From: Gemmatimonadota bacterium
Lineage (GTDB): Bacteria; Gemmatimonadota; Gemmatimonadetes; Palauibacterales; Palauibacteraceae
Length of the DNA stretch: 64,000 bases
Assembly: GCA_965116475.1 (NCBI GenBank)
Contig: OZ220691.1
Span: 2,336,001 to 2,400,000, forward strand
Reading direction: 5' to 3'
Shown here: positions 1 through 64,000 of the stretch, in pieces
How positions within the stretch are numbered: the stretch's first letter is position 1
Layout: every line of letters starts with the position of its first letter
The notes under the pieces: generated by a model
What the model was told of the DNA's origin: nothing
Database searches by the model: none
The model's input: only the letters and a program-made list of their open reading frames with translations
Made by a program: the position numbers and the translations under genes

Positions 1-1
1 G

Positions 2-925
2 ACGAAAGCGATCCGCTTCAGGCTCGCGGCCCCGACCGCCCGGCTCGTGGACTTCGGTCTGCGGCGGGCGCACGGTTCGGAAGCGGGGCTTCTCGCCGCC
101 CGGGCCGCCTACATCGCCGGCTTCGACGGCACCGCGACCGTACTCGCCGGAAAGCACTGGGGGATCCCGACCTTCGGCACCATGGCCCATTCGTTCATCC
201 AGGCGCACGACAGCGAGGCCGACGCGTTCATTCGCTTCGCCCGGGCGCATCCGGAAAACGCCGTACTGCTCATCGACACCTACGACACCGAGGCGGGGGC
301 GTCGAAGGTCGTCGAGATCGCCTCCCGCCTCCGCGCCGAAGGCATCGAAATCACGGCCGTTCGGCTGGATTCCGGCGATCTCGCGGCCCACGCCCGGCGC
401 GTGCGCCGGATTCTGGACGAAGGGGGCTTTCCCGAAGTCCGCATCTTCGCGAGCGGTTCGCTGGACGAGCACGACGTGGCCCGCCTGGCCCGCGCCCCGA
501 TCGACGGCTTCGGGATCGGGACCGCCCTCACTGTTGCCGCGGATGATCCGAAGCTCGACAGCGTCTACAAGCTCCAGGAGTACGCTGGCCGGCCGCGTCG
601 CAAGCGCTCGGAAGGGAAGGCGACGTGGCCCGGCCGCAAGCAGGTGTTTCGCACCCTCGACCGCGGCCGGCTCGCCCGCGACGTGCTGGGGCTCGAGGGC
701 GAGGCGCTGTCCGGCGAGGCGCTGCTCGCGCCCGTGGCGCGCGCGGGAACACGATTGCGGCCGGACCCTTCGCTGGAAGAGAGCCGCGCGCGCGCACGAG
801 CCTCGGTGGCAACGCTGCCGGCGGAACTCCGGGCGCTCGAGTCGGTGCCCACGCCGTTCCCGGTGGACCCATCACCCGGCGTGCGCGAACTGGCCCGGGA
901 GGTCGACCGCCGGGCCGCCGGTTAG
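2..925 (+). CDS. pncB: Nicotinate phosphoribosyltransferase, 5' end outside window
   Basis: Frame open from base 2 (TKAIRFRLAAPTARLVDFGLRRAHG); motifs DFGLRRAH, GTMAHSF, LIDTYDT, VRLDSGDL, DGFGIGT, VYKL, ATWPGRKQVFR. Confidence 0.93.
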   Translation, partial: TKAIRFRLAAPTARLVDFGLRRAHGSEAGLLAARAAYIAGFDGTATVLAGKHWGIPTFGTMAHSFIQAHDSEADAFIRFARAHPENAVLLIDTYDTEAGASKVVEIASRLRAEGIEITAVRLDSGDLAAHARRVRRILDEGGFPEVRIFASGSLDEHDVARLARAPIDGFGIGTALTVAADDPKLDSVYKLQEYAGRPRRKRSEGKATWPGRKQVFRTLDRGRLARDVLGLEGEALSGEALLAPVARAGTRLRPDPSLEESRARARASVATLPAELRALESVPTPFPVDPSPGVRELAREVDRRAAG

Positions 926-934
926 CCGGGTCGG

Positions 935-1696
935 TTAGCCGGAAGAGAACTCGAGCGTGAGCGAAGGCGTCTCGCCGGCGGTGACGGAGACGCGTTCGGA
1001 CACCGTTCCCAGCGTCGGGTGCCAGGCTTCGATCTCGTAGTCGCCCGGCGGGAGCGTGGGGAGCGAGAAGGTTCCGTCCTCGCCCGTGATGTCGAAGAAC
1101 TCGTGGTCGAGGACATGGATCGAGGCGGTCATCCAGCCGTGGATGTCGCAGCGCACCTGGATCCCGACCTCCGAGGTTCCAAACGAGCGCGTGCTCTGGA
1201 TCCCGCGAAGGGGCTGGCCGAGGTTGAATCCGGGGTTCGAGGCGGGCACGACCCGGACGTTGTGAAGGGTCGCATCGCTGTTGCGGATGACGAGCGGCTG
1301 GCCCACGCGCACGGCCACCGCGCGCGGCGTGTAGAGGCATCCCTCCTGGTCGAGCAAGGCCTCGGCCTCGGGCGCCGCGCTCGACGCGGGCGCGTTGACG
1401 ACACGCACGAGCACGTCCGCCAGGCCCCCGTCCGCACCGACGCGCACCTGACGGTCCAGCAGGGTCTCGTCGTGCTGGTCCCGGCAGTAGGCGTCGGCGG
1501 ACATGTCGATCTCCGTTCCGGCCGGCGCGTCCCCGGCGAAGCGCACCTGTCCCCCGGCCACGACGATGCGGCCCGTGACCGCTCCCGGTTCGGCCGCGTC
1601 CGCCGCCGTGCGCCCCTCGAACGTCCAGCCCGCCCCGACCGCCACGATCGCGAGCGCGCACGCCGGAATCGGGCCCGGTCCCCGTCTACCAGCCAT
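935..1696 (-). CDS. Secreted cupredoxin-like protein with carboxypeptidase-regulatory-like Ig domains
   Basis: Signal-peptide-like N-terminus; LLDQEGCLYTPR, NSDATLHNV, VRCDIHGWM (His...Cys-x2-His-x2-Met), TGEDGTFSLPTLPPGDYEIEAWH; ATG at 1696 overlaps the upstream stop. Confidence 0.75.
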   Translation of the reverse strand: MAGRRGPGPIPACALAIVAVGAGWTFEGRTAADAAEPGAVTGRIVVAGGQVRFAGDAPAGTEIDMSADAYCRDQHDETLLDRQVRVGADGGLADVLVRVVNAPASSAAPEAEALLDQEGCLYTPRAVAVRVGQPLVIRNSDATLHNVRVVPASNPGFNLGQPLRGIQSTRSFGTSEVGIQVRCDIHGWMTASIHVLDHEFFDITGEDGTFSLPTLPPGDYEIEAWHPTLGTVSERVSVTAGETPSLTLEFSSG

Positions 1697-2894
1697 CGAA
1701 CAACCCTCCATCGAACCAGTCCCACAGGAAGTAGACGAGGAACTGCGTGCTCCTCACATCGGCATCGGTCAACGGCACCCGCACTCCGACGTTGAGCATC
1801 ACGTGTTGCCGCGTGTTCAGCGTCACCTGCATCTGCGGCACCAGGTCCCACTGCGGCCGCGCACCTTCGGCCAGATGCGTGCTCGCCAGCACTTCGACCA
1901 TGGGGGACCACGAACGGCCGAACTCCCCGCTCGTGAACGTGCGCCCGACCACGGCATGAAAGAACGCTTCCCGTACGTCTTCGTCGTGCTCGGCCGTACC
2001 GGCGAAGTCTCGATGTCCGCGCGCCAGGAGTCCCCCGCCGGTCTGCAGATGGACGAATGCGTCGCCCGGAAGGATCTGTCCCAGCGCGAGAAACGGTTCG
2101 ATCTGGAACTCTCCGCTTCCGAGGCCGCGTTCCGAGTCGCCGGTAGGGAGCTTGAGTTCGGTGCCGAAGCTGAAGATCGTCTGCAGGTCGTGGAGCAGGG
2201 CGCGCTTGTAGCCGATCTCGATGTCGCCGAGTCCGATCCCCCAGTCCGACGCCGGCCCCGCGTCGCTCGCGGCCGGTGTCGCCGAACTCTCGGCGAAGCC
2301 GAACGGGAGCGCGATTTCGAACTGGTTCCGGGAGCCGAAGCGCTTCTCGTACAGGAGTTCGTTGACGACCGCCCCGGGTCCCTCCGCGGCCACGCTCGTC
2401 GTCCACACCCACTCGTCTTCCGGATACGCCTTCTCGGTGAAGAGCGGCCGAGGGAGGTTGAGTTCACCACGCGGCCAGGTGCGGTCCGTGCAGAAGGTCC
2501 GGATGTGGTCCATGACGGCCTGCAACTGGTCGTCGTCGAACGCCTCGCCGAACGCCGGCATCACGTCGCTGAAGCCGCGGACCGGTCCCCCGGCCTTGGA
2601 GACGATGATCCAGTCGGCGTCCGGCTCGCGGGAAGCGAAGCTGCAATCGGTCAGGTCGGGCAGCGGGTCGTCGAACGCGATCCGGTCGGCCGCCGCGCCC
2701 CGCCCGTCCGCCCCGTGGCAACTCGCGCACCCCGCCTCGTACAGCGCCATGCCGTCCGGCGCCCCCTGCGCGGCCTGCGTGCCGCCGAGCGCCCGGGGGG
2801 TTGAGAGCGAAGCCGGCACCGAAGCCAGCGCGATCAAACCTGCGGTGGCGAGGCGGGCTCCGAGGTGGGACAGCCTGTTGTCGGGTGCGGTCAA
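1686..2894 (-). CDS. Monoheme cytochrome c fused to a putative outer-membrane beta-barrel (transporter-like) domain
   Basis: Signal peptide; LYEAGCASCHGADGRG (CxxCH) and distal-ligand-like MPAF; C-terminal amphipathic strands (GLGDIEIGYKRAL, GTELKLPTGD, LNVGVRVPL, LVYFLWDWF). Confidence 0.75.
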   Translation of the reverse strand: MTAPDNRLSHLGARLATAGLIALASVPASLSTPRALGGTQAAQGAPDGMALYEAGCASCHGADGRGAAADRIAFDDPLPDLTDCSFASREPDADWIIVSKAGGPVRGFSDVMPAFGEAFDDDQLQAVMDHIRTFCTDRTWPRGELNLPRPLFTEKAYPEDEWVWTTSVAAEGPGAVVNELLYEKRFGSRNQFEIALPFGFAESSATPAASDAGPASDWGIGLGDIEIGYKRALLHDLQTIFSFGTELKLPTGDSERGLGSGEFQIEPFLALGQILPGDAFVHLQTGGGLLARGHRDFAGTAEHDEDVREAFFHAVVGRTFTSGEFGRSWSPMVEVLASTHLAEGARPQWDLVPQMQVTLNTRQHVMLNVGVRVPLTDADVRSTQFLVYFLWDWFDGGLFDGW

Positions 2895-3030
2895 GTCCGT
2901 GCTTCCTCGCGGTCAGGGGGCCCAGGGGGCCCCAGAGGGTCCAGGGGGTCCCATCGGGCGGACGATGTCGTAATCTGCGAACGTGTCCGACGCGTCGGGA
3001 TCGTGTCCGCCGCGCCGGACGCGCAGTGTC

Positions 3031-3049
3031 AATATCAATAATCGTTATC
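3031..3049. promoter_or_regulatory. Fur-box-like operator in divergent promoter region
   Basis: Minus strand GATAACGATTATTGATATT matches 13/19 of GATAATGATAATCATTATC; conspicuous AT-rich island in very GC-rich DNA. Confidence 0.5.
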
Positions 3050-3099
3050 GGGGTCAAGGTCGTCGCGGGGTCACGGACGGCCGTGCCCGAGGAGGTCGC

Positions 3100-4455
3100 A
3101 TGAAGTCCGCCATGTTGTCCCGGGGGTTCGCCCTCGCCGCGTGCATCGCGGCTCCCTTCGCCGCCGCCCCCTTCGCCGCCGCCGAGCAGGCGCCCCAGGC
3201 CGGCGCCACCGCCTTCGTCGACGTGAACGTGATTCCGATGGATTCCGAGCGGGTCCTCGCCGGACACACCGTCGTCGTGCGCGGCGACCGGATCGTCGCC
3301 GTCGGGCCGGTTGCCGACGTGGACGTGCCGGATGGCGCCCGCCGCATCGACGGCGCCGGGCGGTACCTGATGCCGGGGCTGTCGGAGATGCACGGGCACA
3401 CGCCGGGCGGTTTCCCGACCGACACGTTCCGCGAGCAGGTGATGTTCCTCTACGCCGCGAACGGCGTGACCACCGTGCGCGGGATGCTCGGATTGCCCGG
3501 CGACCTCGAGTTGAAGGCGAAGACGAACACGGGAGAGATCTGGGGACCGACGCTCTACCTCGCGGGTCCGAGCTTCAACGGCAACTCCGTGACGTCGCCC
3601 TCGCAGGCGGCGGATCGCGTGTGGGTGCAGAAGGAGGAAGGGTGGGATCACCTGAAGATCCATCCCGGACTCACCGTGCCGGAATACGACGCGCTCGCCG
3701 CGGCCGCCGCGCAGGCCGGCATCCGCTTCGGAGGCCACGTCCCGGCCGATGTCGGGATCCGGCATGCCATCCTCATGGGACAGGAAACCTTCGACCACCT
3801 CGACGGCTACATGGAGGAGGCGGGAGGCATCCGCGGCCCCATGGACGCGGCCGGAATGGAGGAACTGTTCGCGCTGACGATCGGCGCCCGGGCATGGGTC
3901 GTGCCCACGATGGTCCTGTGGGAAGTGGGCGTCATCGGCCTCGGCGACCCTGAGGCGCTCGCGGCCTATCCGGAGATGCGCTACTGGCCCCCGCAGGGCG
4001 TCCAGGGCTGGAAGGACCGGCTCGAGGCGATCCAGGCGCGCGACGCGTGGGACGTGGAGCAGGCGCGGCTGCACGCGGGCAACCGGACGCGTCTCCTCGG
4101 CATGATGAACGAGGCCGGCGTCGGCATCCTCATGGGCACCGATTCGCCACAGATGTTCAGCGTCCCCGGCTTCTCGCTCCACCGCGAACTCGCGGCGATG
4201 GCCGAAGCGGGGATGTCGCCCTACGATATCCTCGTCAGCGGCACTCGGAACGTGGGGGAGTACTTCCAGGCCTACGACACCTTCGGGACGGTGGCCGCGG
4301 GCCGGCGCGCCGATCTCATCCTCACCAACTCCAACCCGCTCGACGACGTGGCGAACGTCGCGGACCGCGCCGGCGTCATGGTGCGCGGCGTATGGAAGTC
4401 CGAGGAGGAGATCCAGCAGGGCCTGACCGAAATCGCCACCAGCTTTGGCAACTGA
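3100..4455 (+). CDS. Secreted amidohydrolase family protein
   Basis: GGAGG before ATG 3100; signal peptide; YLMPGLSEMHGH, GVTTVRGM, GHV, FDHLDG, MGTDSPQ, GTVAAGRRADLIL. Confidence 0.88.
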   Translation: MKSAMLSRGFALAACIAAPFAAAPFAAAEQAPQAGATAFVDVNVIPMDSERVLAGHTVVVRGDRIVAVGPVADVDVPDGARRIDGAGRYLMPGLSEMHGHTPGGFPTDTFREQVMFLYAANGVTTVRGMLGLPGDLELKAKTNTGEIWGPTLYLAGPSFNGNSVTSPSQAADRVWVQKEEGWDHLKIHPGLTVPEYDALAAAAAQAGIRFGGHVPADVGIRHAILMGQETFDHLDGYMEEAGGIRGPMDAAGMEELFALTIGARAWVVPTMVLWEVGVIGLGDPEALAAYPEMRYWPPQGVQGWKDRLEAIQARDAWDVEQARLHAGNRTRLLGMMNEAGVGILMGTDSPQMFSVPGFSLHRELAAMAEAGMSPYDILVSGTRNVGEYFQAYDTFGTVAAGRRADLILTNSNPLDDVANVADRAGVMVRGVWKSEEEIQQGLTEIATSFGN

Positions 4456-4470
4456 CGGGCCTGACGGATC

Positions 4471-4908
4471 TCAGGCGTCGGCCTGGACGAGACAGTCCGG
4501 ACAGTGGCCGAGGAGGTGCACCATCGCGTTGCGGATGGACTCGGCCCACGGCCCATTGATCGACAACGCCGCGGTGAGCTCCTCCTTCAGACAGGCCACC
4601 CGGCCGCAGTCCTCGCACAGGAAGTGCGGGTGGCGATGGCGCTCTTCGTGTTCTCCCGCGAGCGCGTATCGATCGATGCCGTCGGCCCGGCTCACGACGG
4701 GGGCGAGGCCGGCCTCCCGCAGCTTGACCAGGTTGCGGTAGATCGTCGCCTGGTCCCAGTCCGAGTCGCCCAGCAGGTCGAGCACCTGCGTGAAGGACAC
4801 CGGACCGTCCGCGTCGGCCAGGATGCCGAACACCGCAAGGCGCGGCGCGGTCACACGCAGACCGCGCTCGCGCAGCCTCCGACGGGCCTCGTTCTTCGTG
4901 ATTCGCAT
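4471..4908 (-). CDS. Fur-family transcriptional regulator, probably Zur-like
   Basis: LRERGLRVTAPRLAV, DQATIYRNLVKL, HRHPHFLCEDCG, GHCPDC; divergent from a COG0523 gene. Confidence 0.88.
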   Translation of the reverse strand: MRITKNEARRRLRERGLRVTAPRLAVFGILADADGPVSFTQVLDLLGDSDWDQATIYRNLVKLREAGLAPVVSRADGIDRYALAGEHEERHRHPHFLCEDCGRVACLKEELTAALSINGPWAESIRNAMVHLLGHCPDCLVQADA

Positions 4909-4949
4909 GGGCCTTCCCCCGCGGCGGAACTGACGTTCGAAGACGCTAG

Positions 4950-5011
4950 GGACAAGCACTTGCACATGCAAGTCACTTGTGTATCTTCCTGCCATTCGCA
5001 AGCCGCTTGCA
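4950..5011. promoter_or_regulatory. Array of TGCAAG-N3-CTTGCA-like inverted repeats, putative operator of the adjacent Fur-family regulator
   Basis: TGCAAGTCACTTGTG (4967-4981), CGCAAGCCGCTTGCA (4997-5011), ACAAGCACTTGCA (4952-4964); perfect ACTTGCA-CA-TGCAAGT at 4958-4973. Confidence 0.55.
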
Positions 5012-5051
5012 GAAGCCCCCCGCAGTGAGAAGTGCCCGAAAAGGAAGTTCG

Positions 5052-6296
5052 ATGAGCAGCGATCCAACCACCGTTACCCGTGACGAGCGTCTCCCCGTCA
5101 CGGTGTTGTCCGGCTTCCTCGGAGCCGGGAAGACCACCCTCCTCAACGAGGTTCTGAACAATCGGGCGGGACGCCGGGTCGCGGTCATCGTGAACGACAT
5201 GAGCGAAGTCAACATCGATGCGGCCCTCGTGGAGCGCGGGGGCGCCCAGCTCTCGCGGACCGAAGAGACGCTCGTCGAGATGACGAACGGCTGCATCTGC
5301 TGCACGCTGCGGGAGGACCTGCTCGCCGAAGTCTCCCGGTTGGCCCGGGAGGGGCGTTTCCACTACCTGCTGATCGAGTCCACGGGGATTTCGGAGCCCA
5401 TCCCGGTCGCCCAGACCTTCACCTTCGAGGACGAGCACGGTTTGAGCCTCGGTGACGTCTCGCGCCTCGACACGATGGTCACCGTCGTGGACGCTGCGAG
5501 CTTCCTGAAGGACTACCACGCCGCCGAAGCCCTGCAGGACCGCGGTGAGTCTTTGGGCGAAGAGGACGAGCGGACGGTCACCGACCTGCTGATCGACCAG
5601 GTCGAGTTCGCCGACGTCATCGTGCTCAACAAGCTCGATCTCGTCACCGGCGACCATGCGCGTGACGTCGAGGCTATCCTGCGCGCGCTCAACCCCGGCG
5701 CGGAGATCCACCGGGCGATACATGGGCAGGTGCCCATCGAGCGCGTGCTCGACACGGGCTTGTTCGACTACGACAAGGCGGAAAGCTCGGCTGGTTGGAT
5801 CCGCGAGCTCGAGGGAGACCATACGCCCGAGACGGAGGAGTACGGGATCTCGACCTTCACCTACCGGACTTCGGCCCCGTTCGACGCGGAGAAGCTGTGG
5901 GCGTTCCTGAACGACGACGAGAACTGGCGCGGGGTGCTCCGGTCGAAGGGCTTCTTCTGGGTCGCCGCCGATCACAAGGTCGTATACGAGTGGGCGCAGG
6001 CCGGGGGTGTGAGTTCCGTCGACCCCATGGGCATGTGGTGGGCCGCGACGCCGAGGGAGTACTGGGACCACGCGGACGGCGAGCGACCGGACCAGCAGTC
6101 GAGTTGGCACCCGCGGTACGGGGATCGTCACCAGGCACTCGTCTTCATCGGTCAGGAGATGGATGAGGCCGCAGTCCGCGCGCGACTCGACGCATGCCTG
6201 CTCGATGAAGCGCTTGCCACCGCCGACAGCGGTGCCTGGGAGGGACGTCCCAACCCCTTCCCCGAGCTTCAGATGGTTGAGGAGGTGGCCGGATGA
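5052..6296 (+). CDS. COG0523/CobW-family (ZigA/YciC-like) GTP-dependent metallochaperone
   Basis: [47 protein letters not shown], CobW_C ([19 protein letters not shown]). Confidence 0.93.
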
Positions 6297-7420
6297 ATGC
6301 TCCGGCTTCGGACGACCTGCTCGATGTGGTCATCGTCGGCGCGGGGGCTGCCGGCGTGGGCGTCTCGGTCGCGCTCGCGCACGCGGGGATCGAGAACTTC
6401 GTCGCGCTCGAACGCCACTCGGTGGGCGCCTCGTTCGCCCAGTGGCCGGCCGAGACTCGCTTCATCACGCCTTCGTTCCCGACGAACTCGGCCGGCATGC
6501 TCGACCTGAATTCCGTCGTGATCGGGACCTCGGCCGGCTGGTCGCTGGAGGTCGAGCACCCCACCGGGAGGCAGTATGCGGCCTTCCTCAAGGCGGTCGC
6601 CGACCACTTCGAGGTGCCGGTCCAGGAGGGCGTCGACGTGCTTCGGATCGACCGGCGCGGCGAAGAGTTCGTGGTCGAAACGACAGCGGGGCCTGTGCGC
6701 GCCCGGCACGTGATCTGGGCTGCGGGCGACTTCCAGTACCCGCGCTTGAACAGCTTCGAGGGCAGCGAGCTGTGCCTGCACACGGCGATGCTCCCCAGCT
6801 ATGCCGCGCTGGATGGGGACGACTTCATCGTCGTCGGCGGCTACGAGAGCGGCGTCGACGTCGCCAGCCACCTGGCCGAGCGGGGCAAGCGGGTGCGCCT
6901 CTTCGACGAGGGGAGTCCCTGGGCGTCCGAGAGCTCCGATCCCAGCGTCGCGCTCTCCATATTCTCGCTCGAGCGGACACGACGCCCTTCGTACGCGGAG
7001 CACGTCGAGCTCTTTCCCGACACGGCAATCACCGCCGTGGCGACCGCCGATGCCGGATTCGAGGTCACCACGGCGGACGGGCAGCGCTTTCGCACGCCCG
7101 TGCCGCCCCTCCTCGCGGGTGGGTTTGCGGGAAGCCATGGGCTCGTGATGGACCTCTTCGAGTCACGGGAAGACGGCTTCCCGCTCCTCAACGAGCACGA
7201 CGAATCGACGATCGTCCCCGGGATCTACCTGTGCGGCGCGGCCGTGCGGCACGAAAGCCACATCTTCTGCTTCATCTACAAGTACCGGCAGCGGTTCGCC
7301 GTCGTCGCCAAGGCGATCGCGACCTCGCTGGGCCTGCCCGCCGAGGGGCTCGAACTGTACAGGATGTGGGGCATGTACCTCGACGATCTCTCCTGCTGCG
7401 GACAGGAGTGCGTATGCTGA
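6293..7420 (+). CDS. NAD(P)/FAD-dependent oxidoreductase (CzcO/TrxB-like) with Cys-rich C-terminus
   Basis: [17 protein letters not shown]-terminal [16 protein letters not shown] overlap with the COG0523 gene. Confidence 0.85.
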
Positions 7421-7689
7421 CCGACCGTGCCGAAGCCCCGGCGCCCGTGACTCCGAAGCTGATGCCGAAGCTGACTCAGAAGCCGACTCAGAAGCGCACG
7501 CGACTGCCGCGGGTGCTGCGTCGAGCGATGCGTATCGAGTGGGCCGGCCAAACGGCCGCCAGCCTGTGCTGGATCGCCAGCGTGTTCGCGTACGGGATCA
7601 GCTCACGCGGAGATTGGCTGCAGCTCTGCGCCGCCTCCGCCTGGCTACTCGCCAACACCGCCACGATCACGATGGCCAGGGGCGACTGA
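7414..7689 (+). CDS. Small membrane protein (two predicted TM segments)
   Basis: ATG overlapping previous gene end; hydrophobic segments AASLCWIASVFAYG and WLQLCAASAWLLAN. Confidence 0.55.
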   Translation: MLTDRAEAPAPVTPKLMPKLTQKPTQKRTRLPRVLRRAMRIEWAGQTAASLCWIASVFAYGISSRGDWLQLCAASAWLLANTATITMARGD

Positions 7690-7752
7690 AACGCTCGCAA
7701 CGGTCTGGTTTCGTTCGTCCGGAACCCCTACTTCTCCTGGCGGAGGTGCGCG

Positions 7753-8184
7753 ATGGACGGAAACAGACAGACGCCGGGGCGGGTGGAACGGCACGAGGGG
7801 ATCATCACGGTGCGGGGCGGCGGCAGGCACCGCGCCTGGAACGGGATCGAATACAAGACGGGGATGTGGGCGGAGAACGTCGGCTCGGGCGGGCTCTCCA
7901 TGAACGTGGCGATGATCCCGCCCGGCGGCGTCGCGAAGGCGCACATCCATGTGGACTTCGAGGTGATGCTCTACATCCTCGAGGGACGCGTCCGGCACGA
8001 GTTCGGGCCGCGGCTCGAGAAGACGCTCGATAACGAGGCGGGCGACTTCATCTTCATCGAACCCGGCGTCCCCCACGAGGTGTTCAACCTCAGCGACACC
8101 GAGCCGGTCGTCGCCGTCGTCGCCCGCTCCGACGCGCAGGAGTGGGAAAACATCGTCGACTTCGAACGCCCGGCCCCGGAGTAG
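7753..8184 (+). CDS. Cupin-domain protein
   Basis: GGAGG RBS; IPPGGVAKAHIHVDFE...YILEG and AGDFIFIEPGVPHEVFN cupin motifs. Confidence 0.88.
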   Translation: MDGNRQTPGRVERHEGIITVRGGGRHRAWNGIEYKTGMWAENVGSGGLSMNVAMIPPGGVAKAHIHVDFEVMLYILEGRVRHEFGPRLEKTLDNEAGDFIFIEPGVPHEVFNLSDTEPVVAVVARSDAQEWENIVDFERPAPE

Positions 8185-8244
8185 GCCCAGCGGCGGAAGA
8201 ACCGGGTCTCCAGGCGTCGGCACGCGTCTCAACTGCGAGACCGG

Positions 8245-10137
8245 TCAGAAGCCGAGCGACGCCGTCTCCCGTCTCACGTCCCCCGCCGCCGTCAGCACCC
8301 CCGTTTGCGGGTCGCGCCAGGTCACCGTGGGTGCTCCCGCACGCCAGTTCCACAGGCCCCACGAGCGCACGTCGTGGCCCATGGCGCTGAGCGCCTCGGC
8401 CGTCTCCGCCGGGATCCGGTCCTCCATGTAGAGGACGGCGGGATTGCGGTTCACCTCGCTCCCGGTGGCCGGGAAGTTGTAGCTGCCGAACCGGGGCTGG
8501 TCCAGGGCCTGCTCGGGGGACATCCCCCACACGACCACGTTCAGAAAGATCTGAAGGAGGCACTGCATCTGCTGGTCCCCGCCGGGGGTGGAGAGCCCCA
8601 TGAACGGCTGGCCATCTTTCATGACCAGGAGTGGCGAATTGGTGTTGCGGGGGCGCTTGCCGGGCGCCATCACGTTGGCCAGGTCAGGGTCCAGGTTGAA
8701 CTGACCCATGCGGTTGCCCAGCCCGAATCCCCAGCCCGGGATCATGGGCGTGAAGGTGTGGCCGTCGCTCTCGGTGAGGGAAAACAGGTTGCCCTCCCCG
8801 TCCATCACGTTCAGGGAGGACGTGTCGTCGGACAGAGATCCATCGCCGGCGGGCCCACCTCCCGACGCCACGAAGCTCATGGGCGCGCCGTCCGCCACCG
8901 CCGCCATCCGCTCCGGATCTCCCCACGGAGGCATGTCCTGAGACGCGCGCGTCTCGTCGATGAGCCCGATGCGCTCGCGCGCGTACGCCTTCCCGTACAA
9001 TCCCTTCGGCGCGGGGGCGAAGTCCGGATCACCCACGTACCTGTGGGCGTCCGCCATCGCCAGATTGATCACCTGCGAGATGAGGTGGATGTACTCGGGC
9101 GTGTTGTAGCCGAGAGCGCGCAGATCGTAGTTCTCCAGCATGTTGAGCATCAGGATGAGACGCGGTCCCTGGCTCCACCCGTCGCCGGTGAAGACGTCGT
9201 AGCCGTGGAAGCCGGTTCCCAGAGGCTCCTCCCAGCGACTCTCGTATCCCGCCATGTCCTCGTAACGGACGATGCCGTCCTGATCGCGGAAGAAACGGTC
9301 CACGTCGCGCGCCGGCTCGCCCCGGTAGAAGGCGTCGCGAGCGGCGCGGATCCCTTCGGAACGGCTCCCTCCCGCCGTCAGTGCCTGCCTCTCGGCCTCC
9401 ATCATGTAGCGGATGAGGCGCCCCAAGTCGGCGTTCACCATGAGATCGCCCAGGCGCTGCTCACCGACCCCGCGGGGGAACCAGAAGTCGCGATTGTAGG
9501 GGAAGGCGAGGATCCCCTCCGTCTGATCCTCGATCATCCAGGCCTGCATCTTGTAGAGGTGATAGCCCTCCTCGGCGATGCGGAGCGTCGGCTGGGCGGC
9601 CTCGCTGAAGCTGAGGGTGCCGAAACGGTCGAGAGCGGCGAGCCACACATCCACGTCCGCCGGAATCAGCGCGTTGTTGATGGGCGACTTGCCGTGCTCG
9701 AGGAAGTAGTCGAGGGTGGCCAGCGCGGGTGAGGTGCCCGCGCCGACTCGGGTGATCACGCGGTCCTCGGCGGCGCTGTAGAGGATCAGCGGCGCCACTC
9801 CGGCCCATCCCGCGTAGTCCATCTTGAGCGCCTTGAGCGCCATCCCCGCGGTCACCCCGGCGTCGAAGGCGTTGCCGCCGGCCCTGAGCACGTCGTACCC
9901 GGCCTGCGTGGCCAGGTAGTGCCCGGAGGAGATCACCCCGCGCGTGCCCATGATGCGCGGCCGCATGGCCTCGACGTTGTCGGCGTTGTGGACGGGACCG
10001 TGACTCCGGAACGGGGCGATAGTGGCGAAGACGCCGTCCTCCGCGGAGGCGGATGCCTCCGGCGCGTCCATCCGCGAGTCGCACGACGCGACGAGCGCCA
10101 GAGCCGCCACGGCGACTGCGCATGACAGGGACTTCAT
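8245..10137 (-). CDS. Gamma-glutamyltransferase family lipoprotein
   Basis: Lipobox LVASC; GGNAFDAGV, N-terminal-nucleophile Thr in DDTSSLNVMD, PGKRPRNTNSP, STPGGDQQMQ, DQPRF. Confidence 0.9.
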   Translation of the reverse strand: MKSLSCAVAVAALALVASCDSRMDAPEASASAEDGVFATIAPFRSHGPVHNADNVEAMRPRIMGTRGVISSGHYLATQAGYDVLRAGGNAFDAGVTAGMALKALKMDYAGWAGVAPLILYSAAEDRVITRVGAGTSPALATLDYFLEHGKSPINNALIPADVDVWLAALDRFGTLSFSEAAQPTLRIAEEGYHLYKMQAWMIEDQTEGILAFPYNRDFWFPRGVGEQRLGDLMVNADLGRLIRYMMEAERQALTAGGSRSEGIRAARDAFYRGEPARDVDRFFRDQDGIVRYEDMAGYESRWEEPLGTGFHGYDVFTGDGWSQGPRLILMLNMLENYDLRALGYNTPEYIHLISQVINLAMADAHRYVGDPDFAPAPKGLYGKAYARERIGLIDETRASQDMPPWGDPERMAAVADGAPMSFVASGGGPAGDGSLSDDTSSLNVMDGEGNLFSLTESDGHTFTPMIPGWGFGLGNRMGQFNLDPDLANVMAPGKRPRNTNSPLLVMKDGQPFMGLSTPGGDQQMQCLLQIFLNVVVWGMSPEQALDQPRFGSYNFPATGSEVNRNPAVLYMEDRIPAETAEALSAMGHDVRSWGLWNWRAGAPTVTWRDPQTGVLTAAGDVRRETASLGF

Positions 10138-10213
10138 CGCGCCATCCTCCCGTTTCCGGTTCGAGGCGGAGACCCGACCGACGATTCCCCTGAACGCAGA
10201 TTCTGACAAGGGA

Positions 10214-10597
10214 CTACGGCTCGCGCCCTACTCGATTCGCGACCGTGCGGAGATAGTCAGCTATCGCCTGCTCGCTAAGCGCGTTGCGCCGCTTGCACCC
10301 GCGGCTCCACCCGAACCCACGGACGGCGGAGTACGATCCTGCCGCGCCCCACGCGGCAGCGACAGCGACGGAGCCGGCGTCCTCAGAGTTGAGACCATCA
10401 GAATCATCGGCTACAAGTACCACCAAACCGAGGGGGAAGACTACACCGTAGACGACATCGGCGACCGGAGCGATGATGCTGCGCGTGCAATGGCCTCGCG
10501 GAATCGGGCCATCACCGGGGGGCGGTTTTTTCATGAAGAGGACTGAACGGCCGGCGGACAGCGCGGCGACCAGGAGAACGGATGCGAGTCTTCGCAC
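10214..10597 (-). CDS. Small hypothetical membrane protein with degenerate lipoprotein-like signal
   Basis: GAGGAGG RBS before GTG 10597; MRRLASVLLVAALSAGRS; two hydrophobic segments bracketed by two Cys. Confidence 0.55.
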   Translation of the reverse strand: MRRLASVLLVAALSAGRSVLFMKKPPPGDGPIPRGHCTRSIIAPVADVVYGVVFPLGLVVLVADDSDGLNSEDAGSVAVAAAWGAAGSYSAVRGFGWSRGCKRRNALSEQAIADYLRTVANRVGREP

Positions 10598-10701
10598 GTT
10601 CGTTTCCTCCTCTTGAGGGCATTGCACCCTCGATGCACGGCCGGTGAGCCGGAGCGACATCCCCTGCCCCACGGAACGTAACAACGCCCACGGTGCAGCG
10701 C

Positions 10702-10721
10702 GACGTTCCCGCGGGAACGTC
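10702..10721. repeat. Perfect 20-bp palindrome GACGTTCCCGCGGGAACGTC, copy 1
   Basis: Identical copy at 59710-59729; overlaps the qhpE stop codon. Confidence 0.85.
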
Positions 10722-11475
10722 AGGCCGCGGCCAGCGCCTCCAGCGCGGCGAGTGCGGCGGCGCGGCCGCGCGCGTCCGGGAAGGGTTCGAGCGCGAGGGC
10801 GACCATGCCGGTCGCGTTCGCCACGGCGAAGCTGATCCCGTTGAGGTTCCGCTCGGGCGGGACGCTCGGGATCGGGCGCGGATAGCCGGAGGCGTAGAGC
10901 ACCCGGCGGCCGTCGCGCCGACCGATGCGGACGGCGTCCCGCGGGAGGTCCCAGTCGAGGCACACGCCGAGTGCGTCGGGGAGGCTGCCCGGGAGCCAGC
11001 GCTCCCCTTCGTGCGAATGGGCCGCGATGACGAGCGTTCCGGCGCGCGCGGCGCGTTCGACCGCGGGCTGCAGCACCTCGATGCGGCGCTGGCGGGGCGT
11101 TCCGAGGCTCAGATTGGCCAGCCGGCAGCCGCGCTCCGCGGCCCGGTCGATCGCCTTTGCCAGCGTCCGGGCGCTCGTCGCCAACTCGCCGTGAAAGACG
11201 CGGGCGACGTGAACCTGCGCGCCCGGCGCCTTCTCCTGGATGGCCGCGGTGACGGCGGTCCCGTGGCCCAGCCGGTCGGTCAGGTCGTCGTGCTCGCAGC
11301 CGTCCGGGGAGAACGCGACGCCGCCCGCCAGGAGCCCCAGGTGCGGATGGTTCGGGTGCGCCCCGCTGTCGATGACCGCGATGGAGATCCCCCGGCCGGT
11401 CCGGCGCCGGAGCGGCTCCGCGCCCATCCGCACGACCGCCGGTCCCGGGGGCGCTCCCGCCGCCGGCGCGGTCAC
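10720..11475 (-). CDS. qhpE: Subtilisin-like (S8) serine protease, QhpC leader-processing enzyme
   Basis: Catalytic triad VIDSG / GHGTAV / NGISFA; no signal peptide; last gene of the qhp run with GTGA overlap. Confidence 0.82.
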   Translation of the reverse strand: MTAPAAGAPPGPAVVRMGAEPLRRRTGRGISIAVIDSGAHPNHPHLGLLAGGVAFSPDGCEHDDLTDRLGHGTAVTAAIQEKAPGAQVHVARVFHGELATSARTLAKAIDRAAERGCRLANLSLGTPRQRRIEVLQPAVERAARAGTLVIAAHSHEGERWLPGSLPDALGVCLDWDLPRDAVRIGRRDGRRVLYASGYPRPIPSVPPERNLNGISFAVANATGMVALALEPFPDARGRAAALAALEALAAA

Positions 11476-13190
11476 CCGGCGAACAGGGCGCGGAACGCAC
11501 CCGGCCGAGCGTCGAGTTCCGCCGGACGGCCATCCTGCGCGACCCGCCCGTCGCGGAGCACGACCACGCGCTCGGCCCGGCGCGCGAGTTCGGGGCGGTG
11601 CGTGATCAGCACGGTGGTCCGTCCCCGCATCAGCGCCGCGTAGCCCTCCAGCACCTGCGCCTCCGAGGCCGGGTCCAGAGCCCCCGTCGCCTCGTCGAAC
11701 ACGAGCACGGCCGGATCGGCGAGGAAGGCGCGCGCCACCGCCACGCGCTGCCGCTCCCCGGCGGAGAGCTGCCGGCCCCGCTCGCCGACCACCGTCCCCG
11801 CCCCCTCCGGAAGCGACGCGAGCAGCCCGTCGAGCGCCGCCGCCGCGAGCGCCCCGGTCACCTCCAGGTCCGTCGCGTCCGGCCTGGCGTAGCGCACGTT
11901 CTCGGCGATCGAGGCGTGGAAGATGAACGGGTCCTGCTCCACCACGGCCACGTTCCGCCGCACGTCGGCCAGCGCGAGCCCGCGCAGGTCCCTCCCGTCG
12001 AGCAGGACCCGCCCGCCCTCCGGGTCGAGTTGGCGCGAGAGCAGGTCCGCGATCGTCGACTTCCCGCTCCCGCTCGCGCCGACGAGCGCCACCACCTGCC
12101 CGGCGGGCACCTCAAGCGATACGCCCTCCAGCACCTCCCCTCCGCGCCCGAAGCCCAGCCTGACGTCCTCCAGCACCAACGCCCCCGCAGCCCGCTCCAG
12201 CCGCTTCGCCCCATCCGTCTCCACCACCTCCAGCGGTGTGTCGAACAGTTCGTGGACGCGCACGAGCGACGCCCGCGCGCTCGCCAGGTTCGCGTACAGC
12301 CCCATCAGCGCCTGCACGGGAAAGAGGAGCCGCATCTGGTACGCCATGAAGGCGACGAACGTCCCCAGCGTCGTCGCCTCCGTGATGACCCGGTAGCCCC
12401 CGTACAGGAAGACGGCGGCGGTCCCCGTCTGCAGGAGGACCCCCGGCAGGCCTCCCGCCAGGTACGTGTAGCGGCGCATCGACAGCAGCGCCCGCACGAA
12501 CCGGTCGTTGTGGCGCCCGAACCGCGCCGCCTCCCGCTCCTGGGCGTTGGACGCCACGACCGTCCGCACCCCCTGCAGCGTCTCGATGAGAAAGCTCCCG
12601 ATGTCCGCGCTCCGCTCCCGCAGGTGCCTCACCCGCCCCTCGAGCCGGCGACGGTATCGCACCAGCGCCCAGAGGCTCGGCGGCAGCGCAACGAGCCCCG
12701 CCAGGAAGAGCCGCGCGTCGAGATAGATGAGCATCCCCACCGTCCCGATCAGGAAAAGCACGTTCCCGAACAGCCCGAGCGCCGCGTCCGCCGTCACCCG
12801 CTGGATCTCGCCGATGTCGCTGTTGATGCGCGACACGATGTCCCCGAACGGCGTCCGCGCGTAGAACCTCGGCGAGAGCCGCTGCAGGTGGCGGTAGAGC
12901 GCCAGCCGCATGTCGAACAGGATGCCCGCCGACACCCGCGTGTACCGCATCCCGCTGGCGACGTTGGCCCCGAAACCGAGGAGAGTGATTCCGATGAAGA
13001 GGCCGACGATCCTGAGCAGAAGAGGGAAGTCCCCGCCCAGGATCGCGTCGTCGATCATCGCCTTCGACAGGTAGGGAAGGGCGAGCCCGAGCGCGGTCCC
13101 GGCCGTGGAAAGGAGGACCACGGGCAGCAAAGCCCCCGCGTACGGTCGAACGTAGGCGAGGGCTCGGCGAAGGTGCGGGTCCCGGATCAC
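11472..13190 (-). CDS. qhpF: ABC exporter (fused TMD and NBD), putative QhpC translocator
   Basis: GTG 13190 after GAGGT; six TM helices; Walker A GASGSGKST; signature LSAGERQR; VFDEAT; located in the qhp cluster. Confidence 0.82.
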   Translation of the reverse strand: MIRDPHLRRALAYVRPYAGALLPVVLLSTAGTALGLALPYLSKAMIDDAILGGDFPLLLRIVGLFIGITLLGFGANVASGMRYTRVSAGILFDMRLALYRHLQRLSPRFYARTPFGDIVSRINSDIGEIQRVTADAALGLFGNVLFLIGTVGMLIYLDARLFLAGLVALPPSLWALVRYRRRLEGRVRHLRERSADIGSFLIETLQGVRTVVASNAQEREAARFGRHNDRFVRALLSMRRYTYLAGGLPGVLLQTGTAAVFLYGGYRVITEATTLGTFVAFMAYQMRLLFPVQALMGLYANLASARASLVRVHELFDTPLEVVETDGAKRLERAAGALVLEDVRLGFGRGGEVLEGVSLEVPAGQVVALVGASGSGKSTIADLLSRQLDPEGGRVLLDGRDLRGLALADVRRNVAVVEQDPFIFHASIAENVRYARPDATDLEVTGALAAAALDGLLASLPEGAGTVVGERGRQLSAGERQRVAVARAFLADPAVLVFDEATGALDPASEAQVLEGYAALMRGRTTVLITHRPELARRAERVVVLRDGRVAQDGRPAELDARPGAFRALFAG

Positions 13191-13207
13191 CCGGACCTCA
13201 CGGGCTG

Positions 13208-14344
13208 CTAGGGATCGGGCACCACGACGACGCTCGTCATGTCCGCGTCCAGCGTGACCGTCCGCAGGAATTCGAACGTCTCCTCGTCGTAGATGTCGAT
13301 CGTGCTGCCGGCATTGTAGATGTAGAGCTTCGTGCCGTCGGCGCTCGGCATCAGCGCCATCCGCGGCCGCCCCTCGAAGGTGACGCGCCCGGCGACCCGC
13401 CGGCCCTCGAGGTCGAACTTCCACATTTCATAGTGCCCGATCTCGGACTTGAGCCCGTATCCCTTCGTCCCGTCCGGCGAGAGCACGAACGAGACGCCTT
13501 CGCTGGGACCGATGGGGTGGAACTCCACGTCTTGCGCCGCCAGGTCCACGGTCGCGATGCCCATGAGGCGGCGGTTCTGGAGCGGATCCGTCATGCGGAA
13601 GAGACCCGTGTAGACGCCGTCCTCCTCCTGGTAGGGACTCTGGCCGAAGGGAAGCCTCATCTCGCCCAGCCCCGGCTCCAGCGGTTCCGAGATATCCCAG
13701 CGGTCCACCTCCTCGAACGTCTCGGAGTCGAGCGCGATGAGATCGTCCGTGAACATGTACAGAAGATCGCCGTCGGGAGAGAAGCGGAAGTTGGCGGAGC
13801 GGCGCGACTCGTCGTCCGGCCACGGGATGGTGTCGGTCACCTCGTAGGTCGTGAGATCGAAGCGCAGGATGGTCGGCTCGTCGATCCGGTACCGGTCGGC
13901 GAGCTTCGTGCGGCTCTGCACGAACATCGCCATCCAGTCCTGGCTCGGGTGGATCTGGAAGGAGCGGATCCACGTCCGGGTCGAACCCTCGCTCAGCGTG
14001 AACTCCCCGATCGACTCCTTGGAGGGGAGGGCGATGATCTCGATCGTCTCGAAGAAGGGGTCCATCACGTAGAGCCGCGACCGGTCCTCGGAGACGTCGA
14101 GGCGGAGGGAGATCGGACGCTTGACCGGGATCCGGTCCACGATTTCCTCCGTGGCCTCATCCCAGACGAGGACTTCATTGCTGTAGTTGCCCATGTACCA
14201 GTGGGCGTTGCGGCCGTTCCCCGGCGCGCCGCCGTTCTCCTGCGCCTCCAGCCCCGGCGCCGAGTCCGCGCCGAGTCCGCAGGCGATGGCGGCGGCTGCG
14301 GCGAGACCGGCCGCGCGTGTCCGGACCCCTCCCGGGCGGATCAC
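13208..14344 (-). CDS. qhpB: Quinohemoprotein amine dehydrogenase beta subunit (beta-propeller)
   Basis: GTGA overlap with qhpC stop; signal peptide; propeller repeats (SPDGDLLY, SPDGTKGY, SADGTKLYIY); directly downstream of qhpC. Confidence 0.8.
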   Translation of the reverse strand: MIRPGGVRTRAAGLAAAAAIACGLGADSAPGLEAQENGGAPGNGRNAHWYMGNYSNEVLVWDEATEEIVDRIPVKRPISLRLDVSEDRSRLYVMDPFFETIEIIALPSKESIGEFTLSEGSTRTWIRSFQIHPSQDWMAMFVQSRTKLADRYRIDEPTILRFDLTTYEVTDTIPWPDDESRRSANFRFSPDGDLLYMFTDDLIALDSETFEEVDRWDISEPLEPGLGEMRLPFGQSPYQEEDGVYTGLFRMTDPLQNRRLMGIATVDLAAQDVEFHPIGPSEGVSFVLSPDGTKGYGLKSEIGHYEMWKFDLEGRRVAGRVTFEGRPRMALMPSADGTKLYIYNAGSTIDIYDEETFEFLRTVTLDADMTSVVVVPDP

Positions 14345-14697
14345 GGGAAGACGAGGTCCAGCTTCCGCCAGTCCTTCTGCGCCGACGCGCACTGCGACGT
14401 CCAGTCCGGCGAGTGGTTGAGCTGGTCGGGCACGTGCGCCGGCCAGAAGCAGGCGAGGTGGCAGTCGAACAGGTCCCGTTCCACGGGCTGGCACAGCCCG
14501 GCGGTGCCGCCGGTCGAATCCACCTCCCAGCCGGGCGAGAACACGAGCGAGCAGCCCAGCGGAATGTGGGGCCCCTCCGGCCGGCTCTCGAGCCCCACGA
14601 CGTCCATCTCCTCGTCCTTCGCCCGGTCCATCGCCTCGCGGGCCACCTGGGCCTCGATGCGGCCGGCCTTCTGGTTGATCGGTTTCAGGTGCTTCAC
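14341..14697 (-). CDS. qhpC: Quinohemoprotein amine dehydrogenase gamma subunit precursor (CTQ-bearing, thioether cross-linked)
   Basis: Leader MKHLKPINQKA; GC...PGWEVD...LCQPVERDL..C...C.WPA..PD...DWRKL..VFP matches the QhpC pattern. Confidence 0.96.
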   Translation of the reverse strand: MKHLKPINQKAGRIEAQVAREAMDRAKDEEMDVVGLESRPEGPHIPLGCSLVFSPGWEVDSTGGTAGLCQPVERDLFDCHLACFWPAHVPDQLNHSPDWTSQCASAQKDWRKLDLVFP

Positions 14698-14709
14698 GGC
14701 TCCCCCTCG

Positions 14710-16149
14710 TCAGTGCCCGAAGCGCGACAGGTACTCCGGGTTCCGCTCGGACAACTCTCCGTAGATCTCCAGACACGTGTGCGTCCACGTCCGGACCCAG
14801 GTGCAGAAGTGCAGGTTGGGCGCGGTCGTCTCGCCTGTCCGCGTGTGCGCCTCGTGGTAGCAGCCGCCCGAGCAGATCGGACGGGCCCAGCAGGTATGGC
14901 AGTCCGTCTTCTTGCTGATGTGGTGATCCTCGAGGAAGTCCTTCTGCCGCTCGCGGTCGATCCCCTCGGCGACCGTCCCGAAGCTGTGGTCGTTCGAGTA
15001 GGCGAAGCGGTGGCAGAGCGACACGTCGCCCCCCGTCGTCACGCCCATCAGCCCGAGCCCGGCCCCGCACGGATATGCCTTGCTCACGCCCTTGTGGATC
15101 TCCTCCAGCGTATCCTTCACGTTCGAGAAGCCGTGGTGCCGGTTCTCCACCGCGTGGTCCAGCCAGTCGCGCGCCAACTCTCCGAACTGGCGCAGCATGC
15201 GGTCGTATCCCTCGTCCTCGATCTCGTAGTCGCGCCCGGAGGAGGTCGTGACCGGGGCGAAGCCCACCTCCCAGAACCCCATTTCCTCCGTCAGGTGACG
15301 GTAGATGCGGTGGATGTCGAGGTTCTCGCGCGTGAGCGTGACGCGCGCGCCGATCGGCCGGGACTTGTGCCGCTTGAGCAGTTCCTTGATCCGGGGTTTG
15401 ACCGTCTCGTAGGAGCCCTTGCCGCTGTGGAAGACCCGCATGCGGTCCTGCATCTCCTTCGGGCCGTCGATGGAGACGGTCACGCCGATCTCGTTGTCCG
15501 CCAGCCACTCGATGATGTCGGGGCGGAGGAGCGTCGCGTTCGTCGTGAGGCTGAACTCGATCCGCTTCCCGTCCTCCTGGGCGCGGCGGCGGGCGTAGGC
15601 CACCGTGTCCTGGAGCACGGGGAAGTTGAGCAGCGTCTCCCCTCCGAAGAAGGTGAGGTGCGCGACCTCGATGGGGCCGGACTCCTTGAGGAGGAACTCC
15701 ACGCTTTCCCGCGCGGTCTCGTCCCCCATGAACTTCGGGTCGTCCGTGCACGTGGTGTCGACGATCTTGTCTTCGCCGTACTCGTAGCAGTACGTGCAGG
15801 CGAGATTGCACTTGTTCGTGACGTTGAGGACCATCGTCGTGAGCGGGAAGCCGTCGGGCGGCAGGTCGTTCACGACCTGTTCGGCGGGAGCCCCCGCCTC
15901 CCCGATGGCGCGAATCTGCTGAAGTTCGAGCAACCCATCGTGTACGCGGTCGACGGGATACCGGTCGGAGAGCGAGTTCACGACCTCGCCCGGCGCGCGG
16001 GGGCCGTAGCTCAGCAGGTCGAGGATCGCGGAGGACGCCGCATCGATCCGGAAGATGCCGGCCGAGGGCACGAGGTAGAGAAACCGCTCGCCTGCCGCCT
16101 CGAAGGCGTGGAATTCGCGCAGCGCCAGTTGGCCGATCGGTTTGATCAC
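14710..16149 (-). CDS. qhpD: Radical SAM/SPASM thioether-forming maturase
   Basis: N-terminal EFHAFEAAGERFLYLVPS; CNLACTYC; FFGGETLLN; SPASM YPCGAG...CHRF...CHTCWARPICSGGC; GTGA overlap with qhpA. Confidence 0.94.
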   Translation of the reverse strand: MIKPIGQLALREFHAFEAAGERFLYLVPSAGIFRIDAASSAILDLLSYGPRAPGEVVNSLSDRYPVDRVHDGLLELQQIRAIGEAGAPAEQVVNDLPPDGFPLTTMVLNVTNKCNLACTYCYEYGEDKIVDTTCTDDPKFMGDETARESVEFLLKESGPIEVAHLTFFGGETLLNFPVLQDTVAYARRRAQEDGKRIEFSLTTNATLLRPDIIEWLADNEIGVTVSIDGPKEMQDRMRVFHSGKGSYETVKPRIKELLKRHKSRPIGARVTLTRENLDIHRIYRHLTEEMGFWEVGFAPVTTSSGRDYEIEDEGYDRMLRQFGELARDWLDHAVENRHHGFSNVKDTLEEIHKGVSKAYPCGAGLGLMGVTTGGDVSLCHRFAYSNDHSFGTVAEGIDRERQKDFLEDHHISKKTDCHTCWARPICSGGCYHEAHTRTGETTAPNLHFCTWVRTWTHTCLEIYGELSERNPEYLSRFGH

Positions 16150-17876
16150 GGCACCAGCCTCCCTGCCGGAACGCCCTGCCACGGGTCGAACTTGAGATAC
16201 AGCGGTACCGTGACGATGAGGTGGGCGCGGGCGCGGAGGCTCTCGCCGCCGGCCGGATCCGCGCCCGAATCCGCGTAGGTCGCGACGACCCACACGTCGC
16301 CGATGTTGTTCCGGTTGCCCTTGCGGCCGGGGTTCGGACCGTCGATTGCCGGAGTGAAGATGCCGTCCGACCCCAGCGCGCCGACGTACTGGATGTCGTC
16401 GTCATCGAAGGTGGCCGTGTACTCCTCCATGCTCCAGCTCACGGGCACGCGCCCGAGTCGCAGGTCGTCCTCCGTGTTCGGCTCGCCGTCGGGGCCGTCG
16501 TCCCACCCGATGGCGTCGTAGGGCTGATGGCCTTTCGGGAAGGCGGCTCCGCCGATCCGGGCCATCCCGGCGCGCGGCGTCACTTCGAGGCGGTCCACGC
16601 CGTCATGGACCTGAATCGCGTCCGCCAGGCTCACGCCGCCCAGGAAGAGGTCGCGCCCGCCGACGGCCGCATCGTCATCGACGGAGAGGCGAAGCGTGAC
16701 CTGGCTCCCGTCGCCACCCGTCGCGGACTCGACCCGGACGCCGGGCCCGAAGTCGAAGTCGGTCGCGTCGGGACTCGCCGGGAGATCGACGCCGTGAACC
16801 CGGAGTTCGGTCGACGACGCGCCGGAGCGGATCGCCGGGGGATGCACGCCCGATACGACGGGGCCGCCGCTCGCGCGGGTCAGCGTCACGTCGGGGCCGA
16901 ACTCATCGTACGCGCCCGTGAACCAGCGGCCCGTCATCCGCTGCCATCCGCGGTCCACCGTCATGACCTCCCGCAACTCGTCCGCGCCGCCGGGATTCGA
17001 CCGTCCCCGCCACTGATAGCCGGTATAGACGATGGCCTGTCCGCTCCGACTCACCTCCCGCCCCGACTCCGCGTACGTGTACGAGGCGCGGGAGCGGAAC
17101 TCGTCGGGCGCGTCGCCGGCGGAGATCTCCACCGTGCCGAAGATCCGGCCCTTCCCGGGCTCGAACCCCGCCAGCGCCCAGGTGCCCGCGAGCCGCGGCG
17201 TGCGCATCGAGGCCGACCAGGCGGACCATTCCGGCGTCTCGAGGGGGAAGGCCTCGGAGAGGTGCTCGATCGCCTCGTCCACCGGCTGAGGTCCGTCGCC
17301 TCCGCCCTGGAACCCCTGGAAATCGACGAGCGGGTACAGGCCGCGGTGCGTCGCCATGAGGAGTTCCCACTCCTCGCGCGTGCGCCGCTGTGTGATGACG
17401 CGGCCCATGCTGTGGCACTGAATACAGGTGTTTTCGACGTCGCGGTCCGCCTCGTAGACGTGCTCGATGAGGCGGCGTTCGACCTCGAAGCGCCCGGGTT
17501 CGAGTTCCTCCGGCGCGAGGCCCTGCCGGTTGGAGAGATAGCGCACGACCTCGCGCGCCTCGTCGGGGCCGAGGGAGACGTCGTTGAGCGCCACCATGCG
17601 GCGGACCGACGTCTGCCACCCCTCCGGCGTCTTCCGCTCGTAGGAGATCCGCGTCATCCGTCCTTCTTCATCGCGCTCGTGGCAGCGCTGACAGCGGCGG
17701 ATGATGATCTCGTGGTCGATCGGATAGCCCTCGTCGTCGGCTGCCGCGTGGACGGGAGCGGCGCTCGCGGGCATGCCCGGGACCGAAGGCATCGCGCGGG
17801 CGGCGATGAGGGCCGCGGCGACGACGACCAGGCCGGCCGCCGCCAACGCGTTCTTTCGGGACGCTGCGTGATTCAT
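16146..17876 (-). CDS. qhpA: Quinohemoprotein amine dehydrogenase alpha subunit (di-heme c)
   Basis: GGAGG RBS; signal peptide; CQRCH and CIQCH; RISYERKTPEGW; YTGYQWRG; GPDGEPNTEDD; GPNPGRK..NNIGD; LIVTVP. Confidence 0.95.
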   Translation of the reverse strand: MNHAASRKNALAAAGLVVVAAALIAARAMPSVPGMPASAAPVHAAADDEGYPIDHEIIIRRCQRCHERDEEGRMTRISYERKTPEGWQTSVRRMVALNDVSLGPDEAREVVRYLSNRQGLAPEELEPGRFEVERRLIEHVYEADRDVENTCIQCHSMGRVITQRRTREEWELLMATHRGLYPLVDFQGFQGGGDGPQPVDEAIEHLSEAFPLETPEWSAWSASMRTPRLAGTWALAGFEPGKGRIFGTVEISAGDAPDEFRSRASYTYAESGREVSRSGQAIVYTGYQWRGRSNPGGADELREVMTVDRGWQRMTGRWFTGAYDEFGPDVTLTRASGGPVVSGVHPPAIRSGASSTELRVHGVDLPASPDATDFDFGPGVRVESATGGDGSQVTLRLSVDDDAAVGGRDLFLGGVSLADAIQVHDGVDRLEVTPRAGMARIGGAAFPKGHQPYDAIGWDDGPDGEPNTEDDLRLGRVPVSWSMEEYTATFDDDDIQYVGALGSDGIFTPAIDGPNPGRKGNRNNIGDVWVVATYADSGADPAGGESLRARAHLIVTVPLYLKFDPWQGVPAGRLVP

Positions 17877-18133
17877 CCGTCCTCCCGTTCGGAACCGGTC
17901 AATTGTGCGCCGCCTCCGGCACATGCGCCAGTCGTGACCGCCGTTCTCGCCCCCAAACGCCCCGCTCCCGAACCCCCCATGAAGGAAAGTGGGGGGGTAG
18001 CGGTAGCCGCCGCAGTTCCAAGGCCAGAGTTTGCGCAAGGCGTTGCCAGGATCGCGGTAGACAAAAAAAATGAATCGAGGCTTTTTCGTGGGACTGGCAG
18101 AGGGAGGATCGCGGGAGGAGAGGGAAACCGAGG

Positions 18134-18598
18134 ATGACCGAAGGCCAGTATCAGCATCTCCTGAGCATCATCCAGGATAACAATACCAAGCTCGACGGCA
18201 TCGCGGGGAAACTCCGGGAGCACGATGGGCAGCTCGACGGCATCGCAGGGAAACTCCGGGAGCACGATGGGCAGCTCGACGGCATCGCGGGAAAACTCCA
18301 GGAGCACGATGGGCAATTTCACCGCATCGAGGAGAAACTCCAGAAGCACGATGGGCATTTCCACCGCATCGAGGAGGAACTCCAGAAGCACGATGGGTAT
18401 TTCGACCTCATGGCGGGCAAACTTCAGGAGCACGACGGGCGATTCAACGGGCTGGACGAGGTTCTTGATCTCGTTCTTCAGAAGGTCGGCGACGTCGACA
18501 CGAGACTGGGCGGCTTTATTGATCTGATGAAGGCGAGCCCGCTGTGGCGGATGGTGGAGGCTGTGGAGGAAGGTCCAGGAAGCCGGCTCCGACGGTGA
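18134..18598 (+). CDS. Coiled-coil protein built from 14-aa repeats
   Basis: GAGG immediately upstream and purine-rich leader; six repeats of the type LDGIAGKLREHDGQ / FHRIEEKLQKHDGH. Confidence 0.7.
   Translation: MTEGQYQHLLSIIQDNNTKLDGIAGKLREHDGQLDGIAGKLREHDGQLDGIAGKLQEHDGQFHRIEEKLQKHDGHFHRIEEELQKHDGYFDLMAGKLQEHDGRFNGLDEVLDLVLQKVGDVDTRLGGFIDLMKASPLWRMVEAVEEGPGSRLRR
18191..18442 (+). repeat. Six tandem 42-bp intragenic repeats
   Basis: Units start at 18191, 18233, 18275, 18317, 18359, 18401; units 1-3 near-identical, units 4-5 near-identical. Confidence 0.92.
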
Positions 18599-20108
18599 GG
18601 GCGAGGGCGGCGAGGAAGTCGGGGAGCGGCGCCGGGTCGGCGCGCCGGTTGTAGGCCTCGTAGATGTCGGGGACCTGGTCGAGCGCCGGCGCCACTTCCA
18701 CGAGCTGCCGGAGATCGACGTTGCGCACGTAGCGCGCGCCGCCCGGCAGCCGCTCCGAGACGAGGTGGGGTTCGAGGGCGATCCGGTTCCCGGCCACGGC
18801 GGGGGCGGAGACGATTTCGAGTCCAGCGGCCGGGCGGAGGTGCACGGAGGGGAGCGCGCGGATGGTCTCGTACGCCGCCCGCACCTCCGTGCTTCCGAGG
18901 AACGCCTCGGCTTTGTCTTCCGCGAGCGAGCGCTCGCCCGGCTCCGGCATCCCGGACGCTCCGGCCGCCGCCGCGGGTTCCCGGAGGCCACCCCCCGCCG
19001 CGCGCGCGGCGTCGAGCCGGGCGTCCCAGAAGGGATGGTCGTTCGCGGCGGCGGCCTGCTCCAGGAAGGGAACGGACAGCGCCCGGTACGTGCGGTACAC
19101 CTCGCGTTCCCGGTCGTCGTACAGCTCGCAGGCCGGGCCGGCCATCGCGTCGTCCTCCAGCGCCGTATGCGTCACGATCGCGGCGAGCCAGGCGGAGGCG
19201 AGCGCCTTCTTGACGCCGTACGAGGAGAGGGGGTCGATGAAGGAGCCGGCGTCGCCGACGAGGAGCAGGCCCGGCCGGCCATGCGAGGTTGCGCCGTAGA
19301 GCGACGCGGGACATGCCCGCACGGGCCCGTCCAGCCGGCCTCCTTCGAGGCGCCGGCCGAGCCGCGCCGCCTTGGCCAGCTCGGCGCGCCACATGCCGTC
19401 GAGGCCCCGCTTGCGCGCCAGATCCGTGCGGCGCGGGTCGACCATCGCCGTGACGCAGCGGGTACGCGGCGAGGTCGGCACCGACCAGGCCCACCCGTCC
19501 CGGTAGCTCTCGATCAGCGTACAGCCGGGGTCCGGTGGGGCGTGGCCGCGGTCCGCGGTCCAACGGCCGACGAGCGCGAGCGTGGCGATGCCGCGTTCGC
19601 GCGTCCGGAGCCCGCGCCGGGCGAGCACCCCGGCCCGCCCGGAGGCGTCGAGTACCCAGCGGCCCCGGTAGCGCGCGGCTGAGGTGGCCACGCGCCAGCC
19701 CTCGGGCTCAACGGCCGTCTCGACCACCGGCCCGTCCGTCACCAGCCGCGCGCCCGCCTCGCGGGCCACTCCATGAAAGGCGGTCTCCAGCGCCGCCCGC
19801 TCCGCATGGAAACCACGTTCAGGCTCCCCGAACCGTTCTTCGCGGCGGGGCATCCCGGCCCACCACACGGTGTTGCCCTCGTTCGGCACGAAGCCCGCCG
19901 CGTCCAGTACGTCCAGCGCGCCCACGCGTTCGAGGAGTTTCCGCGCCGAGCCGGGGATCGACTCGGCGAGCCACTTCGCCGGCGGCGCGGGCCGCGTGAT
20001 CAGCGCGACATCGTGCCCGCGCCGCGCCAGCGACGCCGCGGCGGCGCAGCCGGCCGGCCCGCCGCCGACGATCAGGGCATCGTAGACGTGTCGGTCGGGC
20101 CCGCTCAG
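18516..20108 (-). CDS. qhpG: FAD-dependent monooxygenase/halogenase-fold protein, candidate QhpC Trp hydroxylase
   Basis: DALIVGGGPAG, LDASGR, GWAWSVP, VGDAGSFIDPLSSYGV; adjacent to qhpA; start uncertain (CTG 20108 overlapping upstream TGA). Confidence 0.68.
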   Translation of the reverse strand: MSGPDRHVYDALIVGGGPAGCAAAASLARRGHDVALITRPAPPAKWLAESIPGSARKLLERVGALDVLDAAGFVPNEGNTVWWAGMPRREERFGEPERGFHAERAALETAFHGVAREAGARLVTDGPVVETAVEPEGWRVATSAARYRGRWVLDASGRAGVLARRGLRTRERGIATLALVGRWTADRGHAPPDPGCTLIESYRDGWAWSVPTSPRTRCVTAMVDPRRTDLARKRGLDGMWRAELAKAARLGRRLEGGRLDGPVRACPASLYGATSHGRPGLLLVGDAGSFIDPLSSYGVKKALASAWLAAIVTHTALEDDAMAGPACELYDDREREVYRTYRALSVPFLEQAAAANDHPFWDARLDAARAAGGGLREPAAAAGASGMPEPGERSLAEDKAEAFLGSTEVRAAYETIRALPSVHLRPAAGLEIVSAPAVAGNRIALEPHLVSERLPGGARYVRNVDLRQLVEVAPALDQVPDIYEAYNRRADPAPLPDFLAALALTVGAGFLDLPPQPPPSATAGSPSSDQ

Positions 20109-20821
20109 TTCGGCCGCTGGCGCAGCGCGAGCGCGCCCCCGCCGCCCGGCCCGTCCATGGCGAAGCAGTAGAAGCGGCCGTCGCCGCCCGTCCCGCGCAG
20201 ATCCTCGAGGCTGCAGCCCCGCGACCCGTGCGCCTCGTTCCACGACGTCGGGTTCTGTCCGCCGCCCGTGCGGTCGTGGTGTCCGACGAGCGCACTGCCC
20301 TCGCCGCTCGACATCCAGTTGCTGCACGTCGTGTCGCCGTCCGCGCCCGAGGCCATGCCGTTCATCAGGGTCCCGGTGAGGATGTCGTGCTGGTTCGGCT
20401 GGTCGCCCCGGCCGTTCACCTCATCGCCGTTCTCCGTGAGGATCGTGGCCTTGGTCAGGTTCGGGCCGTTGCTGTGCAGGTGTTCGACATCCCGGGCGAT
20501 CATCGTGCCCGCGTGGTTGAACCACGGCCCGTCGCCGATCCGGTCGCGCGCGTTCACGCCGCCCGTACCGGTGGTGCTGAGGTAGGCCCGCCACATGCGG
20601 TCGGGCAGTCCGGCCGCCTCGGCCAGCGTCCCGCAATACGCGTCCGCGCCCTCGAGACCGCCGAGGTCCGCGCCGTCCCCCGGATTCGAACTCGTGATGA
20701 AGAAGCTGATGTTCTCGTCCTGCGCCGCCACGGCGTTCGCGCCGAACGCGAGCAGGATGGCCGCGAGGCCCGCCGCGAGCCCCGCCGCGAGACCCATTGA
20801 CCTTTTCGTTCTCCAATTCAT
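20105..20821 (-). CDS. Secreted lectin-like (endostatin/collagen NC1-like, DUF1554-like) protein
   Basis: AGGAG RBS; signal peptide; FFITS, DLGGLEGADAYC, WRAYLS, RIGDGPW, HDILTG, TCSNW, FYCFA. Confidence 0.78.
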   Translation of the reverse strand: MNWRTKRSMGLAAGLAAGLAAILLAFGANAVAAQDENISFFITSSNPGDGADLGGLEGADAYCGTLAEAAGLPDRMWRAYLSTTGTGGVNARDRIGDGPWFNHAGTMIARDVEHLHSNGPNLTKATILTENGDEVNGRGDQPNQHDILTGTLMNGMASGADGDTTCSNWMSSGEGSALVGHHDRTGGGQNPTSWNEAHGSRGCSLEDLRGTGGDGRFYCFAMDGPGGGGALALRQRPN

Positions 20822-20877
20822 TGTCCAACTCCTGTGCCGGTCCCGTTTCCCGTACCCGCCCCACTCCCGCGTCCTGC

Positions 20878-21903
20878 TTACCGCCGAATGTACTTTCTCA
20901 TCTGTCGGGGGCCGACCTCGGCTCCGTAGAGGTTGCCGTGCGCGTCGACCGCGATCCCCTCGGCGCCGCTCGTGCCGGATGCGTCCTGGTTGGGCTCCGG
21001 ATCCGGGATGAAGGTCGTCACCCAGCCGGTCGCCGCGTCGCCGATGTAGATGCCGCGGAGCCACCCCTTGTTGCGGCGCGCGTTCGACTCGGAGTCCGTC
21101 GAGTAGAGGACGTCTTCCTCGTCGATGAACAGCCCGCTCGGCCGCCCGAACTGGTGCCAGGTCTCGAGGTGGTTCCCCTCCTGGTCGAAGACCTGGACAC
21201 GGCTGTTGCCGCGGTCGCCGACGAAGAGGCGTCCCTGCGAGTCCATGGCAAGCGCGTGCGGGTCGCGGAACTCTCCGTTCGCCGTGCCCGCGCGTCCCCA
21301 CTCCATGAGGAAGGTGCCATCGGGCGCGAACTTCACGATGCGGTTGTTGCCGCCCGCGTCGTGCCCGTCCGCGACGAAGATGCTGCCGTCGGGCGCGATG
21401 AGGATGTCCGACGGCTTGTTGAAGTGGTTCGGACCGTCTCCCGCGACGCCCTTCTCGCCCAGAACCATCAGGACCTCGCCCTCGGGGCTGAACTTGTAGA
21501 TCACGTGTCCCCAGCCCTCCGGTACCGGCGCGTATCCCACGGCATCGGCCACCCACACGCTGCCGTCCTCCTCGACGAACATTCCGTGCGGCCACGCGAT
21601 CAGTCCCGAACCGAAGCTCCGCACGACGTTCCCCTCGGTGTCGAAGAGCAGGATCGGGTCGACGTCGCTCTCGACGCACAGGTTCGCGCCGCACCGCTCA
21701 CCCACCCAGATGTGTTCGCCGTCCGGGGCCGGATAGACGGCGCTCGTCGCGCCCCAGTTGCGTCCATCGGGAAGCTGTCCCCAGCCGTCCACGGCCCTGT
21801 AGGGGTTCGGCGCCGTCAACTGCGCCGCGAGCGCATCGGCGCCCACAACGACTGCCGCGAGCGCGAGTGCCGCGCCGAGTCCGATTCGCCTTGTGCTGTG
21901 CAT
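20878..21903 (-). CDS. Secreted NHL-repeat protein (PAL-like six-bladed propeller)
   Basis: GGAGG RBS; signal peptide; WPHGMFV, FNKPSDILIAPDGSIFVADG, NNRIVKF, FRDPHALAMD, DRGNSRVQVF. Confidence 0.85.
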   Translation of the reverse strand: MHSTRRIGLGAALALAAVVVGADALAAQLTAPNPYRAVDGWGQLPDGRNWGATSAVYPAPDGEHIWVGERCGANLCVESDVDPILLFDTEGNVVRSFGSGLIAWPHGMFVEEDGSVWVADAVGYAPVPEGWGHVIYKFSPEGEVLMVLGEKGVAGDGPNHFNKPSDILIAPDGSIFVADGHDAGGNNRIVKFAPDGTFLMEWGRAGTANGEFRDPHALAMDSQGRLFVGDRGNSRVQVFDQEGNHLETWHQFGRPSGLFIDEEDVLYSTDSESNARRNKGWLRGIYIGDAATGWVTTFIPDPEPNQDASGTSGAEGIAVDAHGNLYGAEVGPRQMRKYIRR

Positions 21904-22022
21904 CCGTCCTCCTGTCCGTCCGGTCCGCGCCGTCCCCATCGCTGCCGAACCGAAAACGATGGGACGTCACCGGCAAAGCGGGCAAGTTGGGCAGGCGGCG
22001 CAACGGGGCCCGCCCGAAGGGG

Positions 22023-23462
22023 CTACTCCGCCAGGGCGGCCCGCCCGCCTCCTTTCGCCTTCGCGGCCAGCCGGCCGAACGGTCCGCTGATTGCCCACGC
22101 GGCGCCCACGACGATCAGCGCGAGCGCCCCCCAGCGCATGAGCGCGGCGGCGAGCGCTCCGTCGAAGGCGGGCCACGTGAAGCGGTAGGCCAGCAGGTCC
22201 GAGCCACGGTCCGTCATCCAGTGCCAGCCCGTGTGTGCGAGCAGCGCAGACCCGATGATCGTCCCCATCCGCTCCGCCACCACCTTGCGGAACAGCACTT
22301 CGACCACCGGAACGGCGACCGCGACCACGACGAGTTGTCCCAGCTCGACCCCCACGTTGAACGCGAGCAGGGAGGCGAGCAGGTGTCCGCCCGCGAACTG
22401 CAGCGACTCGCTGAGCGCGAACGAAAAGCCGAACCCGTGCACGAGCCCGAACCCGAACGCGAGCAGCCACCGCTTCCGGGGTTTTGCCCCGACGATGTTC
22501 TCGAGCGCCATGTAGACGATCGAGAGCGCGATGAGCGTCTCGATCAGGGGTGGAAACCAGAGGGCGCGCGGCGCGATCCCGAAGGCGGAGGCGATGAGCG
22601 TGATCGAGTGCGCGATCGTGAAAGACGTGATGACCGGCACCAGGCCCCAGAGCGTCCGCAGCGGGATGACGAGACAGAGGAGGAAGAGGAGGTGGTCGAT
22701 CCCGTCGAGGATGTGCGTGAAGCCGAGCGACACGAAGCGCAGCGCCGCCTGGTGCCAGCGGGGATCGAGCCGCACGAGTCCGGGGTCGCCGACGTACTGG
22801 AAGGCGCGCTCCGGGCGATCCGGGGGCCGCAGGCGCAGCACCGTGACCGTCCGCAGGCCGAGGTGCGCGAAACCCGGATCGATCGAGAAACGGGACTCGT
22901 CCGACGCGATATCGTACTCCAGCAGCACGTCGAGCAGCGCCTGCCGCCACGGGAGCTGCAATCCGGGATCGAGCGGCGGGTCGTCGAAGTGCGCCAGCGC
23001 CGTCTCGTAGCTGGCGAAGGACCGGTCCGAGGGGAGAGAGACGCGGGTCGCCACGATGCGGGGCGCCTCCAGGCGTCGATCCTCCTCGTAGAACGTCACG
23101 TAGTCGGCGAGCCAGAGTTGCGCCGCGTCGCGGAGGAACGGGCCCGCCGCCTCCAGGTCCAGATACCCGAGTCCGTACTGAGGGAACTCGATGTCCCGCA
23201 TCGCCTCGAGCGGCGCCCGCACGAGAAAACGGAGGCGGGATCCCTCCGGAGTGACGAAGGCCTGCACCGTGACGTCCGCCGGAATCTCGTGCGGCAGGGC
23301 GGCGACCGCCTCGGCCGCGCGATCCGCCGCCGTCCGCTCGGGTGCGCGATCCGGCGCCGCCCGCGCCGCGCCGGCCAGGCTCGTCAGACCGTAGAGCGCA
23401 AGCACGCACCCCGGCAGAAGCGCCGTGCGCCGCGTTGGACGCCGTGTGTACCCTCGTTTCAT
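22023..23462 (-). CDS. HupE/UreJ-family membrane protein with N-terminal periplasmic domain
   Basis: Mature start HEIP; LGFTHILDGIDHLLFL, SFTIAHSITL, FGLVHGFGF, LLAFNVGVELGQ. Confidence 0.87.
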   Translation of the reverse strand: MKRGYTRRPTRRTALLPGCVLALYGLTSLAGAARAAPDRAPERTAADRAAEAVAALPHEIPADVTVQAFVTPEGSRLRFLVRAPLEAMRDIEFPQYGLGYLDLEAAGPFLRDAAQLWLADYVTFYEEDRRLEAPRIVATRVSLPSDRSFASYETALAHFDDPPLDPGLQLPWRQALLDVLLEYDIASDESRFSIDPGFAHLGLRTVTVLRLRPPDRPERAFQYVGDPGLVRLDPRWHQAALRFVSLGFTHILDGIDHLLFLLCLVIPLRTLWGLVPVITSFTIAHSITLIASAFGIAPRALWFPPLIETLIALSIVYMALENIVGAKPRKRWLLAFGFGLVHGFGFSFALSESLQFAGGHLLASLLAFNVGVELGQLVVVAVAVPVVEVLFRKVVAERMGTIIGSALLAHTGWHWMTDRGSDLLAYRFTWPAFDGALAAALMRWGALALIVVGAAWAISGPFGRLAAKAKGGGRAALAE

Positions 23463-23573
23463 CCCATCAGGATGGCGCGGCCGGCGCGCGCCGTCGACCC
23501 CGGCCGATCTCTGGACGAACGCGGATGGCATCTGTAGCGTGAATCCTACACCTATCCGCAAGGAGAGACGGCC

Positions 23574-24770
23574 ATGAACGGAAAGCGGCGAACCCTCATC
23601 TTCGGTATGGTCGCGGGCATCGCCCTCGCGCTGGCGTGCGGCCAGGCGGCCATGGACGACGGGGCCCAGGCCAGCGAGGGGCAGGGCGTCGAGGCGCCGA
23701 TGTTCGAGGTGGACCCGTTCTGGCCCAAACCGCTGCCGGACCACTGGGTGCTCGGCTCGGCCATCGGCGTGGGCGTGGACTCGCGCGACCACGTCTTCAT
23801 CGTGCACCGCGGCAACCTCACGGAACGCACCGAGGGCGGGGCCGATGCGGACCCGCCGATCGGCGAGTGCTGCCGGGCCGCGCCACCCGTGCTCGAGTTC
23901 GATCCCGAAGGAAACCTCGTCAACGCCTGGGGAGGACCGTCGGAAGACTACGTGTGGCCCGGCTCGAACCACGGGATCACCGTCGACCACATGGACAACC
24001 TGTGGATCGGCGGAAACGGGCCGAACGACACGCACATCCTGAAGTTCTCGCGCGATGGCGAGTTCCTCGCTTCGTACGGCGAGCCGGAAGCGGGGCCGGA
24101 ACCGGACAGCCACAGCGAGACGCGCTTCAACCGCGTGGCGAAGCTGGCGTTCGACGCCTCGGCCAACGAGGCCTACCTCGCGGACGGCTACGGCGGGCGC
24201 CGGGTTGCGGTGCTGGACGCTTCGACCGGCGCCTTCAAGCGCTACTGGGGCGCCTACGGCAACGCGCCCGACGACACGCGCACGCCGCCCTACGACCCGG
24301 ACGCGCCGCTCATCCAGCAGTTCCGCACCCCCGTGCACTGCGCCGAGCCGTCGCTCGACGGCCTCGTCTACGTGTGCGACCGCCCGAACGACCGGATCCA
24401 GGTCTTCCAGACGGATGGGACGTACGTGGATGAGGTGCGGATCGCGCCGCGCACGCTGGGCGACGGGTCGACGTGGGACATCGCCTTCTCGCGCGACGCG
24501 GACCAGAAGTACATGTACGTCGCCGACGGCAAGAACATGCGCGTCTACATCATGGACCGCGCCTCGCTCGAGATCCTGACCAGCTTCGGCGATGGCGGCC
24601 GGCAGCCGGGCCAGTTCTTCGCCGTCCACAGCATCGCGACGGACTCGAACGGCAACATCTACACGACGGAAACCTACGAAGGGAAGCGGGTCCAGAAGTT
24701 CGTGTACATGGGCACGGGCCCCGTGCCGGCCGAGCACCAGGGCCCGCCCTGGCCGCGCGGCGACCAGTAG
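23574..24770 (+). CDS. NHL-repeat lipoprotein, paralog 1
   Basis: Lipobox LALAC; FEVDPFWPKPLP, CCRAAP, NHGITVD, ADGYG, PVHC, CDRPNDRIQVF, HSIATDS. Confidence 0.87.
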   Translation: MNGKRRTLIFGMVAGIALALACGQAAMDDGAQASEGQGVEAPMFEVDPFWPKPLPDHWVLGSAIGVGVDSRDHVFIVHRGNLTERTEGGADADPPIGECCRAAPPVLEFDPEGNLVNAWGGPSEDYVWPGSNHGITVDHMDNLWIGGNGPNDTHILKFSRDGEFLASYGEPEAGPEPDSHSETRFNRVAKLAFDASANEAYLADGYGGRRVAVLDASTGAFKRYWGAYGNAPDDTRTPPYDPDAPLIQQFRTPVHCAEPSLDGLVYVCDRPNDRIQVFQTDGTYVDEVRIAPRTLGDGSTWDIAFSRDADQKYMYVADGKNMRVYIMDRASLEILTSFGDGGRQPGQFFAVHSIATDSNGNIYTTETYEGKRVQKFVYMGTGPVPAEHQGPPWPRGDQ

Positions 24771-24820
24771 ACGGTAGACGACCGTTGGACCGGCGACTGG
24801 ACCAACGAGGAGGTACAGCC

Positions 24821-26041
24821 ATGAACGGCAAGCGGCGAACCCTCATCGGCGGCGCGACGGCCGGCGCTGTCATCGCGCTCGCCTGCGGACAGGCGGCGAT
24901 GGACGACGCGGGCTCGGCCGGCGCGAGCTTGGCCGACGGGGCGGGACAGGGCGTCGAGGCGCCGATGTTCGAGGTGGATCCGTTCTGGCCCAAACCGCTG
25001 CCGGAACACTGGCTCCTGGGTTCCACGGTCGGGGTCGGCGTGGACTCCCGCGACCACGTCTTCATCATCCATCGCCGCGCCTCGATCAACCCCGGGACGG
25101 AACTGGGGCTCGACGCGGATCCGCCGACCAGCGAATGCTGCCGGGCGGCCCCCGAAGTGCTCGTGTTCGATCCCGAGGGCAATCTCGTGAACTCGTGGGG
25201 AGGTCCCTCCGACGACTACGTGTGGCCCGAGTCGAACCACGGGATCACCATCGACCACATGGACAACGTGTGGATCGGCGGCAACGGGGCGAGCGACTCG
25301 CACATCCTCAAGTTCTCGCGCGATGGCGAGTTCCTCGCGTCGTACGGACAGCCGGCCCTGGGGCAGGAACCCGACAGCCACAGCGAGACGCGCTTCAACC
25401 GCGTGGCGAAGGTTGCCTTCGATGCGGAGGCCAACGAGGCGTACGTCGCCGATGGCTACGGCGGACGCCGCGTGGCGGTGCTCGACGCGTCGACCGGCGC
25501 CTTCAAGCGCTACTGGGGCGCGTACGGCAACGCGCCGGACGACACCCCGCCGCCCCTCTACGACCCGGACGCGCCCCCTTCGCAGCAGTTCCGGACGCCG
25601 GTGCACTGCGCCGACCCCTCGCTCGACGGCCTCATCTACGTCTGCGACCGCGCAAGCGACCGGATCCAGGTCTTCCAGCGGGACGGGACGTTCGTCGACG
25701 AGGCGATGATTGCGCCGCGCACGCTCGGCGCCGGTTCGACCTGGGACATCGCCTTCTCGCGCGATCCCGACCAGCGGTACATGTACGTCGCCGACGGATC
25801 GAACCACCGCGTCTACGTCATGGACCGGGCTTCGCTCGAGGTGCTGACGATGTTCGGCGACGGCGGCCGCCAGCCTGGGCAGTTCATCGGCGTCCACAGC
25901 GTCGCGACCGATTCGAGGGGCAACGTCTACACGACCGAGACGTACGACGGAAAGCGCATCCAGAAGTTCGTGTACATGGGCATGGGTCGCGTGCCGGCCG
26001 AGCAGGGCCCTCCGTGGCCCGACTCCGGGAGCGAGCCCTGA
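24821..26041 (+). CDS. NHL-repeat lipoprotein, paralog 2 (tandem duplicate)
   Basis: GAGGAGG RBS, ATG 24821; collinear with and highly similar to paralog 1. Confidence 0.87.
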   Translation: MNGKRRTLIGGATAGAVIALACGQAAMDDAGSAGASLADGAGQGVEAPMFEVDPFWPKPLPEHWLLGSTVGVGVDSRDHVFIIHRRASINPGTELGLDADPPTSECCRAAPEVLVFDPEGNLVNSWGGPSDDYVWPESNHGITIDHMDNVWIGGNGASDSHILKFSRDGEFLASYGQPALGQEPDSHSETRFNRVAKVAFDAEANEAYVADGYGGRRVAVLDASTGAFKRYWGAYGNAPDDTPPPLYDPDAPPSQQFRTPVHCADPSLDGLIYVCDRASDRIQVFQRDGTFVDEAMIAPRTLGAGSTWDIAFSRDPDQRYMYVADGSNHRVYVMDRASLEVLTMFGDGGRQPGQFIGVHSVATDSRGNVYTTETYDGKRIQKFVYMGMGRVPAEQGPPWPDSGSEP

Positions 26042-26065
26042 GCCAGCCCTGAGCCAAGCCCCGGC

Positions 26066-28687
26066 TCAGCCCGGGGAGACCTGCAGGCGTGCGTACAGGT
26101 AGCGGCCGTTGAATCCCATCGCCGAGAACGAGCGATAGGGGAAGATCCCTCCGAACGCGTCCACCCGCGTCGGGAAGGCGTCGAAGAGGTTCTCCCCGCC
26201 GACCGTGAGCCGCCACCCTCCCGCCACCTCGACGTGGACTCGCGCGTCGAAGGTGACCTTCGGTTCGAGGAGCCGGATCCGGTGGGGGTGCTCTCCCACG
26301 CCGAGCGCACGCAGTTCCTCCTGCGCCCCGTAGACGTTTGCCCCGAGGCCGACCTCGAACGCGCCGGATGTGAACGTCGTCCCGAACCTGCCGCGCCAGT
26401 CCGGGCGTCCCTCCTCGAGGAAGAAGACATCGAACCCGTCGTAGATCCTGAACGATTCGTCCCGCAACGCCTCGTTTTCATGCACGCAGGCCGCGATATC
26501 GCCGTCGGGGCAGCGCCCGCGCACCTGCCCCCAGCCGGCGGAGGCCCCGAGTTCGAGGCGTGAGGCGTCCGCGAGCCGCCACCCCCATGTGAGCCCCGCA
26601 TCGATGCCGTACGACCGCAGGTCGATCGCGTTGGTGAAGAAACGGACCGATTCCGCAGCGAAGCCCGCCAGCAGGTGCTCGACCAGGCCGCTGGCCCCGC
26701 TCGCCAACGGGTTGGAAAGGAGGATGGCGTCGTCGACGTCCGTCGCGTAGCCGTCGATCGTGAAGTGCAGGCCATCGGCCGGCGCGAGCGCGAACCCCGC
26801 GCTGACGGAGCGCGACCGCTCACCCCGCAGGGGCGAGGCGCCGACCGCCCCGGCCGCCGGAGCGTCCACCGGATACGTACCCGCCTCGAATCCGGCGATC
26901 GCGCCCGGCTCGTCCGGGTCCTCGCGCCGCCCCGCCGTGACGTGTCCGTAGCGCGACTGGCTCAGCGCGGGCGGCCGGAATCCGGTGGACACGCTCGCCC
27001 GGAAGGCGGCGGTTCCGGAGAGGGCCAGGCGCAGCCCGAGCTTCCCGTTCAGCGAGGTGCCGACGTCGCTGAAGCGCTCGTAGCGTCCCGTCGCGGAGAG
27101 CACGAGCGGCCGCGTGAGAGGCGCGTCTACGTCCGCGTGGAGGCTGAAGCTCGACCGGTACCAGATCCCGGCCTCCTCCGGCCGGAAACCGGTGAAGCGC
27201 TGGGAGCCCGCGGCCGCCACGCCGCCGCTCTGCGTCGGGTGGAAGCCGTCTACCCTCGACGCGGGTTCCCCCGCCAGGATCCGGTAGCCGTCGAGGCGGA
27301 ACGTCGCCCCGAGGGAGAGGCTCGCCGGGCCCGCGCCGAGTCCCGTCGCGATTCGGCGCCCGACGTCCGCGTTCGCGAGGAACTGAAGGTTCTCGAGGGC
27401 GCCCGTGGAGAACCGGGTCCGGTTCGGAATTCCGGGATCGTCCGCGGTCCCCGGGATCCCGTCGGCGCCGGGCGCGCACGCCGCTTCAAGGCAGGGCCCG
27501 AGCGACGGGTTGAGCGTGTCGAACAGGTCGTTGTCGATCCGGTTCGAGCCGTACTGGGTGCTCAGGTCCCAGCTCCAGCCGGCCTCCGCGCCGGGCTCGG
27601 CGCCGGCCTCGGAGTTTTCCTCGGAGCCGGTCTCGGGGCGGCGCCGGAAGCCGGTGACGAGAGACACGTCGCGTGTGTCGGCGTCGAAGTGCGGCAGGAA
27701 GCCGAGCGGATGGATCCCGGGCCAGTTGCGGTCGTCCATCGAGCGCACGAAGAAGCCCGCGTGCCGGTCCCGGCGCCGACTGTAGCCGCCGAAGGCGTAG
27801 AGTTCCGCGCCGCCGGGGCGGTCGCCCGCCGCCGCGAGGGGGAGTTCGAAGTTGGCGAACAACATGAAGTTCGAGGCCTCGCCGTCTCCCCACAGGTGGT
27901 TCGGCTGCGCGACCTCGTTGTGCTTCAGGATGACGAGACCCCGGTCGACGAAGTCGGCGTCCCCCGGGAGGATCTGGTCGCGGCCATCGGCGCCCGCGCG
28001 GTTCGTCGGTTCCCGCTGGCTGAACGCGCCCGTGAGGTTCAGGACGCCGCGACGGCCGATGCCCGCACCCCAGGTCCCCGAGAAGTCGTAGCGAAGCCCG
28101 TCGTCATCCCACTCGTCCGGAAAGTGGTGGCCGACGGAGGCGATGAACTCGGGTGCCGAGACCGCGTTCCGGAGGCGCAGGTCGATGACCCCCGCGATCG
28201 CGTCGGCGCCGTGCCGCGTCGTGCCCCCGTCGCGCGCGACCTCGACGCGGTCGATCGCCTGCAGCGGGAAGGCGTTCATGTCCACGCCGCTCGCGCCCGG
28301 AAAGGCGCCGGCGCCCAGCGTATGCACGACCGCCGTGGCGTGGCGGCGTTTCCCGTTCACGAGGACGAGCGTGTGGTCCGGCGACAGCCCACGCAGATGG
28401 AAGGGCCGAACGCCCGACGTGAGGTCCGCGACCTGCCGGCGCGGGAAGTAGGCGGAAGGCAGGAGTTCGCCGAGGGCCGAGGCGAGTTCCGCCTGTCCGG
28501 CCTCGAGAAGCTCCGCTCTCGAAAGAACTTCGAGGGTGTCCGGGGGTGTGCGACCCGACGGGCCGGTCTGCGCCTCGGCGGCCCGGGGCGCGGCGGTGGA
28601 GTACGTCGCGGCACCGGCGAGGAGCAGCGTCCCGAGGGCGAACCGCGCACCGTGCCTCCGTCCCCGTGAGATCGGCGTGTCGGTCAT
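26066..28687 (-). CDS. TonB-dependent receptor
   Basis: Signal peptide; plug LRGLSPDHTLVLVNGKRRH, AIDRVEV..DG....GADAIAGVI; barrel end VGGENLFDAFP, FNGRYLYARL. Confidence 0.9.
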   Translation of the reverse strand: MTDTPISRGRRHGARFALGTLLLAGAATYSTAAPRAAEAQTGPSGRTPPDTLEVLSRAELLEAGQAELASALGELLPSAYFPRRQVADLTSGVRPFHLRGLSPDHTLVLVNGKRRHATAVVHTLGAGAFPGASGVDMNAFPLQAIDRVEVARDGGTTRHGADAIAGVIDLRLRNAVSAPEFIASVGHHFPDEWDDDGLRYDFSGTWGAGIGRRGVLNLTGAFSQREPTNRAGADGRDQILPGDADFVDRGLVILKHNEVAQPNHLWGDGEASNFMLFANFELPLAAAGDRPGGAELYAFGGYSRRRDRHAGFFVRSMDDRNWPGIHPLGFLPHFDADTRDVSLVTGFRRRPETGSEENSEAGAEPGAEAGWSWDLSTQYGSNRIDNDLFDTLNPSLGPCLEAACAPGADGIPGTADDPGIPNRTRFSTGALENLQFLANADVGRRIATGLGAGPASLSLGATFRLDGYRILAGEPASRVDGFHPTQSGGVAAAGSQRFTGFRPEEAGIWYRSSFSLHADVDAPLTRPLVLSATGRYERFSDVGTSLNGKLGLRLALSGTAAFRASVSTGFRPPALSQSRYGHVTAGRREDPDEPGAIAGFEAGTYPVDAPAAGAVGASPLRGERSRSVSAGFALAPADGLHFTIDGYATDVDDAILLSNPLASGASGLVEHLLAGFAAESVRFFTNAIDLRSYGIDAGLTWGWRLADASRLELGASAGWGQVRGRCPDGDIAACVHENEALRDESFRIYDGFDVFFLEEGRPDWRGRFGTTFTSGAFEVGLGANVYGAQEELRALGVGEHPHRIRLLEPKVTFDARVHVEVAGGWRLTVGGENLFDAFPTRVDAFGGIFPYRSFSAMGFNGRYLYARLQVSPG

Positions 28688-28875
28688 CCAGCATGTTCAC
28701 ACGCGCGCGCGCCGGGCGCCAACACGCGGCGTCGGACCCGGGTGGCGGCGGCATCCGCCCTCCCGCGCTGTACGGCGCGCGGGCCAGGCGCGAGATTCGA
28801 GGCTCGGCCGCACCGGACGACTCCCGAAGGAACCGGCAACCCGTGGCAGAATCCCGCATGGCCCGACCCCGACCG

Positions 28876-31800
28876 ATGACCCGAATCGCACGGACCCTGC
28901 TCGCGCTGGCGCTGCTCGGCGCCTCCGCCCCGGCGGGCGCGCACGCCCAACCCGTCGACGACGCGTGGCTCGATCTCCTCGAGTGGCGCTCGATCGGACC
29001 CACCCGCGGCGGCCGCGTGCTCGGCGTGGCCGGGCACCCCTTGGACGACCTCGTCTTCTTTCAGGGCGTCGCCGGCGGTGGCGTCTGGAAGACCGAGGAC
29101 GGCGGGGCGAACTGGCGAAACGTCTCCGACGGCTATTTCGGCACGGGCTCCGTCGGGGCCGTAGAGGTCAGCCGTTCCCGCCCCGACATCGTCTACGTCG
29201 GCATGGGCGAGGCGTGCATCCGCGGCAACGCCTCGCACGGCGACGGCGTCTACCGCTCCGACGACGGGGGGGCGACCTGGCGGCACCTCGGGCTCGCGGA
29301 GACGCTCCAGATCGCCCGCGTGCGCGTCCATCCGGCGAACCCCGACATCGCCTGGGTGGCCGCGCTCGGCGACGCGTGGGGCCCGAGCGAGGCGCGCGGC
29401 GTCTACCGCACCCGCGACGGCGGCGCGACCTGGGAGAAGGTTCTGTACCGGGACGAGAACTCGGGTGCGATCGACCTCGTCCTCGATCCGGCGAACCCCG
29501 ACGTCCTGTACGCGTCACTGCTGGAACTGAGGCGCTTCCCCTGGGGCTTCCGCAGCGCGGGCCCCGGCACCGGACTGTTCAAGAGCACGGACGGCGGCGA
29601 CACGTGGGCCGAGCTGACCGACAACCCCGGCCTCCCATCCGGCCTCAAGGGGCGGATCGGCATCGCCGTCTCGCCGCGGAACTCAGGCCGTCTGTGGGCG
29701 ATCGTCGACGCGGTGCGCGGTGCGAAGGGGATCTTCCGCTCCGACGACGCGGGAGAGACGTGGACGCGCGTCAACGAAGACGCCAACCTCCTCCAGCGCC
29801 CGTGGTACTACCACCACATCGTCGCGGACCCCGCCGACGAGAACACCGTCTTCGTCCTTAACGTTTTCCTCTGGAAGTCGACGGACGGCGGCGAGACTTT
29901 CGAGCGCGTGTTCACGCCGCACCCGGATCACCACGACCTGTGGATCGACCCCGCGAATCCGCGGCGGATGGTCAACGGGAGCGACGGCGGCGCCTCGGTG
30001 AGCTTCGACGGCGGCCTCTCGTGGTCGAGTCTTCTCAACCAGTCGACGGCGCAACTGTACCACGTGACCGCCGACCACCAGACGCCGTACCGGCTCTACG
30101 CCTCCCAGCAGGACAACACGTCGATCTCCGTCCCCGTCCGCTCGGACTTCGGCCGCATCGGCATCGAAGACTGGTACACCGTGGGCGGGGGCGAGGACGG
30201 CTACATCGCGGTGAACACCGAGGACCCGAACATCGTCTACGCGGGAGACCACCACTGGGTGTACCGGTACGACCACCGCAACCGGCAGGTACGGGACATC
30301 TCCCCGAACCCCGAGACGCACTACGGCTGGGGCTCGGCCGACATCAACTACCGGTTCTGGTGGACGTACCCGGTGATGACGTCGCCGCACGACCCGAACG
30401 TCCTCTACGTGACCTCGCAGCACGTCCACCGGACGACGGACGAGGGCCACAGCTGGGAGGTCATCAGCCCCGACCTCACGCGCGCCGACCCGCGGACGCT
30501 GGAGCCGACGCCCGCGTACGAGAACGAGGATACGGGAGAATACTGGGGGCCGATCACGCGGGAGGCTTACGGGCCCGAGTGGTACGCGACGATCTTCGCG
30601 TTCGCCGAGTCGCCGCTCGAGCCGGGGCTCCTGTGGGCGGGCTCGGACGACGGATACATCCACGTGTCGCGCGACGGCGGCGCGAACTGGCAGGACGTGA
30701 CGATCCCGGACCTGCCCGAGTTCGCGTTGATTTCCATCCTCGAGCCGTCGCTGCACGATCCCGCGACGGCGTACGTCGCCGCGACGCGGTACAAGCTCTC
30801 CGACCACGCCCCGTACCTGTACCGGACCACGGACTACGGGGAGACGTGGACCCGGATCACGTCGGGGATCCCGGACAACGACTTCACGCGCGTCATCCGG
30901 GAGGATCCGGGCCGGGCCGGACTCCTGTACGCCGGCACCGAACGCACCGTCCACGTTTCGTTCGACGCCGGGGACTCCTGGCAGCCGCTGAGCCTCAACC
31001 TCCCGGTCGTCCCCATCCACAACCTCGTGCTCCGGGACGGCGACCTCGCGGCGGCCACGCACGGGCGCTCGTTCTGGGTCCTGGACAACGTGGACCTGCT
31101 CCATCAGCTCGAGGCCGGGGCAGGGGAGAGCGCAGCGGCGAGCGAGCCGAGGCTCTTCCGTCCGCCGACCACGACGCGCTTCAACCCGGGCGCCTCCCCC
31201 GCCGCCCTGTTCTCGACCATGGGCCGGCCGGGCGCGGGCGATCCGGCCGGCGCGAATCCGCCGGACGGCGTCGTGATCCCGTACTACCTGCCGGAGTCCG
31301 TGCCGGGCGGAGTGACGCTGCGGATCCGCGAGGGGGGTGCGCTGATCCGCGAGTTTTCGAGCGAAACGGCGGCGGCGTCACCGGCAATGGACTTCTTCGG
31401 CCTCGGCGGCGGCGGCGCGGCGCTCTCAGCCGATGCCGGCGCGCACACCTTCGTGTGGGATCTGCGCGTCGAGCCGGCCGACGTGCTCGACGACGCCGTC
31501 TTCCAGGGAAGCGCCCAGGGTCCCCGCGTGCCGCCCGGCGATTACACCGTCGAACTCGAGTTCGGCGGCCGCACGCTCACCCAGCCGTTCGCGGTCGTAC
31601 GCGATCCGAGGGTGGATGTGACGGACGAGGAACTGCGCGCCCAGTTCGAGTTCCTGCTGGAGGCGAGGGACCGCCTGACCGAGACGATGGAACTCGTGGC
31701 GAGGATCCGGGATCTGCGGACCCGGGCCGAGGACGCCGTGGAGCGCGGCGGCGGCGGAGACCGCCTGCGGGCCGCGCTCTCGGAGCTCAACGGCGAACTC

Positions 31801-32046
31801 TACCCCGTCGAGGAACGCCTCGTGCAGTACCGGGCGCGCGCCGGCCAGGACCTGATCGCGAACCCCACCGCCATCGACAGCAAGCTGGCGCGGCTCATGG
31901 GATTCGCTTCAATGGGAGATGGCCCGCCGACGCAGGGACAACTGGACCTGCTGGCCCGGCTCGCCGCCGGCATCGAGGAGCGCGCGGCGGCGGTGGACGA
32001 GATCGAACGGACGACGTGGGCGAATCTCGTGCGGCTCGTGCCCTGA
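28876..32046 (+). CDS. Secreted BNR/VPS10 (sortilin-like) repeat glycosyl-hydrolase-like protein
   Basis: Signal peptide; WRSIGPTRGGR; many S/TxDGGxTW Asp-boxes; HPDHHDLWIDP; ATHGRSFW; C-terminal coiled coil; alternative ATG at 28858. Confidence 0.85.
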   Translation: MTRIARTLLALALLGASAPAGAHAQPVDDAWLDLLEWRSIGPTRGGRVLGVAGHPLDDLVFFQGVAGGGVWKTEDGGANWRNVSDGYFGTGSVGAVEVSRSRPDIVYVGMGEACIRGNASHGDGVYRSDDGGATWRHLGLAETLQIARVRVHPANPDIAWVAALGDAWGPSEARGVYRTRDGGATWEKVLYRDENSGAIDLVLDPANPDVLYASLLELRRFPWGFRSAGPGTGLFKSTDGGDTWAELTDNPGLPSGLKGRIGIAVSPRNSGRLWAIVDAVRGAKGIFRSDDAGETWTRVNEDANLLQRPWYYHHIVADPADENTVFVLNVFLWKSTDGGETFERVFTPHPDHHDLWIDPANPRRMVNGSDGGASVSFDGGLSWSSLLNQSTAQLYHVTADHQTPYRLYASQQDNTSISVPVRSDFGRIGIEDWYTVGGGEDGYIAVNTEDPNIVYAGDHHWVYRYDHRNRQVRDISPNPETHYGWGSADINYRFWWTYPVMTSPHDPNVLYVTSQHVHRTTDEGHSWEVISPDLTRADPRTLEPTPAYENEDTGEYWGPITREAYGPEWYATIFAFAESPLEPGLLWAGSDDGYIHVSRDGGANWQDVTIPDLPEFALISILEPSLHDPATAYVAATRYKLSDHAPYLYRTTDYGETWTRITSGIPDNDFTRVIREDPGRAGLLYAGTERTVHVSFDAGDSWQPLSLNLPVVPIHNLVLRDGDLAAATHGRSFWVLDNVDLLHQLEAGAGESAAASEPRLFRPPTTTRFNPGASPAALFSTMGRPGAGDPAGANPPDGVVIPYYLPESVPGGVTLRIREGGALIREFSSETAAASPAMDFFGLGGGGAALSADAGAHTFVWDLRVEPADVLDDAVFQGSAQGPRVPPGDYTVELEFGGRTLTQPFAVVRDPRVDVTDEELRAQFEFLLEARDRLTETMELVARIRDLRTRAEDAVERGGGGDRLRAALSELNGELYPVEERLVQYRARAGQDLIANPTAIDSKLARLMGFASMGDGPPTQGQLDLLARLAAGIEERAAAVDEIERTTWANLVRLVP

Positions 32047-32074
32047 GCCGCACGAGGCCGGCCGGGAGGAGCCG

Positions 32075-32863
32075 CTAGTAGCGGTCCCTGAGCGTGATCG
32101 CGATCGCACCCACGAAGCCGTCTCCGCCGTAGCGGGCGGACGCCTCGGTCCGGGTCAGAATCTCGATTCGGCTCACTTCATCGATCGACAGGTCGCGGAT
32201 CGCCCCGATCGCGTCGGCTTCCCGCCGCTCGTTGATCCTCAGCTGGATCGACTGCATCGAGCCGGCGCGGGCACTCGACGTCGCGGACATGAGGAGGATC
32301 ACCTCCCCCACCCCGCTCAGGCGCTCGAACCGCAGAAGCTGGTGCCGCCGCAGCAGGTCGTACACGCTCATTTCGGGCAGGGTAAGCAGATCGTCGGCGC
32401 GAATGATCTCGGAGCTGAACGCCCGCCCGGATCCTCCGCTGCCCCCTCCGGCGAGCGATCCGATCTCCTCCCGCAGGTCGGCTTCGCCGGTCAGCGAGAT
32501 GAACAGATCCTGCTGGGCAAGCGGCGCGGCCGTCGCGTAGGGGACGGCCTCGCCGCGCCGGTCGCCGAGGAGGGCCCGCAGCGAGACCTCCATGTCCTTC
32601 GGCAGCCCGCACATGATGTAGAGGCCTTCCAGGTTGGTCTGGACTTCGATGCGCTGCCTGGCATTGTCCTGCACCCAGCTGGCGGCGACGGTTGCGCCGG
32701 GAACGATGGTCTGCGCCTCGGGATCCGTCAGGTAGCCCACGACGGCCGCTTGCGTCGCTTCGTCACCGCCGGGGCAGAAGTCTATGAACGACTGGGCCGC
32801 CGCCGGGTTCGCGACGACCAGAAACAGGACAGGCACCGCAAGGCGCACGTACGAATGCCGCAT
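32075..32863 (-). CDS. Secreted protein with carboxypeptidase-regulatory-like and TonB plug-like domains, no barrel
   Basis: Signal peptide; VPGATVAASW, EGLYIMCGLP; C-terminal LSIDEVSRIEIL...ASARYGGDGFVGAIAITLR. Confidence 0.68.
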   Translation of the reverse strand: MRHSYVRLAVPVLFLVVANPAAAQSFIDFCPGGDEATQAAVVGYLTDPEAQTIVPGATVAASWVQDNARQRIEVQTNLEGLYIMCGLPKDMEVSLRALLGDRRGEAVPYATAAPLAQQDLFISLTGEADLREEIGSLAGGGSGGSGRAFSSEIIRADDLLTLPEMSVYDLLRRHQLLRFERLSGVGEVILLMSATSSARAGSMQSIQLRINERREADAIGAIRDLSIDEVSRIEILTRTEASARYGGDGFVGAIAITLRDRY

Positions 32864-32961
32864 ATCGATCCTCTCTCCTCTCGGTTGTATACTCTCGGGC
32901 AAACTCGCCCATACCCCGCAAGGTGCCCCAGGTGCCGCCCGGAGCGCTACGGAGGAATCAA

Positions 32962-34335
32962 CTGAGCAAGATCGACAGACGGGATTTCGTGCGTCGCGCC
33001 GGACGCTGGGCCGGGACCGCCGCGCTCGCACCTTCGCTCGCGGGTCTGGCCGCGCGCGCCGGACCCGCGGCCGCGTCCACGCTCCGGACGGCTCGCGGAT
33101 CCGCCGGATACGGACCCCTGCGCCCCGCGGGTCCGGAACTCGCCCTCCCCGAGGGGTTTTCCTACGTCATCCTCAGCGTGGAGGGCCGTCTGATGTCCGA
33201 TGGCCGCCCTACGCCCCGGGCCCACGACGGCATGGGACTCTTTCCGGTCGGCGACGATGTCGTCCGCCTCGTGCGAAACCACGAAGATCAGGACCCACCC
33301 GGTGTCGCGGTCCCGCTGGTGTCCCCGGAACTGGCGTACGACCCCCTCGCGGGCGGCGGCACGACGACCCTGGAGGTCCGGATCGAGGCCGACGGGCGTC
33401 CGGTCCTCGTGCGCGACTTCGTGAGCGCGGGGGGGACGATGATCAACTGCGCGGGGGGGACGACCCCGTGGCGCAGTTGGCTGACGTGCGAGGAAACGAC
33501 CTTCGGGCCGGGGCGCGGCTGGACCGCGCCCCACGGGTACGTGTTCGAGGTCCCCGCCGACGCGGACGAACCGGTCCGGGCCGAGCCGATACGGGAGATG
33601 GGACGGTTCACGCACGAGGCGGTCGCGGTGGATCCCACGACGGGGTTCGTCTACGAGACGGAAGACTACAACCGCCGCTCCGGGTTCTATCGCTTTCGGC
33701 CTCAGACGCCCGGCGTTCTCCGGGATGGGGGCGCTTTGGAGATGCTCGCCGTGCGGGGGGCGCCGCAGGTCGATCTCCGCACCGGCCAGCGGCCGGGGGT
33801 ATGGCGCGAGGTCGAATGGGTGCCGATCGAGAACCCCGATCCCCCCGAAGCCGAGCGCAACGCGACCACGGTGTGGATGGAGGGGTTCGAGGCGGGCGGG
33901 GCCCGATTCTCCCGGCTTGAGGGCTGCTGGCACGCGGACCGGAGCATCTATTTCCACGCGACGAACGGGGGGGATGCCCAGCTTGGCCAGGTCTGGCGGT
34001 ATGTACCGGACGAAGAGGCGCTCGCGCTCGTCTTCGAGTCGCCGTCGGAGGAGGTGCTCTCGGGGCCGGACAACATCACGGTGAGTCCGCGGGGCGGGAT
34101 CCTCATCTGCGAGGACAACTCGGGCGAGACGCACCTCCGGGGACTGTCGCCGGCGGGGGAGGTCTTCCCCTTCGCCCGGAATCTCCTGAACTCGCGCGAG
34201 TTCGCCGGCGCCTGTTTCAGTCCCGATGGCCGGACGCTGTTCATCAACCTCCAGGGAGACACGATTTCCATGGGGCCCGGGAATCTCGGTCAGACGCTCG
34301 CCATTTGGGGACCTTGGGAGCGCGGGCCGCTCTGA
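32962..34335 (+). CDS. phoX: PhoX-family (DUF839) alkaline phosphatase with Tat signal
   Basis: DRRDFVRR twin-Arg motif; HDGMG, RNHE, NCAGG.TPW..WLTCEE, MGRFTHEA, GPDNI, CED, EFAG; start probably CTG 32962 after GGAGG (alternative GTG 32923). Confidence 0.85.
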   Translation: MSKIDRRDFVRRAGRWAGTAALAPSLAGLAARAGPAAASTLRTARGSAGYGPLRPAGPELALPEGFSYVILSVEGRLMSDGRPTPRAHDGMGLFPVGDDVVRLVRNHEDQDPPGVAVPLVSPELAYDPLAGGGTTTLEVRIEADGRPVLVRDFVSAGGTMINCAGGTTPWRSWLTCEETTFGPGRGWTAPHGYVFEVPADADEPVRAEPIREMGRFTHEAVAVDPTTGFVYETEDYNRRSGFYRFRPQTPGVLRDGGALEMLAVRGAPQVDLRTGQRPGVWREVEWVPIENPDPPEAERNATTVWMEGFEAGGARFSRLEGCWHADRSIYFHATNGGDAQLGQVWRYVPDEEALALVFESPSEEVLSGPDNITVSPRGGILICEDNSGETHLRGLSPAGEVFPFARNLLNSREFAGACFSPDGRTLFINLQGDTISMGPGNLGQTLAIWGPWERGPL

Positions 34336-35009
34336 GCCGGCGCGGGGCCGCTCCGAGCCGGCGAGGGGCCGCGTTCGGCGTGGCGCTCGCCGCCGCGCTC
34401 TCCGGCCAGGCCTGCGTGTGGTCCGTGCCGCTCGCGACGACGCCATCCGCCGACCCGCCGCTCTACGCCGACCCGTCGCTCTACGCCGTCGGCTGGACGG
34501 AGACCGGGATCGCCTCGTGGTACGGGGAGCCGTTTCACGGTCGGAACACGGCGGCCGGGGACACCTACGACATGAATGCCATGTCCGCCGCCCACCGGAC
34601 GATCCCCTTCGGGACCCGGATCCGCGTGAACAACCTCGACAACGGGCGCTCCATCGAACTCGATGTGAACGATCGCGGGCCCTTCGTGCCCGGTCGCATC
34701 CTGGACCTGTCCCGCGGGGCGGCGAGCGATCTCGACATGATCGGGCCCGGTACGGCGCGCGTGCGGATCACCGTCATCGGAGCGGCGACCCCCGTCTCCG
34801 CGCGCGGCGGATGCGTCGTGGTCCAGGTCGCCGCCTATCGGGAGCGCCGGAACGCCGAGGCGAAGCGGCAGGAGGTCGCGCGGGCGGGGTTCGAGGCTTC
34901 GATCGAACCGTACCGGGACATGTACCGCGTCCTGGCCGGCCCCTTCGCCGCCGAGCCCGCGGCCGTCCGCGCGCGCGACACGCTGGGCGGGTTCATGCGC
35001 CGCTGCTGA
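34332..35009 (+). CDS. rlpA: Septal ring lytic transglycosylase RlpA family lipoprotein with SPOR domain
   Basis: GIASWYG, AAHRTIPFGT, VNDRGPF, RILDLSRGAA; SPOR VQVAAY...YRVLAGPF; start uncertain (TTG 34305 or CTG 34332). Confidence 0.88.
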   Translation: MSRRGAAPSRRGAAFGVALAAALSGQACVWSVPLATTPSADPPLYADPSLYAVGWTETGIASWYGEPFHGRNTAAGDTYDMNAMSAAHRTIPFGTRIRVNNLDNGRSIELDVNDRGPFVPGRILDLSRGAASDLDMIGPGTARVRITVIGAATPVSARGGCVVVQVAAYRERRNAEAKRQEVARAGFEASIEPYRDMYRVLAGPFAAEPAAVRARDTLGGFMRRC

Positions 35010-35221
35010 CGGTCACGGCGGAGGTCGACCGCCGGCCGGTCCGTGACCTCACCCGCGCTTGAGTCGTGCTAGACCGTACGAGCTGGAGCGGATAGCGAAG
35101 GTCGGGTGCCTCGGGTAGCTTTCGGCACCCCCTGACTGCTTGCCGTCCGCGATGCGGCACGGCCCCCCGGGGTCCAGGAACCCGGGAGGGCCGAAAGCAG
35201 CGGTCTCCTGGTGGAGGATGT

Positions 35222-38200
35222 ATGCTTCGCAGAACTCATGCGCTCTTCGCGCTCGCCGCCCTCGCGGTCTTCTCGGGTCCCGCCGCCGCCGCGCTGGAGG
35301 GGCAGGCCGGCCGGTATTTCGGCCGGAACAAGGTGGTCTACGAATCCTTCGATTTCGAGGTGCTCAAGACGCAGCACTTCGACATCTACTACTACGAGGA
35401 GAGCGCCGTCGGCGCGCAGATGGTCGGCCGCCTGGCCGAACGCTGGTACGCCCGGCTCTCCCGGGTGCTCAATCACGAGTTCCGCGATCGCCAGCCGATC
35501 ATCCTCTACGCCGACCATCCGGATTTCGAGCAGACGAACACCTCCGGACAGTTCATCGACGAAGGCACACAGGGCTTCACGGAGATTCTGAAGCGGCGGC
35601 TCGTGATGCCGATGATGGTGTCGCTCCACGAGACCGATCACCTGCTCGGCCACGAACTCGTGCACGCCTTCCAGTTCGACATGACGGGGCAGGGGACGGG
35701 AGGCCCCGGACTGGACGTGCCCGGCGCCATCCGGCTCCCGCTGTGGTTCATCGAAGGCATGGCCGAGTATCTCTCGATCGGACCCATCGACCCGTTCACG
35801 ACGATGTGGATGCGGGACGCCCTGGACCTGGAGGATGGGTTCCCGACGATCCCGGAACTCGCCGATCGGCGGTACTTCCCCTACCGGTACGGCCACGCGT
35901 TCTGGTCCTACATCGGCGGCGCGTTCGGGGACGATCGGATCGGCCGGATTCTCAACCTCGCCGCGCGCACGGGGAATGCGCTGGCGGCGATCGAAGCCGT
36001 CCTCGAGGTGCCGATCGGAGAGCTTTCGGACCGCTGGAAGAGCGAACTCGAGACCTATTTCGCCGACGCGCGGCAGGAGACCCGCTCGCCCGACGACTAC
36101 GGGCGCCGCGTCGTCTACGAGCCGCCCGATGAGGGGAAGCTCCACCTCGGCCCGGCCCTGAGTCCCAATGGCCTGGACATGGTCTACGTCTCGCAGAGCG
36201 ACCTCTTTTCCATCGAGATGTTCGGGGCCGACGCGCGCACCGGAGAAGTGAAGCGCCGCCTCACGAACAACGCGGTCGACCCGCACTTCGAGAGCCTCCA
36301 GTTCATCCACTCGGCGGGGGACTGGCACCCGAACGGCCAGCTGTTCGCCGTCGCCGGGATCAAGACGGGCAATCCGCTGCTCACGATCATGGAGGCCGAG
36401 AGCGGCAGCATCGTCAACGAGATTCCGGTCGAGGGCTTTCAGCTCGGCGCGATCTTCACGCCGAGCTGGTCGCCGGACGGATCGCACATCGCGTTCAGCG
36501 GCCACTCCGCCGGGTTTACGGACCTGTACGTGATCAACGTCGAGACTGGGCAACTGAGGCGGCTGACGGAGGACCCGTATGCCGACCTGCAGCCGGCATG
36601 GTCGCCCGATGGGCGGTCGCTGGCCTTCGCGACGGACCGCTTCACGACCGATCTGGAGCTGCTCGTCCCGGGGACCTATCAGATCGCGCTGCTGGACCTG
36701 GAAAACGGCGAGATCGAGCCGCTGCCGGGCTTTGACGATCAGTTCCGCAACTACAATCCACAGTGGTCGCCGGACGGGGGAAGCCTGTACTTCGTGTCGG
36801 ACCACGACGGGATCGCCAACCTCTACCGGCTCGACCTCGAGACGCGAGAGCGGTACCTGGTCACCGACCTGTGGACCGGCGTGAGCGGGCTGACGGCCAT
36901 CAGCCCGGCCGTGTCCGTGGCGCGCGCCACGGGCGATGTCGCGTTCAGCGTGAACAAGGGCGGGCCGTTCAGCTACGAGATCTACGTGATCGACGACCCG
37001 GATGTCCTGGCCGGGGAGCCGGCGCCCGAGATGCTCGTGGGCGTCGACGCCTCGATCATCCCGCCGCGGGAACGGCTGTCGACCGCGCACGCGGAACTGC
37101 TCGCCAACGCCCGCCTCGGCCTCGCCGACACGATCACCTTCGAGGACGCCGAGTTCCGGTCCCCGCTATCCCTCGATTTCATCTCTCAGCCCACGATCGC
37201 CTTCGGCGCGAGCGACTTCGGGGTCTTCTTCGCGGGCGGCGCGGCACTGTTCTTCTCGGACCTGCTCGGCAACCGCACGCTCCAGACCATCCTCCAGGTC
37301 AACACGACCTTCGGGGATCTGCTCCAGGGCACGGCGGCCCTCGCGGGCTACGAGAACCGGTCCAGCCGCTGGAACTGGGCCTTCATCGGGGGGCAGGTGC
37401 CGTTCGTCACCCGCCAGATCGGGTTCCAGCAGGTCGAGGTCGGGGGCAGGCCCGTGAGCGTCTTTCGGGACTTCCGCTGGTTCGAGATCAACCGGGAGCT
37501 GACCGGGATCGTCGCCTATCCCTTCAACCGGAACTCGCGGGTCGAGTTCTCCGCCTCGGCGCGCCAGATCGACTTTTCCGGCGAGATCGAGGAAATCGCC
37601 GTCGACTTCTTCACGGGTCAGCCATTGGCCAACGAAGTGACGGATCTGCACGATTGCGAGGGGGATACGGTGCAGTTCGGAAGTCAGCCCTGCGCCTTTG
37701 CGTCGCTGTACACGGCGAGCGCAAGCGCCGCCCTCGTATACGACAGCTCGATCTTCGGCGGCACGAGCCCGATCGCCGGGCAGCGCTACCGTCTGGAGGT
37801 GGAGCCGGCCGCCGGAACGCTGAACTTCCTGACGGTGACGGGCGATGTCCGCCGATACGTCCGCGCCGGGCCGTTCACCGTGGCCGGACGGGCCCTCCAC
37901 TTCGGCCGTTGGGGGGGCGGTGCGGACGACCCGCGCCTGGGCCGGCTCTATCTCGGGGTGCCATCCCTCGTTCGCGGGTACGACAACCGGTCCATCGATG
38001 TCGCCGAGTGCACGGTCGCGGGCCAGGCCGCGTTCTTCAGTTGTCCCCTCATCGGGAACCTCATCGGCAACCGCGTGGCGGTAGGCAACCTGGAACTGCG
38101 GCTCCCCCTCCTGGGCGGGATCGGGGTGGTCCGGGCTCCGGGCGTACCGCCGGTCGAAGTCGGCCTCTTCTATGACATGGGCAAGGCGTGGTCGGGCGAG

Positions 38201-38383
38201 ACGCCCCAGAACTGCCCGGAGGGAAACTGCTCCTTCGCCGACCGGACCTGGGTGTCGAGCGCCGGCTTCCTGACCAGGGTCAACGTCTTCGGCCTCATGA
38301 TCGCGGAACTCAATTTCGTCCGGCCCTTCGATCGTCCCGGCAAGGGCTGGATCTGGCAGTTCAATCTGACGCCCGGCTTCTAA
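35222..38383 (+). CDS. Omp85/BamA-like outer-membrane protein with N-terminal metallopeptidase-like domain and PD40 propeller
   Basis: YFGRNKV; HELVH plus WFIEGMAEY; WSPDG repeats; VRGY motif; C-terminal WQFNLTPGF. Confidence 0.83.
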   Translation: MLRRTHALFALAALAVFSGPAAAALEGQAGRYFGRNKVVYESFDFEVLKTQHFDIYYYEESAVGAQMVGRLAERWYARLSRVLNHEFRDRQPIILYADHPDFEQTNTSGQFIDEGTQGFTEILKRRLVMPMMVSLHETDHLLGHELVHAFQFDMTGQGTGGPGLDVPGAIRLPLWFIEGMAEYLSIGPIDPFTTMWMRDALDLEDGFPTIPELADRRYFPYRYGHAFWSYIGGAFGDDRIGRILNLAARTGNALAAIEAVLEVPIGELSDRWKSELETYFADARQETRSPDDYGRRVVYEPPDEGKLHLGPALSPNGLDMVYVSQSDLFSIEMFGADARTGEVKRRLTNNAVDPHFESLQFIHSAGDWHPNGQLFAVAGIKTGNPLLTIMEAESGSIVNEIPVEGFQLGAIFTPSWSPDGSHIAFSGHSAGFTDLYVINVETGQLRRLTEDPYADLQPAWSPDGRSLAFATDRFTTDLELLVPGTYQIALLDLENGEIEPLPGFDDQFRNYNPQWSPDGGSLYFVSDHDGIANLYRLDLETRERYLVTDLWTGVSGLTAISPAVSVARATGDVAFSVNKGGPFSYEIYVIDDPDVLAGEPAPEMLVGVDASIIPPRERLSTAHAELLANARLGLADTITFEDAEFRSPLSLDFISQPTIAFGASDFGVFFAGGAALFFSDLLGNRTLQTILQVNTTFGDLLQGTAALAGYENRSSRWNWAFIGGQVPFVTRQIGFQQVEVGGRPVSVFRDFRWFEINRELTGIVAYPFNRNSRVEFSASARQIDFSGEIEEIAVDFFTGQPLANEVTDLHDCEGDTVQFGSQPCAFASLYTASASAALVYDSSIFGGTSPIAGQRYRLEVEPAAGTLNFLTVTGDVRRYVRAGPFTVAGRALHFGRWGGGADDPRLGRLYLGVPSLVRGYDNRSIDVAECTVAGQAAFFSCPLIGNLIGNRVAVGNLELRLPLLGGIGVVRAPGVPPVEVGLFYDMGKAWSGETPQNCPEGNCSFADRTWVSSAGFLTRVNVFGLMIAELNFVRPFDRPGKGWIWQFNLTPGF

Positions 38384-38414
38384 CGGCGCGGGGGGCGGCT
38401 GCGGACGGCGATCG

Positions 38415-38765
38415 ATGGGCCTGATCCGGAACTGGCTGATCAACGCGGCGGCGCTGTACGCGACGGCGCGGCTCCTTGCCGGCGTTCGGGTCGACAGCCC
38501 GGAAGCGCTCATCGGAGGGGCGCTCGTGATCGGTCTCATCAACGCGACCGTCCGGCCGATCCTGCGCTTCGTGACCTTCCCGGTCACGGTCCTGACGCTG
38601 GGACTGTTCTACTTCGTCCTCAACGGCCTGATGTTCCAGCTGGCGGCGTCACTGATCCCGGGGTTCGAACTCGACAGCCTCGTCTGGGCGGTCGGCGGCG
38701 CGCTCGTCATGTCGATCGTCGCAACCGGGCTGCACGTCTTCCTCAAACCGCGGAGGAAGAAGTAG
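38415..38765 (+). CDS. YvlD/DUF360 'phage holin family' membrane protein
   Basis: INATVRPIL..VTFPVTVLTLGLFYFVLNG. Confidence 0.85.
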   Translation: MGLIRNWLINAAALYATARLLAGVRVDSPEALIGGALVIGLINATVRPILRFVTFPVTVLTLGLFYFVLNGLMFQLAASLIPGFELDSLVWAVGGALVMSIVATGLHVFLKPRRKK

Positions 38766-39362
38766 TCAGGCGTAGTAGGGATTGCTGCCCGCGGCGTGGT
38801 CGGTCACGTCCTGCACGTCGACGATCTCGGGGGCCGCGTCCCGGATCATCTGCTTGATCCCCTGCGTGAGCGTCACGGAGGCCATGCCGCAGCCCTGGCA
38901 GCCACCCCCCATCGTCACGTAGACGACGTTGTCGCGGATGTCGACGAGGCGCACGGTCCCGCCATGCGAAGCGACCCCCGGGTTGATCTGCTCGTCGATG
39001 ACGCGCTGCACACGGTCGACGAGAGGCCCGTCCAGCGGCGCGGAGCCGAGCGGCTGGACGTTGGGGTTGTTGAAGTGAAAGCCCGAGCCCTGGAGCGACT
39101 CCACCCAGTCGATGCGGGTTCCGGAAAGGATGTCCGCGCTCTTCGCATCGACGACGACCTCGAAGCCGGGGGCGTCGAACGACTGGTCCTCGGCTTCCCG
39201 CTCGAAGGGTTCGATGAGGGCCATCTCGTATTCCGGCGCGATGGGGCTCGCGTTCTGGACGCTGACGCGTACCGCGAGACCTTCCGCGGGGTCCTCGTCG
39301 ATGAACGTTCGGATTCGCTCGCTGGCGGCGTCGGTGAACGTCAAGAGGTCGTGGTCGGACAT
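38766..39362 (-). CDS. nfuA: NfuA-type Fe-S carrier (degenerate A-type domain plus NifU-C)
   Basis: LTFTDAA, SGFHFNNPN, INPGVASHGG, GGCQGC, DVTDHAAGSNPYY. Confidence 0.88.
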   Translation of the reverse strand: MSDHDLLTFTDAASERIRTFIDEDPAEGLAVRVSVQNASPIAPEYEMALIEPFEREAEDQSFDAPGFEVVVDAKSADILSGTRIDWVESLQGSGFHFNNPNVQPLGSAPLDGPLVDRVQRVIDEQINPGVASHGGTVRLVDIRDNVVYVTMGGGCQGCGMASVTLTQGIKQMIRDAAPEIVDVQDVTDHAAGSNPYYA

Positions 39363-39961
39363 GTCTTTTGCTCCCTGGCGGTCACCGCCGCCCTGAGGTC
39401 GCTCGCCGTGTAGAGGACCATGGTCCGCAGCCCCGCCCCCTCGAGCGTGGCTCTTCCCCCCTCCTCGCGGTCCACGAGGCCGAGCACGCCGAGCACCTCG
39501 CCGCGGGCGCGATTCACCGCCTCGACCGCCTGGAAGGCGGACCCGCCGGTCGTGATCACGTCCTCGACGACGACGACCCGCGCGCCGGGCTCGAAGCAGC
39601 CCTCGATCAATTGTCCCTTGCCGTGGCGCTTGGCGCGCTTGCGAACCGAGAACGCGTGGACCGGATCCCCGCCGCGCCAACTGGCGGCGGCGATGGCGTA
39701 GGCCAGCGGATCCGCGCCCATCGTGAGACCGCCGACCGCATCCGGCCGGAGTCCGGCGTCACGGAGGGCCGCGAGACCGACCTCGCCCATCAGCACCTGT
39801 CCGTGCGCGTGCATGGTCGAGGTCCGGCAGTCGATGTAGTAATCGCTCCGGGCGCCCGACGCGAGCACGAAGTCCCCGAGCCGGAACGAGCGCTCGGCGA
39901 GCAGGTTCAGAAGTCTCGAATGTGCGGAACTCAGCGGAACCTCCTGGTGTCGGGTCGCCAT
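39341..39961 (-). CDS. pyrE: Orotate phosphoribosyltransferase
   Basis: GDFVLASGARSDYYIDCR, GGLTMGADP, VRKRAKRHG, VVEDVITTGGS, VDREEG; alternative CTG start at 39934 behind AGGAGG. Confidence 0.94.
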   Translation of the reverse strand: MATRHQEVPLSSAHSRLLNLLAERSFRLGDFVLASGARSDYYIDCRTSTMHAHGQVLMGEVGLAALRDAGLRPDAVGGLTMGADPLAYAIAAASWRGGDPVHAFSVRKRAKRHGKGQLIEGCFEPGARVVVVEDVITTGGSAFQAVEAVNRARGEVLGVLGLVDREEGGRATLEGAGLRTMVLYTASDLRAAVTAREQKTCPTTTS

Positions 39962-40470
39962 CAGCTGACCTGTCGAATCGCCTGGCCGGATTCGGCGTCG
40001 CAGCGGGCGCAGAACCCGTACAGCTTGAGTTGACGCTTCAGTACATGGAAGCCGAACTGCGCGGCGACCTCCGTCTGCAGCCGGTTGAGTTCATCGCGCT
40101 GGAACATGACCACATCGCCGCACCCCGTGCAGATCAGGTGATCCTGCTGCTCGTGGCCGACCTTCGCCTCGTATCGCTTGAATCCCTCGTCGAAGTCGTG
40201 CTCCGTGGCGAGGCCGACGCGCACCAGGAGGCCGAGGGTCCGGTAGACCGTGGCCTTGCCCGCTCGTTCGCCGTCTTCCCGCAGCCGTTCCACCACCTCG
40301 TCCGCCGACAGCCGCTGCCCGGACTCGAACAGGACGCGGGAGATCGCTTCCCGCTGATGAGTGACGGGCAGATGATGCTCCTGCAGCGCGGCCCGGAAGA
40401 GGCCGAGCATCACGGCGGCGCAGCCGAGAGGCGGTCGGGGAGTGAGCGTGTCCGTGGTCATCGTGTTCAT
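39961..40470 (-). CDS. Fur-family transcriptional repressor
   Basis: VTHQREAI, GKATVYRTL, DHLICTGCG, LYGFCARC. Confidence 0.9.
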   Translation of the reverse strand: MNTMTTDTLTPRPPLGCAAVMLGLFRAALQEHHLPVTHQREAISRVLFESGQRLSADEVVERLREDGERAGKATVYRTLGLLVRVGLATEHDFDEGFKRYEAKVGHEQQDHLICTGCGDVVMFQRDELNRLQTEVAAQFGFHVLKRQLKLYGFCARCDAESGQAIRQVS

Positions 40471-40506
40471 CGTGTTCTCAACGCGCTGAGAAGATAAGCG
40501 CGCTCG

Positions 40507-41241
40507 TCACGCCTGCAACCAGCGCGCCTCGAAGTCGTCCACGACCTGCCTCAACAGGCGGTCGACCGGGGAGGCCGGCCGGGGCGTGAGATACCGGTCC
40601 GAGAAGCGATTGAGCGCGACGCGGAGCGCCGTGAAGGCCTGCGCGGCGTCGCGATAGCAGCCGTCGAGTCGTTGCCGGCGGGCGAAGGGGGCGTCGGCGG
40701 CCAGCGAGAAGCCGGTCTGGCCCATGGCCTCGTAGTAGCCGAGGTCGGGCCCCGCTCTCCGCCGCTCCCGCGTGCAGATCCAATCCGGAAAGAGCCCCGA
40801 CAGCCAGAGCGAGAAGTTGCCGAGATGCGCGCTGAGCAGAAAACCGCGGCGGCCATCCGATTCGGCGATCTCCGCCACGAGGTCGACAAGATAGCGGTAC
40901 TCGCGGTCGTCGACTTCGGGGATGCGGTGGGCCTGCGCCTCCCTCGCGAAGTGGAGGAAGATCGACGTCACGTAGTCGGCCATGAGGCGGGACTCGACGC
41001 CGCCTTCGAGCAGGCTGTGGCGCAGCGCCACGTACGAGAAAAGCGCCAGCGGGAGCGCCGACAGCCCCGGTTCGGAGGCGAGCGCGCCGGGCGCCTTCGG
41101 GTGATCGAGCAGCGCGTCGATCCCCCGCTCCGAGACCAGCGTCTCGAGGCGGGTCCGATCTTCGCCCTCGCGGGCCAGCAGGTAGACGAGTCGAGCCGCG
41201 TCATCCCGTCCGAAGGAAGCTCTGACATCCGGAAGAATCAT
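40507..41241 (-). CDS. Conserved hypothetical protein
   Basis: GGGAG RBS before MILPDVRASF; ADYV, YLVDL, HLGNFSLWLSGLFPD, YYEAMG look like conserved-family motifs. Confidence 0.72.
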   Translation of the reverse strand: MILPDVRASFGRDDAARLVYLLAREGEDRTRLETLVSERGIDALLDHPKAPGALASEPGLSALPLALFSYVALRHSLLEGGVESRLMADYVTSIFLHFAREAQAHRIPEVDDREYRYLVDLVAEIAESDGRRGFLLSAHLGNFSLWLSGLFPDWICTRERRRAGPDLGYYEAMGQTGFSLAADAPFARRQRLDGCYRDAAQAFTALRVALNRFSDRYLTPRPASPVDRLLRQVVDDFEARWLQA

Positions 41242-41371
41242 GCCGCTCCCCCTTCCCATGGTCCCCGTCCGCCGGCCCCGCCGCCTCGTTCCATACCCCG
41301 GCCTCGTCTGCTAGTTTTTCGTCCGGGGAGGGAAGCCGCAACGGAGTCGACCAGGATGACGAAGATCTGAC

Positions 41372-41908
41372 ATGCCGAGAGAACGACCGAGAGAGCGACC
41401 GAGAGAACGCTGGAGAGAGCCCGGATTCGGGCTGCCGGCGGCCCTTGTGGCCTTCCTGGCGGCGTGCGGTGCAGCGGACGCGGGCGTTCGCGACACCGGC
41501 GCCGCGGCGAACGGCGACCAGGCCGCCGAAGCGGGAGCGGCCGCCGTCGCCCAGGCCGTGGAACTGGTCCCGCTCCGGGTGGGCGGGATCGAGATCCAGG
41601 TCGAGGTCGCCGACGACGCCGACGAGCGCCAGCAGGGACTCATGTACCGCGAGTCGCTCGAGGAGAACCAGGGGATGCTGTTCGTCTACCCCGAGCAGCG
41701 CACCCTGGGGTTCTGGATGAAGAACACGCTCATACCCCTCGACATCGCGTACATCGACCGCGAGGGCCGCATCGTCGACATCCAGCAGATGGAGCCGCAG
41801 ACCACGGAAACCCACGACTCGGCCGCGCCCGCCATGTACGCGCTGGAGATGAACCAGGGATGGTTCGAGGCCAACGGGATCCGCGTCGGAGACCTCATCG
41901 AGTTCTAG
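41372..41908 (+). CDS. DUF192-domain lipoprotein
   Basis: Lipobox FLAAC; VEVAD...RQQGLMYR, GMLFVY, FWMKNTLIPLDIAYI, YALEMNQG. Confidence 0.9.
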   Translation: MPRERPRERPRERWREPGFGLPAALVAFLAACGAADAGVRDTGAAANGDQAAEAGAAAVAQAVELVPLRVGGIEIQVEVADDADERQQGLMYRESLEENQGMLFVYPEQRTLGFWMKNTLIPLDIAYIDREGRIVDIQQMEPQTTETHDSAAPAMYALEMNQGWFEANGIRVGDLIEF

Positions 41909-41972
41909 CACCCGCCCGCCCGCGCGGACCCGAAAACCACGGAACCCACCAGAATCCACGGACAGCCCACGC

Positions 41973-43361
41973 ATGGATCATCGCATAGAGAAGGACTCCA
42001 TGGGGGAGATGGCGATCCCCGCCGACCGGCTCTACGGAGCGCAGACCGAGCGGGCCCGCCAGAACTTCCCCATCTCCGACCTCCGCTTCGGACGCCGCTT
42101 CATCGAGGCGCTCGGCGCGATCAAGCTGGCGGCGTCCCGCGTGAACCGGGAACTGGGGCTCCTCGACCCCGAACTCGGCGACGCGGTCGAGCGGGCGGCC
42201 GGCGAGGCCATGACCGGAGAACTGGACTCCCATTTTGTGCTGGACATCTTCCAGACCGGGTCGGGCACGTCGACGAACATGAACGCGAACGAGGTCATCG
42301 CGAACCGCGCCATCCAACTGCTGGGCGGGGTCGTGGGTTCGCGGAGTCCGGTCCACCCCAACGATCACGTCAACCTGGGGCAGTCGTCGAACGACGTGAT
42401 CCCCACCGCCACCCACGTCTCGGGACTCGTCGCGATCGAGCGCGAGCTTCTGCCCGCGCTGGAGCGGCTGCGCGCGGCGCTCGCGGAGAAGGCGGAGGAA
42501 TTCGATCACATCGCCAAGGCGGGGCGCACGCACCTGCAGGACGCGACGCCCGTTCGCCTGGGACAGGAGTTCGGCGGCTACGCCAGCCAGGTGCGGCACG
42601 GGATCCGGCGCGTCGAGGCCGTCCGTCCCGCGCTGGCGGAACTCGCCATCGGAGGGACGGCGGTGGGGACCGGCATCAACACGCCCGCCGACTTCGGCGC
42701 GCGGATGTCGGCCGCGCTGAGCGAGATCCTCGGCGTCGAGTTCGTGGAGGCGTCGAACCACTTCGAGGCGCAGTCGGCGCGCGACGCGGTCGTCGAGGCG
42801 AGCGGCGCGCTGCGCACCGTCGCTGTGAGCCTGACCAAGATCGCGAACGACCTGCGCTGGCTTTCGTCCGGTCCGCGCACGGGACTCGGCGAGATCAACC
42901 TGCCCGCGGTGCAGCCCGGTTCCTCCATCATGCCGGGCAAGGTCAACCCGGTGATGGCGGAATCGGTGCTTCAGGTCTGCGCGCAGGTCATCGGCAACGA
43001 CGCCGCGATCGTCGTGGGCGGGCAGTCGGGGAACCTCGAACTCAACGTCATGATCCCCGTGATGGCCCACAACCTGCTCGAGAGCGTCCGGATTCTCTCC
43101 ACCGCGAGCGTAGAGTTCGCCGAGCGCTGCGTCCGGGGGATCACGGCGAACGAGGAGCGCTGTCTCCGGAACGCGGAGTCCACCGCGGCGCTCGCCACCG
43201 CGCTCGCGCCCGTCATCGGGTACGACAAGGCGGCCGAACTCGCCAAGCTCAGCCTCGCGGAAGACCGTACGCTGAAGGAACTCGTGCTGGAACAGGGGCT
43301 CGTCGCCCCCGCGGAACTCGACCGCATCCTCGACTTCCGCGCGATGACCGAGCCCGGCTGA
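41973..43361 (+). CDS. fumC: Class II fumarate hydratase
   Basis: RIEKDSMG, FQTGSGTSTNMNANEVI, HPNDHVN, GRTHLQDATP, GSSIMPGKVNP. Confidence 0.95.
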   Translation: MDHRIEKDSMGEMAIPADRLYGAQTERARQNFPISDLRFGRRFIEALGAIKLAASRVNRELGLLDPELGDAVERAAGEAMTGELDSHFVLDIFQTGSGTSTNMNANEVIANRAIQLLGGVVGSRSPVHPNDHVNLGQSSNDVIPTATHVSGLVAIERELLPALERLRAALAEKAEEFDHIAKAGRTHLQDATPVRLGQEFGGYASQVRHGIRRVEAVRPALAELAIGGTAVGTGINTPADFGARMSAALSEILGVEFVEASNHFEAQSARDAVVEASGALRTVAVSLTKIANDLRWLSSGPRTGLGEINLPAVQPGSSIMPGKVNPVMAESVLQVCAQVIGNDAAIVVGGQSGNLELNVMIPVMAHNLLESVRILSTASVEFAERCVRGITANEERCLRNAESTAALATALAPVIGYDKAAELAKLSLAEDRTLKELVLEQGLVAPAELDRILDFRAMTEPG

Positions 43362-43383
43362 CCCGGCCCGGCCCGACACCACG

Positions 43384-43454
43384 CTAGCAGTCCGTGGCAA
43401 AACCCAGCGTCAGCGCCGCTCGAACGCAGCGGGGGTTTTGCCACGGACTGCTAG
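43384..43454. mobile_element. 71-bp MITE-like inverted-repeat element bounded by CTAG; may also act as a bidirectional terminator
   Basis: Perfect 22-bp arms CTAGCAGTCCGTGGCAAAACCC / GGGTTTTGCCACGGACTGCTAG around a 27-nt core, between convergent genes. Confidence 0.6.
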
Positions 43455-44389
43455 GGGACGGGGACGAGCGCCTCCGGGAGCAGGCGATCCACCGTGAGGC
43501 TGGAGAGCCGGAAGGTCTCCGTGCCGTCCGCGAGGCGGGCGACCCAGTCTCCGCGTTCCTCGTCCTCCAGCAGGAGGATCGAGAGTTCGAGTTGCCGGCC
43601 CGTCACATCGGCGGCCGCCTCGGAGAACACTTCGAGCCAGCCGTCCGGGAGCGTGAAGTCGGCGGCCGCTTCTTCCTCCGGCGTGGGGAAGCCGGAAGCG
43701 GAGACGGACGGCAGGACGGAGAGGAGCCGCCGCACGAGCGCCGAGTCCGCCGGCGCGTCCCCCGCGAGCCACCCCTCGTCGCTCCTGTCACTCCTGCGCA
43801 GCACGGCCTCCCGGTCGCCGCGCCGCATGAGGATCTCGCGTACGCCGGCGGTGTCGACCGAGGCGATCAGGCGCGGGCGCCACCCGTCGCGGTCGCGGTT
43901 CAGGTAGCCCCCGGCCGGACCGTCGAGGCGATAGACGACATCGTCGCCGGGAAGGCGCACGAAGTACCCCCCGGAGCGCGTGTCGCGGTCGCCGAGATGG
44001 AACCGCCGCACGTCGCCGCCGGCCGTCCGCACTTCGACGCGCCGGCCGCCCTCCGCGACGCCCAGGCCGGCGTGATTCGACGGGTTGCGCGCGACGAGTT
44101 CCGACGAGGAGAGCTGTCCGATCACGTCCAGGAGGTCGCGGACCTTCGGTTCTTCCGCCACGTAGCCGTCGACCGTCCACCCCGCGTCCGTCCGCGCGAG
44201 ACGCACCGTGCCGGCATCCTCCGCGAGCACGATGTCCACGCCCGCGATGGAGTCCGTCACGACGAAGGAGAAGCCGTCCCCGACATCCAGCGTTCCCCCC
44301 TCGCCGCTGTCCCTGAAGAGCCGGGGCAGATAGAGAAGCACCGCCACGCCGAGCACGACCGCGATGATCTTCAACTGCTTCGCGTTCAT
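43451..44389 (-). CDS. DUF4340-domain protein
   Basis: N-terminal TM anchor; duplicated domain (GWTVDG...LGVAE...LGD...YFVR); third gene of a Gld-like ABC operon. Confidence 0.78.
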   Translation of the reverse strand: MNAKQLKIIAVVLGVAVLLYLPRLFRDSGEGGTLDVGDGFSFVVTDSIAGVDIVLAEDAGTVRLARTDAGWTVDGYVAEEPKVRDLLDVIGQLSSSELVARNPSNHAGLGVAEGGRRVEVRTAGGDVRRFHLGDRDTRSGGYFVRLPGDDVVYRLDGPAGGYLNRDRDGWRPRLIASVDTAGVREILMRRGDREAVLRRSDRSDEGWLAGDAPADSALVRRLLSVLPSVSASGFPTPEEEAAADFTLPDGWLEVFSEAAADVTGRQLELSILLLEDEERGDWVARLADGTETFRLSSLTVDRLLPEALVPVP

Positions 44390-46641
44390 GTGAGCGCGCC
44401 TCCCTCCGTGAAGGTGCGCTGCTGCACCTGCCGCCGCCGCGCGAGCCGCAACACGCCGACGAGGACGAAGAGCAGCGGGACGCCGGCCAGGTTCCCGTAC
44501 CGGGTCAGATCCGGGAGCCATTCGTTCGGGAAGAGGAGGAGCGGCGGCGCGCGGTCCTTGGACCGGATCGAGATCAGCGCCTCGTCCTGCGCGAGCCAGT
44601 CGATCGCGTTCTGGAAGAAGATCATCCCGGCCAGCCCGGCCATCGATTGCGACAGCGTCTCGTCGTGGATGAGCGACGAGGAGCCCGCGAGGACGATGCG
44701 GCCCCCGCCCGGCTGCGTGTAGGCCAGGGCGAGCGTCTCCATCGCCACGTCTTCCTCGGAGAGCTGTCCATCCGGTGCGATGACAGTTTCCCAGTCCTGC
44801 ATCGCGTCGATCGAGAGCGGGGTCCCCAGTCGTCCGCCACCCTCCGACGTCGTGAGCAGCGGGGTGACCAGGGTGCTGTCTTCGACCTCGACGAGGAGCG
44901 GGCTTCCGAACCGGATGGGCACGTTCGCCACGCCCTCCACGATCACGTGCCCGGAGGCCGGCTGGGCGAGCGTCCACAGGGGATATGGCAGGACAACGGC
45001 GCCGAGGTTGGACGGGACCTGCACCCGTTCGTTGAGCAGATAGTCGAAAGCCATCGACGGGACGATGCCGAGCCCCCGCGCCTGCAGCAGCGAATCGAGC
45101 GCCGGGTCGAAGGTCGGGCCCGCGTAGCGCGCCTGCATGTCCGCCGTCACGCCCGACTTGAGGACGAACAGGCTCCCGCCGTCGTCGACGAAGCGGCTCA
45201 GGATCTCGCCCGCCGCGGGCTCCAGCGGCATCTGGCCGCCCGCGATCACGAGTACATCGATCGAATCCGGCACCGCGACGGTCGCCGAGTCGACGCGGAA
45301 CTCCATCAGGTCGTACTCCAGGGCGAGGCGGCCGCGGGCGAGCCGAAGTCCCTGGTCGAGACTCAGTTCGCCGTGCCCGGTCAGGATCCCGATCATGGGG
45401 CGCTCCGGCCGCGTGAGGGCGCGGATCATCGAGGCGAGACGGTACTCGAGGTCCGCCGTCTGCCGGATGAACGGAATCGTCTGGCTCTCGCCGGCGTACT
45501 GTATCGCGAGCGCGAAGTAGCGCTCCTGGTACGACACCTCGTCATCGGCCATGACCTGGAAGGGCACGGGGCGGATGCCGAGCAGCCCCGCCTCCTCCTG
45601 CGCGTCCGGGTCCTCGTCGGGGTCGAGGCGCACGAGGTTCACGTTGGGGCCGCCGGTCGCGTCGAGATCCCGGAGGAGATCGTCCACGTCCCGGCCCACG
45701 GCCGCGAGTTGGGCCGGCAGTTCGGCGGACTGGAAGAGCTTGAGCGTGACGAGGTCGTCCACGCCGCGCAGCAGATCGGCCGTCGGCGGGGACAGCGTGT
45801 AGACCTTGCCGGGCGTGAGGTCGAGCCGGCCGCGCACCTGGGCGCCCGCCAGCGCGGCGAAGATCGCGATCCCGACGAGCCCGAGCACGCCCACGCGCAG
45901 CCGCCCGTACGCCGGCCGTTGGCGGCTCAGGCGTTCGCGCATGACGGAGAAGTAGGTGAGCGAGAGGAACGCCGTCCCGAGCGCCGCGAAGTACAGGACG
46001 TCCCGCAGGTCGATCACGCCCCGCGCCACGTTCGAGAAGTGCCCGAGCACGCCGAGACGCGCCGCCACCGCCGCGAGCGGGCCGGGGAGGGAGAGGGTGA
46101 CCGTGGGGAGTCCGATGAGGTAGAGCGCGAAGCTGACCGTGACCCCGATGATGAACGCGGTCACCTGGTTTCTCGTGAGCGACGACGCCCACAGGCCCAC
46201 CGCGATGAGGGCCGATATGAGGAACATCGACCCCAGGTACTGGGAGAAGACCACACCCCACTGGAGATCGGCGCCCAACGTGAGGCCGAGCGGGATGCCG
46301 AGCGTCCCCGCCATGGCGATCCCCAGGAAGAAGAGGACGCCGAGGAACTTGCCGAGCAGGAACTCGACGACCTGGATCGGCTGCGCGAGCACGAGTTCGA
46401 GCGTCCCCGCGTTCCGCTCCTCCGCGAACGACCGCATGCAGACGGCCGGAATGAAGAAGAGCAGGAGCCAGGGAAGGAGCGACAGCATCGGCCGCAGCGA
46501 CGCCTCGCCCAGGAGGTAGGCCTCCTGAAAGTAGAAATAGAAGTTGATCCCGAGGAAGATGACGAGGAGGATGTAGGCGGTCGCGTGGTCGAAGTAGCCC
46601 GCGAACTCGCGCTTCGCGACGGTGAGGATGCGGCCGATCAT
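44386..46641 (-). CDS. Fused ABC-2 permease / GldG-like auxiliary protein
   Basis: AKREFAGYF, MRSFAEERNAGTLEL, TRNQVTAF, RGVIDLRD; LDLT..KVYTLS, GHGE, FFQNAIDWL. Confidence 0.88.
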   Translation of the reverse strand: MIGRILTVAKREFAGYFDHATAYILLVIFLGINFYFYFQEAYLLGEASLRPMLSLLPWLLLFFIPAVCMRSFAEERNAGTLELVLAQPIQVVEFLLGKFLGVLFFLGIAMAGTLGIPLGLTLGADLQWGVVFSQYLGSMFLISALIAVGLWASSLTRNQVTAFIIGVTVSFALYLIGLPTVTLSLPGPLAAVAARLGVLGHFSNVARGVIDLRDVLYFAALGTAFLSLTYFSVMRERLSRQRPAYGRLRVGVLGLVGIAIFAALAGAQVRGRLDLTPGKVYTLSPPTADLLRGVDDLVTLKLFQSAELPAQLAAVGRDVDDLLRDLDATGGPNVNLVRLDPDEDPDAQEEAGLLGIRPVPFQVMADDEVSYQERYFALAIQYAGESQTIPFIRQTADLEYRLASMIRALTRPERPMIGILTGHGELSLDQGLRLARGRLALEYDLMEFRVDSATVAVPDSIDVLVIAGGQMPLEPAAGEILSRFVDDGGSLFVLKSGVTADMQARYAGPTFDPALDSLLQARGLGIVPSMAFDYLLNERVQVPSNLGAVVLPYPLWTLAQPASGHVIVEGVANVPIRFGSPLLVEVEDSTLVTPLLTTSEGGGRLGTPLSIDAMQDWETVIAPDGQLSEEDVAMETLALAYTQPGGGRIVLAGSSSLIHDETLSQSMAGLAGMIFFQNAIDWLAQDEALISIRSKDRAPPLLLFPNEWLPDLTRYGNLAGVPLLFVLVGVLRLARRRQVQQRTFTEGGALT

Positions 46642-47657
46642 CCGTCCACCTCCTCGCCGGCTTCGGTCGTCTCGTCGGTCGTCGCGTCAGCTTCGCCGCC
46701 GGCCTCGTCGGCCGGTCCCGCGCTCTCGGCGGTGAGCCGGTGGAAGAGATCCTCGAGGCTCGCCTGGGCGAGGTGCAGTTCCCACAGCGGCCAGTCCCGC
46801 GCCGCGGCGAGTCGCGAGATGTCCGGCCGCGGGTCCTGGCCGGGCGCGCCCTCGACGGCGAACCGGGCGCGCCCGCCCGCGTCCGCCTCGACGGCGTCGG
46901 CCCGGGCCACGGAGGAGAGACCGCCCATGGCCTCCGTGGCGGCGTCCGCCGGAGCTTCCAGTTCGACCATCACCCGGGCGCCCCCATGTCCGGCGACGAG
47001 CGCATCGACGGAGCCATCGGCGACGATGCGTCCCTCGTTGATGATGACGACGCGCGAACACGTCTTCCTGACCTCCTGCATCACGTGCGTGCTCAGGAGG
47101 ACGGTGCGGTCGCTCCCCACGTCGCGGATGAGGCTGCGGATCTCGACGCGCTGGTTCGGGTCGAGTCCCTCGGTCGGTTCGTCGAGGATGAGGATCTCCG
47201 GCTGCGAGAGGATGGCCTGGGCGAGGCCGACGCGCTGCCGGTACCCCTTCGAGAGCTGGTTGATGGGGCGGTAGTAGACGGCTTCGATGCCGGTCTGCGT
47301 GACGACATCATCGGTCCGCGCGCGGATCTCGGCGGCGCTCATCCCGCGCAGCCGGCCCATGAACGTGATGTACTCGCCGGCGAGCATGTCCCGGTACAGG
47401 GGGTTCGTCTCGGGCAGGTAGCCGATGCGGCGCCGCAGTTCGACCGGGTGGTCCTCGATGGACAGGCCATCGATCGAGATCGTGCCCCCATCGGGTTCGA
47501 GGTACTGCGTGAGAAGCCGCATGGTGGTCGTCTTGCCCGCGCCGTTGGGCCCGAGGAAGCCGACGACTTCGCCGCGGTCGATCGAGAACGTCGCGGAATC
47601 GACCGCGACCGTCTCGCCGAACGTCTTCACGACATCGGTCAGCGATACGAGTGACAT
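46638..47657 (-). CDS. ABC transporter ATP-binding protein (GldA-like)
   Basis: GPNGAGKTT, LSKGYRQRVGLAQA, LILDEPTEGLDPNQ, LSTH. Confidence 0.92.
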   Translation of the reverse strand: MSLVSLTDVVKTFGETVAVDSATFSIDRGEVVGFLGPNGAGKTTTMRLLTQYLEPDGGTISIDGLSIEDHPVELRRRIGYLPETNPLYRDMLAGEYITFMGRLRGMSAAEIRARTDDVVTQTGIEAVYYRPINQLSKGYRQRVGLAQAILSQPEILILDEPTEGLDPNQRVEIRSLIRDVGSDRTVLLSTHVMQEVRKTCSRVVIINEGRIVADGSVDALVAGHGGARVMVELEAPADAATEAMGGLSSVARADAVEADAGGRARFAVEGAPGQDPRPDISRLAAARDWPLWELHLAQASLEDLFHRLTAESAGPADEAGGEADATTDETTEAGEEVDG

Positions 47658-47886
47658 GCGAGTGACATCGGATCCGGGTTGGAGTGTGATAACCGCCCGC
47701 AGTCGACGGGACGTCGCCGGGCGAACCCGCCGATGGACAGCCGGGCGGGGTCGAATCGTTGCCCGCGCCGTGGCCACGTTCCTGGCCGTCTCCCAACGGG
47801 GCGGGAAAGGTAGATAGGGGGCGGTGCGAGTCAAGCGCCGCCCGGGATCGCAGACAGACGGACTGCGCGGGTGTAGCTTCCCCGGC

Positions 47887-49827
47887 ATGAACGTATTCCT
47901 CGACGCGGGCCGGCGGATCCTGGGACTCTGCCTCGTCGTGCTTGTCGCCGTCCCCGTGTTCCTGATCCTCGATCCCGACGGATCCACGACTCCGCTCGAT
48001 GTACCCATGCGCCGCGCGGGGCTGGAGTACTGGTCACACACGTGGGGCGCGTCGACCGCTGTCTGGACCCTCCTCGTCGTTGGAGGCGCCATCCTTGCCG
48101 GGTGGTTCGGGAAGGGGAGCGTGTCCCGCACCCTGTCCCGGATCGGCCAGGCCATCACGCGTCCGCCCACGTGGTCCGTGGCTGCCTTCATGGGGCTTCT
48201 CGGTGCCGCGCTCACGGCTGCGGTGGCGATCGTGGTCTTCGACGGGCGCCCGCTCTTCAACGACGCGAGCGTGCAACTCGTCCAGGCTCGCTACTTTGCC
48301 GGCGGGAAGCTCTCCGGGCCTCCTCTCGCGACGCCCGAGTTCTGGACGATTCAGTTCATGGTGCAAACGGCGGCCGGATGGGTGTCCCAGTATCCCCCGG
48401 CCCACGCCCTGTGGCTTGCTGGCGGCATGAAGCTCGGTGGTCCGGGGATCGCGGTGGCGGCGGCCATGGGCATGCTCGGCGTCTTCTCCGTCCTCTCGTT
48501 CGAGCGCCTGCTGCCCGGTCGGATCGCGGTCGCCCGCCTCGGCGCCCTGCTCGCCGTCACGAGTCCCATGCTGCTGGCCCTCGCCGGGACCTACATGAAC
48601 CACGCCACGGTCGCGGCCTTCGCCACGCTCGCCCTCTGGCTGTCGCTCCGGGCCGAGACGGGCCGGGCCGTGTGGGCGCTGGCGGCGGGCGGCGCGATGG
48701 GCTTCATGGTCACGACGCGCCCCATCTCCGGCCTGCTCATCGGCGCCGCCGTGACGGCCGGCGTATGGCTCACCACGCCGCGGCAGGAACCGGGCCTGCA
48801 CCGGCCGTGGCTTCTGCGCCGCTTCGCCTGGTGGGCGCTGGGCGGCCTCCCGTTCGCGGTCGGGTTCGCCTGGTTCAACGCCCGCTTCTTCGGCAGCCCG
48901 CTCACCCTCGGCTACACGGCCGCCGCCGGCCCCAGCCACGGCCTCGGCTTCCACGTCGACCCCTGGGGCCGCATGTACGGGTTCACGCAGGCGCTCGGCT
49001 ATACGTCGACCGAACTTATTTCGCTCGGGCGCGAACTCCTCGGGACCGTGCTGCCGGTTGCCGTGCTCATCGGACTCTACCTCCTTCTGGCGCGTCGCCT
49101 GGAGCGCGGCGAGCGCATCCTGGCCGCGTGGGCACTGCTACCCGTCCTGGCGAGCGCGCTGTACTGGCATCACGACCTCATCGTCGGCCCCCGCATGCTC
49201 GGCGAGGCCGTCCCCGCCTGGTGCGCGCTCCTCGTGCTGGCGACGGTCGGCCTCGCGCGCACAATCCGTCGCGGCTGGCTCTCTGACGCGGTGGCCGTAC
49301 TCGTCCTCATCGCCATCGGTTACGGTCTCGCAGCGGGGGGGCAGGGGCGTGTCGTGCGCCTGACCGGCCGTCTCGCGCCCGTTCCCGAGGTCACGGAGCC
49401 CGGCCCGTCGCTCGTGTTCGTGCACGAATCCTGGCAGGACCGGATCGGAGCCCGGCTCGCCGCCCGGCCCATGCGCCTCGACAGCGTGCGCGCGCTCATC
49501 AACCAGTTCGATCCGTGCCGCCTGGAGGGCGCCCTCGTGGGCGCGCAGCGGCCGGAAGAAGTAGAGGACCGGTGCCGGCGGGAACTCGCATCCGATCGGC
49601 TCAGGTGGCTCGGCCTCACCGACTACCTGTGGCTCGGCGACCTGCCCGGCCTCGGCGACTCGGGTGTGCTATGGGCTCGGGATCTCGGCCCCGAGGCGAA
49701 CGCGCGCCTCATCGACGCATACCCCGACCGAACCTCCTTCTTCGTGCTCCCGGACGGAGCGGGCGGCGGCCAGGTCGTCCCCTACGAGACCGGCGTCTAC
49801 GCCCTCTGGGGCCCTTCCCCCCCGTAA
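47887..49827 (+). CDS. Polytopic membrane protein, GT-C (ArnT/PMT-like) glycosyltransferase candidate
   Basis: Many TM segments; NDASVQLVQA, SQYPP, YMNH, TRP, GSPLTLGY, GPR motifs. Confidence 0.68.
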   Translation: MNVFLDAGRRILGLCLVVLVAVPVFLILDPDGSTTPLDVPMRRAGLEYWSHTWGASTAVWTLLVVGGAILAGWFGKGSVSRTLSRIGQAITRPPTWSVAAFMGLLGAALTAAVAIVVFDGRPLFNDASVQLVQARYFAGGKLSGPPLATPEFWTIQFMVQTAAGWVSQYPPAHALWLAGGMKLGGPGIAVAAAMGMLGVFSVLSFERLLPGRIAVARLGALLAVTSPMLLALAGTYMNHATVAAFATLALWLSLRAETGRAVWALAAGGAMGFMVTTRPISGLLIGAAVTAGVWLTTPRQEPGLHRPWLLRRFAWWALGGLPFAVGFAWFNARFFGSPLTLGYTAAAGPSHGLGFHVDPWGRMYGFTQALGYTSTELISLGRELLGTVLPVAVLIGLYLLLARRLERGERILAAWALLPVLASALYWHHDLIVGPRMLGEAVPAWCALLVLATVGLARTIRRGWLSDAVAVLVLIAIGYGLAAGGQGRVVRLTGRLAPVPEVTEPGPSLVFVHESWQDRIGARLAARPMRLDSVRALINQFDPCRLEGALVGAQRPEEVEDRCRRELASDRLRWLGLTDYLWLGDLPGLGDSGVLWARDLGPEANARLIDAYPDRTSFFVLPDGAGGGQVVPYETGVYALWGPSPP

Positions 49828-49887
49828 CAGCCGGCGCAAGAGTTCCGCCGCGTTCAGAAGAGTGCCTCGAATGGCCGGGCGATCTAC

Positions 49888-50304
49888 TCAGGCATGGGAT
49901 GCCGGCGCCGTTGGGACGACGAGTTCGAGTTCCGTATGGCGGGCGATCGTGTCGAAGTCGCGATTCCGGGCCAGCAGCGGGCGACGCGCATCCAGGGCCG
50001 CGGCGGCGACGAGGCAATCTACCAGGGACCGAATCGTACGTCCCGCCCGCTGACACGTGCGGTAGATCTGCGCCGCACGCTGGAACTGGCCCAGCGAGTC
50101 GGGGACCAGGATCTCGGAGCGGCCAAGCAGCTTCAACAGATCCCGCTGCTCGGTCTCGTTGCGACAGCCTGCAAGGAGTTCCATGACCACGGGAGCGGGC
50201 GTGGCGATCGCGTTTCCAGCTCGTACGGCGTCGTCAAGGCAGAGGTCGAAGGGGCTCTCTGTCCGGCGCAGGTACTCGATCCACGCGGACGTGTCGACGA
50301 TCAC
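49888..50304 (-). CDS. vapC: PIN-domain (VapC) toxin
   Basis: [40 protein letters not shown] overlap with the antitoxin. Confidence 0.88.
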
Positions 50305-50717
50305 AGGGGCTCGACCGTGTCGCCGTCTCGCATTTCGTCCAGATTCCCCGCCCATCCCACGCCGCGCATGGCGAGCGCCTCCTCCTTGGTCATCGGGACG
50401 AAAGACTGGCGGAACACCGCTTCCTTCACAGCCGCCGACCAATTGGTTCGTCCGTACCGCTTGCGTACCGCCTCCAGCTCGCGCTCGGGCAACCTTACTT
50501 CCAGATTGACGAACCGCAGGCCGGCGGACTCGTCGGCGCCGTATCGTGGCTCCGCCTCGCGCACGGCGAAGACGGAGCCGCCCCTCAGCTCGCGCTCCCG
50601 CGCCTCGCGCAGCGCCCGCCGGACCCACGCGGACACCGTGACGCGGTTGCGCCGCGCCGCATCGCGGATCTCATCCAGCTCCGCCTCCGGCATCACCACC
50701 TGCAGTCGCGTACTCAT
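50301..50717 (-). CDS. vapB: VapB-like antitoxin with an additional N-terminal ribbon-helix-helix
   Basis: [12 protein letters not shown]...[10 protein letters not shown]; second domain NLEVRL...RKRYG...[23 protein letters not shown]. Confidence 0.75.
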
Positions 50718-50731
50718 GATATAAGTATATC
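50718..50731 (-). promoter_or_regulatory. Putative -10 box (TATACT) inside a palindromic operator; leaderless vapBC promoter
   Basis: TATACT 6 nt upstream of ATG 50717; GATATA-AG-TATATC palindrome; no Shine-Dalgarno. Confidence 0.6.
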
Positions 50732-50837
50732 GTACTCACGCCTTGTCACGCCACACGAAGAGACGCCGGAGCGTGGCGGCGATGGCGGGACCTCCACAAC
50801 TTCGAGGAGGACCGCAACTTCACCTGGCAGGAGGGCT

Positions 50838-52127
50838 ATGCGCATCTCGCGTTGCAGATCTGCGGCATCGGCGGTCGCGGTCGCTCTCGTTTTGCTCGCC
50901 GGCGCGGTCGACGGGCAGGACCGGCCGCTCTCGGCCGACTTCCCCGAGGTGTATCGTGTCGGGGGCTTTGACGCGCCCGAATGGGCGGAGTTCGCCGGCG
51001 CGCCGATGGTGGCATTCGACGCGGCGGGCCGCCTGTACGTCCAGGAGAGTTCCGCCATGTCCGCCGTCCTGGGCGGTTCCGCCGGGCCCGTGGTCGTAAT
51101 CGATCCGAGCGGAAGCCTGATCCGGACCATCGGACGGCAGGGGGAAGGACCCGGCGAGTTCGACGAGCCCCGCGGGCTCGCGGTCTGGCGGGACGGTCGG
51201 CTGGCCGTCGCGGATGCCGGCCACAACGCCTACCAGTTGTTCACTCCCGATGGCGAGTTCGAGCGGCTCATCCGCATGCGGGGCGGATCCGACGGGTTCA
51301 GCGGTTTAGTGAACGCGCCTTCCCGTCTGCGGCCCGATCCCGCGGGGCTGGCTCTCGTCGCACAGGGCGTCTCGTCGGGGCAAAGCGCGTTCGCGAGTGC
51401 CGTCGGCAGAATGTTCGGGGCGGAAGGGGCGGAGGAGGGCCGGGTGGACGACCGGGGGCTCGAACGCCTCCGGCTCGATGGCGAAGGCGTGGTCGCCGAG
51501 ACGATCCTCGAAGGATGGCGTCCCGCCGCTGACGACGACGGGCAGGAGTCGCCCCTCGATCTCTCGGACCCCTCGTCGATCATAGGCACCATCATGGGAG
51601 GCGAGAGGTGGTTCGAACCCGAGTTGCTGTGGGATATTCTGCCTGACGGCGGGATCGTCTACTCGGACTCCACCGCCTACAGGATCCGGGTGATGGATCC
51701 CGCGGGGCGCGTGATACGGACCCTGACCCGCCCCTTTGCCCCGAAGCCCGTCACGCGCGGGGTCCGCTCCGCCATGCGCGACCGCTCGCTGGCGAGGCTC
51801 TCCGGGGGGGACGGAGGCGACATGCAGGCGGCGCTCCGCGAACAGATCGGGAACCGCGGGTTCATGGACGAGATTCCCGTGCTTTCGGTGCTGCGGACGA
51901 CGTGGGACGGCGCGCTGTGGATTCAGCGGCGCGGCGAGGAGCCGTGGGACGAGGACGGCCCGATCGACGTGATGCGCGCGGATGGTGGGTATGTCGGCTC
52001 GTTCGCCGCCGGAGCGACGGACATGCCGGGCGCCTTCGGACCGGACGGCCTCGTCGCCTTCGTCGAACGCGACGAACTCGACATCCCGAGCATCGTGGTC
52101 CGGAGGATCCCTGCCGAGGTTCGCTGA
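50838..52127 (+). CDS. Secreted six-bladed beta-propeller protein
   Basis: GGAGG RBS; signal peptide; IGRQGEGPGEFDEP, YSDSTAYRI, GAFGPDGLVAFVERDELDIPSIVV. Confidence 0.8.
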   Translation: MRISRCRSAASAVAVALVLLAGAVDGQDRPLSADFPEVYRVGGFDAPEWAEFAGAPMVAFDAAGRLYVQESSAMSAVLGGSAGPVVVIDPSGSLIRTIGRQGEGPGEFDEPRGLAVWRDGRLAVADAGHNAYQLFTPDGEFERLIRMRGGSDGFSGLVNAPSRLRPDPAGLALVAQGVSSGQSAFASAVGRMFGAEGAEEGRVDDRGLERLRLDGEGVVAETILEGWRPAADDDGQESPLDLSDPSSIIGTIMGGERWFEPELLWDILPDGGIVYSDSTAYRIRVMDPAGRVIRTLTRPFAPKPVTRGVRSAMRDRSLARLSGGDGGDMQAALREQIGNRGFMDEIPVLSVLRTTWDGALWIQRRGEEPWDEDGPIDVMRADGGYVGSFAAGATDMPGAFGPDGLVAFVERDELDIPSIVVRRIPAEVR

Positions 52128-52180
52128 CCGCTCTCCGCGCCGACGCCGGGTCTTGCGACGGGCTGCCTACGACGGGCTGC

Positions 52181-53179
52181 TTACGAGAAGGCGGCGTCGA
52201 AGGCGGCGGCGGAGGGGGGGAAGGTCAGGGCGCGGAGCCGCTCGCAGGCTTCCTGTGCCCCGTGCTCGCGGTCCATGCCGCTGTCCTCCCACTCGATCGA
52301 GAGGGGGCCGTTGTAGCCGACCCGGTCGAGGGCGCGCAGGACCTCCTCGAAGTCGATGCGACCGCGCCCGATGGAACGGAAGTCCCAGCCCCGGTCGGCG
52401 TGCCCGAAGTCGAGGTGGCCGCCGAAGACGCCGGAGCGGCGCGGGGTGTCGGACCACCACACGTCCTTCATGTGCGCGTGGTGAATGCGGTCGCCGAATT
52501 CGAGGATGAAGCCGACGTAGTCCACGCCCTGGTAGGCGAGGTGGCTGGGGTCGTAGTTGAAGCCGAACGCGGCGTGCCCCGCCACGGCCTCCACCGCCCG
52601 CGCCGCGCTGGCGGCGTCAAAGGCGATCTCCGTCGGATGTACCTCGAGGGCGAACTTCACGCCGGCCGCGTCGAAGGCGTCGAGGATCGGGGTCCAGCGG
52701 TCGGCGAAGTCGGTGAAGCCGGCCTCCACGAAGCGCGGCGGGTGCGGGGGGAAGGCGTATGCGGCGGCCCAGATCGAGCTGCCGGTGAAGCCGTTCACGA
52801 CCGGGACGCCGAGCGCAGCCGCCGCGGCAGCCGACCGGCTCATTTCGGCCGCGGCCCGCCGCCGCACGGCCTCGGGGTCGCCGTCGCCCCACACGCGCTC
52901 CGGCAGGATGAGCTGGTGGCGGGCGTCGATCGGATCGCACACGGCCTGGCCGACGAGGTGGTTGGAGATCGCGTGCACTTCCAGGCCGTGGGCCGCCAGC
53001 AGGTCGCGCCGCCCGGCCGCGTAGCCGTCCTCCTCCGTCGCCCGCACGACGTCGAAGTGGTCCCCCCAGCAGGCCAGCTCGAGCCCGTCGTAGCCCCACG
53101 CCGCCGCCTTCCCGGCGAGCGTCGCCAGCGGCATGTCCGCCCACTGACCGGTGAACAGCGTGATCGGTCGTGCACTCAT
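52181..53179 (-). CDS. Sugar phosphate isomerase/epimerase (xylose-isomerase-like TIM barrel)
   Basis: [52 protein letters not shown]. Confidence 0.9.
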
Positions 53180-54384
53180 CGCGTCGACTCCTCGCGCTCG
53201 TCAGGCTCGTCAGGCGGCTCTCCCGGCGGTTCGTAGCGCGCGTCCACCCACGCGCCGCGCCGCCCGCTCTCCACCGCCCGCTCAAGGAAATGAACCCCGC
53301 GCGCCCCGTCCCACACGGTGGGGAAGTCGAGCTTCGCCCCGTCCGGCGTCCGCCCCTCGTCGAGCGCGCCGATGGTCGAGATCACGTTTCTGTACAGGTT
53401 CCCGAACCCCTCGATGAACCCCTCTGGATGTCCCGGCGGGACCCGCGAGGCCCGGGCAGCCTCGGGCGAGATCCAGCCGTGACCCCGGCGCCGCGCCCGG
53501 GCCTGCCCGTCCGGCGTCCGGTGCCACAGCGTCTCCGCGTCGTCGTGCCGCCAGGCGATCGAGCCCTCGCTCCCGAACACGCGGATCGCGAGCCCGTTCT
53601 CCTCGCCCGCCGCCACCTGCGACACCGTGAGCGTCCCCCGCGCGCCACCGTTCCAGCGCATGAGCAGGCTCGCGTCGTCCTCGAGGCGCCGGCCCGGCAC
53701 GAACGTCGTCAGCTCGCCGCACAGCGCCTCGACCTCCAGCCCGGTCACGTAGCGGGCCAGGTGGTGCGCGTGCGTCCCGATGTCCCCCAGCGCGCCGGCC
53801 ACGCCCGCCCGCGTCGGGTCGGTGCGCCACGCCGCCTGCGGGTGCCCCGTCTCCTCCAGCGGCGTCGCCAGCCACCCCTGGAAGTACTCGAGTTGAATGC
53901 GGCGGATCTCCCCGAGCGTCCCGCCGCGCACGAGGTGGCGTGCATCCTTGATCATCGGATAGCCACCGTAGTTGTGCGTGAGGGCGAAGACGCGATCCGC
54001 GGCCGCTACGAGCCGGCACAGCGCTTCCGCGTCCCCGAGGTCCGTGGTCAACGGCTTGTCGCACACCACGTGGAAGCCCGCCTCGAGGAAGGTCCGCGCC
54101 ACGTCGAAGTGTAGGTGGTTGGGCGTGACGACGATCACGAAGTCCAGCCGGTCGTCCCCGGCGCGCGCCGCCTCGGCCTCCGCCATCTCCGCGTAGCTGC
54201 CGTACACGCGGTCCGGGTCCAGACCGATCTCGGCCCCCTTCGCCGCCGACCGCTCCGCGTCCGACGAGAAGGCGCCGGCCGCGATCCGCGCGAGACCGTC
54301 CAGTTCCGCGGCCATCCGGTGCACGTCTCCGATGAAGGCGCCGGGTCCGCCCCCCACCATCCCGTAGCTGAGGCGTCGCCTCAT
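53176..54384 (-). CDS. Gfo/Idh/MocA-family oxidoreductase
   Basis: [47 protein letters not shown]. Confidence 0.92.
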
Positions 54385-55859
54385 CCGGCGCCCGACTCCG
54401 TCCCGATCCGCACGGCGCGGTATCCGCCCGCCCGCCGGTCGCGCGCATAGAGCAATCCGAAGATGAGGATGAGCGCGCCCGTGAACGGAAGGATGTACCG
54501 GAACGAGACCCGTCCCCCGTAGTTGTCCGTCGGCGCGAGGATGGCGTAGGCTCGCTCCGCCAGCGCCTCATCCCCCCCGGAGTTGATGATCGCCCGCAGC
54601 GCGTTCGCCGTGACCGACTCCGGCAGCGCGCCGTCCGGCCCCACGCCGGCGAGCGCCTCGCCCACCGCCTCGTCCGCCGCCGCCAGGTCCGGCGCCGTCA
54701 CCGGGTCGGCGCCGCCGAATGCCCCGGTCGCGTCCGTCAGGAGCGCCGTCGTCTCGACCGTCGGAAGCCGCTCGTGGCCCACTTCATCCGCGATCCTTCC
54801 CATCCACGGCGTCGTCCACAGCCCGACGACCGCCATCCCCGTCGCCCCCATCATCCCCAGTCCAAGCGCCCCGGAACGCGGTACGCGCTCCGACACGAAA
54901 CCGAGCATCGTCGGCCAGAAGTAGCACACGCCGACCGCGAACACGGTGGCCGAGGCGAACGCCATCCCCGTCGTCTCCGCGTAGCTGAGCCACAGCAGCC
55001 CCACGACGGAGATTGCCGCGCTCGCGGACAGCACTCCGGTCGGCGAGAGCCGCTCGACCGCGAACCCCGCCTTGTACCGCAGGATCGCCATCAGCCCGTT
55101 GATCCACGCCAGCACGAGGATCCCGGGAATCCCGCCCGCCTCCAGCACCGCGGGCACCCAGCGGTTCGGCCCCAGTTCCGTCGAGGCCGTGATCGCCATG
55201 CACAGGAGCATCAGGATCATGAGCGGCGTCGCGAACGTGGCCTTGAACATCTCCCCCATGCTCACGCCGGCGCGCACGCCCTCCGTCGGCGGGAACTCCT
55301 CCCGCCACATCAGGTGACCGTAGATGAGGGTGGGGATGAGGATGAGCCCGATCTTCAGTTGCCACGCGGTGAGTCCCGCCCAGTCGAGGCCGAAGGCGAG
55401 CACGGAGCCGATCACGATCCCGCCCGGGAACCAGACGTGGAACTGGTTCAACTTGACCGTCTTTTCCTCCGGATAGAGCGCCGCCACCAGCGGGTTGCAG
55501 GCGGCCTCGACCAGCCCGTTCCCCAGCGCCAGCGTCAGTGCCCCGAAGAACGCCTGCCAGAAGCCGCCGGCCGTGATGAGCACGGCAGCCCCCACCAGGT
55601 GACACGCGAACGCGAGCCGGAGCAGAAAGCGCATCCCCAGCGTGTCGCAGAACGGCGCGAAGAGGACCTGCGACACGGCGAAGCCCCAGATCCCGGCGCC
55701 CGCGATCCAGCCGATATCGGAGTTCGTCAGCGTGAATTCGCCCTTCAGCGTGAGCATAACCGCGCCGACCACCGCGAAGGTGACGGAGGTCGCGATGAGC
55801 GACACGCAACTGGCCAGGAAGAGTCGCCTCGGGCGGACGGCGGACGAGGTCGTATCCAC
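54381..55859 (-). CDS. MFS transporter (sugar permease-like)
   Basis: GAGGAG RBS, GTG 55859; about 12 TM; NGLVEAACNP, NQFHVWFPGG, TELGPNRW, WPTMLG. Confidence 0.9.
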   Translation of the reverse strand: MDTTSSAVRPRRLFLASCVSLIATSVTFAVVGAVMLTLKGEFTLTNSDIGWIAGAGIWGFAVSQVLFAPFCDTLGMRFLLRLAFACHLVGAAVLITAGGFWQAFFGALTLALGNGLVEAACNPLVAALYPEEKTVKLNQFHVWFPGGIVIGSVLAFGLDWAGLTAWQLKIGLILIPTLIYGHLMWREEFPPTEGVRAGVSMGEMFKATFATPLMILMLLCMAITASTELGPNRWVPAVLEAGGIPGILVLAWINGLMAILRYKAGFAVERLSPTGVLSASAAISVVGLLWLSYAETTGMAFASATVFAVGVCYFWPTMLGFVSERVPRSGALGLGMMGATGMAVVGLWTTPWMGRIADEVGHERLPTVETTALLTDATGAFGGADPVTAPDLAAADEAVGEALAGVGPDGALPESVTANALRAIINSGGDEALAERAYAILAPTDNYGGRVSFRYILPFTGALILIFGLLYARDRRAGGYRAVRIGTESGAG

Positions 55860-56081
55860 GGAACACTCCTCGGATGGGGTCGGCGGGCACGCTAGCGCCG
55901 CTTCGTTCGCCTCCGCAACGGCGCGAGCGACCCCCGCGACCCTCCCAACCCTACCGGCCGGCGAACGCTTCGGTCTATTCTTTCCGGGCGGTCCGGGGCA
56001 GGAGCCTGCGTAGCGCATCGCCGCTCGAACGCAGCGGGGCCCTGCCGCGGGCCGCCAGGCCAGAAACCCCAGGAGGATCCC

Positions 56082-58445
56082 GTGAAACGCTTCTCGATTC
56101 GCCGCCCGTCACCCGTCGCGCTCGCCGTCCTCGCGTGCGGCGGCCTCGCATTCGCCGTGCTGCCACCGGGAGCCCTCGCCCAGTCCCGGCCCTACCAGCC
56201 GGAATCCGTGAGCGCGAGCGAGTACGCGCGCGCCGAGCAGTTCCTCCCCTGGCACGCGGAGAAGCTGACGTCGGGCGTCACGGTGAACCCCCGCTGGGTC
56301 GACGCGAACCGGTTCTGGTACCGCAACCAGGTGTTCGGCGGCCACGAGTTCATCATGATCGACGCCGCGGCCCGCACCCGCCGGCCCGCCTTCGACCACG
56401 ACCGGCTCGCCGCGGCCCTCTCCGAGGCCTCCGACGCGAGCCACGAGGCGACGCACCTTCCCTTCGACGAGTTCGAGTTCAACGCGTCCGGCGGGATCCG
56501 CTTCTGGACAGACACCCACGAGCGCTGGGACTGCGACATCGCCGCCTACCGCTGCACGGGCCCGGACTCGGTCGCGCGGGCGACGCACGAGATCGATGCC
56601 CCCGACGGCGCGCTCGCCGTCTTCTCGCGCGATGAGAACCTGTGGGTCCGCGACACGAACTCCGACGAGGAGCGCCAACTCTCGACGGACGGGGAACCGC
56701 ACTGGGGCTACGGCGTCGCACCGGAGGGCTGTTGCCAGGAGATCTCGAACCGCCGCCGGGAGTTCAAGCCGCCCCCGGTCGCCGAATGGTCCCCCGACGG
56801 CCGCCGGATCGTGACCCACCGCTACGACGAACGCGATGTCGAGGACCTTCACCTGCTCGAGGCCGCCACCGGGCGCCCGATCCTCCACAGCTACCGCTAC
56901 GCGCTCCCCGGCGATTCCATCGTCCCCACCTGGCAACTCCACATCTTCGACGCGGAGACCGGAGCCCAGGTGCGGGCCGACTACGACCCCGTCGTCGGCT
57001 ACTTCGGCGGCGCGGACACGACCTGGCACGCCGCCCAATGGACCCCGGACGGCGCCCGCGTCTACTTCTCGCACCATTCGCGCGACTTCAGGAACCAGAC
57101 GCTCGTCGAGGTCGACGCCACGACGGGCGCGACCCGCAAGGTGATCGTCGAGACCGGCGACACCTGGGTGGAGCTGAACCAGCTCCGCACGCCCTACAAC
57201 TGGCGCGTGCTCGACAACGGGAGCGAGTTCATCTGGTTCTCCGAGCGCGAGGGCTGGGGCCACCTCTACCTGCACGACCTCGCCACGGGAGAGATGAAAA
57301 ACCGGATCACGCAGGGGTCCTGGCTCGTCGTCCAGCTGCTGGCCGTCGATGAGGCCGCGCGGCAGGTCTACTTCACCGGCGTGGGCCGCGAGCCCGGCCG
57401 AGATCCATACCGGCATCACCTCTATCGGGCCTCGCTCGATGGCGGCGGGGTCACGCTCCTCTCGCCGGAGGACGCGCACCACGCGGTCTCCGCCTCACCC
57501 GACGGCCGCTACTTCGTGGACACGTACTCCACGCGTTCGACGGCCCCGGTCACCGTCCTCCGGGACAATGCCGGACGTGCCGTGATGACGGTCGAGCAGG
57601 GCGACATTTCCCCGCTCCTCGAGGCCGGCTGGGAACCCCCCGTGCGCTTCTCCGCCAAGGCGCGCGACGGCGTGACGGACGTGTACGGCTATCTCTGGCT
57701 GCCTCCGAACATGGAGGAGGGGACCGTCTATCCCGTCATCGACTACGTCTACCCCGGCCCCCAGATCGGCCCCATCCGCACGCCCGGCTTCACCTCCGGG
57801 CCGCGGGGCCAGGGCCACGCCCTTGCCCAGCTCGGTTTCATCACCTTCGCGATCGACGCCATGGGCACGCCGTACCGCTCCAAGGCCTTCCACGAGAGCT
57901 ACTACGGCGACATGCGGGACAACGGGATCCCGGATCACGTCGCGGCGCTCAAGGCGCTCGCCCTCCGCTATCCCATCGACATCGAGCGCGTGGGGATCTT
58001 CGGCCACTCCGGCGGCGGCTTCTCCTCGACCGACGCCATCCTGACCTTCCCGGACTTCTTCAAGGTCGCGGTGTCGGGGGCGGGGAATCACGATCAGCGC
58101 GGCTACCACTTCCCCTGGGGGGAGAAATACCACGGGCTGCTCGAACGGAACCCGGACGGGACCGACAGCTTCGACTCGCAGGCGAACCAGAACATCGCCT
58201 CGAACCTCAAGGGGAAGCTGCTGCTCCACTACGGGTCGCTGGATGACAACGTGCACCCGAACATGACGCTGCTCGTGGCCGACGCCCTCATCGAGGCGAA
58301 CAAGACCTTCGACATGCTCGTGTTCCCGAACCGGAACCACGGCTACGCGCGCGAGCCGTACCTGATCCGGCGCACCTGGGACTACTTCATCGAGCACCTC
58401 ATGGGCGCCGACCCGCCGGCCGACTACCGCATCGTCCAACCGTAA
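56082..58445 (+). CDS. S9 family dipeptidyl-peptidase IV-like serine peptidase
   Basis: AGGAGG RBS; signal peptide; DPPIV_N propeller; GHSGGG, DDNVH, NRNH catalytic triad. Confidence 0.92.
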   Translation: MKRFSIRRPSPVALAVLACGGLAFAVLPPGALAQSRPYQPESVSASEYARAEQFLPWHAEKLTSGVTVNPRWVDANRFWYRNQVFGGHEFIMIDAAARTRRPAFDHDRLAAALSEASDASHEATHLPFDEFEFNASGGIRFWTDTHERWDCDIAAYRCTGPDSVARATHEIDAPDGALAVFSRDENLWVRDTNSDEERQLSTDGEPHWGYGVAPEGCCQEISNRRREFKPPPVAEWSPDGRRIVTHRYDERDVEDLHLLEAATGRPILHSYRYALPGDSIVPTWQLHIFDAETGAQVRADYDPVVGYFGGADTTWHAAQWTPDGARVYFSHHSRDFRNQTLVEVDATTGATRKVIVETGDTWVELNQLRTPYNWRVLDNGSEFIWFSEREGWGHLYLHDLATGEMKNRITQGSWLVVQLLAVDEAARQVYFTGVGREPGRDPYRHHLYRASLDGGGVTLLSPEDAHHAVSASPDGRYFVDTYSTRSTAPVTVLRDNAGRAVMTVEQGDISPLLEAGWEPPVRFSAKARDGVTDVYGYLWLPPNMEEGTVYPVIDYVYPGPQIGPIRTPGFTSGPRGQGHALAQLGFITFAIDAMGTPYRSKAFHESYYGDMRDNGIPDHVAALKALALRYPIDIERVGIFGHSGGGFSSTDAILTFPDFFKVAVSGAGNHDQRGYHFPWGEKYHGLLERNPDGTDSFDSQANQNIASNLKGKLLLHYGSLDDNVHPNMTLLVADALIEANKTFDMLVFPNRNHGYAREPYLIRRTWDYFIEHLMGADPPADYRIVQP

Positions 58446-58464
58446 AGGACGCGCGCCAGGCTGG

Positions 58465-59703
58465 ATGCGCATGCAGGCACGAAGCGAGCACGCCAGGAAA
58501 CGCCGGCGGGCCAGCGGGAGGGCCGTCGTTCGGTTGCTTTTCCTTGCTGTACTGCCCTTTCTCGCATCCTGCGAGGGCAGCGAGGCCGGTCCGCCCCTCG
58601 TCGTGCAGCGCGATAGCGCCGGCATCGAGATCGTCGAGGCCATGCGGCCGCTCTGGGGCGACTCGAATCTCTGGAGCATCGACCCGGATCCGCTCGTCGA
58701 CCTCACGCTCTCGGGCGATGGCCCCCGCCACGAGTTCCATGGGCTCCGCGACATGAAGCAACGCACGGACGGTTCGCTCATGGTGGCCGACGGGAGCTCG
58801 CTGGAAGTGCGGGTGTTCTCCGCGGCCGGCGAGTTCCTGGGGTCGTTCGGCGGGAGAGGCGAGGGTCCCGGCGAATTCAGGAGCCTGCGGCGGATCGAGA
58901 ACGCGGGCGACACCCTGCTGGCCCTCGACCGCGGACGCGTCACCGTGGCCGCCCACGACCTGACGGTGATCGGGACCTTCGACATCGATCCGTGGACGAT
59001 CGACCTGCACTACCTCGGCGGAGGCCGGATCCTGCCGGAAGTATCGCGGCCGGTGTTGCCGATGGATGGTCTTGCCGGATCGGTTCGGCGTCCTCAACCT
59101 CTCGCGCTACTCGATCTGGAGGGGACCCGGATCGACAGCGTCGGCGAACTGCGGGGGGCCGAGGTGTACGTACTCGTCCGCGACGGCTCGTACGTCGGGA
59201 CCGCGCCGCACTTTTTCGGCAAACAATCTCACGTTACGGCCCTGGGCCGGCACATCCTGCGGGGTTCCTCCGACACGATGCAGCTGGAGGAACTGGACCC
59301 GTCCGGAACCCTCGTGCGCATCCTGCGAATCCCCGACTATCCCCTGGACCTGAGCGACGCGCGGATCGCCGCGGAGCGGGACTTCCTGCTCGACGGATTC
59401 GCGCCCGGACACCCGTTGCGGGCGCCCTTCGAGGCCGCTCCCGCTTCGGACACCCGGCCCGCCTTCACCGACATCCTCGTGGACCCCTCGGGAGCGGTCT
59501 GGCTGGAACTTCACCGGGGAGAAACCGAGCAGGACCAACCGGAGAAGTGGCTGGTGCTGGACGCCGATGGGATGTGGCTCGGGACCGTCGAGATGCCGGA
59601 CCGCTTCCGCGCGTCGCACATCACGATGGACGCCATACTCGGCGTCCACGAGGATGCCCTCGACGTCCAGCATCCCCAGGTCCTGCGGCTGACGAGGAAC
59701 TGA
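58465..59703 (+). CDS. Six-bladed beta-propeller lipoprotein
   Basis: Lipobox FLASC; QRDSAGIEIV, FGGRGEGPGEF, WLVLDADG.WLGTVEMP, DALDV. Confidence 0.78.
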   Translation: MRMQARSEHARKRRRASGRAVVRLLFLAVLPFLASCEGSEAGPPLVVQRDSAGIEIVEAMRPLWGDSNLWSIDPDPLVDLTLSGDGPRHEFHGLRDMKQRTDGSLMVADGSSLEVRVFSAAGEFLGSFGGRGEGPGEFRSLRRIENAGDTLLALDRGRVTVAAHDLTVIGTFDIDPWTIDLHYLGGGRILPEVSRPVLPMDGLAGSVRRPQPLALLDLEGTRIDSVGELRGAEVYVLVRDGSYVGTAPHFFGKQSHVTALGRHILRGSSDTMQLEELDPSGTLVRILRIPDYPLDLSDARIAAERDFLLDGFAPGHPLRAPFEAAPASDTRPAFTDILVDPSGAVWLELHRGETEQDQPEKWLVLDADGMWLGTVEMPDRFRASHITMDAILGVHEDALDVQHPQVLRLTRN

Positions 59704-59709
59704 CCGGGG

Positions 59710-59729
59710 GACGTTCCCGCGGGAACGTC
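59710..59729. repeat. Perfect 20-bp palindrome GACGTTCCCGCGGGAACGTC, copy 2
   Basis: Identical to 10702-10721; 6 nt after a stop codon. Confidence 0.85.
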
Positions 59730-59858
59730 CTCGCACCCTCGGTGGCACACCGCTTGTCACGCGCGGTCGTTCGGACCACGTTCCACCCGACGTCCGTGGC
59801 TCGAAGGCGAGGCCGGACGCCCGGAACCCGACCGTACCTGGATGACCGGAGGATCCCG

Positions 59859-61403
59859 ATGCGCCGCGCCCTTGATCGAACGTTCGTGACGCACCTCTGC
59901 TGTGCGCTTTCGCTCTCCCTGATCGGCCTCCTGGCCTGCGCGCCGGAGGACGGCGGCGAGGCCGGAGGCGGCGAGGCCGCCGGCGACGAAGCCTCCGGCG
60001 AGACCCTCATGGACCGCGTGATCGCGCGCGGGGAATCGCTCGAGTTGCCGACCGAGTGGGATCCGCCGCCGGGCGAGCCGATCGTGCACCACACGGCGGG
60101 CTTCGCGAAGACCCTCTGCTCCGGGACGTTCATCACCGGGCTCGACTGGCGCGACGCGGCCGCCAACGTGGGCGGCTTCACGGCGCCCTTCCAGCACCGC
60201 GGCGCGGTCGTCGACACGGTCGTCGACATGGAGGCGCAGACGGTCAGCCTCACCCTCGGCTCGGGGATCACGCGCACCGCCAAGCTGTACGGCAGCCAGG
60301 GCTGCATCACGCACCCGCTGGGCCAGGACTCGATCTACTTCACGCCCTCCGTCGTCGAGCCGATGACCCCCGACCCGGCCACCACGCCGTGGCCCATGGG
60401 GGACGTGCTCCCGGACGAGCCGTACCCGCCGGAGATCGACATGGACAAGGTCGGGCAGGCGGTCGAGATCGCGATGGACCAGGAAGGCATGACGCTCGGC
60501 TTCGTCGTCACCTATCAGGGCCGGATCATCGGCGAGGACTACGGCCCCGGCGTCGACATGCACACCCCGTTCGAGAGCTGGTCGAAGGGGAAGTCGCTCA
60601 CCGGGACGCTCATGGCCGTCCTCATCCAGCAGGGCGTGTACGGCCTGTGGCAGCGCGCCCCGATCCCGGAGTGGCAGGACGATAGCCGGAAGAACATCCG
60701 CATCGCGGACATCATGCGCATGTCGAGCGGGATCCGGATCGTCGCGCCGCAGGACCCGGGGTATACGGAGGAGATGGGGTATCCCGATCACCTCTATCTC
60801 TACACCGGCGAGAACGCCTTCGAGTGGGCCGCGACCCGCCCGCAGCAGTGGGAGCCCAACACCGTGGGACGGTATCGGAACACCGACCCGGCGCTCACGA
60901 ACTACCTGGTCCGCCTCGGCGTCGAGGGGCGCGGCGACGACTATCACGCCTTCCCGCAGCGGCACCTGTTCGACAAGCTCGGGATCCGGAACTTCATCAT
61001 GGAGACGGACCCGAACGGGAACTTCCTCACCCAGGGCTACGAGTTCGGCTCCGCCCGCGACTGGGCGCGGCTCGGCAACCTCTACCTGCAGGACGGCGTG
61101 TGGGAGGGCGAGCGCATCCTCCCCGAGGGCTACGTCGACTACGCGATGGAAGTCGCCCCCGCGTGGATCGCGGACGGGCGCCCGACGTACGGCGGCGGCT
61201 TCGTGTGGAAGGACCTCGGCTTCCCGATCGAGGACGACTACGGCGCCTTCGCGGGCGCGGGCGGCCAGTACACGGTGTTCATCCCCGCGCGCGGCCTCGT
61301 CATCACCCGCCTCGGCAAGTACACGGGCGCCGGCCCCGGCGGAGAGAACCTGCGAGCCGCGATCGCGCTCCTGATGGAGGCCGTGCCGCCGATCGGCGAC
61401 TAA
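59859..61403 (+). CDS. Serine hydrolase (beta-lactamase class C-like) lipoprotein
   Basis: GGAGG RBS; lipobox LLAC; SxxK in WSKGKS; YRN; ARDWARLG.LYL; AGAGGQY. Confidence 0.88.
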   Translation: MRRALDRTFVTHLCCALSLSLIGLLACAPEDGGEAGGGEAAGDEASGETLMDRVIARGESLELPTEWDPPPGEPIVHHTAGFAKTLCSGTFITGLDWRDAAANVGGFTAPFQHRGAVVDTVVDMEAQTVSLTLGSGITRTAKLYGSQGCITHPLGQDSIYFTPSVVEPMTPDPATTPWPMGDVLPDEPYPPEIDMDKVGQAVEIAMDQEGMTLGFVVTYQGRIIGEDYGPGVDMHTPFESWSKGKSLTGTLMAVLIQQGVYGLWQRAPIPEWQDDSRKNIRIADIMRMSSGIRIVAPQDPGYTEEMGYPDHLYLYTGENAFEWAATRPQQWEPNTVGRYRNTDPALTNYLVRLGVEGRGDDYHAFPQRHLFDKLGIRNFIMETDPNGNFLTQGYEFGSARDWARLGNLYLQDGVWEGERILPEGYVDYAMEVAPAWIADGRPTYGGGFVWKDLGFPIEDDYGAFAGAGGQYTVFIPARGLVITRLGKYTGAGPGGENLRAAIALLMEAVPPIGD

Positions 61404-62290
61404 ACGGACGGTTGCCGGCGCGCCGTAGAGAGGCGCTCCGCGCGAGGGGGAAGGTCCGGGGCGTCGAGGATCGTGGCGACGAGGTCGAAGTCGTCTCGCG
61501 GTCCGGACCACTCGAGTTCGTCGACGGTTCCTGACACCGGAGCTTCTCGGACGAGCGTGGCGAGGCGGCGGAAGAGGAGCGCGTCGTCCAGCCCGTTGCG
61601 CAGCGTTTGGGCGAGGCGTTCGGGGCCACGCACGGAAACATCCCAGTCTCTTCCGTCCGGGGGTATCTCCTCGATACGGCCGTAGCGCGCGAGCACAGCG
61701 GCCGCCGTCTTGGCGCCGAAGCCGCGGATGCCGGCGAAGCCGTCCGCCGAGTCGCCCACCAGGGCCAGCCAGTCCGGGATCGCGGCGGGCGGCACGCCGA
61801 ACTTCTCGACCACGCCGGCCTCGTCGCGCAGCAGCCGCTGCCGGCGGTCGAACTGCACGACGCGTTCGCCTTCCACGCACTGGGCGAGATCCTTGTCCGG
61901 CGTGCACAGGAAGACGCGCTCCACGCGGGGGTCCGCGGCGGCCATCGCGGCGCCGGCGGCCATCGCATCGTCCGCCTCGTGCTCCACCATCGGCCACACG
62001 ACGAATCCCGCCGAGGCGAGCGCCTCCTCGACGAGCGGGAACTGGGAATGGAGCGCCGGATCGATGCCCGAGCCGTCCTTGTAGCCGGGCCACAGCTCGT
62101 TTCGGAAGGACTCGATCACGCGATCGGTGGCAATCGCGACGTGCGTGGCGCCGCCCTCGAGGAGGCCGAACATCGAACCCACGACGCCGCGCGCCGCCCC
62201 GACCTCGTGGCCCCCTGCGTTCTTCGCCGAGGGCGCGCCATAGAAGTGCCGGAACAACTCGTAGGTGCCGTCGATGAGGTGAACCTGCAC
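61400..62290 (-). CDS. Stand-alone 5'-3' exonuclease / flap endonuclease (Pol I N-terminal-like)
   Basis: HLIDGTYELFR, SFRNELWPGYK, EADD, DKDL, LVGDSADG..GIRGFGAKTA. Confidence 0.92.
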   Translation of the reverse strand: MQVHLIDGTYELFRHFYGAPSAKNAGGHEVGAARGVVGSMFGLLEGGATHVAIATDRVIESFRNELWPGYKDGSGIDPALHSQFPLVEEALASAGFVVWPMVEHEADDAMAAGAAMAAADPRVERVFLCTPDKDLAQCVEGERVVQFDRRQRLLRDEAGVVEKFGVPPAAIPDWLALVGDSADGFAGIRGFGAKTAAAVLARYGRIEEIPPDGRDWDVSVRGPERLAQTLRNGLDDALLFRRLATLVREAPVSGTVDELEWSGPRDDFDLVATILDAPDLPPRAERLSTARRQPSV

Positions 62291-62468
62291 GCGCACTCCG
62301 CCTTCCGCTTGACGCCCTGCCCGCGACCCTGCCCCCGTCCCGCTCGCGCCCCCGAAGCGTCGTGCGTCGGAGCGCAGTGTGCAACGGCCCGCTCCCGTGT
62401 ACCTTTGGTGGCCTTCCGCCGGCTCCGCGGCCGGCTGTGGGTCCCGGTCCCGCTGTGAGGCGTTCGAC

Positions 62469-63638
62469 GTGAGCCAGCTCCAACCAGTTTCGACCCCCGA
62501 GGGCGACGCCGTCGCGCCGCCGGTCCCGCGCGAGGTGATCGCGACGGCCGACCGGGTCGTCCTCAAGGTGGGAACGGGCGTCGTCACGCACGACGATGGG
62601 AGGATCGCCCTCTCCCGCCTCTTCCGCGTCGTCGAGAGCGCGAGCCGCCTGCGGCGGGAGGGTCGGGAGGTCCTCATCGTGACTTCGGGAGCGGTGGGCC
62701 TGGGACGCGTCGCCCTCCAGCTCGCCGAGCCGCCCGCCACGGCCGCGCTGAAGCAGACGTGCGCCGCCATCGGACAGAGCCGGCTCATGGAACTCTACCA
62801 GCAGGGGTTCGCCCGGCTCGGCGTCACCTGCGCGCAGATCCTCATCACGTGGACGGACTTCGACGACCGGGTGCGTTACCTGAACCTGCACGAGACGCTC
62901 CAGAGTCTCTTCCGGCTCGGCGTCGTCCCCGTCGTGAACGAGAACGACGCCATCTCGCTGAACGACCGCGTGTATCGGGGGACGGGAAAGCGGCCGATCT
63001 TCGACGACAACGATCGGCTGGGGGCGCTGGTCGCGAGCGAACTGGCGGCGGATCTGATCGTGCTCCTCACGGACGTGCCGGGGGTCATGACGGCCGATCC
63101 CAGGCGCGACCCGGAGGCGCGGCTGGTCGGTCGGATCGACCGGCCCGATGAGCACGGGCTCGACGTGGACGGGCGCTCCGGGCTCGGGCGGGGCGGGATG
63201 GCGAGCAAGCTGGAGGCAGCGCGGGTCGCGTCGCGCGGGGGCTGTCACACCGTCATCGCGTCGGGCGTCGATCCGGGCGCGCTCGACCGCGTGCTGGCCG
63301 GCGAGGAAGAGGGAACCTGGGTCCCGCCGCGCGCCGCGCTCTCCTCGCGCAGCCGCTGGATCGCCTACTGTTCGCACCCGCGCGGCACGCTGGTCCTGGC
63401 CGAGGGCGGGGCCGAACGTCTCCGGGGCGGCGAGCCGCTGAGAGCCGCGGACGTCGCGCGGGCCGAAGGCGAGTTCCGGCGCGGCGACGTGGTCGAGGTT
63501 CAGGCGCTCGATGGAGCCCTGGTCGGACGGGGCGTCGTCGCGCTCGACTCGCGGCTCGTCCTCCAGGCCGTCTCACACAAGGCGGGAGCCGGCGTCGAGA
63601 TCGTGGGGCGCGAGCATCTCATCCTCAAGGAGTCCTAG
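62469..63638 (+). CDS. proB: Glutamate 5-kinase with PUA domain
   Basis: VVLKVGT, VTSGAV, AAIGQ, VVNEND, DNDRL, GRGGMASKL; PUA GEFRRGD. Confidence 0.94.
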   Translation: MSQLQPVSTPEGDAVAPPVPREVIATADRVVLKVGTGVVTHDDGRIALSRLFRVVESASRLRREGREVLIVTSGAVGLGRVALQLAEPPATAALKQTCAAIGQSRLMELYQQGFARLGVTCAQILITWTDFDDRVRYLNLHETLQSLFRLGVVPVVNENDAISLNDRVYRGTGKRPIFDDNDRLGALVASELAADLIVLLTDVPGVMTADPRRDPEARLVGRIDRPDEHGLDVDGRSGLGRGGMASKLEAARVASRGGCHTVIASGVDPGALDRVLAGEEEGTWVPPRAALSSRSRWIAYCSHPRGTLVLAEGGAERLRGGEPLRAADVARAEGEFRRGDVVEVQALDGALVGRGVVALDSRLVLQAVSHKAGAGVEIVGREHLILKES

Positions 63639-63647
63639 GGAGTCCTG

Positions 63648-64000
63648 ATGGAAGCAACGACACTGAAGCGGGAACCGACGGAGACGCTGAGGGAGCGGGC
63701 GGCCGGAGTACGGGCGGCGCAACGCACCATCGGGAGCGCCGAGGCGGAGCGCCGGACGGCGGCGCTGCGCGCACTCAAAGACGTACTGGTCCGGTCGCGG
63801 GTCGAGATCTCGCGGGCGAACGACGAGGACCTGGCGCGCGCGGCGGAGGAAGGGCTGTCCGGGTCCCTACTCCACCGGCTGGGCCTCCCGGATGCCAAGT
63901 TCGAGAGCCTGCTCGAGGGGATCGACGCGCTGGTCGACGGCGAGGACCCGATCGACCGCGTCCTCACGCGCATGGAACTCGATGAGGGTCTCGTGCTCGA
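63648..64000 (+). CDS. proA: Gamma-glutamyl phosphate reductase, 3' end outside window
   Basis: GGAG RBS, ATG 63648; ISRANDEDLA...LLHRLGL...EDPIDRV...ELDEGLVL; follows proB. Confidence 0.88.
   Translation, partial: MEATTLKREPTETLRERAAGVRAAQRTIGSAEAERRTAALRALKDVLVRSRVEISRANDEDLARAAEEGLSGSLLHRLGLPDAKFESLLEGIDALVDGEDPIDRVLTRMELDEGLVL

Follow-up and report, generated by a model that had tools for sequence, protein, structure and literature searches.

A widespread fifth cysteine in QhpC, the QHNDH gamma-subunit precursor, is a candidate donor for a fourth thioether bridge

The QhpC protein encoded in the window (i.e., the whole 64,000-nt stretch of DNA analysed here) carries a fifth cysteine, Cys103, at a site where both solved QHNDH gamma subunits have an alanine. 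Such a fifth cysteine occurs in many QhpC lineages and is far more widespread than the preliminary description of this locus assumed; its conservation points to a strongly selected feature. The best reading, which we put forward tentatively and with rather less than full conviction, is that C103 acts as a fourth donor for the radical SAM maturase QhpD and would form a thioether with D109. More broadly, it seems to us an evenly balanced question whether the majority of QhpC lineages, leaving aside the proteobacterial group of the model enzymes, carry a covalent modification missing in the solved enzymes, be it a fourth thioether or a cysteine bonding the tryptophylquinone.

QHNDH is the textbook example of cross-linking by a radical SAM enzyme where the substrate is a protein and not a peptide and, to our knowledge, the present understanding of it is based entirely on two four-cysteine enzymes of proteobacteria. 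A fourth thioether, if true, would mean that the substrate scope of QhpD is wider than described; a tryptophylquinone-bonding cysteine from elsewhere in the chain, if true, would mean an alternative or doubly linked cofactor. The fifth QhpC cysteine goes unmentioned in the literature searched, which comprised excerpts of papers including PMC7876137, PMC13692751, PMC11951088 and PMC8172795 (here and below, citations refer to these excerpts), with the primary structure papers and the 2015 QhpD paper outside its scope.

The gene for QhpC is part of a complete qhp operon on the minus strand, with the gene order G-A-D-C-B-F-E. Its genes and the QhpC features discussed below are the following.

18516..20327, minus strand: qhpG-like flavin monooxygenase (ORF as listed); NF049967 QhpG, 225.8 bits, just below the cutoff of 240; high third-position GC
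16146..17876, minus strand: qhpA, di-haem alpha subunit; TIGR03908, 472.6 bits (cutoff 274); four alpha-subunit Pfam domains
14710..16293, minus strand: qhpD, radical SAM/SPASM thioether maturase; TIGR03906, 561.6 bits (cutoff 453), over residues 60-525
14341..14697, minus strand: qhpC, QHNDH gamma-subunit precursor of 118 amino acids with a GTG start; PF08992, NF037958 and a gap-free alignment to 1jju_C and 1jmx_G
14572..14697, minus strand: QhpC leader peptide, residues 1-42, with a boundary set by homology
14425..14553, minus strand: predicted thioether pairs C49-E58, C69-D75 and C83-D91, and the CTQ pair C79/W85, in register with 1jju_C
14389..14391, minus strand: TGC, encoding the fifth cysteine, Cys103; aligned with Ala61 of 1JJU and 1JMX
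14371..14373, minus strand: GAC, encoding Asp109, which is the candidate acceptor in C-X5-D; an invariant column in alignment A1
13208..14344, minus strand: qhpB, very divergent beta subunit; TIGR03907, 61.8 bits (cutoff 223.2), E 5.8e-17
11472..13424, minus strand: qhpF-like ABC exporter (ORF as listed); ABC_membrane and ABC_tran domains; same operon position in related loci
10720..11475, minus strand: qhpE-like subtilisin-type leader protease; Peptidase_S8; NF049966 QhpE, 152.9 bits, below the cutoff of 165

The coordinates of qhpA are taken from the Met preceding the signal peptide, and the true start of qhpD probably lies further in than that of the ORF as listed. Besides scoring above the TIGR03906 equivalog cutoff, QhpD has a Pfam match to Radical_SAM (PF04055). 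The scores of QhpB, QhpE and QhpG are all below their respective NCBIfam cutoffs; the match of QhpB to TIGR03907 runs nearly end to end (model positions 7-323 of 338), and the qhpE-like frame is backed by third-position GC. The GTG start of qhpC at 14697 is found 5 bases past a Shine-Dalgarno-like GAGGGGGAG run and 12 bases past the qhpD stop, while the GTG start of qhpB overlaps the qhpC stop (GTGA).

The preliminary description had assigned 14341..14697 to QhpC. The profiles and the alignment to 1JJU and 1JMX confirm a true family member, to be read on the minus strand only, the plus-strand frame at this location being meaningless. Against PF08992, the protein scores 117.4 bits (cutoff 25; E 2.9e-34), and against NF037958 (QH_gamma) 130.6 bits (cutoff 50), with residues 1-118 on model positions 1-104. 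With phmmer, residues 47-118 align gap-free with residues 5-76 in both solved gamma-subunit structures (E 5e-22 for 1jju_C and 2e-22 for 1jmx_G). By every testable criterion, the window QhpC is an ordinary member of a known family.

The eight canonical residues that had been placed at an offset of 42 are all present and in register: C49 corresponds to C7, E58 to E16, C69 to C27, D75 to D33, C79 to C37, C83 to C41, W85 to W43 and D91 to D49. In the gamma subunit of Paracoccus denitrificans QHNDH (1JJU, 1PBY), four cysteines, three acid acceptors and the CTQ tryptophan are found in this register within 72 residues, and the operon of this species consists of genes of the same kinds as that in the window. 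A review (PMC8172795; compare PMC7876137 and PMC11951088) names the thioethers C7-E16, C27-D33 and C41-D49 as well as the C37/W43 CTQ pair. The gamma subunit of Pseudomonas putida QHNDH (1JMX, 1JMZ) aligns in the same gap-free register; three Cys-to-Asp/Glu thioethers and CTQ are documented for it (PMC7876137, PMC11951088). By analogy, the canonical chemistry would be expected in the window protein, i.e., three QhpD-made thioethers (C49-E58, C69-D75 and C83-D91) and a cysteine tryptophylquinone formed from C79 and W85.

The window protein departs from both model subunits at a few sites. In the phmmer alignment, it has FW for WW and LFDCHLAC for LYGC(A/S)DPC, as had been described; P. denitrificans reads LYGCADPC. 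Phe84 takes the place of Trp42 of the P. putida subunit, a residue situated in a hydrophobic pocket of the QhpG docking model (PMC7876137). Furthermore, Cys103 precedes Asp109 in a C-X5-D arrangement with the spacing of C69-D75, as originally noted, and the corresponding residues in the 1JJU and 1JMX gamma subunits are Ala61 and Asp67.

The leader has kept the N-terminal MKHLKxINQKAxRIE consensus and a DVVGLE motif, with a linker of variable length between them. The MKHLKxINQKAxRIE block is common to the window QhpC and 4-Cys-type members, and the leader would fit an N-terminal recognition element for QhpD. In the model enzymes, the QhpC leader is 28 residues long (PMC7876137), which fits the position of the first cysteine in the 4-Cys-type protein P0164 (position 35); in the window QhpC, the first cysteine is at position 49, so that the stretch before it is some 14 residues longer. 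The preliminary description had counted about 7 extra residues between leader and core. This is right for the junction, which reads SRPEGPHI in the window as compared to a single residue in P0164; about 7 further extra residues lie within the leader itself.

The case for the fifth cysteine was originally made dependent on its conservation in close homologues, and there it holds: Cys103, Phe84 and Asp109 are present in all 121 sequences of a sample consisting of the window protein and the 120 closest of 2601 matches (64-93% identity). At greater distances, we found a fifth cysteine in 37 of the 45 classifiable sequences among 150 listed 50%-identity representatives, the 105 others having been left out as fragments or for broken motifs. 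The 37 include WW-type sequences that are only 35-50% identical to the window protein. In addition, a profile of nine WW-type members yielded 120 classifiable proteins, of which 77 have the fifth cysteine and 43 lack it. Pooling and de-duplication resulted in 272 distinct cores: 208 with C-X5-D, 14 with C-X6-D and 50 without a fifth cysteine. All these fractions are biased upwards, as every search was seeded with fifth-Cys sequences; in such query-biased samples, the 4-Cys form is a minority class. One match, P0262 (1027 amino acids, 13 matched stretches), was rejected as the translation of a perfect tandem repeat unrelated to QhpC.

Named records with a fifth cysteine include those from the Firmicute Sporosarcina soli (P0296), a Planococcaceae isolate and a Terriglobales MAG, while a Competibacteraceae MAG has a QhpC without it. 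The extra cysteine had been taken for a peculiarity of a divergent FW subclass, and this view is not supported, the three former lineages being of the WW type. The cores that lack it nearly all read C(S/A/T)DPCWW, as in the two model enzymes. A quick tree of 82 non-redundant cores implies at least four changes of the fifth-Cys trait and gives support to the FW/YW group (SH-aLRT 96) and to the C-X6-D group (SH-aLRT 99); built on 71 columns with the fifth-Cys column left in, it leaves 50 of its 79 inner branches unresolved, so that gains and losses of the trait are not separable on it.

The spacing of C103 and D109 is in itself weak evidence for a bridge. Counted by hand, 9 of the 75 core positions (12%) lie six residues before an Asp or Glu and 31 (41%) six to nine before one, and C-X5-D, or any spacing from X5 to X8, would thus arise by chance at these respective frequencies. 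What exceeds chance is the conservation of the cysteine, in 121 of 121 close relatives and in several other lineages. In a fourth thioether, the beta-carbon of D109 would be bonded to the sulfur of C103; the C-terminal helix would be fastened to the loop preceding it, and the exported gamma subunit would have no free thiol.

Speaking for this bridge, an acid is found at Cys+6 in every core with a fifth cysteine: Asp in 208 and Glu in 14 of the 222 distinct cores. The latter 14 are the C-X6-D cores, all of which have, upon a one-residue insertion, Glu at Cys+6; at the equivalent site, only 12 of the 50 Cys-less cores have Glu or Asp. D109 is the only nearby acidic residue conserved in all fifth-Cys lineages, and its column is among the three that are invariant in alignment A1. 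It is invariant in the 4-Cys class too, however, and its conservation is therefore uninformative on a link to C103. At site 103, Cys-less cores have A, K, S, T, L, V or Y, suggesting that the site is not tightly packed; an invariant unpaired cysteine there would be hard to explain by simple packing.

The known chemistry of the maturase also counts in favour of the fourth thioether. In QhpC, QhpD makes links of three different spacings and uses both Asp and Glu (PMC8172795, PMC7876137), i.e., it already handles this variety within the very same peptide. Its relative PapB installs six Cys-Asp links in one peptide (PMC8172795), showing that repeated Cys-acid motifs are readily handled by enzymes of this type. 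The window QhpD scores 285 bits against the PapB model, below the cutoff of 340. The product of the PapB/freyrasin type, a ranthipeptide, is a short secreted peptide and not an enzyme subunit, and both spacing and leader differ; the resemblance to QhpD concerns the mechanism only. A further hint may come from the residue four before D109, which is of the N-cap type (S, N, D or T) in 47 of the 50 Cys-less cores as compared to 135 of the 208 C-X5-D cores (Ala in 70). A covalent staple replacing a helix N-cap would fit this pattern, albeit weakly and with phylogeny as a confounder.

The same data can be read differently: C103 could be a free, unmodified thiol with a structural or redox role, such as packing of the C-terminal helix or protection of the cofactor, and make no extra bond, which we consider unlikely overall while taking it seriously. 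Cysteine and alanine often exchange at small, semi-buried sites, and Ala is indeed the usual replacement, found in 35 of the 50 Cys-less cores. The conservation of D109 even where the fifth cysteine is missing agrees with such a role, as does the fact that the fourth bond is deduced from sequence patterns. On the other hand, the invariance of the cysteine in 222 distinct cores from several phyla is unusual for a residue that merely has to be small, as K, L, V, T, S and Y are all accepted there in the 4-Cys class. Moreover, the C-X6-D clade has fixed Glu at Cys+6 (14 of 14 cores), and wrong links would be a risk if an exported subunit had an unpaired thiol while it still has to form one specific Cys-Trp bond.

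Structure predictions bear on this choice to a limited extent. AlphaFold2 modelled the full precursor (54-row alignment) with a mean pLDDT of 53.6, and below 50 in the core, and here C103 comes between two short helices; for the core by itself (79-row alignment), the mean pLDDT was 51.7, with C103 as part of a helix from 99 to 108. By our own geometric estimate, residues i and i+6 of a regular helix are too distant for a link between a cysteine sulfur and the beta-carbon of an Asp. The core model, with C103 in a helix and D109 six residues on, would therefore count against the bridge and for a free thiol, at low confidence; as the two low-confidence models conflict on the secondary structure over 99-112, no geometric conclusion on C103-D109 can be drawn. 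The gamma chain is described as mostly coil with two short helices (PMC7876137).

One lineage suggests a different use of the fifth cysteine. Seven full-length cluster representatives (P0181, P0392-P0397), one of them standing for a cluster of 311 member sequences, read FGTTDM(Y/F)CWW, with a Thr in place of the CTQ cysteine. They keep the three canonical Cys-acid pairs, as well as the fifth cysteine in a C-(T/A)RAMK-D-W context. If this lineage still makes CTQ, the fifth cysteine is the only one left over to provide the sulfur. By extension, C103 might adjoin the tryptophylquinone in general, providing W85 with an additional or alternative sulfur link or serving as a redox-active neighbour, and would act as the CTQ cysteine in the Thr lineage. 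Position 103 would then be near the tryptophan and not near D109, counting against the bridge. We regard this cofactor role as quite improbable: a single lineage amounts to one evolutionary event, and the Thr-carrying proteins may instead have an uncross-linked quinone or four Cys-acid links. For the Thr lineage itself, the sequences would allow either four Cys-acid bridges with an unlinked quinone, or the fifth cysteine as the source of the CTQ sulfur.

The alternative proposal had been an inter-subunit disulfide, from C103 to the alpha or beta subunit. The odd number of cysteines on the exported QhpC would speak for it, but it is effectively excluded. QhpA of the window has only four cysteines, those of its two haem CXXCH motifs, and QhpB is free of cysteine beyond its signal peptide. 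Across the clade (68 QhpA and 79 QhpB sequences), no other cysteine column is filled in at least 5% of the rows, except for signal-peptide positions (two in QhpB, in 9 and 4 of the 79 sequences). Such an absence of a partner in either subunit counts, in turn, for the C103-D109 bridge. A prediction of the beta subunit (alignment A3) in complex with the gamma core scored 0.00, giving no contacts, and is neutral on binding.

That C103 pairs beyond the heterotrimer, be it with another gamma subunit, a metal, a small thiol or an electron acceptor, appears very improbable as well. Some divergent members (P0192, P0260) do carry further cysteines, a point in favour of such a pairing, but there is no conserved pattern of His or Cys partners across the fifth-Cys lineages, and the excerpts of PMC7876137 and PMC8172795 describe the model enzymes only as alpha-beta-gamma complexes.

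With a beta subunit this divergent and altered residues around CTQ, it is plausible that the window enzyme acts on a different amine substrate; both features are compatible with a change of substrate and do not demonstrate it. A GGT gene downstream of the operon was considered as a clue to the substrate and discarded, as no more than 6 of 80 related loci have it and it lies outside the conserved unit. These loci are the best 80 of more than 601 genomic hits, the ones nearest to the window at 61-92% identity; the MAGs they belong to are for the most part assigned to Gemmatimonadota (Palauibacter, Longimicrobiales) and to Acidobacteriota (Vicinamibacterales and others). The full G-A-D-C-B-F-E order is present in 23 of these 80 best-ranked loci, and most of the others have the same order cut by contig ends.

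In a well-supported clade of WW-type QhpC sequences from outside the window (e.g., P0285, P0313, P0327 and P0363), a one-residue insertion places the fifth cysteine, the equivalent of C103 in the window protein, seven residues ahead of the aspartate of the DW motif. The residue at Cys+6 is Glu in all 14 distinct cores of this clade.

A further QhpC lineage from outside the window (P0181 and P0392-P0397) carries Thr at the canonical CTQ cysteine position, in the context FGTTDM(Y/F)CWW. The three Cys-acid pairs are retained in this lineage, as is the fifth cysteine, which lies in the context C-(T/A)RAMK-D-W; one of its clusters represents 311 sequences.

Two other fifth-cysteine QhpC sequences from outside the window, P0296 and P0332, are named from Gram-positive sources, Sporosarcina soli and a Planococcaceae isolate, whereas descriptions of QHNDH place the enzyme in the periplasm; they would provide cultured sources of QhpC with the fifth cysteine. 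The 1027-aa protein P0262, likewise from outside the window, yielded 13 matched stretches as a QhpC candidate, but it is a perfect tandem-repeat translation without QhpC features and was rejected as spurious.

The following features lie within the operon or beside it:

8245-10209, minus strand: gamma-glutamyltranspeptidase gene, directly after the operon and on the same strand
13208-14344, minus strand: qhpB, whose GTG start overlaps the qhpC stop (GTGA)
18134-18598, plus strand: 154-aa ORF on the strand opposite to the operon, in the gap of about 640 bases between qhpG and qhpA
20878-21939, minus strand: NHL-repeat beta-propeller protein, upstream side of the operon
23538-24770, plus strand: NHL-repeat beta-propeller protein, upstream side of the operon

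The window qhpB scores only 61.8 bits with the QH_beta model, against a cutoff of 223.2. The signal peptide of its product ends in a lipobox-like AIAC, the Cys of which has a counterpart in only nine of 79 clade members.

The 154-aa ORF codes for about eight tandem repeats of the unit type GKLxEHDGxxxxI and has an unusually low GC content at second codon positions; no counterpart was found at E 1e-8 in the related loci (the best 80 of more than 601 genomic matches). Among these best 80 of more than 601, relatives of the NHL-repeat proteins at 20878-21939 and 23538-24770 occur in 10 and three loci, respectively, and the gamma-glutamyltranspeptidase gene occupies the same place in only six, mostly in MAGs labelled Palauibacter.
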